The position numbers and the translations under genes are program-made. Positions 1-64,000 of a DNA stretch of 64,000 nucleotides are shown here, one piece after another. The notes under the pieces were generated by a model, which was given only the letters and a program-made list of their open reading frames with translations, had not been told where the DNA came from and made no database searches. Every line of letters begins with the position of its first letter. Position 1 is the first letter of the stretch. The stretch lies in NCBI GenBank assembly GCA_963811105.1, contig CAWEPZ010000008.1, forward strand, positions 1 to 64,000, read 5' to 3'. This DNA is from Candidatus Bathyarchaeota archaeon. Lineage in GTDB: Archaea > Thermoproteota > Bathyarchaeia > Bathyarchaeales > Bathycorpusculaceae.

Positions 1-79
1 TGAATCCCAATCACCAACAAGCATTGAGGTCAAACAACCACTTTAATAAGCGGAAGCTGCAAGCTCTACCCGTAAGAAC

Positions 80-790
80 TTAAGTAAGGTTGGATTTTGG
101 CCGCTCTCCTGACCTCAATAATCGCCGCCGCACATCTTTAGTGATCGGTTTTGAAAAACCCCTGCAAGGGCGGGACCCCTCGCCCAACCTGGGAGCATTA
201 TCCCATATCCGTACACAAATGCCGCCTCCTTCAGACCCCCGATTACATTGGCTTGTATCCAGGAATTATCCCTGGCACTAAATCCGTCGATATTGATCAC
301 TCTGCATTCACCGCCAAGCTTCCAAAGACAAGAAATATCGAGTCAATTTGGTCCTGTCCTTCGCGCTCGTCTTCATGCGGTCTCGATCACCACTGATTAC
401 TTCATTGAAGGAGCTTGCCGTTGTTCAACCCAGCATTCTCAGCGGAGAAACCTCGGGTCTATTTTTGTTGTACGATGATATAATCCTCATGGCATTTCCC
501 TTCTTTGCCTGTAGAAAGCCTAGGAATATCCAAATGATGAAGCGCAGCGTTCTCTCGCAGCCGCCGTTTTTGCCAAAGGCAGAGTGGAACGGGCAATACA
601 ATGGCTTTTCGTTAAAGTTTTGTCTTGGCGATTGGATTCTTGCCGTTTTTTCGATGTCAGGATATGACATTATCGCATTTGAAGTGAGTCCTGACCTAAT
701 AAACTGGGTAGTGCTGATAGTTTCAGGCGTGTTGTTGAGCAATCATTTTCAAAAGAGCTACGCGTTTGGCAGGGAGAAAAAACGAAGATC
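80..790 (+). pseudogene. Multi-frameshifted integral membrane protein (hypothetical family with YPYT..., QPS.LSGET, YNPHGIF motifs)
   Basis: Stitching frames gives KVGFW.ALLTSIIAAA.LVIGFE.PARAGP.AQPGSIIPYPYTNAASF...LAVVQPSILSGET...YNPHGI...VESLG...YDIIAFEV..LINWVVLIVSGVLLS. Many indels (decay or poor consensus). Boundaries approximate. Confidence 0.6.
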
Positions 791-814
791 TTCAAAACTG
801 CGGGGGAGTAAATC

Positions 815-1066
815 ATGTTAGAACAAGAAATGAGAATTAAACAAAAGGAGAAGGAAAAATCGTGTCAAGTGGCTGGTTAGGGGTGTTCCTCTGGAATTGG
901 GCGAGAACTCGTTCAGCGATTGAATAAAAGTGGCTATGCGGTCGTAGCGACAGCTATGTATGTGGAAACTTTGGATGACGTTGAGGCTGCTCTCAGGTTA
1001 CTGCTGGATGTTACCCAGCGTTTTTTTACTGGTGAATTGGGGCTGAATTTAGTGTTTGTGCCCTGA
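815..1066 (+). pseudogene. SDR-family oxidoreductase N-terminal fragment
   Basis: Frame from ATG 815 reads ...QVAG*GCSSGIGRELVQRLNKSGYAVVATA...LLLDVTQ. This is the Rossmann TGxSSGIG motif with an in-frame TAG, and the frame ends after about 84 codons. Confidence 0.7.
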
Positions 1067-1299
1067 AACCATGGGTCTTGAAAACGAAACTGGCAGATAA
1101 GTTGGAGAAGTGAAGTTAGCATCCGCAAATATTAGTGAGCTATCTGCAAGAAGAAATACTGATAAAACATTGCCAACATCTTAATTCTTTTAATAATAGC
1201 CAAGCTGTTAGTTTGATTTTACCTTAAGAGTTTTTCGTCAAACATCTTCAACTAAGCTCGAAGTGATTAGTCAAGGTTTCTTTGCTTTTACTGATCAGA

Positions 1300-1512
1300 T
1301 TAACCGTCGATGCCTCCTAGCTCAAACCGTCGAAAAAACGCCAAGTCCGCCTTGGCCTTCTCAATCTTCTTAATTGCATTCAACCGGGAACGAGTAACAT
1401 TGGGCGCCTCAACTCTTAGTTTACGACCAATCCTATAATCAGTCAAACCCAACGCCTTCAGCCGCAAAATCTCCCGTTCACGAGCAGTCAAACCACAAGC
1501 ACAATTCACCAA
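1300..1512 (-). CDS. Small LuxR/sigma70-r4-like helix-turn-helix protein
   Basis: GLTAREREILRLKALGLTDYRIGRKL...VTRSRLNAIKKI matches the LuxR C-terminal HTH pattern. Confidence 0.7.
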   Translation of the reverse strand: MVNCACGLTAREREILRLKALGLTDYRIGRKLRVEAPNVTRSRLNAIKKIEKAKADLAFFRRFELGGIDG

Positions 1513-1568
1513 AACTAAGAGTCCTCCTTACTCTGAATCAAAGCTTCAACCTCTATACCCAATGAGCT

Positions 1569-2036
1569 TTAGAATTCTTCTTTTTCATGCTCCAAACCCT
1601 CTTCAACTCCGGTAGTTGAAACTTCATTCTCTGGCTCAATTGGCTCATCGTAGGAATCAAAAGCAAACCGAGTTAGAGCCCATGCATGCCCCCGCTTCTC
1701 AAAGAGGCATTTGCCAGTTTCAAAGTGCAAGCGCTTATTCATTCGCAAAATCCGCCGACTCACATCATAATACCTTAACGCAAAGTTGCCTCGCAAGTTG
1801 ACGTCCGCAGCCACAACCTTTGGCAAAACACCGGGCACTCAAGCTTCCCGAATCCGCTGCACAATCTCCCGATCAACCTCATCAAAAACCGCAAACCCCT
1901 CCACATCACCCACAGAATACTCAGCCTCTCCAATCCGCTCCAGCCGACGTCGGATCCCACGCAACTGCTCAAGGATACGCTCATTTTGCGCATAGACTCT
2001 GTTAGTCTTGATTTCATGCCATTTCTGTCGACCAAT
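1569..2036 (-). pseudogene. Mobile-element/provirus hypothetical protein, 5'-truncated with internal TGA
   Basis: One frame reads IGRQKWHEIKTNRVYAQNERILEQLRGIRRRLERIG...IREA*VPGVLPK...KRGHAWALTRFAF. Stop at 1839-1841; no start codon before the frame closes. Confidence 0.55.
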
Positions 2037-2110
2037 AAATCTAAAAGGAAAGAGTAAAATTCTTAAGGGAATACACTACTTAATTGGTAGTGAAATAAGG
2101 TCGTGAAGAA

Positions 2111-2800
2111 ATGACTTTAACTGTTAAGAAAGAACAAGAGCGCCTCGTTTCCAAAGGTGGTAATTCGTCAGTACTCTATCTGCCCAAAGAATACTTCTCA
2201 CCAGGTGAAAAGGTAAACTCTCGATTAGAAATAGATTCTGACGGAAACCTCAAAATGGTTTTAACAAAGAGACTCTTCAATTTCACATGCGATAAAATTA
2301 AGGACATTATTGGAAGCAATTTCTCAGTAGAATACGACAAAACGATAGCTGGCAATAGAATTTTTAACGCTACTCAAGGAGACTTGAGTGTAAGCTGCAC
2401 TAAGTCAACAAGGGATTTGGAGCCGACATATCTGACTGTTTCTAAGAGGTTTGAGATACAATCTCTCAAAGAGTACGCAAAGATGACTGATTATGTAAAG
2501 AGTTTGGCAAAGAAGAGTTTTGATGCTTATATTGAGCCGGAGGGAGATTTGGAAGCTGTCAATATCTACAAGAACCCTCAAAGATACAAACTTAAAGATG
2601 AAAATGAAGCAGTTGAGGCTCTGATAGGTACAGGAAAGAAAATTGAGTTTTCAGTTGTAGCCAGATTCAATAGTAAAAAGGACAATGAAGACCAAATAAG
2701 AAGGGCACTATCACGATTTGGAAGCCTAAAGGCTAAGCGTTTCTTTGATGAGCTGAGCCAAAGTTGTTATGATTGGATCGGCTTTAACTTTTCTATCTAA
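2111..2800 (+). CDS. Hypothetical protein with N-terminal AbrB/MazE-like swapped-hairpin motif
   Basis: N-terminus RLVSKGGNSSVLYLPKEYF.PGEKV resembles the AbrB-like GNS-x-x-(L/I)-x-(L/I)-P motif. The remainder is unrecognised. Confidence 0.55.
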   Translation: MTLTVKKEQERLVSKGGNSSVLYLPKEYFSPGEKVNSRLEIDSDGNLKMVLTKRLFNFTCDKIKDIIGSNFSVEYDKTIAGNRIFNATQGDLSVSCTKSTRDLEPTYLTVSKRFEIQSLKEYAKMTDYVKSLAKKSFDAYIEPEGDLEAVNIYKNPQRYKLKDENEAVEALIGTGKKIEFSVVARFNSKKDNEDQIRRALSRFGSLKAKRFFDELSQSCYDWIGFNFSI

Positions 2801-3295
2801 GCCAACAAATGTAGCGGTAATGGCATTATCAATTTCCTCAATCTTTCCCACACCGGTCATCTTTGAGATTGCTGTACAAATAACCGGTAAATTTAATTTC
2901 CCAAAAAATTGCTTCCATTGATTAATCTCGTTTGCACAGTCTTCACGGCAAAGTATGATGGCGTAATGTGCCTTCTGAGCAATAGTTGTAGATTCAGGTG
3001 TTATCTTGCCTGGTGCATCGCCAATAACAACGACATGTTTGGAGGAAGCTTCTTCGAACAAAGTTGCTGCCTGCTCTGCAAGCTCTGGCGTCCATTTCTT
3101 TTCGGCTCTTTGACGTTGTTCCCAACCCTTGGATCCTTTAATGAATTCAAGTGTTGGGCTGGCAAGGTCCAAATCCTCTGCATAAGCATCGACGCCAAGG
3201 GAGCGTAGAGCTCTAGCTAAACTCTCAGCCAAGGTGCTTTTTCCTGAATTAGGTGGACCGCCAATTATGATTCGAGTTGGCAAGGCAATCACCAA
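2726..3295 (-). CDS. P-loop NTPase resembling the ATPase domain fused to Csx3 in some CRISPR loci
   Basis: Walker A IIIGGPPNSGKST, then KKWTPE, VVIGDAPGK, HYAIIL, WKQFF..LNLP. Confidence 0.65.
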   Translation of the reverse strand: MVIALPTRIIIGGPPNSGKSTLAESLARALRSLGVDAYAEDLDLASPTLEFIKGSKGWEQRQRAEKKWTPELAEQAATLFEEASSKHVVVIGDAPGKITPESTTIAQKAHYAIILCREDCANEINQWKQFFGKLNLPVICTAISKMTGVGKIEEIDNAITATFVGLDRKVKADPIITTLAQLIKETLSL

Positions 3296-3376
3296 CCAGA
3301 TTACTCCTATAACATAAAAAATTTGCCATAACTTGCTCGCCCTTAGAATTCGTCATAAAGTTTGGAGGGATAAGTT

Positions 3377-4669
3377 TTAGTCTCTCTGAAGTAAGAACTT
3401 ATCCTCGTTTAGCGTTTGAACGAGACTCCAGCCGTCATCAAGTTTCCGCATGAGATCGCTTTCGCCCTTGGCGATAATGTGTTTTCCTGCCTTTGGTGTC
3501 TGACTCTGAGCGGTGTTTGAGTTGTCCTTGAATTTGTGGAACTCTTCTATAGCTTCGCTGACATCCTTTGCTCTTGCGAGAGCATCTTCAAGCTTTCTTA
3601 ATTGTTCAGGTTCATAGCCCTGCAGTTTGGCGAAATCTAATAGCATTTGACTTCTAAGCTTCTTCTCCTCTGTTGGAACAGCATTAACCGTTAAATGTGG
3701 AATAGCCTTTCGATATTCGCCCAATTGCAAATGTTCTTCAGCCTTAAAATAACTCATATCCAAGTAAAGCCCTTGATGACCCATCCATCGTTCGCGGTAA
3801 GAAGCATCAACGCCTATGCAGTTTGAACGGAAATATTTTCTTAAGGTATGAATGTGTAGGATATGGAAGTAGTTGGTTTTCTGGGCTAATCCAGTTTTCT
3901 CAAGCAATCTGGTCCAAGCTTTACGGTAGCCGTTTCCCCCAAGGAATGTACCTTTATAGGCAAAGTCGGTTATTAACGGGCTCTCGGGGGTTATGGTCTC
4001 ACGTGCATTTTTTCTCTCGGCAAGGTATTCTTGCAAAGCTGTTTTTGCTTCAGGTGTTATGAAAGTGCAGAAAAAGCGTCCGGCTGCTCTGCCCTTATTT
4101 GAGAATTTACGGCCAAGTCTTCTTTCAACGGTTAGCCTTGCTACGTCTGGGTAGTTAAAATCAACATCTCCGACTCTCAAGCTTAGAAACGTGCCAATTC
4201 TCAAACCGCTACTGGTACACCCAAAGATTACAAACCGATCTCTGGCACTTGATGCATGAGCAAGAAGTTTTTTCAACTCATCTTTTGTCGGGGCTCTGTC
4301 TTCCTCGGTTATCTGGGTTGCTGTTGGGAGTTCAATTTTTTTCCAGTCAACTTTTACACCGTTAAGATCCAGCCACTTTTTGACTCCATAAACGTAAAGT
4401 CTAACTGACTTGTGGCTTCTTCCCAACTCATCTAAAGCGTAGTCAATGAAGGAATCAACTTTAGCGCCTGCATCGACTTTGCCCTCAAGCATTGCTGTAA
4501 GCGCTGTTTCTGGGTCTTGAAAGCCTGAGTATTTTATGAATGGTATTATTCCGTTAATGTAATTAGAAACTGTCTTGTCACTACCCATCCTTCTTGAGCC
4601 AGTTATGGAATCATAAATTTTCTTAACGCTTGGGTATTTTTCTATGTACTCAACAGCGAATCTTCGCAT
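3377..4669 (-). mobile_element. Tyrosine recombinase/integrase (intact)
   Basis: 430 aa with catalytic motifs SGLRIG (R), HTLRKYF (HxxR), WMGH and YLDMSY (Y). Confidence 0.92.
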
Positions 4670-4893
4670 TTTAATCCCTGAAAATATTTATGGTCTAAGG
4701 CATATTTATAGTTAATCGCCCGTTAGTGGACTGTTTATTCGGGTAAGATAAGCGTCACTTTATTTTTAACCAATTTTTCCCCAAAATTTTATTTATTTAG
4801 CTATTTACTTGGGAATTTCTTATTTTATTGTTATTTTTTAGTGAGAAACTTTAAGTAAAACTAACAGAAGAAAACAATGAAAATCGCTCATTC

Positions 4894-6045
4894 TTATAGA
4901 GGTTTGTCGGTTGGTTTGTTTTCAGGCAAAGATGAGGGTGGGGTTATAATTGGCTGCTCGGTAGTTTTTTTACCTCTGGATAGCAATTTCCAAGCGATTA
5001 TTGGTGCCCAACCGCTGATGATCATAACCGTTCCTGGGAATCCGCCGATATTTCGTCCAACAATTGGTAAAAGCCATTTTATTATGTCACCCAAGAAGGC
5101 TTCCCATATGCCGAAAGCTAAAGCCATCGCCACTGTGGCTATAAAGGCTGTTCTTTTACCAAATTTATTGAACGTTTGTACTGCGAGGACACCTGCGAAG
5201 AAGAAGTCACCTAAACCCAGCCCCCTGAATGCTATGCCACCTTGCGAAATGATTATTGGAATATTTGGAAAGTAAACTAGTGTTGGAAGCCCAAGTCCAG
5301 TGAATTGTTTTGCTGCGCCAACCATTACTGGGGTAAATATGATCGAAATAATATCCCAAATGGTTATCAGCACCGCAAAAATGGTCACTGTTTTCCAAGT
5401 AAATATTGAGCTAAGGTACAAAATTATCAAAATAGCAAATGTTAACCCGAAAACATCCATAAGAAAAGGAAACCACACCTGGAAACTGCCGCCGTAGATA
5501 AAGTTAAAGAATATGAATAAAAGGACGAACATCGCTGGGGGCTGAACTGCCAGATACCATTTCTCTTTTGTTGAAGTACTGTTTTCTTCAATAATCATGG
5601 CTGCAAAACAAAATACTGCTAAACCGAAAAACGCAACAGGTCTGTAAATAATAAACCCATCTTGAAATGGACCTAAAATGCTAACAAACCCAGCGATAAA
5701 GCCACCTATACCGAAACCGAGAGAAAGCAACTGTGCTCTATTTTTTGAGAGATTGGAGAAGACATATGAAAACGTAAAAAGCAACGTGGTGTAAGAGAAG
5801 AGAAAGAATAAGAGAAGGATATTTGGGAAAATCGCGCCAGGATTAATTATAGACGTATATGCTATTGCAGAAACTATTATCGCCATAGCAGCAACAAGAA
5901 GGATTACGTCTCTCACCTTGAACTCCTTCTGCTCTACCGTTGTCATCAGTTTTCCTTGAACTCGTTTGTTCAAAAGCATAGCAACAGAAACCACAATTAA
6001 AAGCGCAATTGGCATTGCAATGTCAAGTGAAGGCATAGAGAGCAA
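4894..6045 (-). CDS. Presenilin/signal-peptide-peptidase family intramembrane aspartyl protease
   Basis: Polytopic membrane protein with ITIWD and GLGLGDFF (GxGD) catalytic motifs. Confidence 0.85.
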   Translation of the reverse strand: MLSMPSLDIAMPIALLIVVSVAMLLNKRVQGKLMTTVEQKEFKVRDVILLVAAMAIIVSAIAYTSIINPGAIFPNILLLFFLFSYTTLLFTFSYVFSNLSKNRAQLLSLGFGIGGFIAGFVSILGPFQDGFIIYRPVAFFGLAVFCFAAMIIEENSTSTKEKWYLAVQPPAMFVLLFIFFNFIYGGSFQVWFPFLMDVFGLTFAILIILYLSSIFTWKTVTIFAVLITIWDIISIIFTPVMVGAAKQFTGLGLPTLVYFPNIPIIISQGGIAFRGLGLGDFFFAGVLAVQTFNKFGKRTAFIATVAMALAFGIWEAFLGDIIKWLLPIVGRNIGGFPGTVMIISGWAPIIAWKLLSRGKKTTEQPIITPPSSLPENKPTDKPL

Positions 6046-6218
6046 AATAATCAGCGACCAATTTATTTGTTTAGCAAAAAACCAAGAAAAAATTCGAGAG
6101 TTTGAGTGACTGGACAGGATTCTTAAATTTCACCCTGTTATTCGCCACTAAATTATGTCTGCATGGAACGAGCATAATATTTAGCCAAGGCAGTTCAATT
6201 ACAAAAGATCAAGCCCAA

Positions 6219-7073
6219 TCAGCAATTAAAATGCACGTTCAAAATGGCTAACGAAGCCAAAAGAGCCTCTTCCGTTCGCACCGTTGCTGTTCCTTGCTCA
6301 GGAATCGTATTCACCACAAAATCAACGATTCTATCAAGTTTTGCTCCTTCGGCTTTGGCGATTTCATGCAATCCACGTGATGGGGCGCCAAAGGCCACTA
6401 AAATATTCTGGCTACTGCACCATTTTTTCTCTATTTCATCTTTGACTGCTGTGAACTTTTCGCCAAGCCTTGCAGTTGCAATTGTCAAGTCAAAGCCGCC
6501 TTCAGTAACTAAACTCACGAATGGTTGTTTCTCGACATGGACTTTAAAGCCCCAATAAACCGGAACATCATCGCGATTTACCGGTTGCACTTCAACGCGC
6601 TTACCAACGTTAACGATTTGCAAAGTTAAGCGGTCGCCGACAGCATACTGTTTCTCTCTTAGGATGGCCGGTTCTTCAATGCCTATGTTCACAAGCAAGC
6701 CTTCCTTAGCTTGGGAAAGAATCAAGCCTTCACGATAATCGCCTACTGTCAAGTCCAGTGTTTTGCCGCTCGTGGGATGATGAGGCGTACGTAGAGGGGG
6801 CAGGATTCCCGCAAATTGTAGACGAGTCTCTATTCTGAAAAGTCCCTTACGGAGGTATTGCGGCGTCTCCAAATAGTTAAGCAAAAGAGCGGTAAAATCC
6901 AGGTCCTCGACCTGGTTAACATCAGGGTTGTCAGGGTAAAGAATAATTTCGTCAACCCTGAAAATAGCTGCTGTTCTTCCAATCAAGCCGATTTTGGAAG
7001 TTTTCTCTCGCAAATGCGGGGTATCAGCTATTGTGGATGCTGGAATGGCAATTGCAATTTTCTTTTTATCCAT
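6219..7073 (-). CDS. SPOUT-class RNA methyltransferase (DUF171/MTH1-like)
   Basis: YLETPQYLRK, GILPPLRTPHH, AFGAPSRGL, NTIPEQGTATVRTEEA. Confidence 0.9.
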   Translation of the reverse strand: MDKKKIAIAIPASTIADTPHLREKTSKIGLIGRTAAIFRVDEIILYPDNPDVNQVEDLDFTALLLNYLETPQYLRKGLFRIETRLQFAGILPPLRTPHHPTSGKTLDLTVGDYREGLILSQAKEGLLVNIGIEEPAILREKQYAVGDRLTLQIVNVGKRVEVQPVNRDDVPVYWGFKVHVEKQPFVSLVTEGGFDLTIATARLGEKFTAVKDEIEKKWCSSQNILVAFGAPSRGLHEIAKAEGAKLDRIVDFVVNTIPEQGTATVRTEEALLASLAILNVHFNC

Positions 7074-7170
7074 GGTAATTTTGTTTCCTATGGCTTGTTA
7101 ATTGTATGACGCGTTGAGCTTAAAAGTAGGCGATGAGATATAAAACTGCGGGTTGCCGGGGGATATCAAA

Positions 7171-8274
7171 ATGACCAAATCCATTCTAGATGAAACTGAA
7201 AGAATTAACTCTGTGGACAAGAGTGGCATGATTAAATTCTGTGTTGACGCTGCTAAACTTTATGGCAAAGCGGTCCAGCTCTCCGATAAAATCAAAGTAA
7301 GGTTTCCTAAACCTGACAACATCGTTGTGGCAGGCATGGGAGGTTCAGGAATTGGTGGAGATGTATTAAAAGACTGGACAAGAAGCAAAACTGATGTATC
7401 CATTGAAGTTAATCGTGAATACAATCTTCCAGCTTATGCAAATGAGAAAACTCTTGTATTTTTAACAAGCTATTCCGGCGATACAGAAGAATCGCTTAGT
7501 GCTTTCCTCGATGCGCTAAAGCGTAAATGTATGATTTTCTGTGTAAGTAGCGGCGGTGCTCTTTTAGAGAATGCTGAAAGGCTAAATGTGCCTTATCTGC
7601 GTGTTCCAGGTGGCATGCCTCCTCGCGCAGCGCTCCCATACATGTTTGTTCCCCTATTGATTTGCGTTCAGAAAATGGGGTTGGCAACGAGTGCCTCAGA
7701 GGAGCTCAGCGAATCTGTGGCACTTTTAGATAAAATCAGTATGGATAATTCGCCCCAAAAACTAGCGGTAGAGAACCCGGCCAAAACCTTAGCCCTCAAC
7801 GTTGGTCAAACTGCTCCTGTGGTTTATGGGTTTGGAGTTTATCGCAGTGTAGCCATGCGAATTAAGCAGCAGTTTAATGAGAACAGCAAGATTCCGGCAA
7901 AATGGGAGGTTTTCTCTGAACTTAACCATAATGAGATTATTGGGTGGGAAAAAGTCGGGAAATTGGGCAAATGCTTCTCTACTATTTTTATAAGGGATAG
8001 GCTAGAAGAGCCGGTTGAGATTCGATGCAGAATCCAAATCACAAAAGAACTTATCGAAAAAGCAGGCTTAAGTCAATTTGAAATCCAGGTTCAAGGTAAG
8101 TGTCCTTTGGCAAAGATGCTGTCAACCGTTTGCGTCGGCGACTTCACAAGCGTCTACTTGGCAGTTCTGCGTGGGGTTGACCCAACTCCTGTTAGAACTA
8201 TAAACTATCTGAAAGATACACTCAAACAAAACGGCGTGAAAGAAAAAATATTGAGCGAATTGGCTAATCTTTAA
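7171..8274 (+). CDS. Bifunctional phosphoglucose/phosphomannose isomerase
   Basis: GMGGSGIGG, SYSGDTEE, PPRAA, KQQFNENSK, ELNHNEI. Start taken at ATG 7171. Confidence 0.92.
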   Translation: MTKSILDETERINSVDKSGMIKFCVDAAKLYGKAVQLSDKIKVRFPKPDNIVVAGMGGSGIGGDVLKDWTRSKTDVSIEVNREYNLPAYANEKTLVFLTSYSGDTEESLSAFLDALKRKCMIFCVSSGGALLENAERLNVPYLRVPGGMPPRAALPYMFVPLLICVQKMGLATSASEELSESVALLDKISMDNSPQKLAVENPAKTLALNVGQTAPVVYGFGVYRSVAMRIKQQFNENSKIPAKWEVFSELNHNEIIGWEKVGKLGKCFSTIFIRDRLEEPVEIRCRIQITKELIEKAGLSQFEIQVQGKCPLAKMLSTVCVGDFTSVYLAVLRGVDPTPVRTINYLKDTLKQNGVKEKILSELANL

Positions 8275-9341
8275 GCGTTTTCAGCTATGAACTTTGCGAA
8301 TTCTTTTTCGGCAGTTTCCAGTGACATTATTTGTGGTGGACGTTTAAATCCGTAAGCGCAAACTTGTTCTACCGCACCTTTAAGTTTCCTGTTCAAAGCC
8401 AGTTTTACAGCGCGAACCACATCAAAGAGAACGCTGCCAGCGTTTGGTGCATCAACGGTTTGAAATTTGAGGTCAATCTTCATTGGCGCGTTACAAAAGT
8501 ACACGCCGCTTATCCAGAAATAACTATCACGTTTGTTCTGCAGAAAATCAACATAATCCGTCGACCCTGCCACAATTTCAGCCTTGTACGGTAACGATGC
8601 AGCAACCGATTCCGTTTTTATGCTTCTTTTTGCATCACGACTGCGGTCCATGGTATCCATGGATTCTGTTCCTCCGCCAACATCCAGCTGATAAGTCTCA
8701 TCAATTTTTACCCCGTTATCTGAAAGAAGCTTTAGCAGAGTTTTGTGCAACGCAGTTGATCCAACCTGATCCACCAAGTCGTCACCGATAAGCGGAAGGT
8801 TCGCATCAGTGAACCGTTTAGCCCACGCTACATCGCTTGCAATAAAGTTTGGCGTAGCATTTACAAAAGCACATCCTGCTGCCAAAGCTTGTTCAGCATA
8901 CCATTGAGAAGCTTTCAAAGCTCCACTGGGCAATAAACTAATCATTACTTCAGCGCCAGCTTCCCTGAGAACTTCCGCAACATTCGCATCAGGTGCATTG
9001 CAGACCTGAACAATGGCTTTACTTGATCTACCTAAACCGTCAAGCAATGGTCCCTTACTAACTCTAACGTCCATCGAAGGCACGTTGGATACTTTTGGTG
9101 CATTATTTGGCAGAGCAAAAATAGCTTCGGAGAGGTCTTTTCCAACTTTTCGTTCGTCAACGTCAAAAGCAGCAACCACTGCTATGTCTTTTGGGCTTAA
9201 ACCTGCCAAAATGGGGTTGCGCAGACCAACACAATCTTCCGCTTTGTTGAATTTAGCGTAATATTGGATGCCTTGGATGAAGGCTGAGGCGCAGTTTCCA
9301 ACGCCGATTAATGCAACTTTTACTTTAGGCATTTGTGGCAC
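8271..9341 (-). CDS. ino1: myo-Inositol-1-phosphate synthase
   Basis: IGVGNCASA, VAAFDVDERKVGKDLSEAIF, GDD..DQVGST, DAPNAG. Confidence 0.88.
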   Translation of the reverse strand: MPQMPKVKVALIGVGNCASAFIQGIQYYAKFNKAEDCVGLRNPILAGLSPKDIAVVAAFDVDERKVGKDLSEAIFALPNNAPKVSNVPSMDVRVSKGPLLDGLGRSSKAIVQVCNAPDANVAEVLREAGAEVMISLLPSGALKASQWYAEQALAAGCAFVNATPNFIASDVAWAKRFTDANLPLIGDDLVDQVGSTALHKTLLKLLSDNGVKIDETYQLDVGGGTESMDTMDRSRDAKRSIKTESVAASLPYKAEIVAGSTDYVDFLQNKRDSYFWISGVYFCNAPMKIDLKFQTVDAPNAGSVLFDVVRAVKLALNRKLKGAVEQVCAYGFKRPPQIMSLETAEKEFAKFIAENA

Positions 9342-9598
9342 CTTGTTTGGCTTCTTTATTTGCTATTGGATTATAAAAAGTTACGCCGACGTTAACGCTC
9401 TTGGCAAAACGCTCTCGACAAGATGCTGATTTCGTTATTTCGGTAGTTGTTTGTTTTTTCTTTTCTTAGTCTGTGTATTCATGTAATAAGTGTTTTAAAC
9501 AAAATTAGTTGCCTTTATGCAGAGGTTGACAGTGTTGATCTTCTTTTGATAAGGCTCCCAAAAAGAAAAAGAGGAATGATTTTTTGAAGTGTGCTGTT

Positions 9599-12100
9599 TT
9601 ATGGGTGTTTTCGCAGGATTAATACGCCGACTATTGCGATTGCAATTATTATGGCGATTCCGACAGCAACTATGTAGGTCATTAGGTCTGTTGTGGTTGC
9701 TAGGTTTAAAGGTGCAACTGTTGGTGTTGATGTTGTTTGTGGTGCTTGAACTACGCCTACTGCTGTTTCTGCCCATGAGCTGCCGTATGAGTCGTCGCCC
9801 ATGAATGTTGCTGTAACAGTGTATTTGCCTGCAATGCTTGGAGCCCACATGTAGCTAAACGTGCCGCTCACGTCGCTTGTGACATCTGCTATGTGCACGT
9901 AGTTGCTGTTAGGGTCAACAGCATCGATTGACACGGGAACACCTGTAACAGTAACGTTATTGGGTATCGGTTTTTGCATGTGCAAGTACTCCATCCATGT
10001 TGACATTGACGCTTTGGAAACGCATGCTTTGCCTTGCTGTGCCGGTGACTGATCTAAAACTGTGCCAGCGATGATTACGCTTTGCCCCTGAGTTACAGCT
10101 GTTTGAGGCGCTGAAACTGTAGTTGCACTTTGTCCTTTGCCAAATACGTACATGTAGCCGTCATATGAACTGGCAGTTGTTAGATAGCCGTCAGCCGCTG
10201 CACCCGCGATCATAGGGTATGTTATGTTCCACAGTCCTTCCCCAGTAGTGGCATTAATGCAGTAGAATTTCCATCCTCTTGTCTCTGGTCTTGTGGGTGT
10301 ATGCTCGGTGTTATGGATATAGAGCTTTCCATCAGCAACTATGCCGGGACCACGAAAAGAATAGATTTCTGAACCGTTAAGTGTGTATGGAGTTTCATAT
10401 GGAATAGCTGGGGTAACGTAGCTCCAGACCTCTTTGCCTGTATTCCAGTCATAGGCGTGGACTCCGTCATAGTGAAATGCGTACAGCAAGCCGTAAGCTG
10501 AGGCTGCATAGTATCCATAGAAGCTGCCCCATGGATAACTTGTCTGTGGAGTTTCCCATAGCTCTTTGCCGCTATTCAGATCATAGCATCTCCATCCTTT
10601 ATTCTCTATGGCATAGGCGTATTTTCCGTAGTCGGCAACTGCAGTGCCTGCGTTGAATGGTGTGTCTTGGGTTGTTATGTTCCATAACACTTGTCCTGTT
10701 TTCAAACTGAAGGCAACAAAGTTACCCCCTTCTACTTGTCCAAATATGAAGCGGTTCTGCTGAACAGCTATGCCTGCGTTGAAATCGAAAGCTAAGTCTA
10801 TGGTATTTAACTGCCATGTTATGTTGCTGACTATTCTTGAAGTGAAGTTGTCGCTGGTTCCGCTTGTAGTCCAGTTAATCAAACGGTAGCGCTGAGCACT
10901 TGCTGCTGCACCAAGATCCTGCAAGGTCAACACGAATGCATTGTTATGGAAGTACCTGTAGTCAGCGCCTGATATGCCTGTTACGTTGCTTATTACGGCT
11001 CCAGTAAATGGATTAATGGTTATCAACCTGTCGCCTATTGACATAAGATAGGTTAGGACGGTTGCGGCTTCTCCAGCACCTGGTACTGCGGTGTCGACTC
11101 CTTTGATATATGAAATTCTTTGGGGCGTGACGCCTCCTTGCGCGATAGGTATTTCGTAGTAGATTTCTCCGGTCCGTAGATCGTAACACTGGGCTACGCT
11201 TCCAACGCCTGGCTTTGTCTCTGTTTGGTAGCATCTTCCAGCGTAGATTACACTGGGAGTTACGGGACTGTTAGTCGTGCTGTATTGTCCTCCTTCGCCT
11301 CCTATGATACCTGATAAGGCTCCTAGTCGTCTCCAGATGATGTGGGCAGTGTTTGGTGCTGTAATGAAGGGACCATAATATCGTGGCGCGCGTCCTCGGC
11401 CAGCTCCGACTGCTCCGGGGTCATAGTACGCCCAAGGGAAGTTTCCTCCAATGATAGACCATTCTCTATTTTCAGGAGAAATTGGTCTGGTCCAGAAGTC
11501 GGTTGGAAGCGGAGAAAACCATGAAAGCACTGGGTCCTGCTGTACCGTGAGTGTTAGCTCTTTAGTTGAGGATGGTGCGTAGTACTGTGAGGTTAGGTAG
11601 TTTGTGCCTGACGTATTCGTGATTAAGTATCCGCCGAGGTAATGGCCTGCAGGAAAATACTCACCTGGGAATTCAAACTTGAGCTTCCATGTGCCAATTT
11701 GGTCGACTGTGTATTGAAACCAAGATGTTCCATCTGCGACATAAGAATCCAACGGGACGATGACGGTTGTGCCATCTGGCTTTGTGATTGTCACTTTGTA
11801 GCCTGCTAGAAATCGGTCAGCTGCTGGTGGGGGGGTAGTCCAAACGTTAACTAGGAGGGACTGGCTGATGCCTATGGGGTTAGGTGTGAAACTAAGATAG
11901 GGTACTGGGTTAAACGTGAAGTCAGCTGTAGTTCCAGCTGGTACTGTTGTTGGTCCTTTATAACCGCCAGGTACTCCACCATGTGGAGTCAAATCCTCGA
12001 TTTGAGCTTTGACTGGCAATGCCATAAGCGTAACAGAAGTTATCATTAGAATCATAACGACTATTGCAGATATTTTTGATTTGTTCAACGAAAATTTCAT
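9599..12100 (-). CDS. Secreted PQQ-binding-like beta-propeller surface protein with C-terminal TM anchor
   Basis: Signal peptide, LPTDFWTRPI, repeated W-containing propeller blades, ADGKLY, MEYLHMQKPI, C-terminal hydrophobic helix followed by RKHP. Confidence 0.85.
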   Translation of the reverse strand: MKFSLNKSKISAIVVMILMITSVTLMALPVKAQIEDLTPHGGVPGGYKGPTTVPAGTTADFTFNPVPYLSFTPNPIGISQSLLVNVWTTPPPAADRFLAGYKVTITKPDGTTVIVPLDSYVADGTSWFQYTVDQIGTWKLKFEFPGEYFPAGHYLGGYLITNTSGTNYLTSQYYAPSSTKELTLTVQQDPVLSWFSPLPTDFWTRPISPENREWSIIGGNFPWAYYDPGAVGAGRGRAPRYYGPFITAPNTAHIIWRRLGALSGIIGGEGGQYSTTNSPVTPSVIYAGRCYQTETKPGVGSVAQCYDLRTGEIYYEIPIAQGGVTPQRISYIKGVDTAVPGAGEAATVLTYLMSIGDRLITINPFTGAVISNVTGISGADYRYFHNNAFVLTLQDLGAAASAQRYRLINWTTSGTSDNFTSRIVSNITWQLNTIDLAFDFNAGIAVQQNRFIFGQVEGGNFVAFSLKTGQVLWNITTQDTPFNAGTAVADYGKYAYAIENKGWRCYDLNSGKELWETPQTSYPWGSFYGYYAASAYGLLYAFHYDGVHAYDWNTGKEVWSYVTPAIPYETPYTLNGSEIYSFRGPGIVADGKLYIHNTEHTPTRPETRGWKFYCINATTGEGLWNITYPMIAGAAADGYLTTASSYDGYMYVFGKGQSATTVSAPQTAVTQGQSVIIAGTVLDQSPAQQGKACVSKASMSTWMEYLHMQKPIPNNVTVTGVPVSIDAVDPNSNYVHIADVTSDVSGTFSYMWAPSIAGKYTVTATFMGDDSYGSSWAETAVGVVQAPQTTSTPTVAPLNLATTTDLMTYIVAVGIAIIIAIAIVGVLILRKHP

Positions 12101-12183
12101 TTTTTCACCAAAATTTTAATTCCTTAATTTTTTTAGGAACGGTACCTTCTATGCAATGTCTTCTCATATAAGACTTTGCAAAA

Positions 12184-12638
12184 TTGGATATTGTCTTGAT
12201 ACTAAGACCAAACAGATACTTGATATTGAGTATCTAAAGAAGACGTTGTTGATGGACGCATGTTTGGCAGGTTGGTTAAGAGTTCAAGTGGCGTTGCTAA
12301 TGTAGTGAAAGTGATTGGTGATGGCGCTTATGAATTCTAAGTTAACTTTAGTTTGGTAAGCGAGTTGGATATTGACTTTTGATTAGGGTGCACAAGAACG
12401 CTTCGTTTAAGCGTGGGGGTTGCATGCCGCGTAAGTTTGCTGTGTAAAGCAGTTTTGCAATGATGGATGGAGCCGTGAGAAGGGTTATGGGTATCGTTGG
12501 ATGGTTGAGTCAGTGTTTTCTTCTTTAAAGCGGAAGTTTGGAGAGTTTATATGTGCGGTGAAGTGGCAACACATAGTTAAGGAACTGCTGATAAAGTTTT
12601 TAATTTATAACCTGTTTATGAAAATGAACCTGAATTAG
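12184..12638 (+). mobile_element. IS5-family transposase remnant (C-terminal half, frameshifted)
   Basis: Frames give DTKTKQIL..., VVKVIGDGAY and GYGYRWMVESVFSSLKRKFGE...KELLIKFLIYNLF, the DDE and YxxRWxxE signatures. Confidence 0.8.
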
Positions 12639-12907
12639 GCTTTTAATCTAAGTGAAGAGAAATGGTTCAAAATACAAAATTAGCGAAAAATGGGTAACAA
12701 TGCATTTATGATTTTTATTAAATATCGGGGAAATCGGTGTTTTCTCTCTATGAACCTTAGACCTTGGTGTTGTTTTTTGGGTGTTGTTAGTCGGTAGAAT
12801 CTTTTTTATGGCTAAGCTTTGCTACTGGTCTCTTACTACATGTGAGATGTTATTTGTGTCCAAGCAAGCAAAATAAGTTCTCAAAGCCTTAGAAAATGTT
12901 TCACCCG

Positions 12908-13075
12908 GAGAGCTTTGAAACTGCTGTTTCTACTACCATCGATGAAGACCGTGAGCTGATGAGTAGCGGTTTCACTTTTGTGACTGAAAGGAGCGGAATG
13001 AAACTTTGGCAGCGTCCTAAACGATTTGGGATTTGCAATAATAAACGCAAAAGTCCAATAAGAAACGCTTATTAA
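12908..13075 (+). pseudogene. Tyrosine integrase C-terminal tail remnant
   Basis: ESFETAVSTTIDEDRELMSSGFTFVTERSGMKLWQRPKR resembles the (F/Y)xVxxA.T.EE...L.E.GF.YVT...G.KLFRK integrase tail, also seen at 46008-46196. Confidence 0.65.
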
Positions 13076-13110
13076 ATGACGCGGATTAAACTTTAGAAGC
13101 CGTATGATTT

Positions 13111-13188
13111 GGGCGAGTAGATCAGTCTGGCATGATCGCCACGTTGGCATCGTGGAGGTCCCGGGTTCAAATCCCGGCTCGTCCACCA
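13111..13188 (+). tRNA. tRNA-Ala(GGC), CCA encoded, no intron
   Basis: Acceptor GGGCGAG/CTCGTCC with G3:U70, D-stem GATC/GATC, anticodon arm CCACG-TTGGCAT-CGTGG, T-arm CCGGG-TTCAAAT-CCCGG, 3' ACCA. Confidence 0.97.
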
Positions 13189-13218
13189 AAATCGAACTTC
13201 CACATTTTTGATATTATC

Positions 13219-13370
13219 CGCAACCGCCTAGCTGAAGATTGCAAGAAACAAAGCTTAAGCTGTACCGCTTTTGCGATTTAAAACACATTTTGCCGCTATG
13301 CCTTGTCAACGAATAAAGATATTTCTTTCGTCAAACAACAAGATGGAACCATAAACAGATGAATAACGAT
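13219..13370 (+). pseudogene. Degraded tyrosine integrase catalytic-region remnant
   Basis: With indels reads RNRLAE.LQETKLKLYRFCDLKH.FAAM...KDISFVKQQ.(G)HKQMNN, a decayed 'DLRHFFATM..KDI.FVKQQMGHK' motif. Confidence 0.55.
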
Positions 13371-13776
13371 ATTCAATATGATGGCTGATTGGGGACGTTA
13401 TAATCATATTTATGAAACTGACTCATCGCTGATAAAAACTCCGGTGTTTATTGAGCAAGTTTTGAATTTATTTGTGGTTTAGAAGTCGCAAAACTGTTCC
13501 GTAAATCTAAGTTTCATAGATTCATTAATCCTTGTTTTCTAACAAAGCTTTTATGCATCATAAGTTGAATATCGAACGGTTAGGGGTTCACTCCATTCAT
13601 TCCTCAAGCTCTTGAAAAACAAATTAAGAAACCCTTAACCATGGCTCGTCTATATTAGATGAGCCATCACCCTTCTATTATTGCTTTTTTGATTGGTTGA
13701 CAGTAATAGAGTGCTTGACTTTGGCATAAGTCTTAAGTTGTTCAAAACCGTTGAGGCTTGAGGAATAAGAAAAGAA

Positions 13777-14082
13777 ATGGACTCTATTGCAATAGCTAAT
13801 TTAGCTTTAGATTTAGCCAGCATAATTAATTTCACAGCCTTACTCCTGATGCTCAGGGCAGTTATCAAAAACAGAAAAGTCCTTCGAGGCTACAGCATTA
13901 TAGGCTCCTTCTTAACATTCGTGTCTATAGTTGGTTTTGAAGTAGCATACTATTTGCTTGGCAATATTGTTGGTTTTGCACTTGGATGGGCAACAGTTGC
14001 TTTTTGGTTCATAGCTTTTCTCTATAGCTTAAGGCAAAGATTGAAAGGTTCGGAAAAAGAGAAGGTAATGGTTGAGCCTTAA
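13777..14082 (+). CDS. Small membrane protein (about 3 TM)
   Basis: 101-aa ORF with three hydrophobic segments; overlaps the stop of the convergent kinase. Confidence 0.65.
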   Translation: MDSIAIANLALDLASIINFTALLLMLRAVIKNRKVLRGYSIIGSFLTFVSIVGFEVAYYLLGNIVGFALGWATVAFWFIAFLYSLRQRLKGSEKEKVMVEP

Positions 14083-15776
14083 ATGGCTGGAAACTGGATT
14101 GTGAACTTAGCTCCTTTACCCTCTTGACTTTCAAAACTTATGGCCCCGCCGTGTGCCTCTATTACTCGTTTGCAAACAGCTAAGCCGAAGCCTTGCCCCC
14201 GTGGTTTTGTGGTGAACAGGGGGGTGAATATTTGTGGTTTAATTTTTTCGGGAATTCCCACTCCGTTATCCTCCACTGTAACAGATATTTGCCCTTGAGG
14301 ATGGACCTTGGAAGTTAAGGTCAGTTTTCCACCATCAGGCATAGCTTGAACTGCGTTAGTTACGAGGTTGATTAGAACTCGCTTCATGAGCAGTGAGTCA
14401 GTATTTATTTCCGGAAAATTATCTTCAATATACGTTTGTATTGCAACGTTAATTGGAATAGTTGCCGACGATAAAACAGAGCCAACCAGTTCTTTTAGGT
14501 TAGTTAGTTTTTTATTTAGTTTGATAGGTTGCACAAACGCTTGCAAGTCGGAAACAATCTTGTCCATATAGATTGCCTGCTCCTCTATTACATGGATGCT
14601 TTCTTGTAAATTGATTTTAGCTTCATTTTCAGGAAGCGAATTAATGTCAAAATTGGCTAAATATAATTCGCCCAGCATTGTTTGCAGTGGATTGCGAAGG
14701 TCATGTCCCACCATGCCTGCAGTTTGACCAATAGCTGCCAAACGTTCTGAATCTTTAAGCCGCTTTGTTCGTTCAGTGATAAGTTTCTCTAGAACTCCCG
14801 CATATTGTTCCAGTTTCTTTTGAAGCACCTTTTGATCTGAGATATCTCGGACTATTGACCATATTCCTACTGCTTTCCCTCTTTCATCAGTCAACCGCCA
14901 TGTTCTAACTGAGGCTGGAAAAATTGAGCCGTCTTTTCTTTTGTATTCTCTCTCAAAAACAAATGAGTGCCCAGTTTGCAGTACTTTGTTGACTACCTCC
15001 TCCCGTTGATCATGCCATTTTTCAGGTAGTAGCTGCTGTACACTCATTTTTCTTAGTTCTTTTTTTGTGTAACCAAGCATTTTTGCATAAGCTCGGTTGC
15101 AATCAATCATTCGACCCGTTATGTTTCGCGCCATGATTCCATCCTGAGTTGTCTCGTACAACCCGCGGTAACGTTTTTCCGATAAGGCATGTTGCCTTTC
15201 TGCCTTTTTGCGTTCTGTTAAATCCATAAATGCTGAAATAACATAGCCTTTCTTGGGACTGTAAACATGAACTTGATACCACTTATCCTGAACCTGAAAG
15301 TAAATCTCAGATTGCTCAGTTTTGCCCGACGTTGCTACTCTACTAAAAATGCCCAGATAGTTTACAAAAATCTTTCTTATTTTAGGAGCGAATTTGGTAG
15401 CTTGCTTGAGAAGTATCTGTTCTCTCTTAACTCCAAATATGTCTTCAAATGATTGGTTTGCCTCAAGAACAATAAAATCAATTGGATTACCTTTTTCATC
15501 ATAGAGTATTTTGCTAAGGGCAATACCTCCATGTAGTAGATTAGAGAAAATATTTTGGAAATGCTTATTGTCTATTACGAAATCTTCAAGCAAATTGTCG
15601 TTTTGCAGCCTGTTTTCATCGCCATTTTGGTGATGAGAAGAGTTTTCTGAAGAACTTATCAAGGGAGATATCTGTTTATCTGTCTTCGATTGAGCAAAAT
15701 CGATAGACTCTTCTATCGTATTTACTCCCCTGCTCACTATTATGTTGAAGAGCATAAAAAATTTTCGGCATATCAC
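14079..15776 (-). CDS. PAS-PAS sensor histidine kinase
   Basis: Two PAS/PAC domains, H-box GMVGHDLRNPL, N-box NLVTNAVQA, G1 DNGVGI, G2 GQGFGL. True start may be slightly downstream. Confidence 0.92.
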   Translation of the reverse strand: MICRKFFMLFNIIVSRGVNTIEESIDFAQSKTDKQISPLISSSENSSHHQNGDENRLQNDNLLEDFVIDNKHFQNIFSNLLHGGIALSKILYDEKGNPIDFIVLEANQSFEDIFGVKREQILLKQATKFAPKIRKIFVNYLGIFSRVATSGKTEQSEIYFQVQDKWYQVHVYSPKKGYVISAFMDLTERKKAERQHALSEKRYRGLYETTQDGIMARNITGRMIDCNRAYAKMLGYTKKELRKMSVQQLLPEKWHDQREEVVNKVLQTGHSFVFEREYKRKDGSIFPASVRTWRLTDERGKAVGIWSIVRDISDQKVLQKKLEQYAGVLEKLITERTKRLKDSERLAAIGQTAGMVGHDLRNPLQTMLGELYLANFDINSLPENEAKINLQESIHVIEEQAIYMDKIVSDLQAFVQPIKLNKKLTNLKELVGSVLSSATIPINVAIQTYIEDNFPEINTDSLLMKRVLINLVTNAVQAMPDGGKLTLTSKVHPQGQISVTVEDNGVGIPEKIKPQIFTPLFTTKPRGQGFGLAVCKRVIEAHGGAISFESQEGKGAKFTIQFPAI

Positions 15777-15864
15777 GATTGAATAGTCAGCTTTGCCATT
15801 ATTTAGAGGAATTTTATGTGGCTATGAATAGATTCAGGCAGTTTTTTAAAAAAAATAAAAAAAA

Positions 15865-16638
15865 TTAAGCTTTAACTGCAGGATTTCCTGCAATCATATG
15901 CTTCTTTTTGAGTGCAATCAAGATAAGCGTTGTTGCTCCGATGAATATAGGCAGCGCAATAATTGGTGGGAACTCGGGAGTGGGTACTGTTTGTGGATCC
16001 CATGGTGAAGATTTTAGAATCATCGTTACTTGGGTTGTGCCTGTATATCCGCTGACTGTGCCGCTATCTATAGTTGATTCAGTTTCTTGTACTAATATGC
16101 CAGTTGCTTGATCAAAGTAGCGATCGGAACTTGAGGTAAGACCACTTGTTGCGTTAGTTACGCTTATGCTAATTTGATTTGTCGGTCTGTTGTTGTTGCT
16201 GGGTAAGGCTATTGTGTTGTTGATGTAGATACCGTCTGATCCAAATGGATGAATAATTTGGCCCGCAACTAAGTTGCCGCCTATAATCGCGGGGAAACCA
16301 GCATCAGTTACTTCTCCTGTTTGGATATTTACTGTTCCTCTTCCGGCGTTGGGGTTTTCATTAAGATAGTAGGTTGCGCTGAAAGTTCTAACGTATGTAT
16401 CATTGACATCGGACATTATGACTTCCATTGATATTGTTTGATTAACAGTTTGCAAGTCTGTTGGAATTGAATCATAAGGATTGCTCGATTGCCAATTACT
16501 ATACGTAGTATACCAGAATATATCACCAATTTTAACGCCAGGAATGACAGGGGTTTGAGCTGTTACTGTTTCTGCAAGGGTGACTGTAAATGCTGCAAAG
16601 CACAGAAGCAAAGTTAAGACAATTAATCCTTTCTTCAT
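15865..16638 (-). CDS. Secreted protein with PEF-type C-terminal sorting signal
   Basis: Signal peptide; C-terminal VPTPEFP, TM helix and KKKH. Confidence 0.75.
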   Translation of the reverse strand: MKKGLIVLTLLLCFAAFTVTLAETVTAQTPVIPGVKIGDIFWYTTYSNWQSSNPYDSIPTDLQTVNQTISMEVIMSDVNDTYVRTFSATYYLNENPNAGRGTVNIQTGEVTDAGFPAIIGGNLVAGQIIHPFGSDGIYINNTIALPSNNNRPTNQISISVTNATSGLTSSSDRYFDQATGILVQETESTIDSGTVSGYTGTTQVTMILKSSPWDPQTVPTPEFPPIIALPIFIGATTLILIALKKKHMIAGNPAVKA

Positions 16639-16793
16639 AGATTTATCACTTTGCTTAACTTCACTTTCATCAGGGTTTTTATGCTTTTTCCCAAAACACC
16701 TCTAAAAAACTATCAGAAGCGGAGAGCAGGAAGTGTATTTTAGTTATTTTGGGCTTTTAACTTATTTGGATGAAATAAACTTTATTTCTTTGC

Positions 16794-17630
16794 TTAATAG
16801 TCAATCCTAATTGTATAATAAAAAGTCTGACTATTAGGAGCTAAAGAATAGCTCAATCCCGCCCACGAAAAACGGTTTCTTGTCTTCTCCCAACCTCTAA
16901 ACAATGTTGCCCCAATCATTTTTTGGAGGCTAAATGCCACTTGCCCCTTTCCGCTCAGCATGAATGCTTGCCGCGCGGTTACGGCACCCCAACCACCAAT
17001 TTTGTTTCCAACCAATTTTAAACCACTCGTGTCAGAATATTTGTCGAAAGAGGTTGAGCCTTGTTCGTTTAAGACCAAGAGCTCCTCACAACCGTTCATC
17101 ATTACATTCGTGAAGTCAACGCTGATGTTTATGACATCTGGTTGGATTTCATAATTTACTGCTATCAACCCTCGAGGATTCACTTTCATGAATTCAGTTC
17201 TAATTTTCGCCAACTCTCTCAATTCCATGACTCTATTAAGAAGGGGTGAAAGCTCTTTGCGACTCAGATAAAACTTTGCGAATCTTTTTCGCAAAGACGA
17301 GTAAAGTTCATCATCTATATATTCACCCTGCCAAACTTTTTTTGAGATGACATCTAAAAGATAAACTTTCTTTATCAAAAAATTTGATTTATTTTTTTTA
17401 ATTAATATTTCTGCGGTGCTTGAAAAGTAAGTTTTGTCCGAGTATTTTGCGACTGGCACACCAAAACCAAGCCCTTCTTCGATCAACTCATGGCCGTCCA
17501 GCATTAATACAAGCCCTTTTTGAAGGGCTGATGTTTCCATGCAATGAGGACGACAATCTGCGTATAGCCTCACCGATAGCCGTGGAGTAAGCTTCACGGT
17601 AATTAGTTTTGAAAGATTAACCGAATGCAA
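16794..17630 (-). CDS. Hypothetical protein
   Basis: 278-aa ORF with conserved-looking LQKGLVL, EEGLGFGVP, NEQGS and FRGWE...WAGL motifs; start uncertain. Confidence 0.65.
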   Translation of the reverse strand: MHSVNLSKLITVKLTPRLSVRLYADCRPHCMETSALQKGLVLMLDGHELIEEGLGFGVPVAKYSDKTYFSSTAEILIKKNKSNFLIKKVYLLDVISKKVWQGEYIDDELYSSLRKRFAKFYLSRKELSPLLNRVMELRELAKIRTEFMKVNPRGLIAVNYEIQPDVINISVDFTNVMMNGCEELLVLNEQGSTSFDKYSDTSGLKLVGNKIGGWGAVTARQAFMLSGKGQVAFSLQKMIGATLFRGWEKTRNRFSWAGLSYSLAPNSQTFYYTIRIDY

Positions 17631-18049
17631 CTTAATGAAGTTACAAGAGAGTTCAAGTTCACACCTTTCACTTTATTTTTCAAGTTCAAAAACTTGGTTT
17701 AAGATTGCTTCAGTTATTTCGCCTAAGGTTTAATATATATGATTACCTTAATTAATTTGATAAAACCTGTGATAGTTTAGTTGTTACTAAATTTAGTTTT
17801 AAACTATTAGTAACTGACGGAGTTAAAGACTTTGCTTTGGTTTAATAATCTTCGCGTGATTTGGGTGATGCCTTCTCTTTTGTTCCTCAGATTTACTTTT
17901 AGTTTTTAGTAAACCGGTCGAAATTGAGTATGCCCAAAAAAAGGGCCATATGCGACTATCTCGCCCGAGGAACTATTCCAGAAAGCATTTCCAGAAAAAG
18001 TTGATAAGAAATGAAAATCATATATTTACATTAGGAGAAAAATAGTGAA

Positions 18050-19225
18050 TTGATATTTTTCGATTTCATATGGCTCATATGGCTCTTCGGTATCCCAATA
18101 TATTACACATTGGCATATGAGATAATAAGATACAGAAAAGTAATCGTCAAGAAAACATTTGTTCCTATTAATCCAAAAAGAATCATATTTCAGATAACTA
18201 CGATAGGCAATATGGAAATTGTGCAAGAGTCAATTGACAACATTAATCGAATATGTAAAGACGTTGGATATAACAATTACAATATAGATGTAGTTTCGGA
18301 AGTGAATGAAAGATTTGATGGTGCTATTACGATCACAGTTCCTCAAAATTATTCAACATTCAATCATGCCAAATACAAAACTAGAGCATTACAATATGCA
18401 GTAGAACAAAGAGAGAAAAAAGCAGAAAACACAAATGACATATGGATATACCATCTTGACGATGAATCAATGATTACTGAGCAAGGGCTCTTGTCAATTC
18501 TTGATCATGCAGATAATAATCGAGAGCCAATTGCAGAAGGATTAATTACATACCCAAATAAAATAAATGTCGGCAGTAAACTTGTCAAATATTTGGATGC
18601 TGTAAGACCAACATTTTGTTATTCTTGCTGTGCAATGTTAAAATCACAAGGAAAACCTGACTGGTTACATGGCTCAAATCTGCTTTTAAGGGCAGACATA
18701 GAAAAAGATATTGGTTGGGATTTCCCCGACACGTGTGCAGAAGACAGCTTGTTTGGATATGTGGCATATAAGAAATATGGCGGGATCTTTGGCTGGCACG
18801 GAGGGGTTCTCGAAGAGCAATCACCTTTTACATTTTCCGACTTCATTAAGCAAAGACAGAGATGGATAAAGGGGACATTTGAAAATTTGGGTAGAATGAG
18901 AATATGGGAAAAAGTAAAAACAACATATAGAATGACAAGTTGGTTTTTTGGTTCGTTGAGTTTTTTCACATTGATACCTTCATTACTCATAAAACAATCA
19001 TATCCTCTGTTCCTCACTCCTTTCTTTGTTTTAGACACAGTCATCCTTTTTGCAGTTTACCAAATAGGATTAGAAATGAACTTCAGTAAAGTGAGCAAGA
19101 AGCAAAAGTTTTATGATCACATCAAAATTTTTGTGATGTCTCCCATACTTTGGTTCCTAGAAGCAATTCCGATGTTTTTGTATTTCTTTAAGAGAGCAAC
19201 AAAGTTTTATGTTGTTAAGAAATAG
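18050..19225 (+). CDS. GT2 processive-type glycosyltransferase (Egghead/Bre-3-like)
   Basis: KYKTRALQYA, HLDDES, LHGSNLL, AEDSLFG, QRQRW (D,D,D,QxxRW) and C-terminal TMs. Confidence 0.85.
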   Translation: MIFFDFIWLIWLFGIPIYYTLAYEIIRYRKVIVKKTFVPINPKRIIFQITTIGNMEIVQESIDNINRICKDVGYNNYNIDVVSEVNERFDGAITITVPQNYSTFNHAKYKTRALQYAVEQREKKAENTNDIWIYHLDDESMITEQGLLSILDHADNNREPIAEGLITYPNKINVGSKLVKYLDAVRPTFCYSCCAMLKSQGKPDWLHGSNLLLRADIEKDIGWDFPDTCAEDSLFGYVAYKKYGGIFGWHGGVLEEQSPFTFSDFIKQRQRWIKGTFENLGRMRIWEKVKTTYRMTSWFFGSLSFFTLIPSLLIKQSYPLFLTPFFVLDTVILFAVYQIGLEMNFSKVSKKQKFYDHIKIFVMSPILWFLEAIPMFLYFFKRATKFYVVKK

Positions 19226-19409
19226 ACAGGAAACGAAATAATGAGTGTATAAAGATCCTGGTAAATTAAAACTATCGACAGGTTTGTTACGCAGTTTTTA
19301 TCAACTTGGTTCTCCAAGTATTGCAGACTGTAGTTATGTTGTACATATCGTTTGGACATTAGTCAATAGCATGCATTTTTAATACGCGATATTCAATAAA
19401 GACTTAGTT

Positions 19410-20489
19410 ATGAATAGACAAGCAAGCAAAAAAAAGAACATTTCGTTAGCGTTCGCAATTACACTAATTTCATTGATAACAACAACTTCCATTCTGACGA
19501 GCTGTTTCTTACAATCAAGTTTCAGGTCAAACATTGGTACAATTATTAATCAAGTGCCAAAACAATCTTCCATTTCAATAACCGTGATAGGCATTAATGA
19601 AACAAATAGTTTGAATGTGACTAATCTGAGCTATAACTCCTCTTCTGCACAACTCAATACCGATCCTATTTCGTTAGACATATCAAAATTCTCCACATAT
19701 ACCCACGATGGTTATTCTGTCCAGCCGCCAGATATGACCCAATTCTATTTTTCATTTCCCGATAACACCAATCAGGATCAAGCAACCGGAATAGACGCTA
19801 CCCTTCCAATAAACGCAACAGGCACCAATGAAACAAATAGTTTGGATGAGACTAATTCTTACAATAACAACTCTTCCGCGTTATCCACTGCTGAACCCAT
19901 TTCGTTAGACACATCAAAATTCACCACATATACCTACGATGGTTATTCTGTCCAGCAGCCAGATATGACCCAATTCTATTTTTCATTTCCCGATAACACC
20001 AATCAGAGTCAAATAGCTGGATCAGATGCTGTTACCTTGAATGCTTACGCAATCCAAAAGATAGACTTTGACTCAGCGTTCATCGCACCCAAAATTGAAG
20101 CTCTTGGATTTGATGAAATGGCAATTTTCGCGACATCAAATACGAAAACGTATAAGGGAACAGAATTTGGCATAAGAATGGACTTAAAGAGTGGATTTAT
20201 CTGCAGCTATGTCCAAGAACCAAATTGCAACTCTGAAGACGTTTATTTTCAGATGCAGGAACTCACGATTAACGATGGAATAATGCATCATTATACCTTA
20301 ATAATGTTAGGGACAAAAGTCTCATTTTGCATTGACGGAACAGACTATGGTTATTTGAATTTTCCCAGCAACACAGATTATTCTATTCTTAGCTTTTCAA
20401 TCTGTGCAATTGTTCACAGATTTACTGATTACTGGGATTCCAGCGACTATAAGATGATAGCAGGAAACTTCTCGCTTAATCAACAATAA
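19410..20489 (+). CDS. Membrane-anchored/secreted protein with internal 77-aa duplication and a possible lectin/ConA-like C-domain
   Basis: N-terminal TM; repeated PISLD.SKF.TYT.DGYSVQ.PDMTQFYFSFPDNTNQ; C-terminal DG.MHHYT...V.F.IDG. Confidence 0.7.
   Translation: MNRQASKKKNISLAFAITLISLITTTSILTSCFLQSSFRSNIGTIINQVPKQSSISITVIGINETNSLNVTNLSYNSSSAQLNTDPISLDISKFSTYTHDGYSVQPPDMTQFYFSFPDNTNQDQATGIDATLPINATGTNETNSLDETNSYNNNSSALSTAEPISLDTSKFTTYTYDGYSVQQPDMTQFYFSFPDNTNQSQIAGSDAVTLNAYAIQKIDFDSAFIAPKIEALGFDEMAIFATSNTKTYKGTEFGIRMDLKSGFICSYVQEPNCNSEDVYFQMQELTINDGIMHHYTLIMLGTKVSFCIDGTDYGYLNFPSNTDYSILSFSICAIVHRFTDYWDSSDYKMIAGNFSLNQQ
19596..20006 (+). repeat. Intragenic direct repeat, 231-bp period (about 19596-19775 and 19827-20006)
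   Basis: Near-identical stretch gatggttattctgtccagc(c/a)gccagatatgacccaattctatttttcatttcccgataacaccaatcag in both copies. Confidence 0.9.
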
Positions 20490-20634
20490 AAAAACCAAGA
20501 AGATTAGGAGAAGCAGGTTTCACAAAGCTTTTTGCCTTTAATATAGTCAACTGCGATGGTTTCTTGAAGTATCTTAATCTCGCCATTCATATTATTCATA
20601 AATTGAAAACGTTTTGAAGCCATCAGAAAATAGT

Positions 20635-21903
20635 CTATGTTACAGACAACTTACTCTGCAGGTTTTTGTTGCGTCTTAACATTTGAATGACAAGTATCCA
20701 AGCGAAAATCTGGAAAGCTACCACGACCAGAAATCGGGCGATGAGCCGCCAAGTTCGAATGTATTGATCAAGCTGCACCAGCGAAGTTATTACTTGTGGG
20801 GAAACCAGGAAAAAAAGCTGAGAAAAATTGGTTGTAATAATCATAAAAATTAGTGGAATAACCCACAGAAAATGAAAGTTTCTAAAATTCGTCTTGTTTA
20901 AGGGTAATATTATGAGAACTAATGCAATTGCAAGATTTATGTATGGTTCAGATACCCACGAAAACGTTAGGAAAAAGACTAACATGATACCCGCTGCTTT
21001 CTCAGTTAATTCGTTGAACGTTTTAGGCTGATCCCGATAAACCAAGTAATAGCCTATCAATAGAGCTGGCACCCAAATGTACCCTAATAACTGGATGGAC
21101 GTAGGAATTGTAACCTGATCTTTTAAAAGTTCGAGGATCGCGAAGAGTGATATACCTCCGCCCCTAGTGAAAAACGATGTTACTTGATTATTTGATGCAG
21201 GAATTATCCAGCTGAGAATGTAGAAAGGCAAAATCCAAAAGGCCACAATTACTGCAGCTGAAACTAAAATATATTTTAGTGCTTTGGATTTATTCCTTTC
21301 AGGCGAAAACAGGAGCGGCAGACCAATTAGGGGAAACGAAACAGGTTTTAAAACGACACTTAAGGAAAGCAGTGCTGCGCTTTTTGTAATCATGCCTTTG
21401 CTTAATAGATAAAGGGAGGCAATGCATAAAAGGGATATGAGCATGTCGAATTGTCCCCAAGCGGTTGATGTTAACAGAACAAAGGGGTTGAAAAGTAGGA
21501 AAAGCCACGCGAATCGGATTTTTCTTTCTGAGGCGCCTTGCTTATGAAGTATTTTTCTAGTGAGGTAGGCTAAGCCTATGTTGCTGGCGATTACAGGGAG
21601 TTTAATCGCGAAGTTGTAGAGAAAAATGTTGGGTGTAATATTGTATGTTAATCTGTAAATCAAGCCTAAAAGCAAAGGCCATAACGGGGGATCCCCAGTA
21701 ACTGGATTAACGCCAACAATGTAAGGAGAAAAAACAGTGATTAGGTGAGGTTGGTAGGGATTTAATCCTGCACTTACCAGATACCCTGATGCCATAAACG
21801 ATCTTTCGTCATAGTAGTGCCCAAGAAAGACTGCTAAGGGTACCTGAACTAGAATACTTGCAAGAACGATTAGAGCTTCCCGGTTAAGGTTCAACTTAGC
21901 CAT
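20635..21903 (-). CDS. GT-C fold polytopic glycosyltransferase (GT87/PIG-M-like)
   Basis: GHYYD, PPLW, IKLPVIASNI, FLLFNPF..LTSTAWGQFD; about 11 TMs. Confidence 0.8.
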   Translation of the reverse strand: MAKLNLNREALIVLASILVQVPLAVFLGHYYDERSFMASGYLVSAGLNPYQPHLITVFSPYIVGVNPVTGDPPLWPLLLGLIYRLTYNITPNIFLYNFAIKLPVIASNIGLAYLTRKILHKQGASERKIRFAWLFLLFNPFVLLTSTAWGQFDMLISLLCIASLYLLSKGMITKSAALLSLSVVLKPVSFPLIGLPLLFSPERNKSKALKYILVSAAVIVAFWILPFYILSWIIPASNNQVTSFFTRGGGISLFAILELLKDQVTIPTSIQLLGYIWVPALLIGYYLVYRDQPKTFNELTEKAAGIMLVFFLTFSWVSEPYINLAIALVLIILPLNKTNFRNFHFLWVIPLIFMIITTNFSQLFFLVSPQVITSLVQLDQYIRTWRLIARFLVVVAFQIFAWILVIQMLRRNKNLQSKLSVT

Positions 21904-22255
21904 AGAGTTTTCCTAAAGCTTGGGCTAAAACGCTGTTCAATTAAGAGTTAATCATGCAAGAATATTTAAAATAGAATGCAAATGTATTCTGATTTGCAAG
22001 TCAGATTTTCACATAGTTATTTTTACCGTTCCACTTGATTGTTTGTCTATAAGGCTCATCTAGGTGTGCCATTAAGATCATCTAGTAGGCCCGGAGGGGA
22101 TGTGGGAGAGACAGAGAAGGCAGCGTTTCCAAACATCCAAAGATGATCAAATTCAAGCCTGTTTTTAGTAAATTTCAAGAATCTGGCTTTTTATGCTTTT
22201 TGATTCAGAAATAGTCTTAAAGTTGAACTGCAAGAATAGTTGTTGCGAAGTCTAC

Positions 22256-23436
22256 ATGCCGACTAATTTGCCGCCTGAAGCAATGGATAAATGGGAGGAG
22301 GTTGAAGCTGCCCACACTCCTGAGAGAAGATGCAGAAGATGCAGGAGTTCCTTAGTTGTGTTCCTCAGCATAAAGGCACCATGAAGTTGCGCGGAACAAT
22401 TAAAAAGAAGATGGCGATTATCCGCGCTGATCTTGAGGATAAGAAGCGCAAGGGCACAGGCAAGAGTAGTGGGGGACCGAAGCTTTTTATTGAAAAAGAA
22501 GGTTCGGCTCAAATAGCATTAATCGGAATGACCAATGTGGGTAAAAGTTGCCTGATGACCGGCACAACGAATTCAAAAGTGGTCGTTACGCCGACGCCTT
22601 TTAGTACTCATGAGCCAGTGCCTGGAATAATGAGTTATCAGGATGTGCAGTTCCAGATAGTTGAAGCGCCAGCGGTATTGGAAGGCAGCGCAGATGGACG
22701 CGCAGGAGGTCACATTACGCTGGGATTAGCTCGGAACGCTGATGGTGTGATTTTGATGGTTGATTTGTCCCGTGACCCAGTGGGACAATTAAAGCTGGTT
22801 TTAGCTGAGCTTGAGAAGAGTCGCGTTCTTGTAAGTAAGCCCAGCGGACGGGTGGACATTGACCGCCGCCATGCAGGTGCCGCGTTGCGCGTTATTCTTG
22901 TGGGGAAGCTTTTGGATTGTTCAATGCAAGATGTTGAGGATTTGCTGCGGAGCTACAGGATAGCTGGCATTGTTAGAATCAGCGGTGAAATAAAGCTCGA
23001 TGATGTAGAGGATGCCATTTTTGAAACCACGACATATAAGCCTGCGGTTGTTGTGGCCAATAAATTGGATTTGCCTCATGCGGCGATGAATCTACGGCGT
23101 TTAAAGCAGTATGTGAATAAAAAGTTGCCTGTTATCGCCATGTCATGTGAACAAAGAACTGGCATACCGGAGTTGGGGAAGGCACTTTTTGATTCACTTG
23201 GGATTATTAGGATTTATACTAAGGAGCCTGGCATGAGAGCTCACAGCGATCATCCCTTTGCGCTTAAGCGTGGAGTCACAATTAATGATTTAGCTAAGAA
23301 TATTCATAAGGATTTTATCGCTAATTTCCAGTTTGCAATGGTGTGGGCTAAACGTCTGCCTTTTAGTCCCAAAAAGGTTGGTTTAGGTTTTGCTTTGGAA
23401 GATGGCGATATTGTGGAAATTCATACAAGAATATAA
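22256..23436 (+). CDS. DRG/Obg-family GTPase with TGS domain (frameshift near 22325)
   Basis: N-terminus MPTNLPPEA lies in another frame; PQHKGTMKL, GMTNVGKS, NKLD, IRIYTKEPG, LEDGDIVEIH. Confidence 0.88.
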
Positions 23437-23508
23437 TTGCCTGTAAATTATTCCAAAATTGTACAAAGTTATGTTAATTTTGTTGGCTTTGCATTTTTTC
23501 TAAAAAAA

Positions 23509-24468
23509 TCATGTTGTAGAAGGCTGAACAGGCGCTTCCCTCGGCACTGTTTTGCGGCGTTTTCTTAGTAACAGCAAGGTTACGACAATAATTACGACAA
23601 CTGCTAACGCGATTATTATCCCTATGCCATAAATTAGGTAACCATTGTTTGAAGGTATCATTGGCGATTGTGTCGGGTTTGTTGTGATAATTGGAGTCGG
23701 CGTTGGCGAAGATGACACTGAAGGGGTAGGAATAGGGGTTGAGGTTAGAGGTATAGATTGAATCAGTAGAGAATAGTTTGTTATTGGATTTGATGTTTGA
23801 TCATAGTTATCTGTTGGCGTTGCAGTGAATGTTGCTGAGGCGCCTGGTCCGAAAGATTGGGATAAAGAATTCGTATAATCCACACTTACAACCGTTCCCG
23901 AAACATTGTAAAATGTTGCGACTACCCAAACGGCACCAGCTGTCTGTGTTCCAGCGTTTTGAATTGTTCCCGAAACCGTGAATATTCCGTTGTTTTGGTT
24001 GGATGTGCTTGTTACTATTGATAAACCTGAATACTGACTGTCAGTAGTATCAGAAGCGCTAACTGCTGAAACTGTCACGTTGCTAACAGAAGGAACCCAG
24101 CTTAGATCTCCGGTTGCGCCACTATTGGCCGTTAAATCTATGTAGAAAGGGGCTTTTTGGCCTGGAAGCATATCAGCTACAAACGCTGAATTTCCTGCTG
24201 AAGCCAAAAAATTCCCAGTTGAATCGTAAACAGATGCTCCAACATATACGTAACCTAGATTAGTTGAACCTGTATTTTGTATTTCGCCCACTACCACTAA
24301 ATCACCAGGGAAGCTGGCTATGACGTTGTTCGAAGGCGCAACATACCAACTATAACTTAGAATCTTAACTTGTGAAGCATCTGCCTTAACATTTGAAATC
24401 GAAAATAAACTTAACATCGTTAGAGTTAAAGCTGCGATAAGAAGCAAGGTTATTGTTTTCTTTTTCAA
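23509..24468 (-). CDS. Secreted FxLYD-domain protein with C-terminal TM
   Basis: Two Ig-like FxLYD-type modules (VVGEIQNTG...ASVYD; VSGTIQNAG...ATFYN), a Pro/Thr linker, TM helix and RKRRK. Confidence 0.8.
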   Translation of the reverse strand: MKKKTITLLLIAALTLTMLSLFSISNVKADASQVKILSYSWYVAPSNNVIASFPGDLVVVGEIQNTGSTNLGYVYVGASVYDSTGNFLASAGNSAFVADMLPGQKAPFYIDLTANSGATGDLSWVPSVSNVTVSAVSASDTTDSQYSGLSIVTSTSNQNNGIFTVSGTIQNAGTQTAGAVWVVATFYNVSGTVVSVDYTNSLSQSFGPGASATFTATPTDNYDQTSNPITNYSLLIQSIPLTSTPIPTPSVSSSPTPTPIITTNPTQSPMIPSNNGYLIYGIGIIIALAVVVIIVVTLLLLRKRRKTVPREAPVQPSTT

Positions 24469-24723
24469 TTTGATCTCACTTTATTTGTTAAATTCACGGA
24501 GTGAATGTTGGCTTTTGATGTTAAATGTATTTTATAAAAGTTATTCCAAATTCGCCCAGAATCTACTTAAATTAGGAAAAACAGTTCAAGAAAATATTTT
24601 CCTGTCTAAACTTAGGCAAAGTCGAGTTTTGGGCTGTCAAAATTAGTCTATAGAATTTGCAGATAACTCAATAGTTAAAGACCAGAAATAGAAAAGTTGT
24701 TATTTAGAATTAGTGTCTGGATA

Positions 24724-24927
24724 CTATTTCCAGTCTTGTCTTCTTCTAGACCAAGCCTGCTTCTCACCAGTTGCATTTTGGCCATAAGTTTCTGTTGTTT
24801 TTTTAACGAAGTGTTTGGGGAGACATTCACGGCAATAAACTGGTTTACCAGCTGTCGGCTTGAAAGGGACAGTAGCAGTTTTGCCGCAATCTGTACATTT
24901 TATTTCTGTTCTAGTTTGTTGAGACAT
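24724..24927 (-). CDS. CxxC-x17-CxxC domain protein
   Basis: CTDCGKTATVPFKPTAGKPVYCREC. Confidence 0.88.
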   Translation of the reverse strand: MSQQTRTEIKCTDCGKTATVPFKPTAGKPVYCRECLPKHFVKKTTETYGQNATGEKQAWSRRRQDWK

Positions 24928-25147
24928 TAATTCTTTTTATCCTGTTAATGTGAAGGCTATTAGTAAAATAGCTTTTTTATTAACTTGGAATAATTGAGTC
25001 ACCATTGGTTTAAAGGTTTTTATGGAAAAAACAATTTTCATCCTTATCGGTGAAGCTTTTCGTGCTAGGTAGGGAATAGTGTGCCCTAACTTTATGATAA
25101 AATCGGACAGGTCAATTATGAAAAAGAAAGTTTAGAAAGAAATCTTT

Positions 25148-25735
25148 TTATCTACTGGATTGTGCGACGCGTTCGATTTCGTTACGTTTTGCAATGGCAA
25201 CACTTTTTATGTCTTTGTTTGCTGCGAGTACAAGCTCGTCCGCTAATGTTTCTTGGATACTGCGCGGGTTGTTTATGCTTGCGGCCCTTGCGCCTTCTGT
25301 AATGTGGCGTACAGCAAGGTCGATTCTGCGTTGTGGCGCTACGTCAACGGATAGGTGGTAGACGACCCCTCCGTAGCTGACCCGTGTTGTGTCTTCGCAC
25401 GGCGATGCGTTTTCAACAGCTTTAACAAGGACTTCTATTGGGTTTTTGCCTGTTTTTAAGTTGATTATTTCGAATGCTTCTTTAACTATGTTGGTTGCTT
25501 TGGCTTTTTTGCCGCTGTTTTTGCCTGAGCGCATAAGACCGTTGATCAGTCGTTCGACAACGTTGACTTTGGCTTTGCGGAAACGTTGGTGCTCGTGGCG
25601 TCCCATGCTATGTGGGGCCACCATTGGTGTCAAGTTAAGGTAGCGTTGTAAACCGATGTCTACAACTGATATGTCTTTGAAGGTCCATTTTTGGAAAAGT
25701 TTGATATCTTGAGGTTGAGCAGTTGTTTGTGACAT
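25148..25735 (-). CDS. rps7: 30S ribosomal protein S7 (uS7)
   Basis: KLFQKW, PHSMGRH, VVERLINGLM, NPIEVLVKAVEN, VDVAPQRRID, ERVAQSSR. Confidence 0.97.
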   Translation of the reverse strand: MSQTTAQPQDIKLFQKWTFKDISVVDIGLQRYLNLTPMVAPHSMGRHEHQRFRKAKVNVVERLINGLMRSGKNSGKKAKATNIVKEAFEIINLKTGKNPIEVLVKAVENASPCEDTTRVSYGGVVYHLSVDVAPQRRIDLAVRHITEGARAASINNPRSIQETLADELVLAANKDIKSVAIAKRNEIERVAQSSR

Positions 25736-25740
25736 AACAT

Positions 25741-26181
25741 TTACCTTGCTGGTTTTTGTTTGCGTCCATAAACAAGTTCGTTTAAAGATACGCCGTTAAT
25801 CATAACCACTTTCCATCTTACCCCAGGGATGTCTCCCATGGCTCCGCCTCTTGTCCCGCCGATGCCTTCGACAACAACTTCGTCGTGTTCATCAACTACG
25901 TTGAGTGCGCCGTCTCCAGGTAGGAAAGCAGTTATTACTCTTCCGTTTTTGATGAGCTGAGTGCGGACACATTTGCGGATGGCGCTGTTTGGCTGTTTGG
26001 ATTCAACGCCTACTTTTTCTAGAACGATTCCCCTGCTTTGGGGTGCACCCTGCATTGGGTCTACTTTTTCGTCTAGCCTAAGCATACGTCTGTTAAAGTA
26101 ACGATCATGCCAACGGAAATTCTTCCGTTTCTTTGCCAGTTGCCTTGCGGCAAATTCGCCTCTTGGTGACTTGGAACCCAT
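25741..26181 (-). CDS. rps12: 30S ribosomal protein S12 (uS12)
   Basis: [31 protein letters not shown]. Confidence 0.97.
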
Positions 26182-26531
26182 ACTTTAGATATTCCTTCTT
26201 TTTGCACATGCATAGTCAAAGATCCAATATATAAACAAAACGAAGCAAATTTACTTAAGTTCAGACAAGATTTCTCACGTAGACTAAAAATGCATGAGAG
26301 CACTACTTCAGTAAATTATTGCGCTATCGTATCTAGTTACATTATTTGGCTACTCAACTATGCTATAATAACGTTCGAGCAGGCCTAAGGTCTATTTCCA
26401 AAAAACGGACAGATTCTTCTTCCCGATATATTGCTGTTTTAAAATTGCTTTTTTTGCGCAATATAGTATTGTTTGAAATATCCCTTAAATCTTCTTTCTA
26501 TCCACTCGACTATCTGAAAAGGAATTAACTA

Positions 26532-26672
26532 ATGAAAGATAAAGAAGTCGAGGACCAGGAGATGCAAGACATGCAAAATTTTTCTGAAAGATGCAAAAAT
26601 GCAATTGAGAAAAGTTATGGCTTCAAAATTCCACTCCCTAAAAGTATCGTAAAAATTGAAAACAAAAAATGA
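26532..26672 (+). CDS. Putative 46-aa hypothetical protein
   Basis: ATG ORF MKDKEVEDQEMQDMQNFSERCKNAIEKSYGFKIPLPKSIVKIENKK, abutting the next ORF. Confidence 0.35.
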   Translation: MKDKEVEDQEMQDMQNFSERCKNAIEKSYGFKIPLPKSIVKIENKK

Positions 26673-26688
26673 CCTATTGGTGAAATTA

Positions 26689-26886
26689 ATGTATAAAAAT
26701 AAACTGCTTGACGCTTTAAAATCAAAAATTGGAGACGACAAAAAGATAATTCACGCTATAACTAAAATAGAGAGAGAGAAACGTCTTTCAAGCGAAGAAT
26801 TTCTCAAAGTTCATGATGTTCTTCGAAAGGAGGGTCCTTTTGTTAAATATCAAAACCCTAATTCATGGAACAAAGAAATGCTATGA
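26689..26886 (+). CDS. Small hypothetical protein (65 aa)
   Basis: ATG preceded by GGTGA Shine-Dalgarno (ggtgaaattaATG); charged, helical composition. Confidence 0.55.
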   Translation: MYKNKLLDALKSKIGDDKKIIHAITKIEREKRLSSEEFLKVHDVLRKEGPFVKYQNPNSWNKEML

Positions 26887-27051
26887 AGTAAATATGGGCG
26901 TATTTCTTTTTAAGTTTCAGATTTGTTAAATTTATCATGTAAACCTAAAACAGTCAAAACTTCGAAATATTATTATAGCGAAAAAACCATAATGACGAAA
27001 AACTTTTTAGTTCTTAATGAAACATATAATTGGTATTGTGAGGAGATTTGA

Positions 27052-27156
27052 ATGGAAAAGAAATGCCCAGTTTGCAAAAAGCCGTATACTACGTTTAATG
27101 CTAAGTCGAAGTATTGTAGTGATGCTTGCGCTAAGAAAGCTGGAAAATCAAAGTAA
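27052..27156 (+). CDS. 34-aa zinc-finger microprotein (CxxC...YCSxxC)
   Basis: MEKKCPVCKKPYTTFNAKSKYCSDACAKKAGKSK, preceded by GAGGAG; below the ORF-track cutoff. Confidence 0.75.
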   Translation: MEKKCPVCKKPYTTFNAKSKYCSDACAKKAGKSK

Positions 27157-27281
27157 GCCAGCATATAAACGGGGACAAGGGGTAACTTGATAAAGTTTTT
27201 TTCGTTAACTTGACAATTTGAGAACCATTTTTGGCAGTTGTTACGCAAATTAGAAATATTTGATGTGTCATAGTATTAATT

Positions 27282-27470
27282 ATGGTAGGCTTAGATTTGG
27301 ACGAGTATGAGTATGTGAAAGGAGCTGAGCCTGACCGGTGGCACTGGATGAAAGATTGCAAACAGTACCCTCGTGTGGTTATCCAGAGGCGCTTAAAGAG
27401 ACCGACTTCTGACCTCTGCGATATGTGTCTCGATATAGAGAAAGAAACCCTGCAAAACATTCCAGCATAG
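27282..27470 (+). CDS. Small putative metal-binding protein (WHWxxxC...LCxxC)
   Basis: DRWHWMKDCKQYP...RPTSDLCDMC. Confidence 0.65.
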   Translation: MVGLDLDEYEYVKGAEPDRWHWMKDCKQYPRVVIQRRLKRPTSDLCDMCLDIEKETLQNIPA

Positions 27471-28227
27471 GACGGCCAGCCCATAAGTGAATTTGCTGTT
27501 TACATTGTAGCTGTTGCTCTATGTCTATCTATTCTATACATAAAGCTTATGTTCTAACTTGCTTGGACAATAATTTGGTTATTGATTACCTGGAAATCCC
27601 CCTTCTCGTAATATTCCTGAATGTTCCAGGCAATCCCTAATCTTCCTCAGGAATTACATGAGAGCGTCTTTTCTAGTAAAAGCTTCTTCATGCTAACATT
27701 TCTCAATTGGGGATTATTTGTTCAACCATTATGATTGCACTTTTCTTTAGGTTGGACGCTGATTTCATGCAAACTTAGCTCGCTATAAATTCCCGCGCAC
27801 ACCTGAAAAGATTTCGATTTCATTTAGTTTTTTATAAGCGACAAAATAGTCAGCAGCTTTTATCCTTCCTCATTTTCAAAAACTTCCAATGGCTTTGACA
27901 TTTTTATCTTCACAATGTTTTTTTACTGTATAATACGACAGTATAATAGTTGTTAATACGCTCGCACATCTCCAAATAGTAAATAACTCCAACAAGAAAG
28001 CTTGAAATGAAGAAATACGAAGAAAATCTGTTAGAACCAAAATACTAGCCTTTTAAAATCATCATTAATATTCAGATACAATATTTCGACACAGGAGTAT
28101 CATTATTACCTAGAAAGTATCGCGCCTCTCAAAAACGCTGCCGTCCTAAATATCAGCATGCTTTTATTTGTGACGAAAGAACTTTAGCCTAGCAAACAAG
28201 AAACCACCTGATAAAGGCAAAGCCAAA

Positions 28228-29754
28228 ATGGAACTCCGAACACAAGAACAACGATTACTATCTGCTTTGGAGCAAATCGGCGGAAAAGCTACAGTGGAGC
28301 AGTTAATTGGCGCTTGCGAGCTCCCCGATACAGCAGTCATGCGCACAGCTTTAACACTTCAGGAAAAAAAATGCGTGAACATTCACGCAGAACACCGAAA
28401 CATCATCAAACTTACAGCTGAAGGAGAGGCATATGCCAAAAGAGGCTTGCCCGAACGTCAACTAATACAAGCCGTGGCACAGCTTGGCGGAGCCGCAGAC
28501 CTCAAAAAAGCAGCAGAGAAAGCGGGAATTGAGCAGCAGTTTATCCAGATTTCGCTTGGTTGGGCAATAAGAAAGAAATGGGCATTCTACACTTCGAGCA
28601 ACAACAAATTGCGAATTAGTGAGACGTTGGTGCATCTAGCTTTCATTGAGGAAGGTTGTGACGAAACCCTCCTCAAATACCTGAACGATAAGCATCAAAC
28701 TGCTTTGGAAGATTTAAGCCCGGAACTGCAGGATGCAGCTGAGCAGCTAAAGAAACGTAAGCTATTGACCATTGAACCCAAAACCAGCCGCACAATCCAA
28801 ATTACTGCAGAAGGCAAATTAGAAGCCGCTGAATCCAAAATAGCCCCAAAAGAAGTCACGCAGCTAACCCCTGAACTTATAATCACTGGCAAATGGCATA
28901 ATACAAAACTTCAAAAATACAACATTGAAGCATCAGTGGCCAAAACATGGCCTGGAAAAAAACATCCGTACCTGCAATTCCTAGACGAAGTTCGCTCAAA
29001 ACTTGTCCAGTTAGGTTTTCAGGAAATGACAGGCACCGCTGTTGAAACCAGCTTCTTCAACTTTGATGCACTCTATGTTCCTCAGGATCACCCTGCAAGG
29101 GAAGATAGTGACATCTACTATACTAATGACCCAACGTTCGGAGATATTAGCAGTCACGCTCAAGCGGTTGAACATGTCAGAGAAACGCATGAGAATGGCT
29201 GGACAACCGGATCAACAGGATGGGGATATAAATATTCACTTCTAACCGCGCAGCGTCTGATTCTTCGAGGCCACGGTACTTGTTTGAGCGCAAGAACATT
29301 GGAGGGAAAAAACTTTCAAGTTCCAAGTAGACACTTTTCCATTGTAAGGGTTTATCGCCCAGAAATTACCGACAAAACTCACCTCTCCGAATTCAACCAG
29401 GTCGAAGGCATAATCATAGATGAAAATCTAACCTTAAAAGACCTGCTCGGAGTGCTTGGCAAGTTTGCCATGGAAATCGCAGGAGCGGATAAAGTACGCT
29501 TCAAACCAGACTATTTCCCATTCACTGAACCCAGTGTTGAACTCAGCGCTTACAAAGAAGGGTATGGTTGGGTTGAATTCGGCGGCTCAGGAATCTTCCG
29601 ACCAGAGGTCACCCTGCCTCTTGGCGTAAGACAACCCGTTATAGCATGGGGGCTCGGTGTAGATCGCCTTTTCATGATGCGCGCCGGCTTAGAAGATATT
29701 CGAGAAATTTTCAGCCAAAACCTTGATTGGTTAAGAAAAAAACAGGTGGCCTAA
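28228..29754 (+). CDS. pheS: Phenylalanine--tRNA ligase alpha subunit
   Basis: GLPER, NFDALYVPQDHPARE, THLSEFNQVEG, YFPFTEPS, GIFRPEV, AWGLGVDRL. Confidence 0.97.
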   Translation: MELRTQEQRLLSALEQIGGKATVEQLIGACELPDTAVMRTALTLQEKKCVNIHAEHRNIIKLTAEGEAYAKRGLPERQLIQAVAQLGGAADLKKAAEKAGIEQQFIQISLGWAIRKKWAFYTSSNNKLRISETLVHLAFIEEGCDETLLKYLNDKHQTALEDLSPELQDAAEQLKKRKLLTIEPKTSRTIQITAEGKLEAAESKIAPKEVTQLTPELIITGKWHNTKLQKYNIEASVAKTWPGKKHPYLQFLDEVRSKLVQLGFQEMTGTAVETSFFNFDALYVPQDHPAREDSDIYYTNDPTFGDISSHAQAVEHVRETHENGWTTGSTGWGYKYSLLTAQRLILRGHGTCLSARTLEGKNFQVPSRHFSIVRVYRPEITDKTHLSEFNQVEGIIIDENLTLKDLLGVLGKFAMEIAGADKVRFKPDYFPFTEPSVELSAYKEGYGWVEFGGSGIFRPEVTLPLGVRQPVIAWGLGVDRLFMMRAGLEDIREIFSQNLDWLRKKQVA

Positions 29755-31461
29755 ATGCCAACAATCGACGTAGACTACAACGAACTTGAACGTTTACTAA
29801 ACATAAAATTAGACGGCAACATGGAAAAATTAGATGACATTCTTGCCAATATTAAAGGAGAAGTCAAGCTCTACAACCAAAAAGAAAGCATAGTTAGCAT
29901 AGAGATGAAAGACACAAATCGCCCAGACCTCTGGAGCATTGAAGGTTTAGCGCGAGGCTTACGCTCCTACCTCAACGAGGAAAAAGGGTTAAAACAATAT
30001 ACAGTAGGCAAACCATTAATTGAAGTAAATGTTGAAGCAGCGCTTTACAATATTCGACCCTACATTTGTTGTTCAATCATAAAAGACATCCATCTAACCG
30101 ACAATACAATTAAAGGAATCATGCACCTGCAAGACAAACTGGACCAAACCTTTGGCCGAAACCGCCAGAAAACCTCAATCGGGATATACAACTTTGACTT
30201 AATCGAGCCACCGATAGAGTACAATGCAGTTAAGCCTGCAGATACCAGCTTTGTTCCTTTGGGATTCACTGAAAAAATGGGTTTAGATGAGATTCTTGAA
30301 AAACACCCAAAAGGCATAGAGTATGGTAACATTGTCAAGAAAAATGCGCTTTATCCAATGTTATTCGACTCGGTAGGCAAAGTTCTGTCTTTCCCGCCAA
30401 TCATAAACTCTAACGATTTGGGCAAAATCACAGAGGACTCTAGAAATTTGCTGGTAGAAGTTACAGGAACCCTGCACAAAACCGTTCTAAATACACTTGA
30501 TTTAGTTACCGCGGCGCTAATTGACCGAGGCGGAGAAGCTTACTCAGCAACAATCAATTATCCAGAAAGCACAATGTACCAACAGCAAACAGTGATAACG
30601 CCAGATTTTAGTAGCGGATGCATGCGGTTGAGTGTAGAATATACGAATAAGCTTTTGGGCCTCAAGCTTTCAGCAAAAGAAATTGTAGAGTTGTTGCTGA
30701 CGGCAGGCTTAGGCACATCCAAGGCTCAAGGTGACAATGTAGATGTGGTTGTTCCATTCTACCGAGTTGACGTAATGCATCAAGTTGACATAATTGAGGA
30801 CGTCGCGATAGCTTTTGGCTACAATAATATTGAGCCATTTTGGCGTGAACTGGCGACAACTGGATGTGAAAAACCTGACCAACGCCTAATTAACGTCGCC
30901 CGAGAGTTAATTGTTGGTTTGGGCTACCAAGAAATCTTAACCTACACACTAACAAACAATGAAAGCCTCTTTGACAAGATGAACAAAGAAAAAATCAAGA
31001 TAGTGCAACTCTCAAACCCCAAATTAGCAACCATGACCTGCCTTCGAAACTGGCTCCTTCCAAGCATAATGGAGTTTCTAAGCAACAACCAATCCGTAGA
31101 GTTTCCACAAAAAATCTTCGAACTGGGCAAAGTCACCCAGCCCGACGAAGCAAAAGAAACTAAAACAAGGGACGAAGAATGGCTCTGCGCCGCAACAGCA
31201 CATCCAAACTCAAACTTTAGTGAAATCAAATCTGCACTTGATTCGTTTTTTGTGAATTATGGGGTTGATTGGCGTATAAAAGAGACTGCGCATCCAAGCT
31301 TTATTGAAGGCAGAGTTGGCGCAGTAATCGTTGGCAACGATGAAGTTGGATTTGTCGGTGAAATTAACCCGTTTGTACTTGAGGCGTGGAATCTTGAAAA
31401 TCCAGTGGCGGCTTTTGAAATTAACCTGCAAAGAATTTTGGAGAGCAAACTAGACAAATAA
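29755..31461 (+). CDS. pheT: Phenylalanine--tRNA ligase beta subunit
   Basis: MPTI, NRPDLWSIEGLARGL, SFPPIINS, RVDVMHQVDIIEDVAIAFGY. Confidence 0.97.
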   Translation: MPTIDVDYNELERLLNIKLDGNMEKLDDILANIKGEVKLYNQKESIVSIEMKDTNRPDLWSIEGLARGLRSYLNEEKGLKQYTVGKPLIEVNVEAALYNIRPYICCSIIKDIHLTDNTIKGIMHLQDKLDQTFGRNRQKTSIGIYNFDLIEPPIEYNAVKPADTSFVPLGFTEKMGLDEILEKHPKGIEYGNIVKKNALYPMLFDSVGKVLSFPPIINSNDLGKITEDSRNLLVEVTGTLHKTVLNTLDLVTAALIDRGGEAYSATINYPESTMYQQQTVITPDFSSGCMRLSVEYTNKLLGLKLSAKEIVELLLTAGLGTSKAQGDNVDVVVPFYRVDVMHQVDIIEDVAIAFGYNNIEPFWRELATTGCEKPDQRLINVARELIVGLGYQEILTYTLTNNESLFDKMNKEKIKIVQLSNPKLATMTCLRNWLLPSIMEFLSNNQSVEFPQKIFELGKVTQPDEAKETKTRDEEWLCAATAHPNSNFSEIKSALDSFFVNYGVDWRIKETAHPSFIEGRVGAVIVGNDEVGFVGEINPFVLEAWNLENPVAAFEINLQRILESKLDK

Positions 31462-31531
31462 CAATAATGTTTAGCAAGTAGGACCAGGTTATCTGCTAGG
31501 GCTAAATTCTAACTTGCGCTCTGTGTAAGTG

Positions 31532-32323
31532 TTAAAACCATGATAGAGTTCCATTTTTTCTCGCGTTTTTTAGGCACCATGTGTAAATGCCGTATCCTAA
31601 TGGCACAATTATTGCGCACATTAGTGTCAGCACAAGCAGGTCAGGAAGTATCATTTGGATTGTCCAACCTGTAAGCATGAGTCTAATGCACTTGAAGAAG
31701 TAGTATTGGGGTAAGACGTAAGAAATAGCTTGCAGCACAGACGGCAGAACTTGTGGGGGAAAAAGAACGTTTCCAAACAAGCTAGTCAAAATTGTTATGA
31801 GTGCAGTTACAGGGTCTCCTTGCTTAGTTAATATCAGGATGCCAGAGCCAATCATGCTAAAACCGATGAATGCGCTAATTCCTAAGGCTACCACAATAAT
31901 TGTTCCTAAAATGTTAATGCTTAAAGATACACCAAAAATAAACACGCCAATGGCAAGGTAAACCGCCACTGTTCCTGTACTCCAAATGAAGCCCCAAATA
32001 GAGCTGCCAACTATGAAGGTTGTTAAGCTTGTTGGCGAAACCAATACTTCTTCCAGTGCCCAAGGATTAATCGTTTTCTGCACTAAGGTTAAGCTTTGAG
32101 TTAAATAACTGCTAAAGGCTAAGCCGATAAGTAAGTACGTGGTTAAATTCATATTATAATTTTGAAGTACGCTTTGCATGGATGCATTTGATCCAAGATA
32201 AGCAAACGATAGGGCACCAAAAACTGCCGTAAAAATAAGTATGGCCATGTTTGTCTTGTAAGTTGAGAAGCTGATTATGTCTCTCTTCATGAAATAATAG
32301 ATTTTTTCGAGTTCCTCAAACAT
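31532..32323 (-). CDS. ABC-2 type transporter permease
   Basis: Six TMs, LEEVLVSPTS, LFPPQVLP..LQAISYVLPQYY. Confidence 0.85.
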   Translation of the reverse strand: MFEELEKIYYFMKRDIISFSTYKTNMAILIFTAVFGALSFAYLGSNASMQSVLQNYNMNLTTYLLIGLAFSSYLTQSLTLVQKTINPWALEEVLVSPTSLTTFIVGSSIWGFIWSTGTVAVYLAIGVFIFGVSLSINILGTIIVVALGISAFIGFSMIGSGILILTKQGDPVTALITILTSLFGNVLFPPQVLPSVLQAISYVLPQYYFFKCIRLMLTGWTIQMILPDLLVLTLMCAIIVPLGYGIYTWCLKNARKNGTLSWF

Positions 32324-32325
32324 AT

Positions 32326-33336
32326 TTATGCTCTCTTCGTTAATTCGATAAAGGCATCTTCTAAAGTGGGCTCTTCCCGCTTGAAATTTACAAGCTTTAT
32401 TTTTTGTTTGAATAAGAAATCAAAGATTGAAGGCAACTGATCAACATTTTTTAGTTCCACGCATAATGCCCTTTGATTAGGCGCCAAGTCACGTTCACTT
32501 TTTTCTGTTAAGGTGATTACTCCTATTAAAGAACGCAACTGTTCAACTTGACTTTCGGTGATATCTTCGAGTAATAGGTAAATCAGTTCCTCTTTCTTTA
32601 TTTTCGCCCTCAATGCACCCGGTGTGTCACAGGCAACTATTTTTCCCTGCTTTAGGATCCCTATCCTGCTGCAGATTTGGGCTGCCTCCTCAATATAATG
32701 TGTGGTATAAAGCACTGTTTTGCCTGACTCCTCAACAGTCTTTTTAACAAATTCCCGAATATTCCTTGAAGATATAACATCTAAACCAGTTGTGGGTTCA
32801 TCTAAAAGAATAACAGGCGGGTCGGGAAGCAGCGTTCGTGCAAGACTTAGTTTTCTCTTCATCCCGCCAGAATACCTTTGGTAGAGGTCAAAAGCGCTAT
32901 TCTCCAAACCAACCAACTTCATCACTTCCAAAATTCGCTCATGCCGCTTCTGTCTTGGCACATTGTATATTGAAGCGAAAAACTCCAAATTTCTGTAACC
33001 GTTAAGTCTCCAAAAGAAACCTCTCTCTCCAACACTAAACAATGTACCCAAAGACTTCTTAACTTTCATTGGCTCTTTTACTATATCATAACCGTTGATT
33101 AGTGCCGTTCCTCCATCGGGAGGAAGAAGAGTGCATAGCATCTTGACCAGCGTTGTTTTTCCTGCACCGTTTGGACCAAGTAACCCGAAAAGCTCTCCTT
33201 TCTTAATTTCGATGTTGAGGTTGTCGATGGCGTTTACTGAAACAGTTTTGCGCCTAAAAAAACCAGTTTCGGAACTATTTTTTGATTTGAATGTTTTTGT
33301 CAGGTTAATCGTTTGGATGGCGTTTTCGTTTTGCAA
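32326..33336 (-). CDS. ABC transporter ATP-binding protein (DrrA-like)
   Basis: GPNGAGKT, YSGGMKRKL, LLDEPT, TTHY, EPTLEDAF. Confidence 0.93.
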   Translation of the reverse strand: MQNENAIQTINLTKTFKSKNSSETGFFRRKTVSVNAIDNLNIEIKKGELFGLLGPNGAGKTTLVKMLCTLLPPDGGTALINGYDIVKEPMKVKKSLGTLFSVGERGFFWRLNGYRNLEFFASIYNVPRQKRHERILEVMKLVGLENSAFDLYQRYSGGMKRKLSLARTLLPDPPVILLDEPTTGLDVISSRNIREFVKKTVEESGKTVLYTTHYIEEAAQICSRIGILKQGKIVACDTPGALRAKIKKEELIYLLLEDITESQVEQLRSLIGVITLTEKSERDLAPNQRALCVELKNVDQLPSIFDFLFKQKIKLVNFKREEPTLEDAFIELTKRA

Positions 33337-33408
33337 TCATTAAACCTCGAGTCTTGCCTGATTTACCATAATTATCAATCTAATAATGTTGCATAAATTG
33401 TTTAAATC

Positions 33409-34341
33409 TTAGAATTTGTGAATCCATGGAAGAAGTTGCTGTGCATTCTCTGGTTTTTCTGTAAGAGGCAATTGCAAGTAAGCGCCGTGCCTATTGAAGT
33501 ATGGTGCGCCTTTCCTTGAAAACAGAGTTAAAACTCTGCCGTGATGGTTAATTTTGAAGCCCTCCTCGCTTGATTCATGACCCCGGATAAGGATTTTAGC
33601 GTTCAAATTCCCAAGAACCTCCTCGGTTACTTTTCTTCCAAAAAGCTTTCCGGCACCCCTCGGCGAAGCTGAGACGCCCTGCAAACGCTCCTTTGGGTCG
33701 CTCCAAAGCAAATCTTCAAGCAAAGCTTCGTTTTGTTTTTCTTGAGCTTGGGCAATATCTTGGAGATTATTGATTTCTGGCGACACGCCACCGTGAACCA
33801 TCAAGTAGCGATCCTTAACGAACAAGGCGTTATAGAAATAAGCCCACAAAGATTGGATCTTCTCGTAGGCTATCTCCCAGTCTTCGCCAAACCTGTTTTG
33901 GAATTGAAAAGGCAAATCATGTGGTTCACCTATCAGATTTTTTGGGGCTTCATGGTTCCCCCGCAACAGAATTACTTGTTTTGGAAAAACAAGCTTAAGC
34001 TTCAAAACTGCATAGTAGACTTCAGCAGATTTTATGCCTCGGTCTCCATAGTCGCCTAAGAATATCAGTGTGGCATCCTCATTTTTCTCCATTACCTCTA
34101 AAAAATGGCTTTCTTGAAGGATAATTACTAAACTTTCTAAATCTCCATGTAAATCGCCAACGACTAATGCTTCGCCTAACGGTTCAAGTGTAACTAAACG
34201 ATTCACAATTGTTAGATTGCCCACTTGCCCAGTTTCGTCCCGCAACAGGGATGTGACTGTTTCAACTGATTTGATGAATACATCGCTTGGAGCCCCTAAT
34301 GCTTCTCCAATAAGTGAAGACAAATCCAAAGGACGCGCCAC
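33409..34341 (-). CDS. PPP-family Ser/Thr protein phosphatase
   Basis: GDLHG, GDYGDRG, LRGNHE, HGG, DLLWSDP, SPRGAG, IRGHE, LTLFS. Confidence 0.93.
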   Translation of the reverse strand: MARPLDLSSLIGEALGAPSDVFIKSVETVTSLLRDETGQVGNLTIVNRLVTLEPLGEALVVGDLHGDLESLVIILQESHFLEVMEKNEDATLIFLGDYGDRGIKSAEVYYAVLKLKLVFPKQVILLRGNHEAPKNLIGEPHDLPFQFQNRFGEDWEIAYEKIQSLWAYFYNALFVKDRYLMVHGGVSPEINNLQDIAQAQEKQNEALLEDLLWSDPKERLQGVSASPRGAGKLFGRKVTEEVLGNLNAKILIRGHESSEEGFKINHHGRVLTLFSRKGAPYFNRHGAYLQLPLTEKPENAQQLLPWIHKF

Positions 34342-35594
34342 TACGATATTTGAACTTTAATGTTAATTGAATTAAGTATGTTTCTTTCAATGGATCGCTT
34401 TAGACTAGTGATTTTGTCAACTGCGTCATCATAGGAGTTTTCCTTAACAGTTTCATGCGTTTCGATACTTGTTTTCCTGGCTTTAAGCAAGTCAACCTGT
34501 TCTTGAAAAGTGTTGAGACTTTGCTTTATCTCGTCCATTTTCGCAGAAGCAATCAGCAATTCCTTTGTGTTTGCCATTTCCTTGCTTCTGATTTGGAGCT
34601 TCGCAAGCGAGTTTTGTTTTAGAATTTCCTTTATTGACTGCTCAGCTTTGCGTGCTTTATCCTGTTTTAGTTTCAATTTGTCTTCTGCAATTAAACCTTC
34701 AAGCTTCTGCAAAATCTCTTTTAGCAATGGGTAATCGTCTAGTTCGCTTGTTAGCGCTTCGAAAGGTGTCTCTAAATAATGGTTGACTTTGCTGAGCTCA
34801 TCTGGAGTTACTCCTGCTCCGCCTCCCGATATAGCTAATGCTTGCATTTTAATGAAGGGTTTTTGCAGATGCCTAAGCGAATATTTCAATTCGTTGCTTA
34901 ATGTGTCTATTTCAGCATTAACCATGTTTAGCTTATCAATTGGTCCTTTGTTTTTTAATTCATAAATTCTTAATTCCAATTCAGCGATATCTCTCTCTAC
35001 AGGCAAGCGCTCATTCTTTATTTGTTCTTTTTCCTGACCGATGACCTCAAGTTGCTTTTGCACATTTTGTAGCTCGTTCAGTTGCTGTAAAGCTTCTTCC
35101 AAAGTTTTAGTTTTGACGTACTCTTTAGTTAAGAATTCGTTTAACGATTGATTTGCTACCTTAGCCCTTTCATATATTGCTAAGAACTTTCTTCTGTCCA
35201 TGATGAAGAAGGGTGAAATTCGAGGAAACCAATTCTTGATGTCGATATCCATGACTAACATTACCTTTTGAATTTCTTGAACATACCTGCTTAGTGTGTC
35301 ATAACTGATTTCATCAGGCGTCGCAATCTTTTTGAGACGGTCAAGAAACAAATGTGAAAGCTTGTTGAGGGCTCTGGCCCGATTATAAACTTTCATATTT
35401 CTTTTTTCGATTTCTCGTGTGCTGTTATCTAAAAGGATCTTGCTGATGTCGCCAACGCCTTGAAGCGCCATGTTCATGTCATCTCTTAGTTTTTTGGCTT
35501 GGGCGTGTACAGGCGAGAGGATGGAGCTTGTTTGGTTTTCAAGCCAGCGTTTAACCTCGCTTGTATTGGAGAACTGAATTGCTTCCGTCAACAT
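34341..35594 (-). CDS. Long coiled-coil hypothetical protein
   Basis: 417 aa, heptad-rich in E/K/L/Q; its stop overlaps the phosphatase start. Confidence 0.75.
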   Translation of the reverse strand: MLTEAIQFSNTSEVKRWLENQTSSILSPVHAQAKKLRDDMNMALQGVGDISKILLDNSTREIEKRNMKVYNRARALNKLSHLFLDRLKKIATPDEISYDTLSRYVQEIQKVMLVMDIDIKNWFPRISPFFIMDRRKFLAIYERAKVANQSLNEFLTKEYVKTKTLEEALQQLNELQNVQKQLEVIGQEKEQIKNERLPVERDIAELELRIYELKNKGPIDKLNMVNAEIDTLSNELKYSLRHLQKPFIKMQALAISGGGAGVTPDELSKVNHYLETPFEALTSELDDYPLLKEILQKLEGLIAEDKLKLKQDKARKAEQSIKEILKQNSLAKLQIRSKEMANTKELLIASAKMDEIKQSLNTFQEQVDLLKARKTSIETHETVKENSYDDAVDKITSLKRSIERNILNSINIKVQIS

Positions 35595-35707
35595 TATTCC
35601 CTGTACAATAGTGTTTATGAGGGCTTATTTATCAATTTTAGCCTAAATTTCACCGCCTTTCAACAAACTCATTTTTGAGTAGCTACTCTTAAATAGCTAA
35701 CGGCTGA

Positions 35708-36328
35708 ATGAAACAACCGAGAAGGGAACTATTATTGAACGCAAAAAAATTGGCATTTATAGTGATGATGGGAGCACTTGGTAATGTCCTATTTGCAGTC
35801 AGTTACTTTGCAGGACCAATAGCTCCTGGAATAGCTCTGGATTTCTCATTAATGGCTGTATTCATAGCCGGTTTTTTCGTGGGACCCACCGAAGGCATAG
35901 TCACAGGAGTTATCGCAGGAATATTGCCTGGGATAATGTTTGGGCCAGCAGGAACAGGCGGATGGTTAGGACTCATTGGCTTACCGCTCGGAAAAGCCCT
36001 AACAGGCTTAACAGCTGGGTTAGTCGGAAAAAGCATAAACTTGCAAAAACCGCGCTTTTCCCTTCTCGGAATTCCGCTGACTTTAGCGGCATATATTCCA
36101 GAAGCAATATTCACTTATGCCTACTTTGCGTTTTTACTTCCGCTATTCATACCTACCCAGCTACTTGGAAACGCAGTCATAATCACTATCTTGATAAAAG
36201 CGGTCGGTGAAGTGCTCATAATGGGCTTCGTAATAGCGGCATTGCTCGGAAACAAAGGCTTCAATAGTTTCATCCATTCATTTTTCGGTAAGCCACAAAA
36301 AACACTAACAAATGTGACTGCCCCATAA
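35708..36328 (+). CDS. ECF transporter S-component
   Basis: AxxxAL-type N-helix, LDFS..AV.IAGFF.GP..G motif, six TMs. Confidence 0.75.
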   Translation: MKQPRRELLLNAKKLAFIVMMGALGNVLFAVSYFAGPIAPGIALDFSLMAVFIAGFFVGPTEGIVTGVIAGILPGIMFGPAGTGGWLGLIGLPLGKALTGLTAGLVGKSINLQKPRFSLLGIPLTLAAYIPEAIFTYAYFAFLLPLFIPTQLLGNAVIITILIKAVGEVLIMGFVIAALLGNKGFNSFIHSFFGKPQKTLTNVTAP

Positions 36329-36353
36329 AACGTTTTTTTTAACGAAAAGAAAT

Positions 36354-37313
36354 TTAGAATCCTAAGGATTGCGCTAGCACCTTAGGGTTGATTTGTCCTG
36401 CTTTGAAGGTTCTTCCAGTTTTAGCATTGTTAATTATTAGTATTGCTGGGGCGAATAAGCCGTGGTCTATTTTGTAGAAGTCTTTGTCTGCTTCTCGGAA
36501 AATCTGCAGGAATGGTTTACCGTAATCTTTTGAAGCCATTGATGGCGCCTGCTGCATAATATTTTGCAGAGCTGCTTCATCATCATGGTCAACTGTGCAG
36601 TACACTGTTCCTCCGTAGAGGATGGCGTCGTTTGTTCGTGCCATTGCAACTTCAAAATCTGTCCCCAGCGGCGGGATAGGTGCATATCCAAACGCGTGAC
36701 GGATAACCTTGGGGCTTAAGCCAAGAGTACGAAGCTTATGAATACCTACTTCAACTACTCTTCCAGCAACCTGAGTTAATCCAGCAATACTTGCGGTTGG
36801 AGCAACAACGATAATTAGGTTTTCTGTTTTGATATTGCTTGCAATTGTCACTTTTTCAATTAGCACATCTGAGGGCAAAGTGTTGCTTTCCAAAGTAAGC
36901 ACCGCTTTGTCGCTTTGATCTCTGTAGCCAATTTCCTCAAAAATGTCTTTAGGCTTCAGGGCCAAGGCGCGAACTGGGCCTGACCCGATAGCTATTTGGT
37001 CACCGTCTTTTATGCGCCAGCCAGCAAACTGAGAGCCTAACGCTGCAATCGCCGGGTGATCTGTGCTGACAGTGATTGATGGGAAGGTTAAGTCGCCGTA
37101 GGATTTGAATCCAAGTTGAGCTTTTCCAACGCCTCCCATGCAGAGTTCGGTTAGTTTTTTGCCTGCTTGAAAGCCTCCGGGAGCCTTGACTCCCGCGTCG
37201 ATTACGGTGGCTCCAGCAGTTGATTTTGAGACTGTTACACCGTAAAATTCTGGGTTATCGATAAGTTTTTGGGCTATTTTCCAAGCCATTTGGTTTACGC
37301 TTAACGTAGCCAT
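36354..37313 (-). CDS. mch: Methenyltetrahydromethanopterin cyclohydrolase
   Basis: VIDAGV, ELCMGG, LGSQFAGW, GSGPVRALA, QVAGRVVE, MARTNDAILYGG, SKDYGKPF, DFYKID..LFAPA. Confidence 0.95.
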   Translation of the reverse strand: MATLSVNQMAWKIAQKLIDNPEFYGVTVSKSTAGATVIDAGVKAPGGFQAGKKLTELCMGGVGKAQLGFKSYGDLTFPSITVSTDHPAIAALGSQFAGWRIKDGDQIAIGSGPVRALALKPKDIFEEIGYRDQSDKAVLTLESNTLPSDVLIEKVTIASNIKTENLIIVVAPTASIAGLTQVAGRVVEVGIHKLRTLGLSPKVIRHAFGYAPIPPLGTDFEVAMARTNDAILYGGTVYCTVDHDDEAALQNIMQQAPSMASKDYGKPFLQIFREADKDFYKIDHGLFAPAILIINNAKTGRTFKAGQINPKVLAQSLGF

Positions 37314-37385
37314 GACTTTTCACTTCATCTAGCGTATTGTTGATTTGTTTTTTCATATTAACTTAACGCTGAAAATGCTCAAGTG

Positions 37386-38333
37386 CTACGGTCTGTATCC
37401 GTTAAGAGTGCAAAGCGCCAAAGCTGCTGCCGTCAAATCCGCGGTAGTCCCAGGATTACACTTGTTTTGGGATAAACGCAGTTTCTTATCGAGCTCTTTG
37501 AGAGTTTTTGTACCTTCTTCGGTTTCTAAACCACCAAGCTCTAAAACAGCCTTTGCCTCCTGTGACACTTCTTGCGCTTTTTTGATGCCGACTTTTCTTG
37601 CTATGAAGGTGTCAGGGCGATTTGACAGAATTTTTAGGAAAGAGTGAACGACGGCAGTGTTAAAAGGCTTAGTTTTTAGCTGTTCAGTAAGGTATGGGTA
37701 GGCTAAATCGAAGGTTATGGGATAATTGTTTATCCATTCATAGCAGATGTCATCGTAGTTTTCGCCGATTTTGAAAACCTCAAACAAAGTGACGTTATCT
37801 CGCATCAAGAGTTCTTTGGAAGCGGGGTCGGTTACATCAAGTTCAATCGATTTGTTAAGACCACTCGGACTAGCTATATCTACTGCCTCATAGAGGTGTA
37901 CGGAATCCCAAGCGGTTGTTGCTCTAATGACAAGATCAATATTTTTGCGCAATTGAGAGAAGTCGAAGCTTTCATTTTTTTTGGTTAGTGTCATTCCTGC
38001 GGCGACAGCAATTGGCATAAACAGCATTATGGTGCCGAGAATCGTGTTTCCACCCCTCTGCCAATCGTTAACGTCGCTCGCGCAGGTTTTGACAAGTTGA
38101 CCCAGACCTACTTCACCGATACCAAGCTTGTTTTTGGCCACTAAAGCTCCTCGAATTGCCGCTTCTTGGATAGTTGTCCCTGCAGCAATGGCTGAAGCCA
38201 AAAAATGTTGGCACGTTGTCTTCTCAAAACTCGATGTTAGATTGACGTTACCGGGCTTTTCTGCACTGACCTCTAAGAGTATAGCCAATTGGAGGCATTT
38301 TGAGATGTGTTGTGCTTTTTCTTGGTTACTCAT
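37386..38333 (-). CDS. citG: Archaeal CitG-like triphosphoribosyl transferase
   Basis: LLEVSAEKPGNV, GNTILGTIML, PDTFIARK.G, NPGTTADLTAA. Start placed at MSNQEK (38333). Confidence 0.88.
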   Translation of the reverse strand: MSNQEKAQHISKCLQLAILLEVSAEKPGNVNLTSSFEKTTCQHFLASAIAAGTTIQEAAIRGALVAKNKLGIGEVGLGQLVKTCASDVNDWQRGGNTILGTIMLFMPIAVAAGMTLTKKNESFDFSQLRKNIDLVIRATTAWDSVHLYEAVDIASPSGLNKSIELDVTDPASKELLMRDNVTLFEVFKIGENYDDICYEWINNYPITFDLAYPYLTEQLKTKPFNTAVVHSFLKILSNRPDTFIARKVGIKKAQEVSQEAKAVLELGGLETEEGTKTLKELDKKLRLSQNKCNPGTTADLTAAALALCTLNGYRP

Positions 38334-38429
38334 AGTTCTACGTGTAAAGTGGTTTAAAGAAGGTTTATTAAACTTTGCAAAAAAGTACAAGCATTCGAAA
38401 AACACATAGATTAGACTTGAGGGATAAGT

Positions 38430-39449
38430 TTGAAGGCTCGTGAAGGCGACTTAATCAAAACAAAGAGTAATGTGGTTTTTGACGTTAAAGGTTTAGTTCA
38501 CCCCGCAGACAAAATTATTGCTTTTCCCCGCTTTATTCCTTCACCGATGGGTACCAGAAGGGGTGATAACGGTGCCTATGGCAAAGTCTACAACCTCGGT
38601 GACAGGTTCAAGTATCTGCAAGAAAACCAGCCTGATCTCATCGTTTTTGACCCTGTCTTCGGCGAAACAATGTGCGAAGTCCCAGTTACAGATATAGCTG
38701 AGCAGTATAAACCTGAAGAAAAACTTTGGTCGCTGCGTTCATCCAAAGATCTTACGGTTTTGGAGAACAAGGCTTTGCAGCTGGCTGAACTCCTGAAGGT
38801 AGAGGCCGCCATTCCCTGGAGCAGCATTGGGATTTCTGGGTCGATCATGGCGGGTTTAACTACTGATAAATCAGACATTGATCCATTAATTTATGGGGTG
38901 GAGAACTGTCGAAAAGCCTACGCTGCACTGCAGGAGTTGCTGGGGAAGTCGGATTCTGGGTTCAAACCTTACAGCCGAGAAGAACTTGTGGAACTTTTCG
39001 ATTTTCGTTCGAAAGACACACAAATGAGCTTAGAAGACTTCGTTTTAGTCGAAAGTCGCAAGGCGTTTCAAGGCAAATTCATGGGAACTGACTATTTTAT
39101 TCGTTTCGTGAAGGAATGGAACGAAATAAACGAACATTATGGGGATGTGTGGTTCAAGAACAGTGGCTATGCAAAAGTAACCGCCAAAATAGCCGATGCC
39201 ACCGACTCGCTTTTCACTCCGTGCACCTACAAGCTTCAAGATGTCCGAGTTGTTGAAGGACCCAAATTGGCCCCAATAACTGAAATTGTTTCTTTCCGCG
39301 GCAGGTTCTGTGAGCAAGCAGCAAACGGCGAAGCGGTTGAGGCTCAGGGAAAAGTTGAATTAGTAACCAACAGGAAAATGGGCTGCGAATATTTCCGTTT
39401 GATATTGGGCAATAAGCCGTCGGATTATTTGGTTCTTTCACATGGTTAA
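38430..39449 (+). CDS. Predicted nucleotidyltransferase (COG1665-like), paralog 1
   Basis: REGD...FDVKGLVHP; GISGS..AGL....SDIDPLIYG; C-terminal OB-like SFRGRFCEQA..GE.VEAQGKVE. Confidence 0.8.
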   Translation: MKAREGDLIKTKSNVVFDVKGLVHPADKIIAFPRFIPSPMGTRRGDNGAYGKVYNLGDRFKYLQENQPDLIVFDPVFGETMCEVPVTDIAEQYKPEEKLWSLRSSKDLTVLENKALQLAELLKVEAAIPWSSIGISGSIMAGLTTDKSDIDPLIYGVENCRKAYAALQELLGKSDSGFKPYSREELVELFDFRSKDTQMSLEDFVLVESRKAFQGKFMGTDYFIRFVKEWNEINEHYGDVWFKNSGYAKVTAKIADATDSLFTPCTYKLQDVRVVEGPKLAPITEIVSFRGRFCEQAANGEAVEAQGKVELVTNRKMGCEYFRLILGNKPSDYLVLSHG

Positions 39450-40519
39450 TGCTGCACTTTGAGGACTTGTTCGTAGTAGCGTGGACAGTAGGTTAAGGTA
39501 ATCTGGTAGCATGTTTCTCTTGGTGTTGTGACTTCTTCAAGGTTGCCTTCAACAATTATGACTTCGTCTTTTTGGGCTTGCTGGCGGAACTCTTCCATGA
39601 AAGAGATAACCCGCCGTGCCTGAAGTCCAACTGGGTCACCGCTTAAAACTTCCAAGGCTTTGATGCCGTAAATTGATGGAATAAAGGGTGCTTCACCGTC
39701 CGACGTGACTTTGGCTTTTAGTTTTATCCAGCCTTTAGATGTAATTTTCGTTTTTGGGTCGTATTCAGATTTAATTTCGCCCCAAGCCTTCACCGGTTCA
39801 AACTCAGCTTTGATAGTTCTGCCGCTGGCTTTATCATCATATAACCCGTAGATTTGTTTTCTTCGCTGATGCCAAACAAAGTCTTCAGTAGTGAAGTTTT
39901 TAAACCGCCAATCCTTACCCGCCATGGCTTTATCTGATTCAAACTCGTTAGTCAAACACGAACGCTTATCAGCATACAAGGCTTCAAGCGCTTTTCGCAT
40001 TTTGCAATTTTCATTTTTGCCATAAACCACAAGATCGATATCTGAGAATTTTGGGTGATGAAAACCATGCAACATGGAGCCGAAAACTCCGAAGTTTGAA
40101 GTTTTTAACCCTGATTTTTTGGTTACTTTATCAAGCACTTTTTGCATTGCTAAGATGAGTTCATCTTTTGATTCAGTTCTAATTATTTCTTGCAATCTTT
40201 CTTCTGGTTTTCTTGTTTGCGCGATTTCAGCTTCATTTATGCCAATAACTTTTCGGCGCAGCATGTCGTGATAAACGGTGTATTTTTGGAAAGAGTTGGC
40301 AATTAGTTTCCATCCTTCATCGTTATAGAATTTGTAGAAGATTTTGTTTCTGCCTGTTCTTTGCGCTCGAGCGTCATTTGAGGTGAAAATGTTTGAAGAG
40401 GCATATTCAGCATCACAAATGTATGCTTGTGGCGGGTGAGAGTATCCAAAGACGCGGAAAATCAAGCCTTCACTCGTCTCTATACCGTCTCGGTCACGCA
40501 GTTTTATGCTATTGGCCAT
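39446..40519 (-). CDS. Predicted nucleotidyltransferase (COG1665-like), paralog 2
   Basis: RDRD...FRVFGYSHP; GVFGS.LHG....SDIDLVVYG; SFMEEFRQQA..DE.IIVEGNLE. Confidence 0.8.
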   Translation of the reverse strand: MANSIKLRDRDGIETSEGLIFRVFGYSHPPQAYICDAEYASSNIFTSNDARAQRTGRNKIFYKFYNDEGWKLIANSFQKYTVYHDMLRRKVIGINEAEIAQTRKPEERLQEIIRTESKDELILAMQKVLDKVTKKSGLKTSNFGVFGSMLHGFHHPKFSDIDLVVYGKNENCKMRKALEALYADKRSCLTNEFESDKAMAGKDWRFKNFTTEDFVWHQRRKQIYGLYDDKASGRTIKAEFEPVKAWGEIKSEYDPKTKITSKGWIKLKAKVTSDGEAPFIPSIYGIKALEVLSGDPVGLQARRVISFMEEFRQQAQKDEVIIVEGNLEEVTTPRETCYQITLTYCPRYYEQVLKVQH

Positions 40520-41541
40520 ATGTATTCTTCCTCTGATGTTGCTGTTCCAACAACCACTTGATAATAAACTTCATCTGAAGTTGTTGATTCCACTCGTTCC
40601 AGTTTGCCCGCGACTTTAATCTCGCTTCCTTTGCGGGCTATGTTTCTGTAGCAGCCTATATTTGAAACAACCTGAACTGGAATTTTGTCTAAATCAAGCT
40701 CTGACTGCTCATCTTGCGGTTTGTAGCCTGAAATCTTGTATATAGCTGGACGATACATAGTTTCAGTATCATCGCAAACAGTTGCTTGGAATCGCACCGG
40801 GTCAAGCGGAATATAGCGGTAGGCTCCATATTTCTCCTTGACTTGTTCAGTTTTTTTGGTAGCGTTATACATGAAGATTTTGCCCAGGTATTTTCCCTGG
40901 AATTTTCTTGCAGCTTCCAACCGGTTGCCGATAATGTAACTTAATTTTGCAGTAGTTAACAAGCCTGGCTATAGCCTCTTCCACTAAACGGAAGTTTTCT
41001 GTGCCGTAAATAACGAAATCTATGTCTGATTCTGGTGCATGCATGTTCAAGGCGATGGAACCGTGGACTCCAAAATCTCTTAAATAGTATGTCCTGATTC
41101 CTTTGATATTAAATGAATTAGGCTCAGAGCCATTTGTTGGAGTTTGTCTTTTTTTGGCAGGTTTTGCAGCCAGACCAAGCGGTCTTTGGGAACAAAAACC
41201 TGCTGGATTAATTCGAGGGGTGCAGTGATTAATTCTTTGTTTCGGTAGGGGCAGAAGTAAAGGTAATCGGGAAAGTTTTTGCGGAAAGCTTCAATAAAAG
41301 TCTGGTAGTTTTTTGCAGTGTAGAGTTTTTCTGCTCTGAAAAGCTGGTTATCGCCAAACGTCCAGGTTCTCTCCAACATTTCAACGTCAAAAAGCTCCTT
41401 GTATTTGGCTGGGATATATTTGAGGAATGCGAAAACGCGGTCGTCTGGATGCTCGTACCCAAAAGTGTTGAGTATAAAGCCATCTTTGGTTACGAAGGTG
41501 TCTCCATCCATTGGAACCCAGATATCTTCAGTTATATTCAT
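40504..41541 (-). CDS. Predicted nucleotidyltransferase (COG1665-like), paralog 3 (frameshifts near 41085 and 40955)
   Basis: Three frames join: DGD...NTFGYEHP / [23 protein letters not shown] / [23 protein letters not shown]. Confidence 0.75.
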
Positions 41542-41610
41542 GCCCCGCGGAATAAGATTAAAAGTGAAGATTAAAAAAGTTATTGCATTAAACGAATCTT
41601 GAGATAGAGC

Positions 41611-42955
41611 TTAATAATATTTTTTTGCCATTTTCTTTGCTTCAATAGCTTCTGGTGAATTGTCGTCCAATGTGTCTGGGGTCTTTTGCTGTTCTTCTAG
41701 ATTTTCTTTGGAGGTGTTTATTTTGTTTTTCGCGTTCTCTTTCTTTGTTTTCTTAAGTGCATTGGCAATATATTTGTTTAATTCAATATTTTTTATTATT
41801 TTATCGGATAGGGTTTCGGGTGCGTAAGCTAACGGCAGAATTGCTATAAACAAGAAGATAGCTGCAAAGGAAAAAACCGATTTTTCGCCTCCCATGACTG
41901 CAGCTATGTCTGTGCCAACAATAATACGCGTAATGTTTGAGAGAAGGTATGGCAATATGCCTAGGACATAATATTTTTCGCTGCTTTTTTCCTGTGCTAT
42001 GTCTCCCCAAATTGTAAATATGAATAGCATGGAAAATACGCCCCAGGCAATACCATCCACGCATACGTAAAACCAAGCGGTAAGGTAGCCGCCGAAAGTC
42101 AAGCTTGCATAGCCTAATCCTAATAGGGCAAATGCTATCAAAGCTAAGCGTTTTCGACCACTCTTGTCAGCTAGAACTCCACAAACTATAGCAGATACTC
42201 CTGCCAAAATATTTTCGATAAGTATAAAATTTTGACCAAAAAATACAGGGAATTGGTTACTACCAAAGTAATTAGAGTTCATTTTTTGTGTTAAGTCGTT
42301 GATAAGAGAGAACATGAACCATGGCACAATGTACAGCAGAAAAGTCTTATTTGAAATAATTGAACGGTAAGATACGCGGTCTTTTGGGGCCAATTCTTTT
42401 TCAGGAAGCTTCAAACGTGTGAGTAAAATTAATCCTATAATCAGCCAAATTGATAAAGTGCTGGCTGTAATTAGAGTTTGAGCGGTTCCTACTGATGGAC
42501 AGAATGAAGAAGCCTAAGGCCATTAAAAGAATTATTATACCGCTAAACTTAGCGCGATTTTGTGGCTCGGTGTTTGCGGTATAGTATCCTATGCACACGG
42601 GCATTCCAAGCCCGAAATAGACACCTAAAACACTTGCAAGTATCAAGAGTATTGTGAAGCCTGCCAAATTGATAAATGCAAATAATAATGAAAGCAAAAC
42701 ACCTGCAAGCACCCAATACTTAAGGAAAACTAGGCGTTGCTTGAATCTGCCAAATGATGTTGAGATTACTGCTGATAAAACCAAAGCGAAGAAATTAACG
42801 GCAACTACGGACAGTAGATCTTCTGGACGGGCGGCATCTTTTAGAAAAGTATATGTGGTAAGATACCACACAAAGACGTTCGCTACTAAAAAAGTACTGA
42901 CTAACGTGTTCTTTGATGTTGATTGAAGCTTCTTAATGATCCCGTGGTTTAGCAT
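41611..42955 (-). CDS. MFS transporter (single frameshift near 42493)
   Basis: Joined about 447 aa, about 12 TMs, motif A GVLADKSGRKR, and TEPQNRAKFSG. Confidence 0.8.
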
Positions 42956-43087
42956 CTCTATCGTATTGAGCTACCTATTCTTAGTTAACCATTAAGGCTT
43001 AATAAACTATAAACAGTCCTTTGAATCCACATTTATAATCCACAACAAAACATTTCACTAACCAAAAAATATAAACACATTTCAAGG

Positions 43088-44108
43088 TCACATTTCAGCA
43101 CTTAAAGCCTCAAGCAAAATCGTCAACTCTTTCGCTCTCTTACTGTCTTTGAGCAGCAAATTGCTTGCCAATTCATTTTCACCAAGTTTCCGTAATTCAG
43201 CTTTTAGTTTTTGAACTTCAATGGAGTTTAATGTAGTTTTAGCGATGAATTTTAGATTTTTAGATGAAATCCTGTTTTCTTTGACAAATGGGAGAAATTG
43301 TTCTTTTATTTTCGGGTTTTGTAGTGCATAAAGCATGGGGTATGGGGGTAGTTCATTTTTGATTCTGTGTGCAAGTTCAGAGGGGGTCACAAGGTCAACA
43401 AATTCTTCCTTCAACGTTGACAATATCCCAATTAATCGACCATAATTAGTCAAATCCTCAATCATCTTCTCGTCTGCACCAGCAAAAACCCCGCCAATTC
43501 TGCAGTGAAGCCCAGCTATAACCCCTTTTAGCCTAATTACCTTAAAATATTCCTCGGGTGTTACATCTGCTTTCTTCCATAATTCTACTTCCACAGATTC
43601 TGCCTTGATTATTTCAGTCATTGATTTTAGAACAAAAGCTGTGACTACCTTTTTCTGATCATTTGTTAAGGATTCGCAGTTTTGTAGTGCTACAGTGCCT
43701 TCGAAGTAGTAAGGTGTCGCCTGCGAGAAGAGCAACATCTCTACCATATTTACCGAAAATGGTTTTTGTTTCGAATTTCTCAATCGAATTGTCAATGATG
43801 TCATCGTGGATGTCTCCTGCTGCGGTCATCAGCATCATGGCAGTGGCCAAAGGTTTTGTTTTTTCAGGGTTTCCTCCTCCGGCTTTGCAGGAGAGATACA
43901 AAAGGGCTGGGAAAATCGGCAATACATTTGGCAAAATTTCTGTAGCATAATAATTTAGTGCATTGGAGATTGTTCCCTTGGCTTCTTGACCCTCACGAAT
44001 CTTTTTGGAAGCTGCATCTAACACAGATTTGCCTCTGTGGTTAATAATTTCCAGAGCTTTTTCTGTTAGCGAGTAGGGTTTCATATCTTTACCGTGTCGG
44101 GTTTGCAT
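43088..44108 (-). CDS. ComQ-like class I isoprenoid-synthase-fold prenyltransferase (single frameshift near 43706)
   Basis: FARM AAGDIHDDIID, ALLAGD, EYFKVIRLKG and degenerate SARM LKEEFVD; the RRG loop after FARM is absent. Confidence 0.8.
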
Positions 44109-44172
44109 TTCTAATTAATAATTGATTTTTCAAAAAAGTAAATTGAAATTTGTGTATCGTTTTTGTCGACAT

Positions 44173-44229
44173 TTACCAGCCGCCCCAATTCGCTGGTGTG
44201 GCTCTTGTTATAGCTTTTTTCTGGTTCAT
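44173..44229 (-). CDS. Putative 18-aa precursor peptide MNQKKAITRATPANWGGW
   Basis: ATG 5 nt after GAGGTGA (44241-44235); TAA stop; co-oriented and directly upstream of the prenyltransferase; two C-terminal Trp. Confidence 0.7.
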   Translation of the reverse strand: MNQKKAITRATPANWGGW

Positions 44230-44234
44230 TAATT

Positions 44235-44322
44235 TCACCTCTATTTTGATGACGGTTTTGATAGGTTTTGTTTTCAATCCTCTGCGTCATTAGAAATAAT
44301 ATCGTGTCTCGTAATATATAAG
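44235..44322 (-). promoter_or_regulatory. Putative TATA box (CTTATATA near 44322-44315) and Shine-Dalgarno GAGGTGA for the peptide gene
   Basis: Minus strand reads ...atgCTTATATAttacgag... about 85 nt upstream of the ATG, and aaataGAGGTGAaattaATG. Confidence 0.5.
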
Positions 44323-44570
44323 CATAGGAGTAAAGAGACCAGGGTAGGAGCTGTATAAAACAAAACAACAATCTAACAATACAACAGTACAACAAGAATA
44401 CACTTTAACACATAATAAACCAGTTGATAGAAGCACAACAAATCCTGTGCAAACAACATAAAAAAAATTACTCCCCCTTAGAAGCTAATTTATTTTTCAT
44501 CAGTTGTTTGCCTTACACAGAGAAAATATGTTTTTTGAAATTGTTCCGCGTGACAAACCCGAGGTATCAA

Positions 44571-44717
44571 CCACTCTTCACAACAAAGGCAAAAGGATAA
44601 GGTTTCGGCTTTGCCGTATATAAACTATTAATAGAAGCACAGAATAGCACAATAACTTTTGAAAGCGAAGAAAACAATGGAACCAAATTCACTATAACTC
44701 TGCCAATCGCAAAATAA
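44571..44717 (+). pseudogene. Histidine kinase HATPase C-terminal remnant
   Basis: PLFTTKAKG*GFGFAVYKLLIEAQNSTITFESEENNGTKFTITLP aligns with the end of the intact kinase at 14079 (PLFTTKPRGQGFGLAVCKRVIEAH...). Confidence 0.8.
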
Positions 44718-44870
44718 CCAATCTTCTTAACATAAATGCATCTGAAAGACAAGGCAAGCCCACCATTGCCTTGCGAAAAAAGAATATAGGACAAAGCACT
44801 GTTTCTCTTGTTAAAAAGACTCTGGTGAAACAATACGGTCTCATCTAACGCTGAAGAAAACAACAACGAA

Positions 44871-45977
44871 ATGGTTGTTACACCTTGGGAAGTAAAAGGC
44901 AAAGTAGACTACGAACGCTTAATCCGTGAATTCGGCACCCAACCCTTAACTCCCCAACTGCTTGAAAGAGTAGAAAAACATACTGACAAACTCCACCTAC
45001 AACTTGAAAGACGCATTTTCTTCAGCCACCGAGACCTCGACACCGTCCTAGACCTCTACGACAAAGGCATAAAATTCGTCCTCTACACAGGCAGAGGACC
45101 ATCAGGGCCAGTTCACATCGGACACCTCGTCCCATGGATATTCACACTTCACATCCAACAAAAATTCAACACAAGACTCTATTTTCAAATAACCGATGAT
45201 GAAAAATACCTCATAAGCGATGACGCAGACCTCAAAAAAACAAGCAAATACTCCTACGAAAACGCTTTAGACCTAATAGCGCTCGGATTCAAGCCAGAGA
45301 ACACATTCATCATCTACGACACCAAAGACATCGACTTACTATACGAAATCACGTTGGAAGTAGCTAAGCGCATAACTTACAGCACAGCACGAAGCAGCTT
45401 TGGTTTCCAAGACAGCACCAACATAGGTTGGGTCTTCTGGCCAGCAATCCAAGCCGCACCATGCTTCATTCACAAAAAACTCACAGGCGAAAACGTCCCA
45501 GCGCTCATCCCAGCAGCCATCGACCAAGACCCCTATTGGCGAGTAACCCGCGACATAGCTCAAAAACTCGGCTACTATAAACCAGCACAAATCCACTGCC
45601 GCTTCCTACCTGGTTTAGGAGCAGGCGGAAAAATGAGTGCATCAATGCCTGAAACCAGCATATTCACTGTTGACCCTCCAGATGTGGTTAAAAAGAAGAT
45701 TTGGAACGCATTCACAGGCGGCAAAGGCACAGCAGCTGAGCAACGAAAAACAGGCGCAGACCCAACAGTCTGCAGCATCTTCCAATACTATTTCTTCCTC
45801 GTTGAAGAAGAAAGCAGCAAATTAGCTGAACGCGAACGCAGGTGCCGAGGAGGCGAAATTCTATGCGGCGAATGCAAAAAAGATCTAGCAGAAAAACTCA
45901 ACAAATTTCTGCAAGGGCATCAGGAACGTCGCGAAAAAGCCAAAGATGTAATCGAACAATACCATATAAAACGTTAA
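44871..45977 (+). CDS. trpS: Tryptophan--tRNA ligase
   Basis: VTPWEV, YTGRGPSG..HIGH, DDEKY, IDQDPYW, KMSAS. Confidence 0.97.
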   Translation: MVVTPWEVKGKVDYERLIREFGTQPLTPQLLERVEKHTDKLHLQLERRIFFSHRDLDTVLDLYDKGIKFVLYTGRGPSGPVHIGHLVPWIFTLHIQQKFNTRLYFQITDDEKYLISDDADLKKTSKYSYENALDLIALGFKPENTFIIYDTKDIDLLYEITLEVAKRITYSTARSSFGFQDSTNIGWVFWPAIQAAPCFIHKKLTGENVPALIPAAIDQDPYWRVTRDIAQKLGYYKPAQIHCRFLPGLGAGGKMSASMPETSIFTVDPPDVVKKKIWNAFTGGKGTAAEQRKTGADPTVCSIFQYYFFLVEEESSKLAERERRCRGGEILCGECKKDLAEKLNKFLQGHQERREKAKDVIEQYHIKR

Positions 45978-45999
45978 AGAATTCAATAAAACGTTAAAG
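45966..45999 (+). repeat. 14-bp direct repeat ATAAAACGTTAAAG spanning the trpS stop
   Basis: Exact copies at 45966-45979 and 45986-45999. Confidence 0.85.
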
Positions 46000-46007
46000 T
46001 CTCAGCT

Positions 46008-46196
46008 CTATTTTCTTTTCCGAAATAGTTTTCTTCCATCCATCTCGGTAACATATTCAAAGCCTACTTCTACCAACTTTACAGCTTGATCGACCGTTGC
46101 AGCCAACTTGACTTCATATTGATCATTAAATTCAAGGATCGCAGCCTCAAGATTGGCGTGCAATTGCGTATTCAAAACGCTCTTGTGACCTGCGTG
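46008..46196 (-). pseudogene. Tyrosine integrase C-terminal remnant
   Basis: GHKSVLNTQLHANLE...YEVKLAATVDQAVKLVEVGFEYVTEMDGRKLFRKRK*. This is the GH...T..Y motif with His at the catalytic Tyr position. Confidence 0.8.
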
Positions 46197-46276
46197 TTAT
46201 AGTATAGTATCAGTCACAAGAGTTTTTAAACAAAACAAATCATAACAAGCAAGTAAGCTATAAGGAGAATAAGAAA

Positions 46277-47063
46277 ATGCGTAAAAAATCAAGTATTTTT
46301 ATTTCGAGCTTGTTTATTGCAATGCTATTACTTTCAACGTCAGCTCTTGCTATTTTCAAGCGTTCAAGCACAAGGCAACGCTACAGTCACAGTTACAGAC
46401 GTAACCGGGGGCACAACCGATAATCCAGGAACTAGCACCTATGCCGATGGAACCTCTTTTACAATAACCGCCACACCAAATGGCCAATATGCCTTTGTAG
46501 ATTGGATAGTATCGACTGATTCAGGCTCAACCAACTATTTTGACAACCCATTAACAATAACGTTAACTGGCGGAACGACCTACACAATGCAACCAGAATT
46601 TCAGATAATAATTGCCCCTCCAGGCGGCAATCTTCCAGCTCAGAATAACAATGCCGCTATCGTAGTTGTTTTAGCATCAGCAGGAGGAACAACCACCCCA
46701 GCGCCAGGTGCATACGCAATAGCTGACGCAACAAATATGAAGTTAACGGCAACAGCAAACAGCGGCTGGCAATTCTCACAATGGACAATCTCCGGTGCAC
46801 CGACAACACATGGAGGCTACCCCACTGACTACACTCCAACAGACAACCCCTACACAGTTGGCCACGGCTACGGATACACATACTACTATCAACCAGTATT
46901 CACTCCAGTTGGAAGCCCAGGTTCATCGGCGTCACCTTCATCTTCACCTGCAGGCATGATTGGCGGATTATCAACTGAAACATGGATCATCATCGCATTA
47001 GTCATCGTACTCATTGTAATGGCAATTGGCTTTGCAGCATATACGATGAGAAGTAGAAAATAG
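46277..47063 (+). CDS. Secreted InlB B-repeat-like surface protein with C-terminal TM (frameshift near 46355)
   Basis: Signal peptide MRKKSSIFISSLFIAMLLLS lies in another frame; repeats GGTT.P.G...ITATP...F..W; C-terminal TM. Confidence 0.75.
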
Positions 47064-47322
47064 GTTTCCTCTTTTTTTTCTTTTTAATAATCACCAATAA
47101 CATTCTTTTTTAAACTTTTACATTCAGAAACAGAGTCATTACTAACCAGCAATTTGAAACAATGTTTGGCTAAGATGGATTGTCTGTTTGTTGTTTGTGG
47201 TATGCACGTATGTCCTAATGCTAGCAGCACCTAACGAACCTATCCAACAATCCAGAAAATGAATCGATAGAAGAGTGATGGCTCCTCCAATTACTGGCGA
47301 GCCATGATTAAGGGCTTCTTAA

Positions 47323-47505
47323 TTTATTGTTAATTTAACTAGGCCTTGTGATGTTTGCGGAAGGATGACCGGCGGAGCTGCTAAGTTCTGCCCAAACTCT
47401 CAAATTTACTTCTGCTTCCTATGCTCATATCAATTAATGTCGGTAAAGGGAAAATTGACTTTGGAGTGCCCTATTCGCGGTGGAGAACTGGCTTTTCCAG
47501 AGTAA
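47323..47505 (+). pseudogene. Decayed Cys-rich zinc-finger protein
   Basis: RPCDVCG...FCPNS..YFCFLC...ECPIRGG. No start codon; two expected Cys are replaced. Confidence 0.45.
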
Positions 47506-47701
47506 AAACAAAAAGAAAAAGGAGGATTCCTCTTCTATCCTGGCGAAAACCTGCTTCTCTTATGGGAAGGATTTTTCTTGGCGATTGAGGATATGTTAAA
47601 GTCCGCTGAACTGTACATATATTTTTTAAAAAAATAAACGGTTGTGTGTGGCTATTACAGCAACAAAAAAAGAAAAGGTTTTTGTGGTTTTTTGTTTACG
47701 T

Positions 47702-47866
47702 CTATTTTTTCCTAAGCAACATTAAACCGACGATGACGATCGCGATAATAATGGCGATTACTCCACCAACAATGTAAATCATTAGATCTGTTGCAGTTGC
47801 GGCATTCAGAGGTTGAGCGGCTGATGTTGTGGTTGGTGAAATTTGCGGGTTTACGACGTTTGCGTG
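47702..47866 (-). pseudogene. Orphan C-terminal anchor of a PQQ beta-propeller gene
   Basis: HANVVNPQISPTTTSAAQPLNAATATDLMIYIVGGVIAIIIAIVIVGLMLLRKK* matches the C-termini of the 9599 and 54061 genes; the 3' flank also resembles that of 56664. Confidence 0.85.
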
Positions 47867-47970
47867 GGGGCGGTGGTCCTACATGGGACCAACTTTACCC
47901 TAACACAAATCCCAACTGGAACGCTCAAGAAAGCTTCACACCATACGTTCAAGGACCAAGCAGCCCTTGG
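47867..47970 (+). pseudogene. Internal fragment of another PQQ beta-propeller paralog, opposite orientation
   Basis: GGGPTWDQLYPNTNPNWNAQESFTPYVQGPSS corresponds to GGGANW...TN.Y..NY.F.PYVQAP.SAH in the paralogs. Confidence 0.7.
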
Positions 47971-48033
47971 GGGATACAAAGTTCTTGAAAAATTTATAAG
48001 TTTATTTGATTAAATATATAACGAAGCGGTTAA

Positions 48034-48504
48034 TTGACAGAGACAATACCAGAATTTTGCCCAAATTGTGGCAAAAAGACATCTGCAAACACGGTTTTTT
48101 GTTCTTTCTGCGGAAAGACATTAACTTTAGAACGAAATTCTGCCGATACAAATATCCAGAGTTCGGAAATCGATATTTTTTCATTTGGACCGTCAGGAGT
48201 AATGATTTGCTTGGCAAGACCTAGCGCCTTTGCGAAAGCAAGAGTCAATATCAAAGTTTTCTTGACAAACAAGCGAATCTATGGTCTAAACAAATTTATT
48301 CGGACGAAGCTATACTTGGAATTACCTATAGAATCAATTCTTTCTTTAGAGGCATGCAGTTATTCCCGTTTTAAGGGAGTGCTTATTCACCATAAACTCG
48401 GCTCAGAAATAAAGGAGATAGCGATAATGGGTGACAAGAATAACTATGGAAATGTCGGTCACTTAGTAGAATTGCTTACAAAAATGACTGCCACTAAAAC
48501 GTGA
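48034..48504 (+). CDS. Zinc-ribbon protein with possible PH-like C-domain
   Basis: FCPNCGK....TVFCSFCG; VFLTNKRI. Confidence 0.75.
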   Translation: MTETIPEFCPNCGKKTSANTVFCSFCGKTLTLERNSADTNIQSSEIDIFSFGPSGVMICLARPSAFAKARVNIKVFLTNKRIYGLNKFIRTKLYLELPIESILSLEACSYSRFKGVLIHHKLGSEIKEIAIMGDKNNYGNVGHLVELLTKMTATKT

Positions 48505-48581
48505 TTCTTGCTTCTTTTAGGTTGATTATAGAAAGACATATAACTTGACCAAAATAATTGCTGTAAAGAGCTCGTATCACT

Positions 48582-49379
48582 ATGAAGTGTTATGAACACC
48601 CTGACAGGGAAGCTTTAGCAATATGCAAATCTTGTGGGAAGGGCTTATGCAAAGATTGCAATATTGATGTTCAAAGAATTAGTTACTGCAAAGATTGTTT
48701 AAATAATAAACTAACAGTTCAAAGCGATAAGGATGCTCAACTAAATTTATTATTCGGCCCAGAGGCTGAATTGGAAAGAGAATTTAGATCTGGAGCAAAT
48801 GGACTAATCGCACTAGGAATAGTTTCTCTTTTCATAGTTGTTTTTATTACTATTACGGACTTTTACAACATACAAGCCACTGGAGTAACAGCCATAATTT
48901 GGATATGGATAATAGCAACAGCGATCTCAATATTTTCAGCTGCCCTTGGGTATAAAGCATTAAGGACAGCATATAGGAATAACTTAGGCATACCGGCGCG
49001 AATACTTGGCTATTTATCTGCAGTTTTCCTATTTTTGGTGTTATTGTTATGGCTTGTAATTGACCCAACAGTCGTATCCTCGCTTGATGCAATAAATGCC
49101 ATTAATGGCTTGAAAACTTACTTTTATTTGACCTTCACAATTTTTGGCGTTACGCAAATTGTGTGGGGTATCGCTCATCTCTCGAGTAGGCAACAAACTG
49201 GCAAAAGCAGTCTATCAGTTCTAAGCGGAATAGTAATGATAGTATCAGGGTCTATTGTATCTCTATCGATAGTTTTCTTTGATGCGGCGCTAGTACCTGG
49301 ATTAGTTATCTTTGCAGTGTCAGCTTTCTTGTCTTCAGCAGTGTTCATTACTGCAAAAAGACCTAAACTAAACAATTAG
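48582..49379 (+). CDS. B-box-type zinc finger fused to a multi-TM domain
   Basis: MKCYEHPDREALAICKSCGKGLCKDC...YCKDC followed by about 6 TMs. Confidence 0.8.
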   Translation: MKCYEHPDREALAICKSCGKGLCKDCNIDVQRISYCKDCLNNKLTVQSDKDAQLNLLFGPEAELEREFRSGANGLIALGIVSLFIVVFITITDFYNIQATGVTAIIWIWIIATAISIFSAALGYKALRTAYRNNLGIPARILGYLSAVFLFLVLLLWLVIDPTVVSSLDAINAINGLKTYFYLTFTIFGVTQIVWGIAHLSSRQQTGKSSLSVLSGIVMIVSGSIVSLSIVFFDAALVPGLVIFAVSAFLSSAVFITAKRPKLNN

Positions 49380-49414
49380 TCGGACCAAAAACTTTCGTAG
49401 GAGACAGGATAAAT

Positions 49415-50875
49415 TTGAAGGTCTATCAGAAAAAAGTTGGGTTCATTGTTTTATTACTAATTTTTAGTTTTACTACTGAATTGTCTAACACAATAGTAGC
49501 CGCAAATACTGCGGGTACCTTACAAATAAAGTCTAACATTGACGGTGCAAATGTATTCATGGGAAACAATCCAAATGGAACTACGGATTCTTGGGGAAAT
49601 TGCAATATCGGCGATATTTCGGCAGGGCAGTACACGATTAAAATAGCAAAAGTGGGATACAAAGACTGGATCAAACAAATAGCGATCGACCCAGGGAAAA
49701 CAACCATGATTTTTCCCTATCTTGAAAGTGGGACAGGAGCTGAAACAGTCAGACAGGAGATAATACTCTCCGGTTCTGTATCAGGCAGCTTAAAGGTGGT
49801 TTCTATTGAAGGTGTTAACATTTATGTTAATGACGAATTTGGCGGTATCACCGACACATGGGGAAATAGTCAAGTAAATGGCTTGCTTCAAGGCACATAT
49901 TCTCTAAGAATAACTTGTTTAGGATACAAAAACTGGGTTAAAACCATTAATATAGAACCTGGTTTAACAACAACTGTATACGCCGTTCCTGAACCCGGAG
50001 CTGGCGATAGTACAACAAGAGATGAAGTACTTTTTTACAATTCGTCTTATGGTAGCTTGCAGGTAAACTCAGCAAGCGACGTTAAAGTTTTTGTTAGCAA
50101 TGAATACGGCGGTAAAATAGATGTTTGGGGTAGCATTGCAGTCAATGGATTGCTTAATGGCACTTATACAATCAAACTTACCCAAAGTGGATTCAAAGAG
50201 TATGACAAGCAAGTTATAATTACGGCTGGTCAAACGACGCAACTGTATGCTTCCCTTGAACAAGGTACAGGAATTGCGGATACAAGAAATGAAACTTTAA
50301 GTTTTGATTCTCAATTTGGCACCTTAAAAATAAAAGGCGTTGATGGAACGGCTGTTTACATTGATAATGAGTATGGCGGAAGTATTGATTTTGGAGCTTG
50401 CCAGGTCAATGGTTTGATCGCGGGTGACTATAGCCTAAGGCTAACAAAAGAGGGGTACAAGGACTGGTTAATTCCTGTATCTATAATCGCAGGACAAACA
50501 AAACAGATTGAATCAAACCAGCTGGTTAATTATACAGTCACTATTGATCCAAATTCTACCGACAAAACATCAATTCCAACCATAAACCCTAATGATATTT
50601 CTAAGCCATCATCTGCTGAAATAACTCTTCCGTCCAAGTCGAGCGTCTATCTTAACTTCTTAATTGCAGGCGGGGTAATCGCAATAATTGCTGTGTCTGT
50701 AATTTCCATAAGCATAATCATTTCAAGAAGAGGAAGAAACGTTAAAAAAAAGAGTATTCAAACAGAATCCATCATAAATATACCGCAGGAGCCAGTGGCA
50801 AAATATTGTATAAATTGTGGGTCGATGGTCTCTCACAAGGAAGAGTTCTGCAAAAACTGCGGAAAAAAAGTGTAA
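49415..50875 (+). CDS. PEGA-repeat surface protein with TM and C-terminal zinc ribbon
   Basis: Four GxLxVxS..GA.V.......G.Y.I.I.K.GYK.W repeats, a TM helix, and YCINCG...FCKNCG. Confidence 0.85.
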   Translation: MKVYQKKVGFIVLLLIFSFTTELSNTIVAANTAGTLQIKSNIDGANVFMGNNPNGTTDSWGNCNIGDISAGQYTIKIAKVGYKDWIKQIAIDPGKTTMIFPYLESGTGAETVRQEIILSGSVSGSLKVVSIEGVNIYVNDEFGGITDTWGNSQVNGLLQGTYSLRITCLGYKNWVKTINIEPGLTTTVYAVPEPGAGDSTTRDEVLFYNSSYGSLQVNSASDVKVFVSNEYGGKIDVWGSIAVNGLLNGTYTIKLTQSGFKEYDKQVIITAGQTTQLYASLEQGTGIADTRNETLSFDSQFGTLKIKGVDGTAVYIDNEYGGSIDFGACQVNGLIAGDYSLRLTKEGYKDWLIPVSIIAGQTKQIESNQLVNYTVTIDPNSTDKTSIPTINPNDISKPSSAEITLPSKSSVYLNFLIAGGVIAIIAVSVISISIIISRRGRNVKKKSIQTESIINIPQEPVAKYCINCGSMVSHKEEFCKNCGKKV

Positions 50876-50906
50876 AGTCAAGCATGGTTATCATTGGCAC
50901 GCACGT

Positions 50907-51194
50907 TTATAGTCCCAGATTTTTGGTATATTGAAGTTAGACCGTTATTCTGTTTCTGTTTAGGCTGTCTCTTATGCCGTCATTAGTCTTGGTATCAACT
51001 CTTCTTTTGCTTGCGTGACCAAAGCGGGTGACTTTCCAATTCTTCATATGTCCTCTGACAATTAGCGGATTTCTCATTAGTTTGTAGAAGGGCATTTTTA
51101 TTTGAGAAGAATAAAGTTATGCTATGAAATTTAGTAATCGTTTGCCTACACTTATTCCTTGATAGTCTGGTATAACGACTGAGCGGCTAAGAAA
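50907..51194 (-). pseudogene. GNAT acetyltransferase C-terminal remnant
   Basis: LSRSVVIPDYQGISVGKRLLNFIA*LYSSQIKMPFY...WKVTRFGH; acetyl-CoA motif A with internal stops. Confidence 0.7.
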
Positions 51195-51639
51195 TAAGCT
51201 TTGAAATGCCATGATTCAAGCTCATCACAGCAAAGGACTCAGGAACAAGCTCAACAAAAAGCTCGGTAGCCCGACGACCGAAGATAAGCCCTTACAGCAC
51301 AAATCAGCGTTCTTTGATATCACATCTTGAAGCGGAATAGCACTAGCATACTTATCGATAGTCTCCTGAACCCCTATCAAGGAGCGTATTCTCACTCTCA
51401 GTTAAACAATAAATATCGATTCTGGTCTCCGACTTAGCTGAATCATCCAACTGCAAAGCTAAGTGACCTACTTTCCGGTTCAACGGCCAAGACTTCAAGG
51501 CACAAACACCACCCTCAGCTTTATCCTCCAAAACCGACCCTGCTATTTTGAATTTCAAGAGAACCCGACAGCAGCATTTTAGAGAGTAAGTTGCCCAAGA
51601 TACCACGGAACAAGACAACCTTACCATAATGTAACAATA

Positions 51640-51689
51640 CAGCAAACAAAACTCGGGAAGTCTAAAGATCTTACATTACTGGTGGGATT
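51640..51689 (+). repeat. 50-bp direct repeat, copy 1 (copy 2 at 53690-53739)
   Basis: cagcaaacaaaactcgggaagtctaaagat(c/t)ttacattactg(g/t)tgggatt with 2 mismatches; weaker similarity extends about 40 bp upstream. Confidence 0.9.
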
Positions 51690-53529
51690 TAGTCCAGTTA
51701 TAGGCAGTAACACCATCATATTGTCCATAGATAATCATACCGTACGCTGAGGATACACTGTAGTCTCCAAAGATTCCCCATGGGTAACTTGACAGCTCGC
51801 TGGTCCATAATTCCTTTCCTGTTAACAAGTCCCAGCAATGCCAATGTCCATCGTTTAAACGTGCAGCAAATTTTCCGTGATCGGCAACCGCTGTGCTTCC
51901 ACTGTACAGACCCAAAGTAGAGTCGTTAGGGTTCGTTGAAACATTCCACAGTAGATTTCCTGTTGTCAGGCTTGCAGCCATTATGTTGAGACCATAGGCT
52001 ACTCCTGAGGTGGTAGGGGTTATTCCAACCGTGCTAACAGCTATGCCTGCTTGGAAATCACAAGTGCCTAAGGAGCTGAAAGGCCAAGTTATATTGCTTA
52101 TTATCCTAGTAGTGAAATTGTCGGTAACCGGGGCAGTGGTCCAGTTTAACAAACGATAGTTGCCGCTACCAAGACTTTGAACGCTCAAAACGTACGGGTC
52201 TTTGTAAAAGGTGCCTGTCATCCCTGTGAAATTATTGGCGAGACGTGTGATTCCGTTTATGAGAACTGCTCCAGTCCATGGATCATACTTTACAAGACGT
52301 GTACCTATAGACATGAGACAAGGCGTCAGTTGCAGTGGTTCACGAGCTTCAGAGCCAGGTACGCCTATGCCGCCCGCTGCCACAATGGGGGGAGAATAAA
52401 CATATGAAATCACTGTTGGCGCGGTTTCACCTGATGCTAGGGGTCTTTCCCAAAATAATTGTCCTGTGCGTAAGTCGAAGCATTTCCAATAGGTTTGCGT
52501 GGTTGTTCCAACACCAGGTTTTGAGTAAGTCTGATAACATCGCCCATCATAGACTATGGTCGGATTACCCCCGCCCGTAAGTGCTGATCCAGGAGCGCCA
52601 GTGCCTATAGTGCCAGCCCCCAGTTGTCCGCCAGCGAGACTGTTTTGTCCAGTTGAGCCTCCGACAAGTCCTGATATTACGCCTTGGGTTAGCCAAACTA
52701 TGTGTGCAGTTTTTGGTGCTTGAACATATGGTATGAAATTGTAATTGCTCATGTAAGTATTTGTTTCAACTGGCCAGTAAGCACTTCCTCCCGTTGCGAC
52801 TCCACCTATGCTGCCAGGGGCCCCGCATACTCCCGTCGCAGGGTAGTTTCCTAGTATAGGCCACCATTCTCTATTGTCGGGCTGGGCGGGTCTTGTCCAG
52901 TAGTCCGTTGGAAGTGTAGATGAAGGCCAAGAAGCGACTGGTTGACTTTGTACTATAAATGTTTCCACCGGACTGACTGATGGCTTATAGTAGGCTGATT
53001 GGGTGAAACTGTAGATTGTATTTACCGACGCTGATGCCTGCGATGTATAATTTCCCGGAGGGAAATAGCCGCCGGGGAAGTTAAATTGTATTGTCCAGTT
53101 GCCTAGCTGATCGGGTGCATACGTAAAGTATCCTGTTGTGTCTGCAAAAAAGGAATTGAATGGACCTACGGTGACTTTGGTTTCGTCAGGTTTTGTCATT
53201 GTGACTGTGTAACCTGTGTAGCATCGGCTTTGGTGAACTGGGGGCTCCGTCCATACGTTTACTAGGAGATATTGACCGAGGCCTATTGGGTTAGGACTAA
53301 ATGCTATTCGAGATAGAGTATCAAAACTCTGGTCAGGAGTGATACCTGCGGGTAGTGCCTGAGAGTATCCAGTTTGATTATTAGTTGGTGTGACTCCGGC
53401 AGGTAAGACGGCTTGAGCTTCAACTAATTGGATTGGTTTCGATGGCAATGCCATTAGTGTCGCAGAAGCAAGCATTAGAGCTATGAATATCAATGCAAAA
53501 GTTTTCTTTTCTATTACAAAAGTCTTCAT
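51676..53529 (-). pseudogene. PQQ beta-propeller surface protein, 3'-truncated
   Basis: Paralog of the 9599 and 54061 genes. Homology stops at ...GVTAYNWT at the repeat; the remaining ~280 aa and anchor are missing here. Confidence 0.85.
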
Positions 53530-53689
53530 TTTCTTTTTTCTTCTGTTTTTGTTTGAGAAAGAGCTATCTTTCGAAGTTTTGCCCTTTCCCTAAATTAGGC
53601 TTGCAGTCAGGTATCTTATAAGTATGCTGGAAAGTAGTTGCTGATAAGGTAACCACAAAACAAGACAACACTTACCATATTTTATCATT

Positions 53690-53739
53690 CAGCAAACAAA
53701 ACTCGGGAAGTCTAAAGATTTTACATTACTGTTGGGATT
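53690..53739 (+). repeat. 50-bp direct repeat, copy 2
   Basis: See copy 1 at 51640-51689. Confidence 0.9.
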
Positions 53740-54060
53740 GCTGAGGCTCTGAAAGTCACTAAGGAGAAAAAAAATTGTTAAACATTTCTTAATTGCTGGC
53801 TAAAAGCGTCTATTCAGCCTCTTGCACTCGCGACATAACACTTTTTCTAGGAGAACATATGCTAGAAACTCAGTTTTAACCGCATGTTGAAAGTGCATAC
53901 TGAATACAACGAGAATATTTTTGGGTGACTTGTTTGGCGCATCCTTTAGGTTGGATATAATCAAGAAGATTCGATACAATTTGCTACATCTGATATTTAG
54001 GAAAGATTTAAAATAAAACAGCCGATAAAGAAAGAGTCAAAAATAGGAGAAAAAAGAAAA

Positions 54061-56664
54061 ATGAACATTAAATTCTCAGCAAATCTAAAAACAACCACAG
54101 CAATCGCTATAATGATACTAATTTTCTCTATTCTAATATCTACAATGCCTGTTCAAGCACAAGCTCAGATAACTGGCGGAGCACCTCAAAGCTCCAATTA
54201 CACAGGAGGACCTTTGCCAACAGGTGTCACTCCAAACGATACAATTGAAACCATAGCCTATCTCAGCGTTAGCCCCAACCCCATCGGAGTCGGCCAACTA
54301 TTACTCGTAAACATGTGGCTTCAACCACCCGTAATTGTTAACCGAGTAGTCGTTGGATACAACGTCGTAATAACAAAACCGGACGGAACCAAAGATACCA
54401 TAGGACCTTTGAACTCCTATCAAGGAGACGCAACAAATTGGTTCACTTACCTTCCCCAACAAGCTGGCAATTACACCTTCCAACTCTTCTATGCAGGCAC
54501 ATATTATCCAGCAGGATACTACAATCAGGGAATAGTTTACAGCACATCTCAAACAGGCGGAAGTGCACTTCTCCAATCAGCCTACTATCTACCTAGCAAC
54601 AGTGCAGTCGTAAAACTTACGGTGCAGGCAGACCCTGTGGCAAGTTGGCCTCCATCTACTCTTCCTACGGACTACTGGTCTCGCCCTATATCGCCAAATA
54701 ATAGAGAATGGTGGGTAATTGCAGGAAACTTTCCGTTTAGCGGAATAGGAGGGGGAGCAAATTGGCCTGCTTACACGAACATATACGAGAGCAACTACAA
54801 GTTTGTTCCCTATGTACAAGCGCCAACCAGTGCACACGTATTATGGAGACAACAATTCGCAATAGGGGGTCTTATCGGAGGTACCCAAGGACAAACATCG
54901 GTATCTATGGGAATAGTTTCTCAAGGCGTTCCACATTTAATTTATGACGGAAGATGTTATGAGACTCTAACTAAAGTCATGCCTCAAATAATCAATGGTT
55001 CAATCGTCAATCAGCCGGCATCTGTTTGGGAATGCTTTGACCTGCAAACAGGACAAGTATATTGGGATCAGACAGGCATAACCCAACCCCCGACATTCAT
55101 TACCTACGGCAGTAGTAGTCCAAGCGTACCCGGTGCGACTTCAGGTGAGACATCTGCAATTTACTTGGTATACATAGGCAGTAGCAGACTCGTAGAATAT
55201 GACCCATACACAGGAGCCGTAGTCGTGAACGTTTCAATTCCAGTGACATCAGGCACAGTCTATGCGGACCCCTGGGTTCTAAGCATACAAACAATTGGAA
55301 CAGGCGCAGCAACGCAGTACTATTTAATTAACTGGACCGTTACGGGAACTAGCACAAACTTTGCAACAAGAGTGAATAGCAACGTTTCTTATCCGTTCAG
55401 CACAATAGGCACTGCTGACTTCGAATCAATGATAGCTGTCAACACAGCCTCGATAACGCCTTCAGCTACCGGAACAGCTCAAGGCCAAATCCTTATGGGC
55501 TCCAGCTTAGTAACAGGAAAACTGCTATGGAACGTTTCAACCAGCGTTACCGCTTCGGAAATTTTCTTCGCATCGCTTACTTTTGTCGCTGACCATGGAA
55601 AATTCGCCGCACGCATGGATGATGGTTACATTGAAGCATGGGATCTGAAAACTGGCGCAGTAGCTTGGAAAACTTTGATGCCTACTCCCTGGGGAGAATT
55701 TGGAGTTTACGATGTATATTCGGCATATGGCCTTCTTTATTCAAATGCATATGATGGCGTTCGCGCACTTAACTGGACCAACGGAAACATAGAATGGACA
55801 TACCAATCAGACGCTGTTCCATTCGAAACTCCATACACTAACTCAACCGGTTCAGACGTTTACTCTTTCAGTGCACCGGGATATGTTGCTGACGGAAAAA
55901 TCTACACATTCAATTGCGAACACACCCCCAGCGAGCCCTTAACCAGAGGATGGAAACTCTACTGCATCAACGCTACTACAGGTGCGGGCATATGGAACAT
56001 AACGTTCATGAGTTTAGGACAGAATGGACCTGGCGCTAGAGGCTTCCAAGGTGCTATTGCCGGAGGCTACCTCGCATACATCAACGAATATGACGGCTAC
56101 CTTTATGTTTTCGGCAAAGGACAATGCGTAACCTCAGTCTCAGCTCCACAAACAGCAATCACTTCAGGAACGCCAGCAATCATTTCAGGTACAGTCATGG
56201 ACCAATCACCAGCACAGTCAGGCACGCCAGCCGTTTCAGACGCATCAATGGGAACATACATGGAGTACTTGCATATGCAACAGCCAATCGACGGACTATT
56301 CCATAACACAATCGTTACGGGTGTCCCAGTATCTATTGATGCAGTTGACCCTAACCAAAACTATATACACATTGCAGATACCACGAGCGATGTCAGTGGA
56401 TTATTCTCATACACTTGGACTCCAACACTCGCAGGTGACTACAAGATATATGCAACATTTGCAGGTAGCGGTTCTTACGGAAGCTCATATGCAGAAACAG
56501 CAGCCCATGTTGTCAATGCACCAGCGACAACATCTACTCCCACGCAAACAACTCAAACTTCAGCAGCAACCGCAACAGACGTAATGGCATACACAGTTGC
56601 CGCCGCCGTCGCCATAATCATAGCAATCGCTATCGTTGGTTTACTGTTACTTAGGAAAAAATAG
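54061..56664 (+). CDS. Secreted PQQ-binding-like beta-propeller surface protein with C-terminal TM anchor
   Basis: 867 aa with the same architecture as the 9599..12100 gene. Confidence 0.87.
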   Translation: MNIKFSANLKTTTAIAIMILIFSILISTMPVQAQAQITGGAPQSSNYTGGPLPTGVTPNDTIETIAYLSVSPNPIGVGQLLLVNMWLQPPVIVNRVVVGYNVVITKPDGTKDTIGPLNSYQGDATNWFTYLPQQAGNYTFQLFYAGTYYPAGYYNQGIVYSTSQTGGSALLQSAYYLPSNSAVVKLTVQADPVASWPPSTLPTDYWSRPISPNNREWWVIAGNFPFSGIGGGANWPAYTNIYESNYKFVPYVQAPTSAHVLWRQQFAIGGLIGGTQGQTSVSMGIVSQGVPHLIYDGRCYETLTKVMPQIINGSIVNQPASVWECFDLQTGQVYWDQTGITQPPTFITYGSSSPSVPGATSGETSAIYLVYIGSSRLVEYDPYTGAVVVNVSIPVTSGTVYADPWVLSIQTIGTGAATQYYLINWTVTGTSTNFATRVNSNVSYPFSTIGTADFESMIAVNTASITPSATGTAQGQILMGSSLVTGKLLWNVSTSVTASEIFFASLTFVADHGKFAARMDDGYIEAWDLKTGAVAWKTLMPTPWGEFGVYDVYSAYGLLYSNAYDGVRALNWTNGNIEWTYQSDAVPFETPYTNSTGSDVYSFSAPGYVADGKIYTFNCEHTPSEPLTRGWKLYCINATTGAGIWNITFMSLGQNGPGARGFQGAIAGGYLAYINEYDGYLYVFGKGQCVTSVSAPQTAITSGTPAIISGTVMDQSPAQSGTPAVSDASMGTYMEYLHMQQPIDGLFHNTIVTGVPVSIDAVDPNQNYIHIADTTSDVSGLFSYTWTPTLAGDYKIYATFAGSGSYGSSYAETAAHVVNAPATTSTPTQTTQTSAATATDVMAYTVAAAVAIIIAIAIVGLLLLRKK

Positions 56665-56956
56665 AATAAACAAGAAACCCACAAAACCCTTTTCCTTTTT
56701 TATTAAGGTACGAAATCAGGCTTAACGTCACACTACAAAATAGGCCGCCAAGTTGCACGAGCTTCAAAAACATTGTAAAAAAGTGTCTTCGCGAAAATAA
56801 ATTTGAAGTATTCTGGTATATGAAGTTGATATATGGTTTCTAACCAATTATTATAGTATTAAGACTTGCGCAACTGTATTGCTAAATTCGGTACAACTCG
56901 ATGAAAGAAATATCGCTTATAACGCATGACTTGACTGTGGAATATATCTGAAGAAA

Positions 56957-57321
56957 GTGACTGCGTTGACTGTAGAATTAATGGAAACTGCCTTTAGACG
57001 TCGTGGAAATTTTGGCACACTAACCGAAATTATGGGTATCTGCAAGAATGGGTGTTCGTCGACTCAAATCATGTTTAAAGCGAACCTTAGTTTTACCCAA
57101 CTGAAACAGTATTTGGCTTCTCTTTTAAAATGGGTCTCCTTGAAAAGGTTGAGCGTGAGGGTAAGCGCCTCTATAGGTCGACAAATAAGGGTTTGGAGTT
57201 TATGGTTCTGCAACAACAAATAATTAATCTGTTAAATGATAAAGACTCGAGATGTTGTTCTAAGCGTCCTTTATCGGGCGTTATTCTTTTCCCACGAAAT
57301 AATTCAAGGTTAATGTTTTAA
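56957..57321 (+). CDS. ArnR1-like winged-helix transcriptional regulator (frameshift near 57130)
   Basis: RRG....TEIMGICKNG...TQIMFKANLSFTQLKQYL, joined to GLLEK....YRSTNKG.EF. Confidence 0.8.
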
Positions 57322-57513
57322 AAATTTTCTTGTGAAGTATTCACTGATTTTTTAGACGTTTTATTGAGTCTGCTTCGTGTGCAGTTTATGTCTGTGTGGT
57401 TTCCAAGCAAGGTATAATGCTGTAGTTAAAATGAGAGCTAAATTTTTTATATTTGAGAAGAGGAGGCTGTTAATAATAAGATGCAAATTTCCCAGTGCCA
57501 ATGTAGAGGTTTG

Positions 57514-58170
57514 TTATGTTATTCTGGTGGCTGTTTCTATGATGACACCTTTTTTTCCCAGAGTATAAGTTAGCCTTCGCGTCGGGATTATTGTTCCTGA
57601 CATTTTCCTTATTATCAGATGTCTCATGGTTGAGTCGGCTGACCAAGTTAATGCGAAGTTTATTGAGCCTTCCGCGAAATGGTTCAAGGTTGCTTCCGCT
57701 TGCGGGTCTTGCATGCCTTCAGTGATAAGGATCAGATGGAAATTTTGGCTTTTTCTGTTCTGATGCGTCATGGCAGTTACTAAGTTAGCGATTTCTCCGA
57801 TTTTGTGGATAAGCAACAGCTCTGAAAGAGAGTCAATCACAATGGTTCTACACTGCTGCATTTCCTCTAAAACATTTTTCAGCAGTTCATTTGAGGTTGT
57901 GTTTTTGAGGCTCTTGAATCTCCAAGCCCCCGCATCCTCACACGACACTGTGTCCCATCCGTAAGCCGCCATATCCTCTCGAACGCTCTCTGCCGAAACG
58001 TTAACTGTAAAATAAGTGACTGGACACGTCTGCACCCTGTTGAATAGGACTTGTTTTGCAAAGACTTCGTTTCCTGAACCTGGCGCACCTGTGAGAAGTA
58101 TGATTTTTGGGGGCAGTCCGCCCATTAAGAATTCGTCGAGGCCGGCAATTCCAGTTTTCACAGTTTTCAT
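57514..58170 (-). CDS. KaiC/RecA-superfamily ATPase (degenerate Walker A)
   Basis: KTGIAGLDEFLMGGLP, GAPGSGNE, IVIDSLS, LIIRKM. Confidence 0.85.
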   Translation of the reverse strand: MKTVKTGIAGLDEFLMGGLPPKIILLTGAPGSGNEVFAKQVLFNRVQTCPVTYFTVNVSAESVREDMAAYGWDTVSCEDAGAWRFKSLKNTTSNELLKNVLEEMQQCRTIVIDSLSELLLIHKIGEIANLVTAMTHQNRKSQNFHLILITEGMQDPQAEATLNHFAEGSINFALTWSADSTMRHLIIRKMSGTIIPTRRLTYTLGKKGVIIETATRIT

Positions 58171-58421
58171 TGACAGTTAACCTTTTCTGATATGAATATG
58201 AATTGCTTAGTATTAACTTTTGTAGAGTTAAGATATTAATTACATGTCCAATTGCTTTTCATTACCTTTTTTTAAGGTCAAAGAATTGAATGATTCTAAC
58301 TTTTTTTGTTGTTATTCTTGATATATTTTAGAAATTGAATATAGAGTATTAATTCATCATACTTTTAAGCATGCACTTCTAAATGGAGAACCAGTAAATC
58401 AAGAATAAAGGCGAAATAGAA

Positions 58422-58901
58422 ATGAAATTTGGAAAAACAATAAGGAATTTCCGTAAAGATGTACGCGCAATCTCACCAGTAATTGCCACTCTACTAATGA
58501 TAGCCATCGCAGTCGTCGCTTCCTTAGTTACTTACGCTTGGGTTATGGGATACATGAACTTCACAACAGAGAAGACCGGCAAAGCAATACAGATACAGAG
58601 TGTTTCCTACAGGTACGGAGGACCAATTGACGTATTTACAATATATGTACAAAACGTTGGCGACTCAGATCTTCAGCTTAGCAACTGCTAACAGTGTCAT
58701 TCATAAACGGTGCAGTATCTACGGCCTCGGGATAACTGGCACCTCTGGAGCTACCACTACTCTGAGATAAGGGCTAATACAGCCATCTATAACTGGCAAC
58801 AGCGCGCAAGTCTACTAGCAGGCGTTCAATCGATAACTATCAAAGTGACAACAACAGACGGAACATTCAGCCAAATAACTCAGCAATTCACTATCGTATA
58901 A
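58422..58901 (+). CDS. Archaeal type IV pilin (class III signal peptide), frameshifted
   Basis: RKDVRA/ISPVIATLLMIAIAV; YVQNVG; C-terminal ITIKVTTTDGTF lies in another frame. Confidence 0.8.
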
Positions 58902-58993
58902 GTGTGGATTGTTTTGAGCATTTTTTCTTTTATTTTTTTTATTAACAGAGTCGATGAAGGAAGCGTTAACATGAATGAGGGGAAATCGCTAAG

Positions 58994-60661
58994 TTGACAT
59001 CTCAAAGGAAACTATTTTCGCGCAAGAAACCAGTAAAACTTCTGGAACCTGTCTTAGATTTATCTGAAAAAATAGGTAAGAAAAAAGGTTTGTCCCTAAA
59101 AGTACCATCATTCACCAAAAAAACAAGGTTGCCAAATCCTGTTGCTCCCATTCCTGACAGAGAGATACCAGTTTCCGAGCCAGTTAACGAGAAAATCCTC
59201 GAAACTTACTCTCTCATTGAGCCTTATTGTCACGTGAATATTGTGAAGGATTTGGACAGGGGAAACATAAGATACGTGGTTGATGAACCAAAACTCACAA
59301 TCGAAGATGAAACTCACCTTAAGCGGTTAAAAGAAATTCTTAATCAAGTAATAACCCTAAAGCCATCAGATTTACAATCAAAAGAGACTGCTGGAAAATA
59401 CTTAGTTGAGAAGAGTAAAGAAATTTTTGACAACTACGATTTTAAGATAGATGCAGCAACACAAGGTAAACTTCTTTACTGCATTGTTAGGGATAATCTC
59501 GGTTTTGGAAAAATAGATTCCCTAATGCACGACCAATTAATTGAGGACCTTTCATGCGATGGAGTTAATATCCCAATCTTCGTTTGGCATCGCAAGTCCG
59601 AGTCCATACCAACAAACATTCGTTTTGAGACTGAAGAGGAACTTGACTCATTCGCTCTGCGACTTGCATATATGTGTGGAAGTCACGTTTCCATAGCTCA
59701 ACCACTATTAGATGCAAGTCTTCCGGATGGCAGCAGAATCAACCTTACTTACGGCAAAGAGGTTACGCGTAGAGGCTCAACTTTTACCATAAGAAAATTC
59801 AAACTTGACCCATTCACAGTAACCGATCTAATTATTTTTGGCACTATCTCAGCGGAGATGGCTGCTTTCTTGTGGTATGCAGTAGAAAATCGAGTTTCAA
59901 TCCTGGTGGCTGGCGGTATTGCTGCTGGCAAAACTACACTTTTAAACTGTCTAAGCATGTTCATAAAAGCCGACTTAAAAGTCGTATCCATCGAAGATAC
60001 ACCTGAGATTAACCTTCCACATGAAAACTGGATTCCGGCTACCACTAGATCACATTTTGGAATAGCCACAGACTCTGCAGACGTTACATTATTTGATCTT
60101 CTGAAAGCTTCATTGAGACAAAGACCAGACTACATCATAGTTGGTGAAATCAGAGGAGCAGAAGCATACACTCTTTTCCAAGCTGTAAGTACAGGGCACC
60201 TTGGGATGTCAACCGTTCACGCTGAATCAGTTGAATCAGCGGTTTACCGTTTAGAATCAGCACCAATGAACATTCCTCGAACTCTCATCGCTGGAATAGA
60301 CATCATATTGGTTCAAAAACGAGTCGAAATAAAAGGCAAACCTGTGAGAAAAACGGTTGCCGCCTCAGAAATCGTTGGTTTAGATCCTCGTTCAGGAGAA
60401 ATATTAACAAACGAAGTGTATAGATGGAACGCGACTGATGAAACATTCGATTATACTGGTCGAAGTTATATTCTTGAGAAAATAGCTGAAAAAACAGGAA
60501 TAAGCATTGAGCAGGCTGAAGAAGAACTCAAAAATAGAAGAAAAATAATAACCTGGATGGCTAAAAAGGGCATTCGAAATTACAAAGACGTATCCAACAT
60601 AATTCGATCGTATATGGAGAATCCTACTCGCATACTTGCGGAGGCATTAAAAGACGAATAA
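58994..60661 (+). CDS. Type IV pilus/secretion assembly ATPase (VirB11/ArlI-like)
   Basis: IEDLSCDG, GSTFTIRKF, GGIAAGKTT, SIEDTPE, LRQRPDYIIVGEIRG.EA, TGH...STVHA. Confidence 0.93.
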   Translation: MTSQRKLFSRKKPVKLLEPVLDLSEKIGKKKGLSLKVPSFTKKTRLPNPVAPIPDREIPVSEPVNEKILETYSLIEPYCHVNIVKDLDRGNIRYVVDEPKLTIEDETHLKRLKEILNQVITLKPSDLQSKETAGKYLVEKSKEIFDNYDFKIDAATQGKLLYCIVRDNLGFGKIDSLMHDQLIEDLSCDGVNIPIFVWHRKSESIPTNIRFETEEELDSFALRLAYMCGSHVSIAQPLLDASLPDGSRINLTYGKEVTRRGSTFTIRKFKLDPFTVTDLIIFGTISAEMAAFLWYAVENRVSILVAGGIAAGKTTLLNCLSMFIKADLKVVSIEDTPEINLPHENWIPATTRSHFGIATDSADVTLFDLLKASLRQRPDYIIVGEIRGAEAYTLFQAVSTGHLGMSTVHAESVESAVYRLESAPMNIPRTLIAGIDIILVQKRVEIKGKPVRKTVAASEIVGLDPRSGEILTNEVYRWNATDETFDYTGRSYILEKIAEKTGISIEQAEEELKNRRKIITWMAKKGIRNYKDVSNIIRSYMENPTRILAEALKDE

Positions 60662-60665
60662 GCGG

Positions 60666-61532
60666 TTGCTATCTCTCTTTCTTAGAACGGCAAAGTTTGT
60701 TCCTCAATCTCTTATTACAGAATTAAAGAGCATGCAGGATAATCTATCTAAAGCCGCGGTTAAAATCACCTTCGAAGCTTACTTGGGCTTAATGGCCTTC
60801 TCAACAATAATAGCTGCAGTGTTAGGCTTTGGAGTTTCATTACTGATATTCTCAATTAGACTTCCAATTGTACCTGCATTGGTATTTTCAATAATAGCTG
60901 CGATGGTCACTGGCATTGTCGTATTTGGGTTTTGTTATGTTTACCCTGTTCTCACGATTTCGTCTAAGGTGAGAAAGATAGAGTCAAATTTGCCATTAAC
61001 AGCTAATTTCATGGCGGTGCTAGCAAGTTCAGGCATGCCTCCCGAACGTATTTTTCGATCCTTAGCAAATGTCGGCGATGAATTCGGGGTTGGAGAAGAA
61101 ATACGTCGTGCCATTGCTGATACCGAATTGATGGGTTTGGATTTAAATGATGCTTTGAGACGCGCATCTGTAAGGTCGGCTTCAAGAAAGTTTGGCGCAA
61201 TGTTAGATGGCATTGTCACTACTTCCCACATGGGTGGCGATTTGGCGTCTTTTCTTAGAGATGAGTCAGAAAAAGCCAAAAAGCTGCGGGTTACTTCAAT
61301 GAAAAGTTTTCTAGATAGTCTTGCAGGCATGGCCGAAGTCTACGTCAGTTTCATGATTGCACTGCCCTTGGTCCTTGTAGTTATGCTCTCTGTAATGTCA
61401 TTCTTAGGCGGCGGATCAATGCTTGCCGGTATGGATCCTCAAACAGTTTTGTTACTTATGACCTTCATAGTAACACCTGCAGGTGTAGGAATAATGTTGC
61501 TAATGGTCGATTCAATGACACCTCCGAGGTAA
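60666..61532 (+). CDS. Type IV pilus platform protein (TadC/ArlJ-like)
   Basis: T2SS-F domain: IESNLP...MAVLASSG, G.DL..AL, GGDL..FL. Confidence 0.85.
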   Translation: MLSLFLRTAKFVPQSLITELKSMQDNLSKAAVKITFEAYLGLMAFSTIIAAVLGFGVSLLIFSIRLPIVPALVFSIIAAMVTGIVVFGFCYVYPVLTISSKVRKIESNLPLTANFMAVLASSGMPPERIFRSLANVGDEFGVGEEIRRAIADTELMGLDLNDALRRASVRSASRKFGAMLDGIVTTSHMGGDLASFLRDESEKAKKLRVTSMKSFLDSLAGMAEVYVSFMIALPLVLVVMLSVMSFLGGGSMLAGMDPQTVLLLMTFIVTPAGVGIMLLMVDSMTPPR

Positions 61533-61538
61533 ATAATA

Positions 61539-62387
61539 TTGGGCAAAGTTGCAATTAAAAAAAGACAATTAACTTTGGGGCTTTCGATACTTGCCGTAAT
61601 AGTAGCTGTAGCAATTATCGCTATCGTATCATTCTCGGCATTAACAACTTATATCAATGAAATCTTTTTTGTTAGCATATTAGTGATATTAGTCCCTTCG
61701 GCTATTCTTGATTTGAAACACCAACGATGGATATCCTCAATAGAAAACCAGATGCCTCTGCTCGTCAGAGGAGTTGCAGAATCTCAGGAAACCGGGATGA
61801 CCTTAATTAGAGCTTTGGAAAAAGTTGTCGACAACAAAATGGTCAGTGGTCCCCTTTCAAAGGAAGTCAAGCAGTTAGTTATTGAAATGTCCTGGGGTAC
61901 ATCTTTTGAAGATGCACTAACCAATTTCAAAAATCGCATAAACTCACCCATAGTGAACCGCTTCTGTGTTCTTGTTTTGGAAGCAAGCCGATCAGGGGGA
62001 ACAATCAAGAAAGTATTCACTGCAACTGCAGGTTTCATGGAGGAAATGAAGGATATCGACAGGGAAACCGACGCCCAAATGAAACCTTACATAATAGTGA
62101 TTTATGCGGCCTTTGCAGTGTTTATAGTTACAGCAATTCTGCTGGTGCAATCGTTTTTTGCTCCCATGAGTGGTTCTCAGCAAATATCAAGCAATACCGC
62201 CATTGCTGGAGTTGGCGGATTAAAGGATTTCTTCTATCAAGACATGTTGGTTTCAGGTTTAACAGGCGGATTGATGGCAGGAAAAATCGGGGAACGCAGA
62301 GTAGCTGGAGGTATGAAACACTCAATCCTACTAGTCGTAATTGGATACGCCATATTCTTTGCAGGTATACCGCCCAACTGGATGTAA
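61539..62387 (+). CDS. Type IV pilus platform protein (TadB/TadC-like)
   Basis: IENQMP...AESQETGMTL..AL, MSWG.SFE.AL, GLMAGKI...G.KH. Confidence 0.85.
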   Translation: MGKVAIKKRQLTLGLSILAVIVAVAIIAIVSFSALTTYINEIFFVSILVILVPSAILDLKHQRWISSIENQMPLLVRGVAESQETGMTLIRALEKVVDNKMVSGPLSKEVKQLVIEMSWGTSFEDALTNFKNRINSPIVNRFCVLVLEASRSGGTIKKVFTATAGFMEEMKDIDRETDAQMKPYIIVIYAAFAVFIVTAILLVQSFFAPMSGSQQISSNTAIAGVGGLKDFFYQDMLVSGLTGGLMAGKIGERRVAGGMKHSILLVVIGYAIFFAGIPPNWM

Positions 62388-62392
62388 AAAAA

Positions 62393-62845
62393 ATGAAGAA
62401 ACTATTTAGAAACCGAAAGGCAGTTTCACCAGTGATCGCCACCGTATTGATGATATTAGTAACAATGGCTGGTATGTCGATTCTTTTTGGGTTTGTGATT
62501 TCATATTCTGATGCGTACAAAGCAGGTGTTGGAAGTTCTGTTATGGAGTCTTTAACCGTCGAAGACATATGGTTAAGCCCGCATACTACCACTTATAATT
62601 CTGAAGTTCAAATATCTGTCTACAATGTTGGAAAAGTAGATTCCACAATAACATCGATGTATGCAAACGGCTTAAAATTAACTGAAAATGGCACCCTCAA
62701 CTTAAACAAACCCATAGCCGTTGGCCAACATCTAACCATAACTCTTGACTGGAGCCCGAACCGTTGGGTTCATGGTCAAGAATATACATTTAGAGTTTCA
62801 ACATTGAGCGGATCTAACTTCGACATTAAATATACAGCGCCATAA
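62393..62845 (+). CDS. Archaeal type IV pilin
   Basis: RNRKA/VSPVIATVLMI; ESLTVED; VYNVG; FRVST..GS.F. Confidence 0.85.
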   Translation: MKKLFRNRKAVSPVIATVLMILVTMAGMSILFGFVISYSDAYKAGVGSSVMESLTVEDIWLSPHTTTYNSEVQISVYNVGKVDSTITSMYANGLKLTENGTLNLNKPIAVGQHLTITLDWSPNRWVHGQEYTFRVSTLSGSNFDIKYTAP

Positions 62846-62860
62846 ACTGGGAGATGAAGA

Positions 62861-63343
62861 ATGTTGATAAAGCGACTATTAAAAAACAAGAAGGGAACAG
62901 CTGAAGTAATCGGATCAGTAATGTTCATTGTTATATTACTGTTCTTCTTTACAAACGTGTACTTGTGGCATGACACTGCAACAAAAGAAATGAACGATCT
63001 CTATGTTCAGAAGATAAACTCGCCAATTACGATTTCAATAATGTCGAGTCCTTACGAGTTGAATGTAACCAATAAAGGTGGCGTAGATGCTAGACTTTCA
63101 ATTTTGTGGGTGGATGTGACATCGGCCAGTTCCGGTAGCCCCGATCGGTTTCATGGTTACTTCAATCTTACACAATTAAATATTGTTGTCCTTCCAGGGT
63201 CAAGCATCCCAGTTTCTTGGAATTCTGTCGGCACTTTGAATAGTTTGGATGAAAGTTATAATCCCCAATCTGGTGATATATTGCAGCTTAAAATGGTTAC
63301 AAGCGTTGGAAATACTGCTGCTTGTCGATACCCCCAAGGTTGA
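62861..63343 (+). CDS. Pilin-like protein (class III signal peptide)
   Basis: KNKKG/TAEVIGSVMFIVI; VTNKGG; KMVTSVGN. Confidence 0.75.
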   Translation: MLIKRLLKNKKGTAEVIGSVMFIVILLFFFTNVYLWHDTATKEMNDLYVQKINSPITISIMSSPYELNVTNKGGVDARLSILWVDVTSASSGSPDRFHGYFNLTQLNIVVLPGSSIPVSWNSVGTLNSLDESYNPQSGDILQLKMVTSVGNTAACRYPQG

Positions 63344-63546
63344 AAATTTGTAGCTTATTTTTCTTCTTATTTCCCAAGATTTTACCCAAGAAGATGATCT
63401 TCTGGTCGGTGCCACTTTTCTATTTACTTGTTTTTGTTGTTTGGTCATAAGGAATTGCCTTTTCTTAGCTTGTCTGTCGATAGAGCATAATTTTTTTTCG
63501 TTTGATTGTTCGTTTATGAATATGTCTGCCTTTAGTTTTTTGGGGT

Positions 63547-64000
63547 CTAGTTTACATGCACTATTAGGGGTCTGTTAGAGATTATCCCATTGAATATCCA
63601 TTCGCCAAGTGCTAAATATGGAAGAGAGCTTGAGGTGCCTACCATGTTTGAGAGGTTTTCAATATCTTCTTTGTTTGTTGTTTTTCCAATTATTTGCGTG
63701 CCAATTTGAGATAGAACACTTCCTCCAAGTTGGGCTGGATGGGTAGTTAAGAGACATGCAAATATGCCTGTTTTTCTTCCTTCAGAGACAACTTGATCTA
63801 GTGTTTCTCCGATAAGATTTTCTGATTCCTCGATAATTAGGAATAGTGGCTTGATTTTATCTTCCAATCTTAGTTTTAGTAGCATTTGTAGAGCTTCGAT
63901 GTAGAAAGCCCTTTTTTCTTTGGGTGCTAATCCGTAGCCATTTAGAATTGATGTTTGTCCTCTCTTTATTTCTTTAGCCAGAGCATCTTTATCCATTTTT
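63547..64000 (-). CDS. HerA/FtsK-like ATPase C-terminal region (probably 5'-partial at window edge)
   Basis: LFLIIEESEN, EGRK.GI...L.T.HP..L...VLSQ..TQIIG......D, L..GE. Confidence 0.7.
   Translation of the reverse strand, partial: KMDKDALAKEIKRGQTSILNGYGLAPKEKRAFYIEALQMLLKLRLEDKIKPLFLIIEESENLIGETLDQVVSEGRKTGIFACLLTTHPAQLGGSVLSQIGTQIIGKTTNKEDIENLSNMVGTSSSLPYLALGEWIFNGIISNRPLIVHVN

Follow-up and report, generated by a model that had tools for sequence, protein, structure and literature searches.

No enzyme has, to our knowledge, ever been assigned to the attachment of the alpha-ribosyl-phosphate or of the hydroxyglutarate in methanopterin. Classical methanogens make the hydroxyglutarate form of this cofactor. 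In the window analysed here (the whole stretch of 64,000 nucleotides from contig CAWEPZ010000008.1 of a Candidatus Bathyarchaeota archaeon), an mch gene lies beside a CitG-family gene and a group of nucleotidyltransferase (NTase) genes (Table 1), and the question is whether such a group could carry out these late steps, as an earlier note on this DNA had proposed. A full-text search found no literature that connects CitG or a nucleotidyltransferase with the synthesis of methanopterin, as far as titles and the openings of abstracts can tell, and we found no mention in our literature search of COG1665, the label that had been given to the NTases.

Table 1. Genes of the locus, with their positions in the window and the matches that identify them
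Feature	Position	Strand	Observations
ECF-type S component, probable	35708..36328	+	membrane protein (206 aa) whose gene is convergent with mch; PF12822 23.7 bits (cut-off 30.7; E 5.6e-5)
mch, methenyl-tetrahydromethanopterin cyclohydrolase	36354..37313	-	PF02289 393.7 bits; TIGR03120 379.8 bits (cut-off 228.8)
CitG-family gene, archaeal subfamily	37386..38405	-	PF01874 222.4 bits (gathering score 27)
NT1, clade A nucleotidyltransferase, 339 aa	38430..39449	+	divergent from CitG gene; family profile 400.6 bits
NT2, clade B nucleotidyltransferase, 357 aa	39446..40519	-	PF01909 28.4 bits (cut-off 21); family profile 354.6 bits
NT3, nucleotidyltransferase of clade D, disrupted in this assembly	40504..41541	-	frame analysis, orthologs

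The gene arrangement at this locus is more than chance, because the order NT3-NT2-NT1-CitG is found again in seven related Bathyarchaeia assemblies (L057 to L063), with Mch beyond CitG in six of them and none found in L061; the adjacency is thus conserved in other genomes. In the window, mch shares its strand with the CitG-family gene, which lies 73 bp upstream of it, the NT1 and CitG ORFs as called are 25 bp apart, the stops of NT1 and NT2 overlap by 4 bases, and the end of NT3 overlaps the start of NT2 by 16 bases. From the extent of the match and the ORF text, the true start of the CitG gene is probably the ATG at 38333 (MSNQEK...). The mch call of the earlier note was borne out at the equivalog level. 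Its citG call holds as family membership, given that PF01874 covers residues 36-331 of the protein and profile positions 2-283 of 284, but the protein scores far below the bacterial CitG/MdcB equivalog cut-offs (TIGR03125, 47.1 vs 272.3; TIGR03132, 43.2 vs 282.35) and likewise below that of NF002315 (55.6 vs 280), and these equivalog models align to its C-terminal third only. This is the single CitG-family gene in the whole genome.

NT1 and NT2 are intact paralogs (27% identical, E 2e-25) and carry a G-x-x-G-S ... S-D-I-D motif, which reads GISGS...SDID in NT1. There is no Pfam match to NT1 at E<=0.01, no match of CitX or MdcG to NT1, NT2 or either NT3 piece (Pfam and NCBIfam, E<=0.01), and no named Pfam or NCBIfam family for these NTases beyond the weak PF01909 match; the family scores in Table 1 come from a profile built from alignment A1. 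The description of three adjacent nucleotidyltransferases, each with an intact motif, is right for NT1 and NT2 but does not hold for the NT3 of this assembly. There, the N-terminal part of the gene (41541-41080) is terminated by TAA, the motif piece (GVHGS...SDID, about 41090-40955) lies in another frame, and the C-terminal part (40962-40504) is back in the first frame. Compared with its orthologs in L057 and L059, the window NT3 has two extra bases near 41085-41095 and one near 40954, while the orthologs are open in L057 to L061 (344-467 aa) and 71-78% identical to it, the middle part being read in the other frame. Public short-read contigs from two runs (X1 and X3) have one base fewer at each of 40954/40955, 41085 and 41094/41095, and in them NT3 is intact.

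The NTase family, which has no family name, consists of proteins of about 340-360 aa with three domains: an N-terminal beta-rich domain with an invariant His, a Pol-beta palm (90 sequences show no variation at G144, G147, S148, D160 and D162), and an OB fold at the C-terminus with an invariant Glu. A structure model of NT2 reached a pLDDT of 96.5. Its palm is nearest to TUT7, TdT and Pol beta (Z 6.6-7.3; for TUT7, Z 7.3 and rmsd 3.4 over 92 residues; MenT1, Z 6.4) and its OB domain resembles SSB and the MCM N-terminal domain (Z 7.0-7.1), matches that are only middling, a Z of about 7 being the usual best score for models without a true match. The fold searches barely covered model residues 1-115. 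A sequence search of solved structures with the NTase gave nothing meaningful, Foldseek with the NTase model gave no match at E<=1e-3, and a modelled complex of CitG and NT1 scored 0.00, an uncontrolled value that speaks neither for nor against their contact. The OB fold and the palm like that of RNA uridylyltransferases would fit a nucleic-acid substrate, middling as these matches are, which is a point against the reading that we prefer below. This family shares with other Pol-beta-type NTases (PF01909; terminal uridylyltransferases, MenT, Pol X) both the palm and the G-S ... D-x-D motif, and differs from them in its fixed three-domain build.

In a tree of the family, four well-supported clades were found, each with both Thermoproteota and Asgard members (for instance, clade A with 39 rows and an SH-aLRT of 95, and clade B with 9 rows and an SH-aLRT of 100). 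The three paralogs of the window fall in three of these four old clades, common to Thermoproteota and Asgard archaea; therefore, they are not lineage-specific, and the idea of a lineage-specific elaboration is not supported. The clade A copy is the CitG-adjacent NTase in many genomes. One phosphodiester does not account for four old paralog clades, a second point against the preferred reading.

How far these genes travel together was tallied in samples of 301 Thermoproteota and 101 Asgard genomes. In the Thermoproteota sample, 149 genomes have the NTase and 141 have CitG; by a hand tally, both occur in 138 of the 152 genomes with either, the NTase only in 11, CitG only in 3 and neither in 149. 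Among the Asgard archaea, the corresponding numbers are 67 and 79, with both in 62 of the 84 genomes with either. RFAP synthase (E<=1e-10) was found in 110 Thermoproteota genomes and Mch in 78, and the NTase is present in 145 of the 152 genomes with one or the other; only 4 of the 149 NTase-bearing genomes have neither marker. Mch is absent from 76 of the 149, which speaks against the link. The association also appears within families: in one (f25), the identical 12 of 18 genomes carry NTase, CitG and RFAP synthase, and in another (f29), a single genome of 10 (G280) carries these three together with Mch. The NTase distribution thus correlates with methanopterin markers, in agreement with the earlier proposal. 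Related genomes are not independent, and these tallies therefore overstate the association. Moreover, the NTase is not an obligate partner of CitG, as shown by the genomes in which CitG was found but the NTase was not (3 in Thermoproteota, 17 in Asgard and 2 in Hadesarchaea).

Gene neighbourhoods point in the same direction. Among the best 80 CitG loci (alignment A4), which came from Bathyarchaeia, Asgard and Hadesarchaea among others, 49 have an NTase within 9 kb of CitG, and in the Thermoproteota sample, with its 141 CitG genomes, at least 40 of these have one within 2.5 kb. A point against is that of 20 CitG neighbourhoods picked across families, only 5 have an NTase within 9 kb. In some Asgard and Thermoproteota, NTase, MptA, MptH-like and flavoprotein/4Fe-4S genes stand in a single gene row. 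For instance, one locus has the order NT-x-NT-CitG-DUF447-MptA(GCHY-1)-MptE (L038), and two others have flavoprotein/4Fe-4S, MptH-like (PF14251 with Pterin_bind), MptA, NT and NT, with CitG 3-6 kb off (L139 and L143), while a fourth reads FTR-NT-NT-ECF-S...Mer-like, Mtd, Mch, RimK-type ligase, CitG (L144). Distribution and neighbours agree, and they support the earlier view that CitG and the NTases form a conserved module tied to methanopterin-type metabolism.

The ECF-type gene suggests where in this metabolism the module may act. The call of an ECF S component is a weak one: the window protein scores under the PF12822 cut-off, and the gene at the same position in L057 (11637-12221) gives 23.2 bits with this model. 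Such genes recur in the module elsewhere. A phmmer search with the window protein found a homolog in 1 of the 80 loci, and a profile of five Pfam-supported ECF-S-like proteins found matches in 23; of the module-linked relatives that were re-tested, 11 of 18 and 4 of 6 are over a Pfam cut-off (PF12822 or PF07155), and the best model for these genes is PF07155, the riboflavin-type S component. Two genes for EcfT (PF02361; 136.4 and 117.3 bits) are present elsewhere in the genome, on contig C2. In 12 Bathyarchaeia whose ECF-S-like gene is placed next to NT1 and CitG, either between the two or at their side, RFAP synthase and PF14251 are each found in none and Mch in 9, vs 14 (RFAP synthase), 13 (PF14251) and 13 (Mch) of 16 genomes in which NT1 is directly beside CitG. 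This contrast had been predicted before the searches, and five sample genomes repeat the ECF-type pattern. The absence of RFAP synthase and of the MptH-type domain, with Mch still in 9 of 12 genomes, suggests salvage plus late steps. Thus, gene content supports the module as a late or finishing one, kept in genomes without RFAP synthase and the MptH-type domain, and the presence of an ECF-S gene between NT1 and CitG where the early pathway is missing speaks for the suggestion that the ECF component may import a precursor.

The chemistry that such a module might perform can be drawn from known systems. CitG and MdcB transfer a ribosyl triphosphate from ATP, and CitX and MdcG act in the attack on its alpha-phosphate, with loss of pyrophosphate. 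The module resembles CitG+CitX and MdcB+MdcG in that a CitG-family gene is paired with a nucleotidyltransferase-type gene (in the window, NT1 adjoins it) and in the two-step logic proposed here; unlike in those systems, the NTases have two extra domains, and the proposed acceptor is a small-molecule cofactor and not a protein. A CitG-family gene amid methanopterin-linked genes also has a parallel in orf7, which reportedly encodes a homolog of CitG and lies in C1 gene islands linked to H4MPT in methylotrophs such as Methylobacterium; we know of no description of an NTase partner in those islands. In coenzyme F420 synthesis, CofC and CofD use an activated phosphate donor to join a hydroxy acid to a ribityl-type chain via a phosphodiester, an analogy in chemistry only, since their folds and genes are unrelated to those of the module.

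Because of the CitG/MdcB and CitX/MdcG chemistry, we infer two steps. The CitG-like enzyme would use ATP to place an alpha-ribosyl-5-triphosphate on a hydroxyl of a pterin-arylamine-ribitol intermediate, releasing adenine, and the Pol-beta-type NTase would treat this ribosyl triphosphate like an NTP, with pyrophosphate leaving as the alpha-phosphate becomes linked to an alcohol, for instance 2-hydroxyglutarate. The old paralogs might use different acceptors or form a hetero-oligomer, and the ECF-S protein may import a precursor. We lean slightly towards this reading, in which the ECF-S gene, mch with the CitG-like gene, NT1, and NT2 with NT3 would together serve the finishing of a methanopterin-type side chain or its rebuilding after uptake. 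A fuller version, in which all these elements are joined, is tentative and rather doubtful as a whole: the CitG/CitX logic would have shifted from a protein to a small molecule, with ATP as the source of the alpha-ribose and of the activated phosphate alike, and a three-domain NTase doing the capping; the four clades would correspond to different head groups or to a hetero-oligomer; and many Bathyarchaeia without synthesis of the pterin-arylamine core would import it via an ECF S component dedicated to this task, whose gene lies between those of the two enzymes, and then finish it.

Other explanations share part of this evidence. The module could serve a methanopterin-type or other cofactor by a different chemistry, in which the NTases activate an intermediate or an acceptor, or in which the target is another ribityl or phosphodiester compound, for example a flavin or a deazaflavin derivative. 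The best fit of the ECF-S genes to the riboflavin-type model agrees with this, as do F420_ligase-like genes (PF01996) adjacent or close to CitG or to the pair of NTases in three loci (L048, L055 and L144) and the four old clades, which suggest more than one reaction. Against this explanation, the joint distribution tracks RFAP synthase or Mch, the tightest contexts are MptA, MptH-like and MptE genes, and Mch is still present where the module is retained but the early pathway is missing; overall, we regard it as fairly unlikely.

We give much less weight to the idea that CitG makes triphosphoribosyl-dephospho-CoA and that the NTase fixes this prosthetic group to a serine of an archaeal carrier protein. 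This is the sole proven chemistry that we know of for a CitG enzyme acting with a partner of the NTase type, and the arrangement of CitG next to an NTase is identical, but CitX (PF03802) and the citrate-lyase acyl carrier protein CitD (PF06857) were not found in the genome (G000, 96.65% complete), CitG is far under the equivalog scores, a conserved small carrier gene was not seen in the annotated neighbourhoods, and the link to RFAP synthase would be left unexplained. As the earlier note had stated, there is no citrate-lyase gene in the window (Pfam, 51 ORFs), and in 14 control genomes CitX and CitD occur in E. coli only, while CitG occurs in E. coli and in four archaea, the very ones with RFAP synthase. 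About equally improbable, in our view, is a role of the NTases at the ends of RNA or DNA, in tailing, repair or tRNA modification, with other reasons for their place near C1 genes. The fold resemblances described above and the basic N-terminal domain (mean net charge +4.9) would fit such a role, but the OB domain is acidic on average (net charge -1.9, positive in 22% of 90 sequences), the fold scores are those usual without a true match, the NTases share a gene row and strand with MptA and MptH-like genes, and they co-occur with CitG and RFAP synthase.

On the preferred reading, that of side-chain finishing, the module supplies candidate genes for the late methanopterin steps and a concrete two-step assay, and it could serve as a genomic marker distinguishing cofactor salvagers from makers. 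It would thus bear on cross-feeding in sediments and on work that reconstructs the metabolism of Bathyarchaeia and Asgard archaea on the basis of the H4MPT Wood-Ljungdahl pathway. If the paralogs do differ in head group, this diversity would explain the variety of methanopterin-like cofactors.

Some minor observations concern the limits of the NTase family. No protein of 595-2000 aa matched NT1, which is weak evidence against fused forms. An Atlas look-up with a short CitG-adjacent form (L044) gave clusters with Methanobacteriota as the commonest phylum (score 0.98), a lead only, made without alignment. The few distant members of the family that carry names come from Bathyarchaeia, Methylarchaceae, Nitrososphaerales MAGs, an MSBL1 archaeon and one Chloroflexia MAG.

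The CitG-like protein and the nucleotidyltransferases (NTases) form a real, conserved module, which is new as a variant of the CitG-plus-transferase arrangement. Judging from sequence evidence, it is a strong candidate to supply the late steps that are still lacking in the synthesis of methanopterin-type cofactors. To our knowledge, no enzymes have been assigned to these late steps, and orf7, a CitG homolog, is linked to H4MPT-type C1 genes in methylotrophs. By analogy, the chemistry of CitG/MdcB and CitX/MdcG would be carried over to a small-molecule acceptor. Neither CitX nor CitD was found in the genome of the window, whose assembly (3.49 Mb, 15 contigs) has a completeness of 96.65% and belongs to Bathyarchaeia, as judged from how its nearest protein relatives are named.

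Genes of the window were defined from a list of open reading frames together with Pfam and NCBIfam family scans. mch and the CitG gene share a strand with a spacing of 73 bp, NT1 is divergent relative to the CitG gene, and the end of NT3 overlaps the start of NT2 by 16 bases. The CitG-family protein scores far under the NCBIfam equivalog levels of bacterial CitG and MdcB, and NT1 and NT2 share 27% identity (E 2e-25). Housekeeping genes flank the cluster, including those for PheRS alpha and beta, a class I (Trp/Tyr-type) tRNA synthetase, and an ABC transporter; at 3377-4669, some 30 kb from the cluster, there is a gene of the phage-integrase family (PF00589, 31.5 bits). After mch, positions 33409-35594 encode a 417-aa coiled-coil-like protein that matches no Pfam family, together with a calcineurin-like phosphoesterase (PF00149, 85.8 bits). 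This pair also follows mch in loci L059, L060, and L063 of related genomes, while the 417-aa protein occurs there without the phosphoesterase in L057, L058, and L076.

Genes of the cluster, with their positions and family matches
Feature	Position	Strand	Match or remark
ECF-S-like membrane protein, 206 aa	35708-36328	+	PF12822 23.7 bits (cut-off 30.7), sub-threshold
Mch	36354-37313	-	PF02289 393.7 bits; TIGR03120 379.8 bits
CitG-family protein	37386-38405	-	PF01874 222.4 bits
NT1, 339 aa	38430-39449	+	paralog of NT2
NT2, 357 aa	39446-40519	-	PF01909 28.4 bits
NT3	41541-40504	-	broken frame (see text)

The evidence on distribution was drawn from Thermoproteota, Asgard archaea, and Hadesarchaea. 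Among 301 Thermoproteota genomes, the NTase is found in 149 and CitG in 141; by a hand tally, 138 have both, 11 the NTase only, 3 CitG only, and 149 neither. The corresponding numbers for 101 Asgard genomes are 67 with the NTase and 79 with CitG (62 both, 5 NTase only, 17 CitG only, 17 neither), and no NTase match was found in two CitG-bearing Hadesarchaea genomes. The adjacency of the two genes is also conserved in other genomes, since an NTase lies in the fetched flank of CitG in 49 of the best 80 named CitG loci, in most of them as a clade A copy on the opposite strand, directly beside CitG or one gene off. Another sample was less favourable, with an NTase within 9 kb in 5 of 20 CitG neighbourhoods drawn across families.

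The expected correlation with H4MPT markers was found as well. RFAP synthase (TIGR00144) is present in 110 and Mch in 78 of the 301 Thermoproteota genomes, and 145 of the 152 genomes having either marker carry the NTase, while only 4 of the 149 NTase genomes (G125, G007, G150, and G198) have neither. All four genes are missing from large families (f12, 0/43; f16, 0/17; f18, 0/25; f21, 0/20), and in family f25, the NTase, CitG, and RFAP synthase occur in the same 12 of 18 genomes. CitG matched E. coli and four archaea among the 14 control genomes, and these same four archaea have RFAP synthase. Gene neighbourhoods agree with this distribution. For instance, locus L038 has the order NT-x-NT-CitG-DUF447-MptA-MptE, CitG adjoins Mch in L051 and L052, and it lies near Mtd, with one intervening gene, in L048. 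In Asgard loci L139 and L143, the order is flavoprotein/4Fe-4S, MptH-like (PF14251), MptA, NT, NT, and in L144, an NT pair has FTR on one side and an ECF-S gene on the other, with Mer-like, Mtd, Mch, RimK-type ligase, and CitG genes in the same block.

A further look at the late-step role comes from Bathyarchaeia, in many of which the NT1-CitG gap of about 1 kb is occupied by an ECF-S-like gene. A profile built from five such proteins has matches in 23 of the best 80 named CitG loci; PF07155 or PF12822 matched 15 of 18 re-checked proteins at E<=0.01 (11 above a cut-off) and 4 of 6 further ones. We had set the expectation beforehand that ECF-type genomes would be without the early pathway. RFAP synthase is present in 0/12 ECF-type genomes versus 14/16 genomes in which NT1 directly adjoins CitG, and PF14251 in 0/12 versus 13/16, while Mch is found in 9/12 versus 13/16, a contrast that may reflect few evolutionary events, as the ECF-type genomes are mutually related. 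Five sample genomes, 94-100% complete, show the same pattern, some of them probably identical with some of the 12, so that the sets are not additive. ECF-type Bathyarchaeia retain a methanopterin-dependent enzyme, CitG, and NTases without the enzymes for arylamine synthesis and coupling, and the simplest reading is that they take up a precursor and then carry out the finishing steps. In the window, the ECF-S-like gene adjoins mch, as in its relative L057, and early methanopterin genes are present in the same genome.

Several other genes occur in these neighbourhoods. Between CitG and the NTase pair, two Asgard loci encode a protein whose kinase domain is of the TiaS TCKD type (PF22641, 56-62 bits; L139:6452-7576, also with an HTH domain, and L143:8737-9888), and in both it is adjoined by an unannotated protein of 339-415 aa. 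DUF447 (PF04289 with PF20766) directly adjoins CitG in two Thermoproteota families (L038:10355-10987 and L040:8341-9054). DUF1464 (PF07318) adjoins the CitG-NTase pair in a Thermoproteota genome (L044:10726-11817) and is the first gene of the flavoprotein, MptH-like, MptA, NT, NT row in Asgard L143 (85-684). F420_ligase-like genes (PF01996, 42-68 bits) were observed in three distant genomes, adjoining CitG in L048 (10087-10977) and L055 (10049-10897) and lying two genes from the NTase pair, past FTR, in L144 (1829-2728).

The Pfam and NCBIfam scans found no curated family for the NTases except the weak PF01909 match, and we found no solved structure related to them by sequence. When 1.84 billion representatives were scanned in full, 586 relatives were found at E<=1e-3, and H28, G144, G147, S148, D160, D162, and E328 are invariant in 90 aligned NTases. 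The AlphaFold model of NT2 (357 aa) is confident (pLDDT 96.5, pTM 0.92), and Foldseek gave no match to it at E<=1e-3. VIA-align comparisons, which bear on residues from 116 on and scarcely cover the first 115, gave middling scores that suggest a Pol-beta-type palm at residues 116-245 (TUT7, Z 7.3; TdT, 6.9) and an OB fold at 206-357 or 262-357 (MCM N-terminal domain and SSB, Z about 7); this putative OB domain is slightly acidic on average. A search among proteins of 595-2000 aa found no fused form. MAGs labelled Chloroflexota/Chloroflexia hold a CitG relative (L110, on a 2.2-kb contig) and an NTase-family protein (P0346), which may be due to mis-binning or be real bacterial members.

Two points of the earlier note did not hold. 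It had suggested that the three diverged paralogs may mean a lineage-specific or iteratively extended C1 carrier, but a lineage-specific origin of the paralogs is contradicted by a quick-mode IQ-TREE tree of 77 rows (input thinned at >62% identity from 150 to 79 rows, from which two long-branch rows were then removed). Its four clades, A (39 rows, support 95, including NT1), B (9 rows, support 100, including NT2), C (24 rows, support 95, with no copy in the window), and D (5 rows, support 100, including NT3 orthologs), all have both Thermoproteota and Asgard members, and thus the triplication is old rather than a local elaboration.

The note had also reported an intact motif in all three NTases, and in the window assembly this fails for NT3: its N-terminal part stops at a TAA, the GVHGS...SDID piece lies in a second frame, and the first frame resumes in the C-terminal part. 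This could reflect a true pseudogene or an assembly error. In five related assemblies (L057-L061), the ortholog is one uninterrupted reading frame that matches the window at 71-78% identity over its full length, with residues ~160-230 in the other frame, and DNA alignment to L057 and L059 places two extra bases in the window near 41085-41095 and one near 40954. Contigs from public short reads (runs X1 and X3) lack one base each at 40954/40955, 41085, and 41094/41095; they also have 4-11 further letter differences per 109-250 bases and therefore come from relatives, not from the same strain. Beyond NT3, the gene of an MFS transporter at 41611-42955 and that of a polyprenyl-synthase-like protein at 43088-44108 are both split, each being read as a pair of overlapping ORFs, which may point to frameshift errors of the assembly, and fragmentation of a similar kind is seen in the related assemblies L062 and L063. 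Given the open orthologs, the contigs without the extra bases, and the split or fragmented genes, the balance tips somewhat toward an assembly error rather than a true pseudogene.
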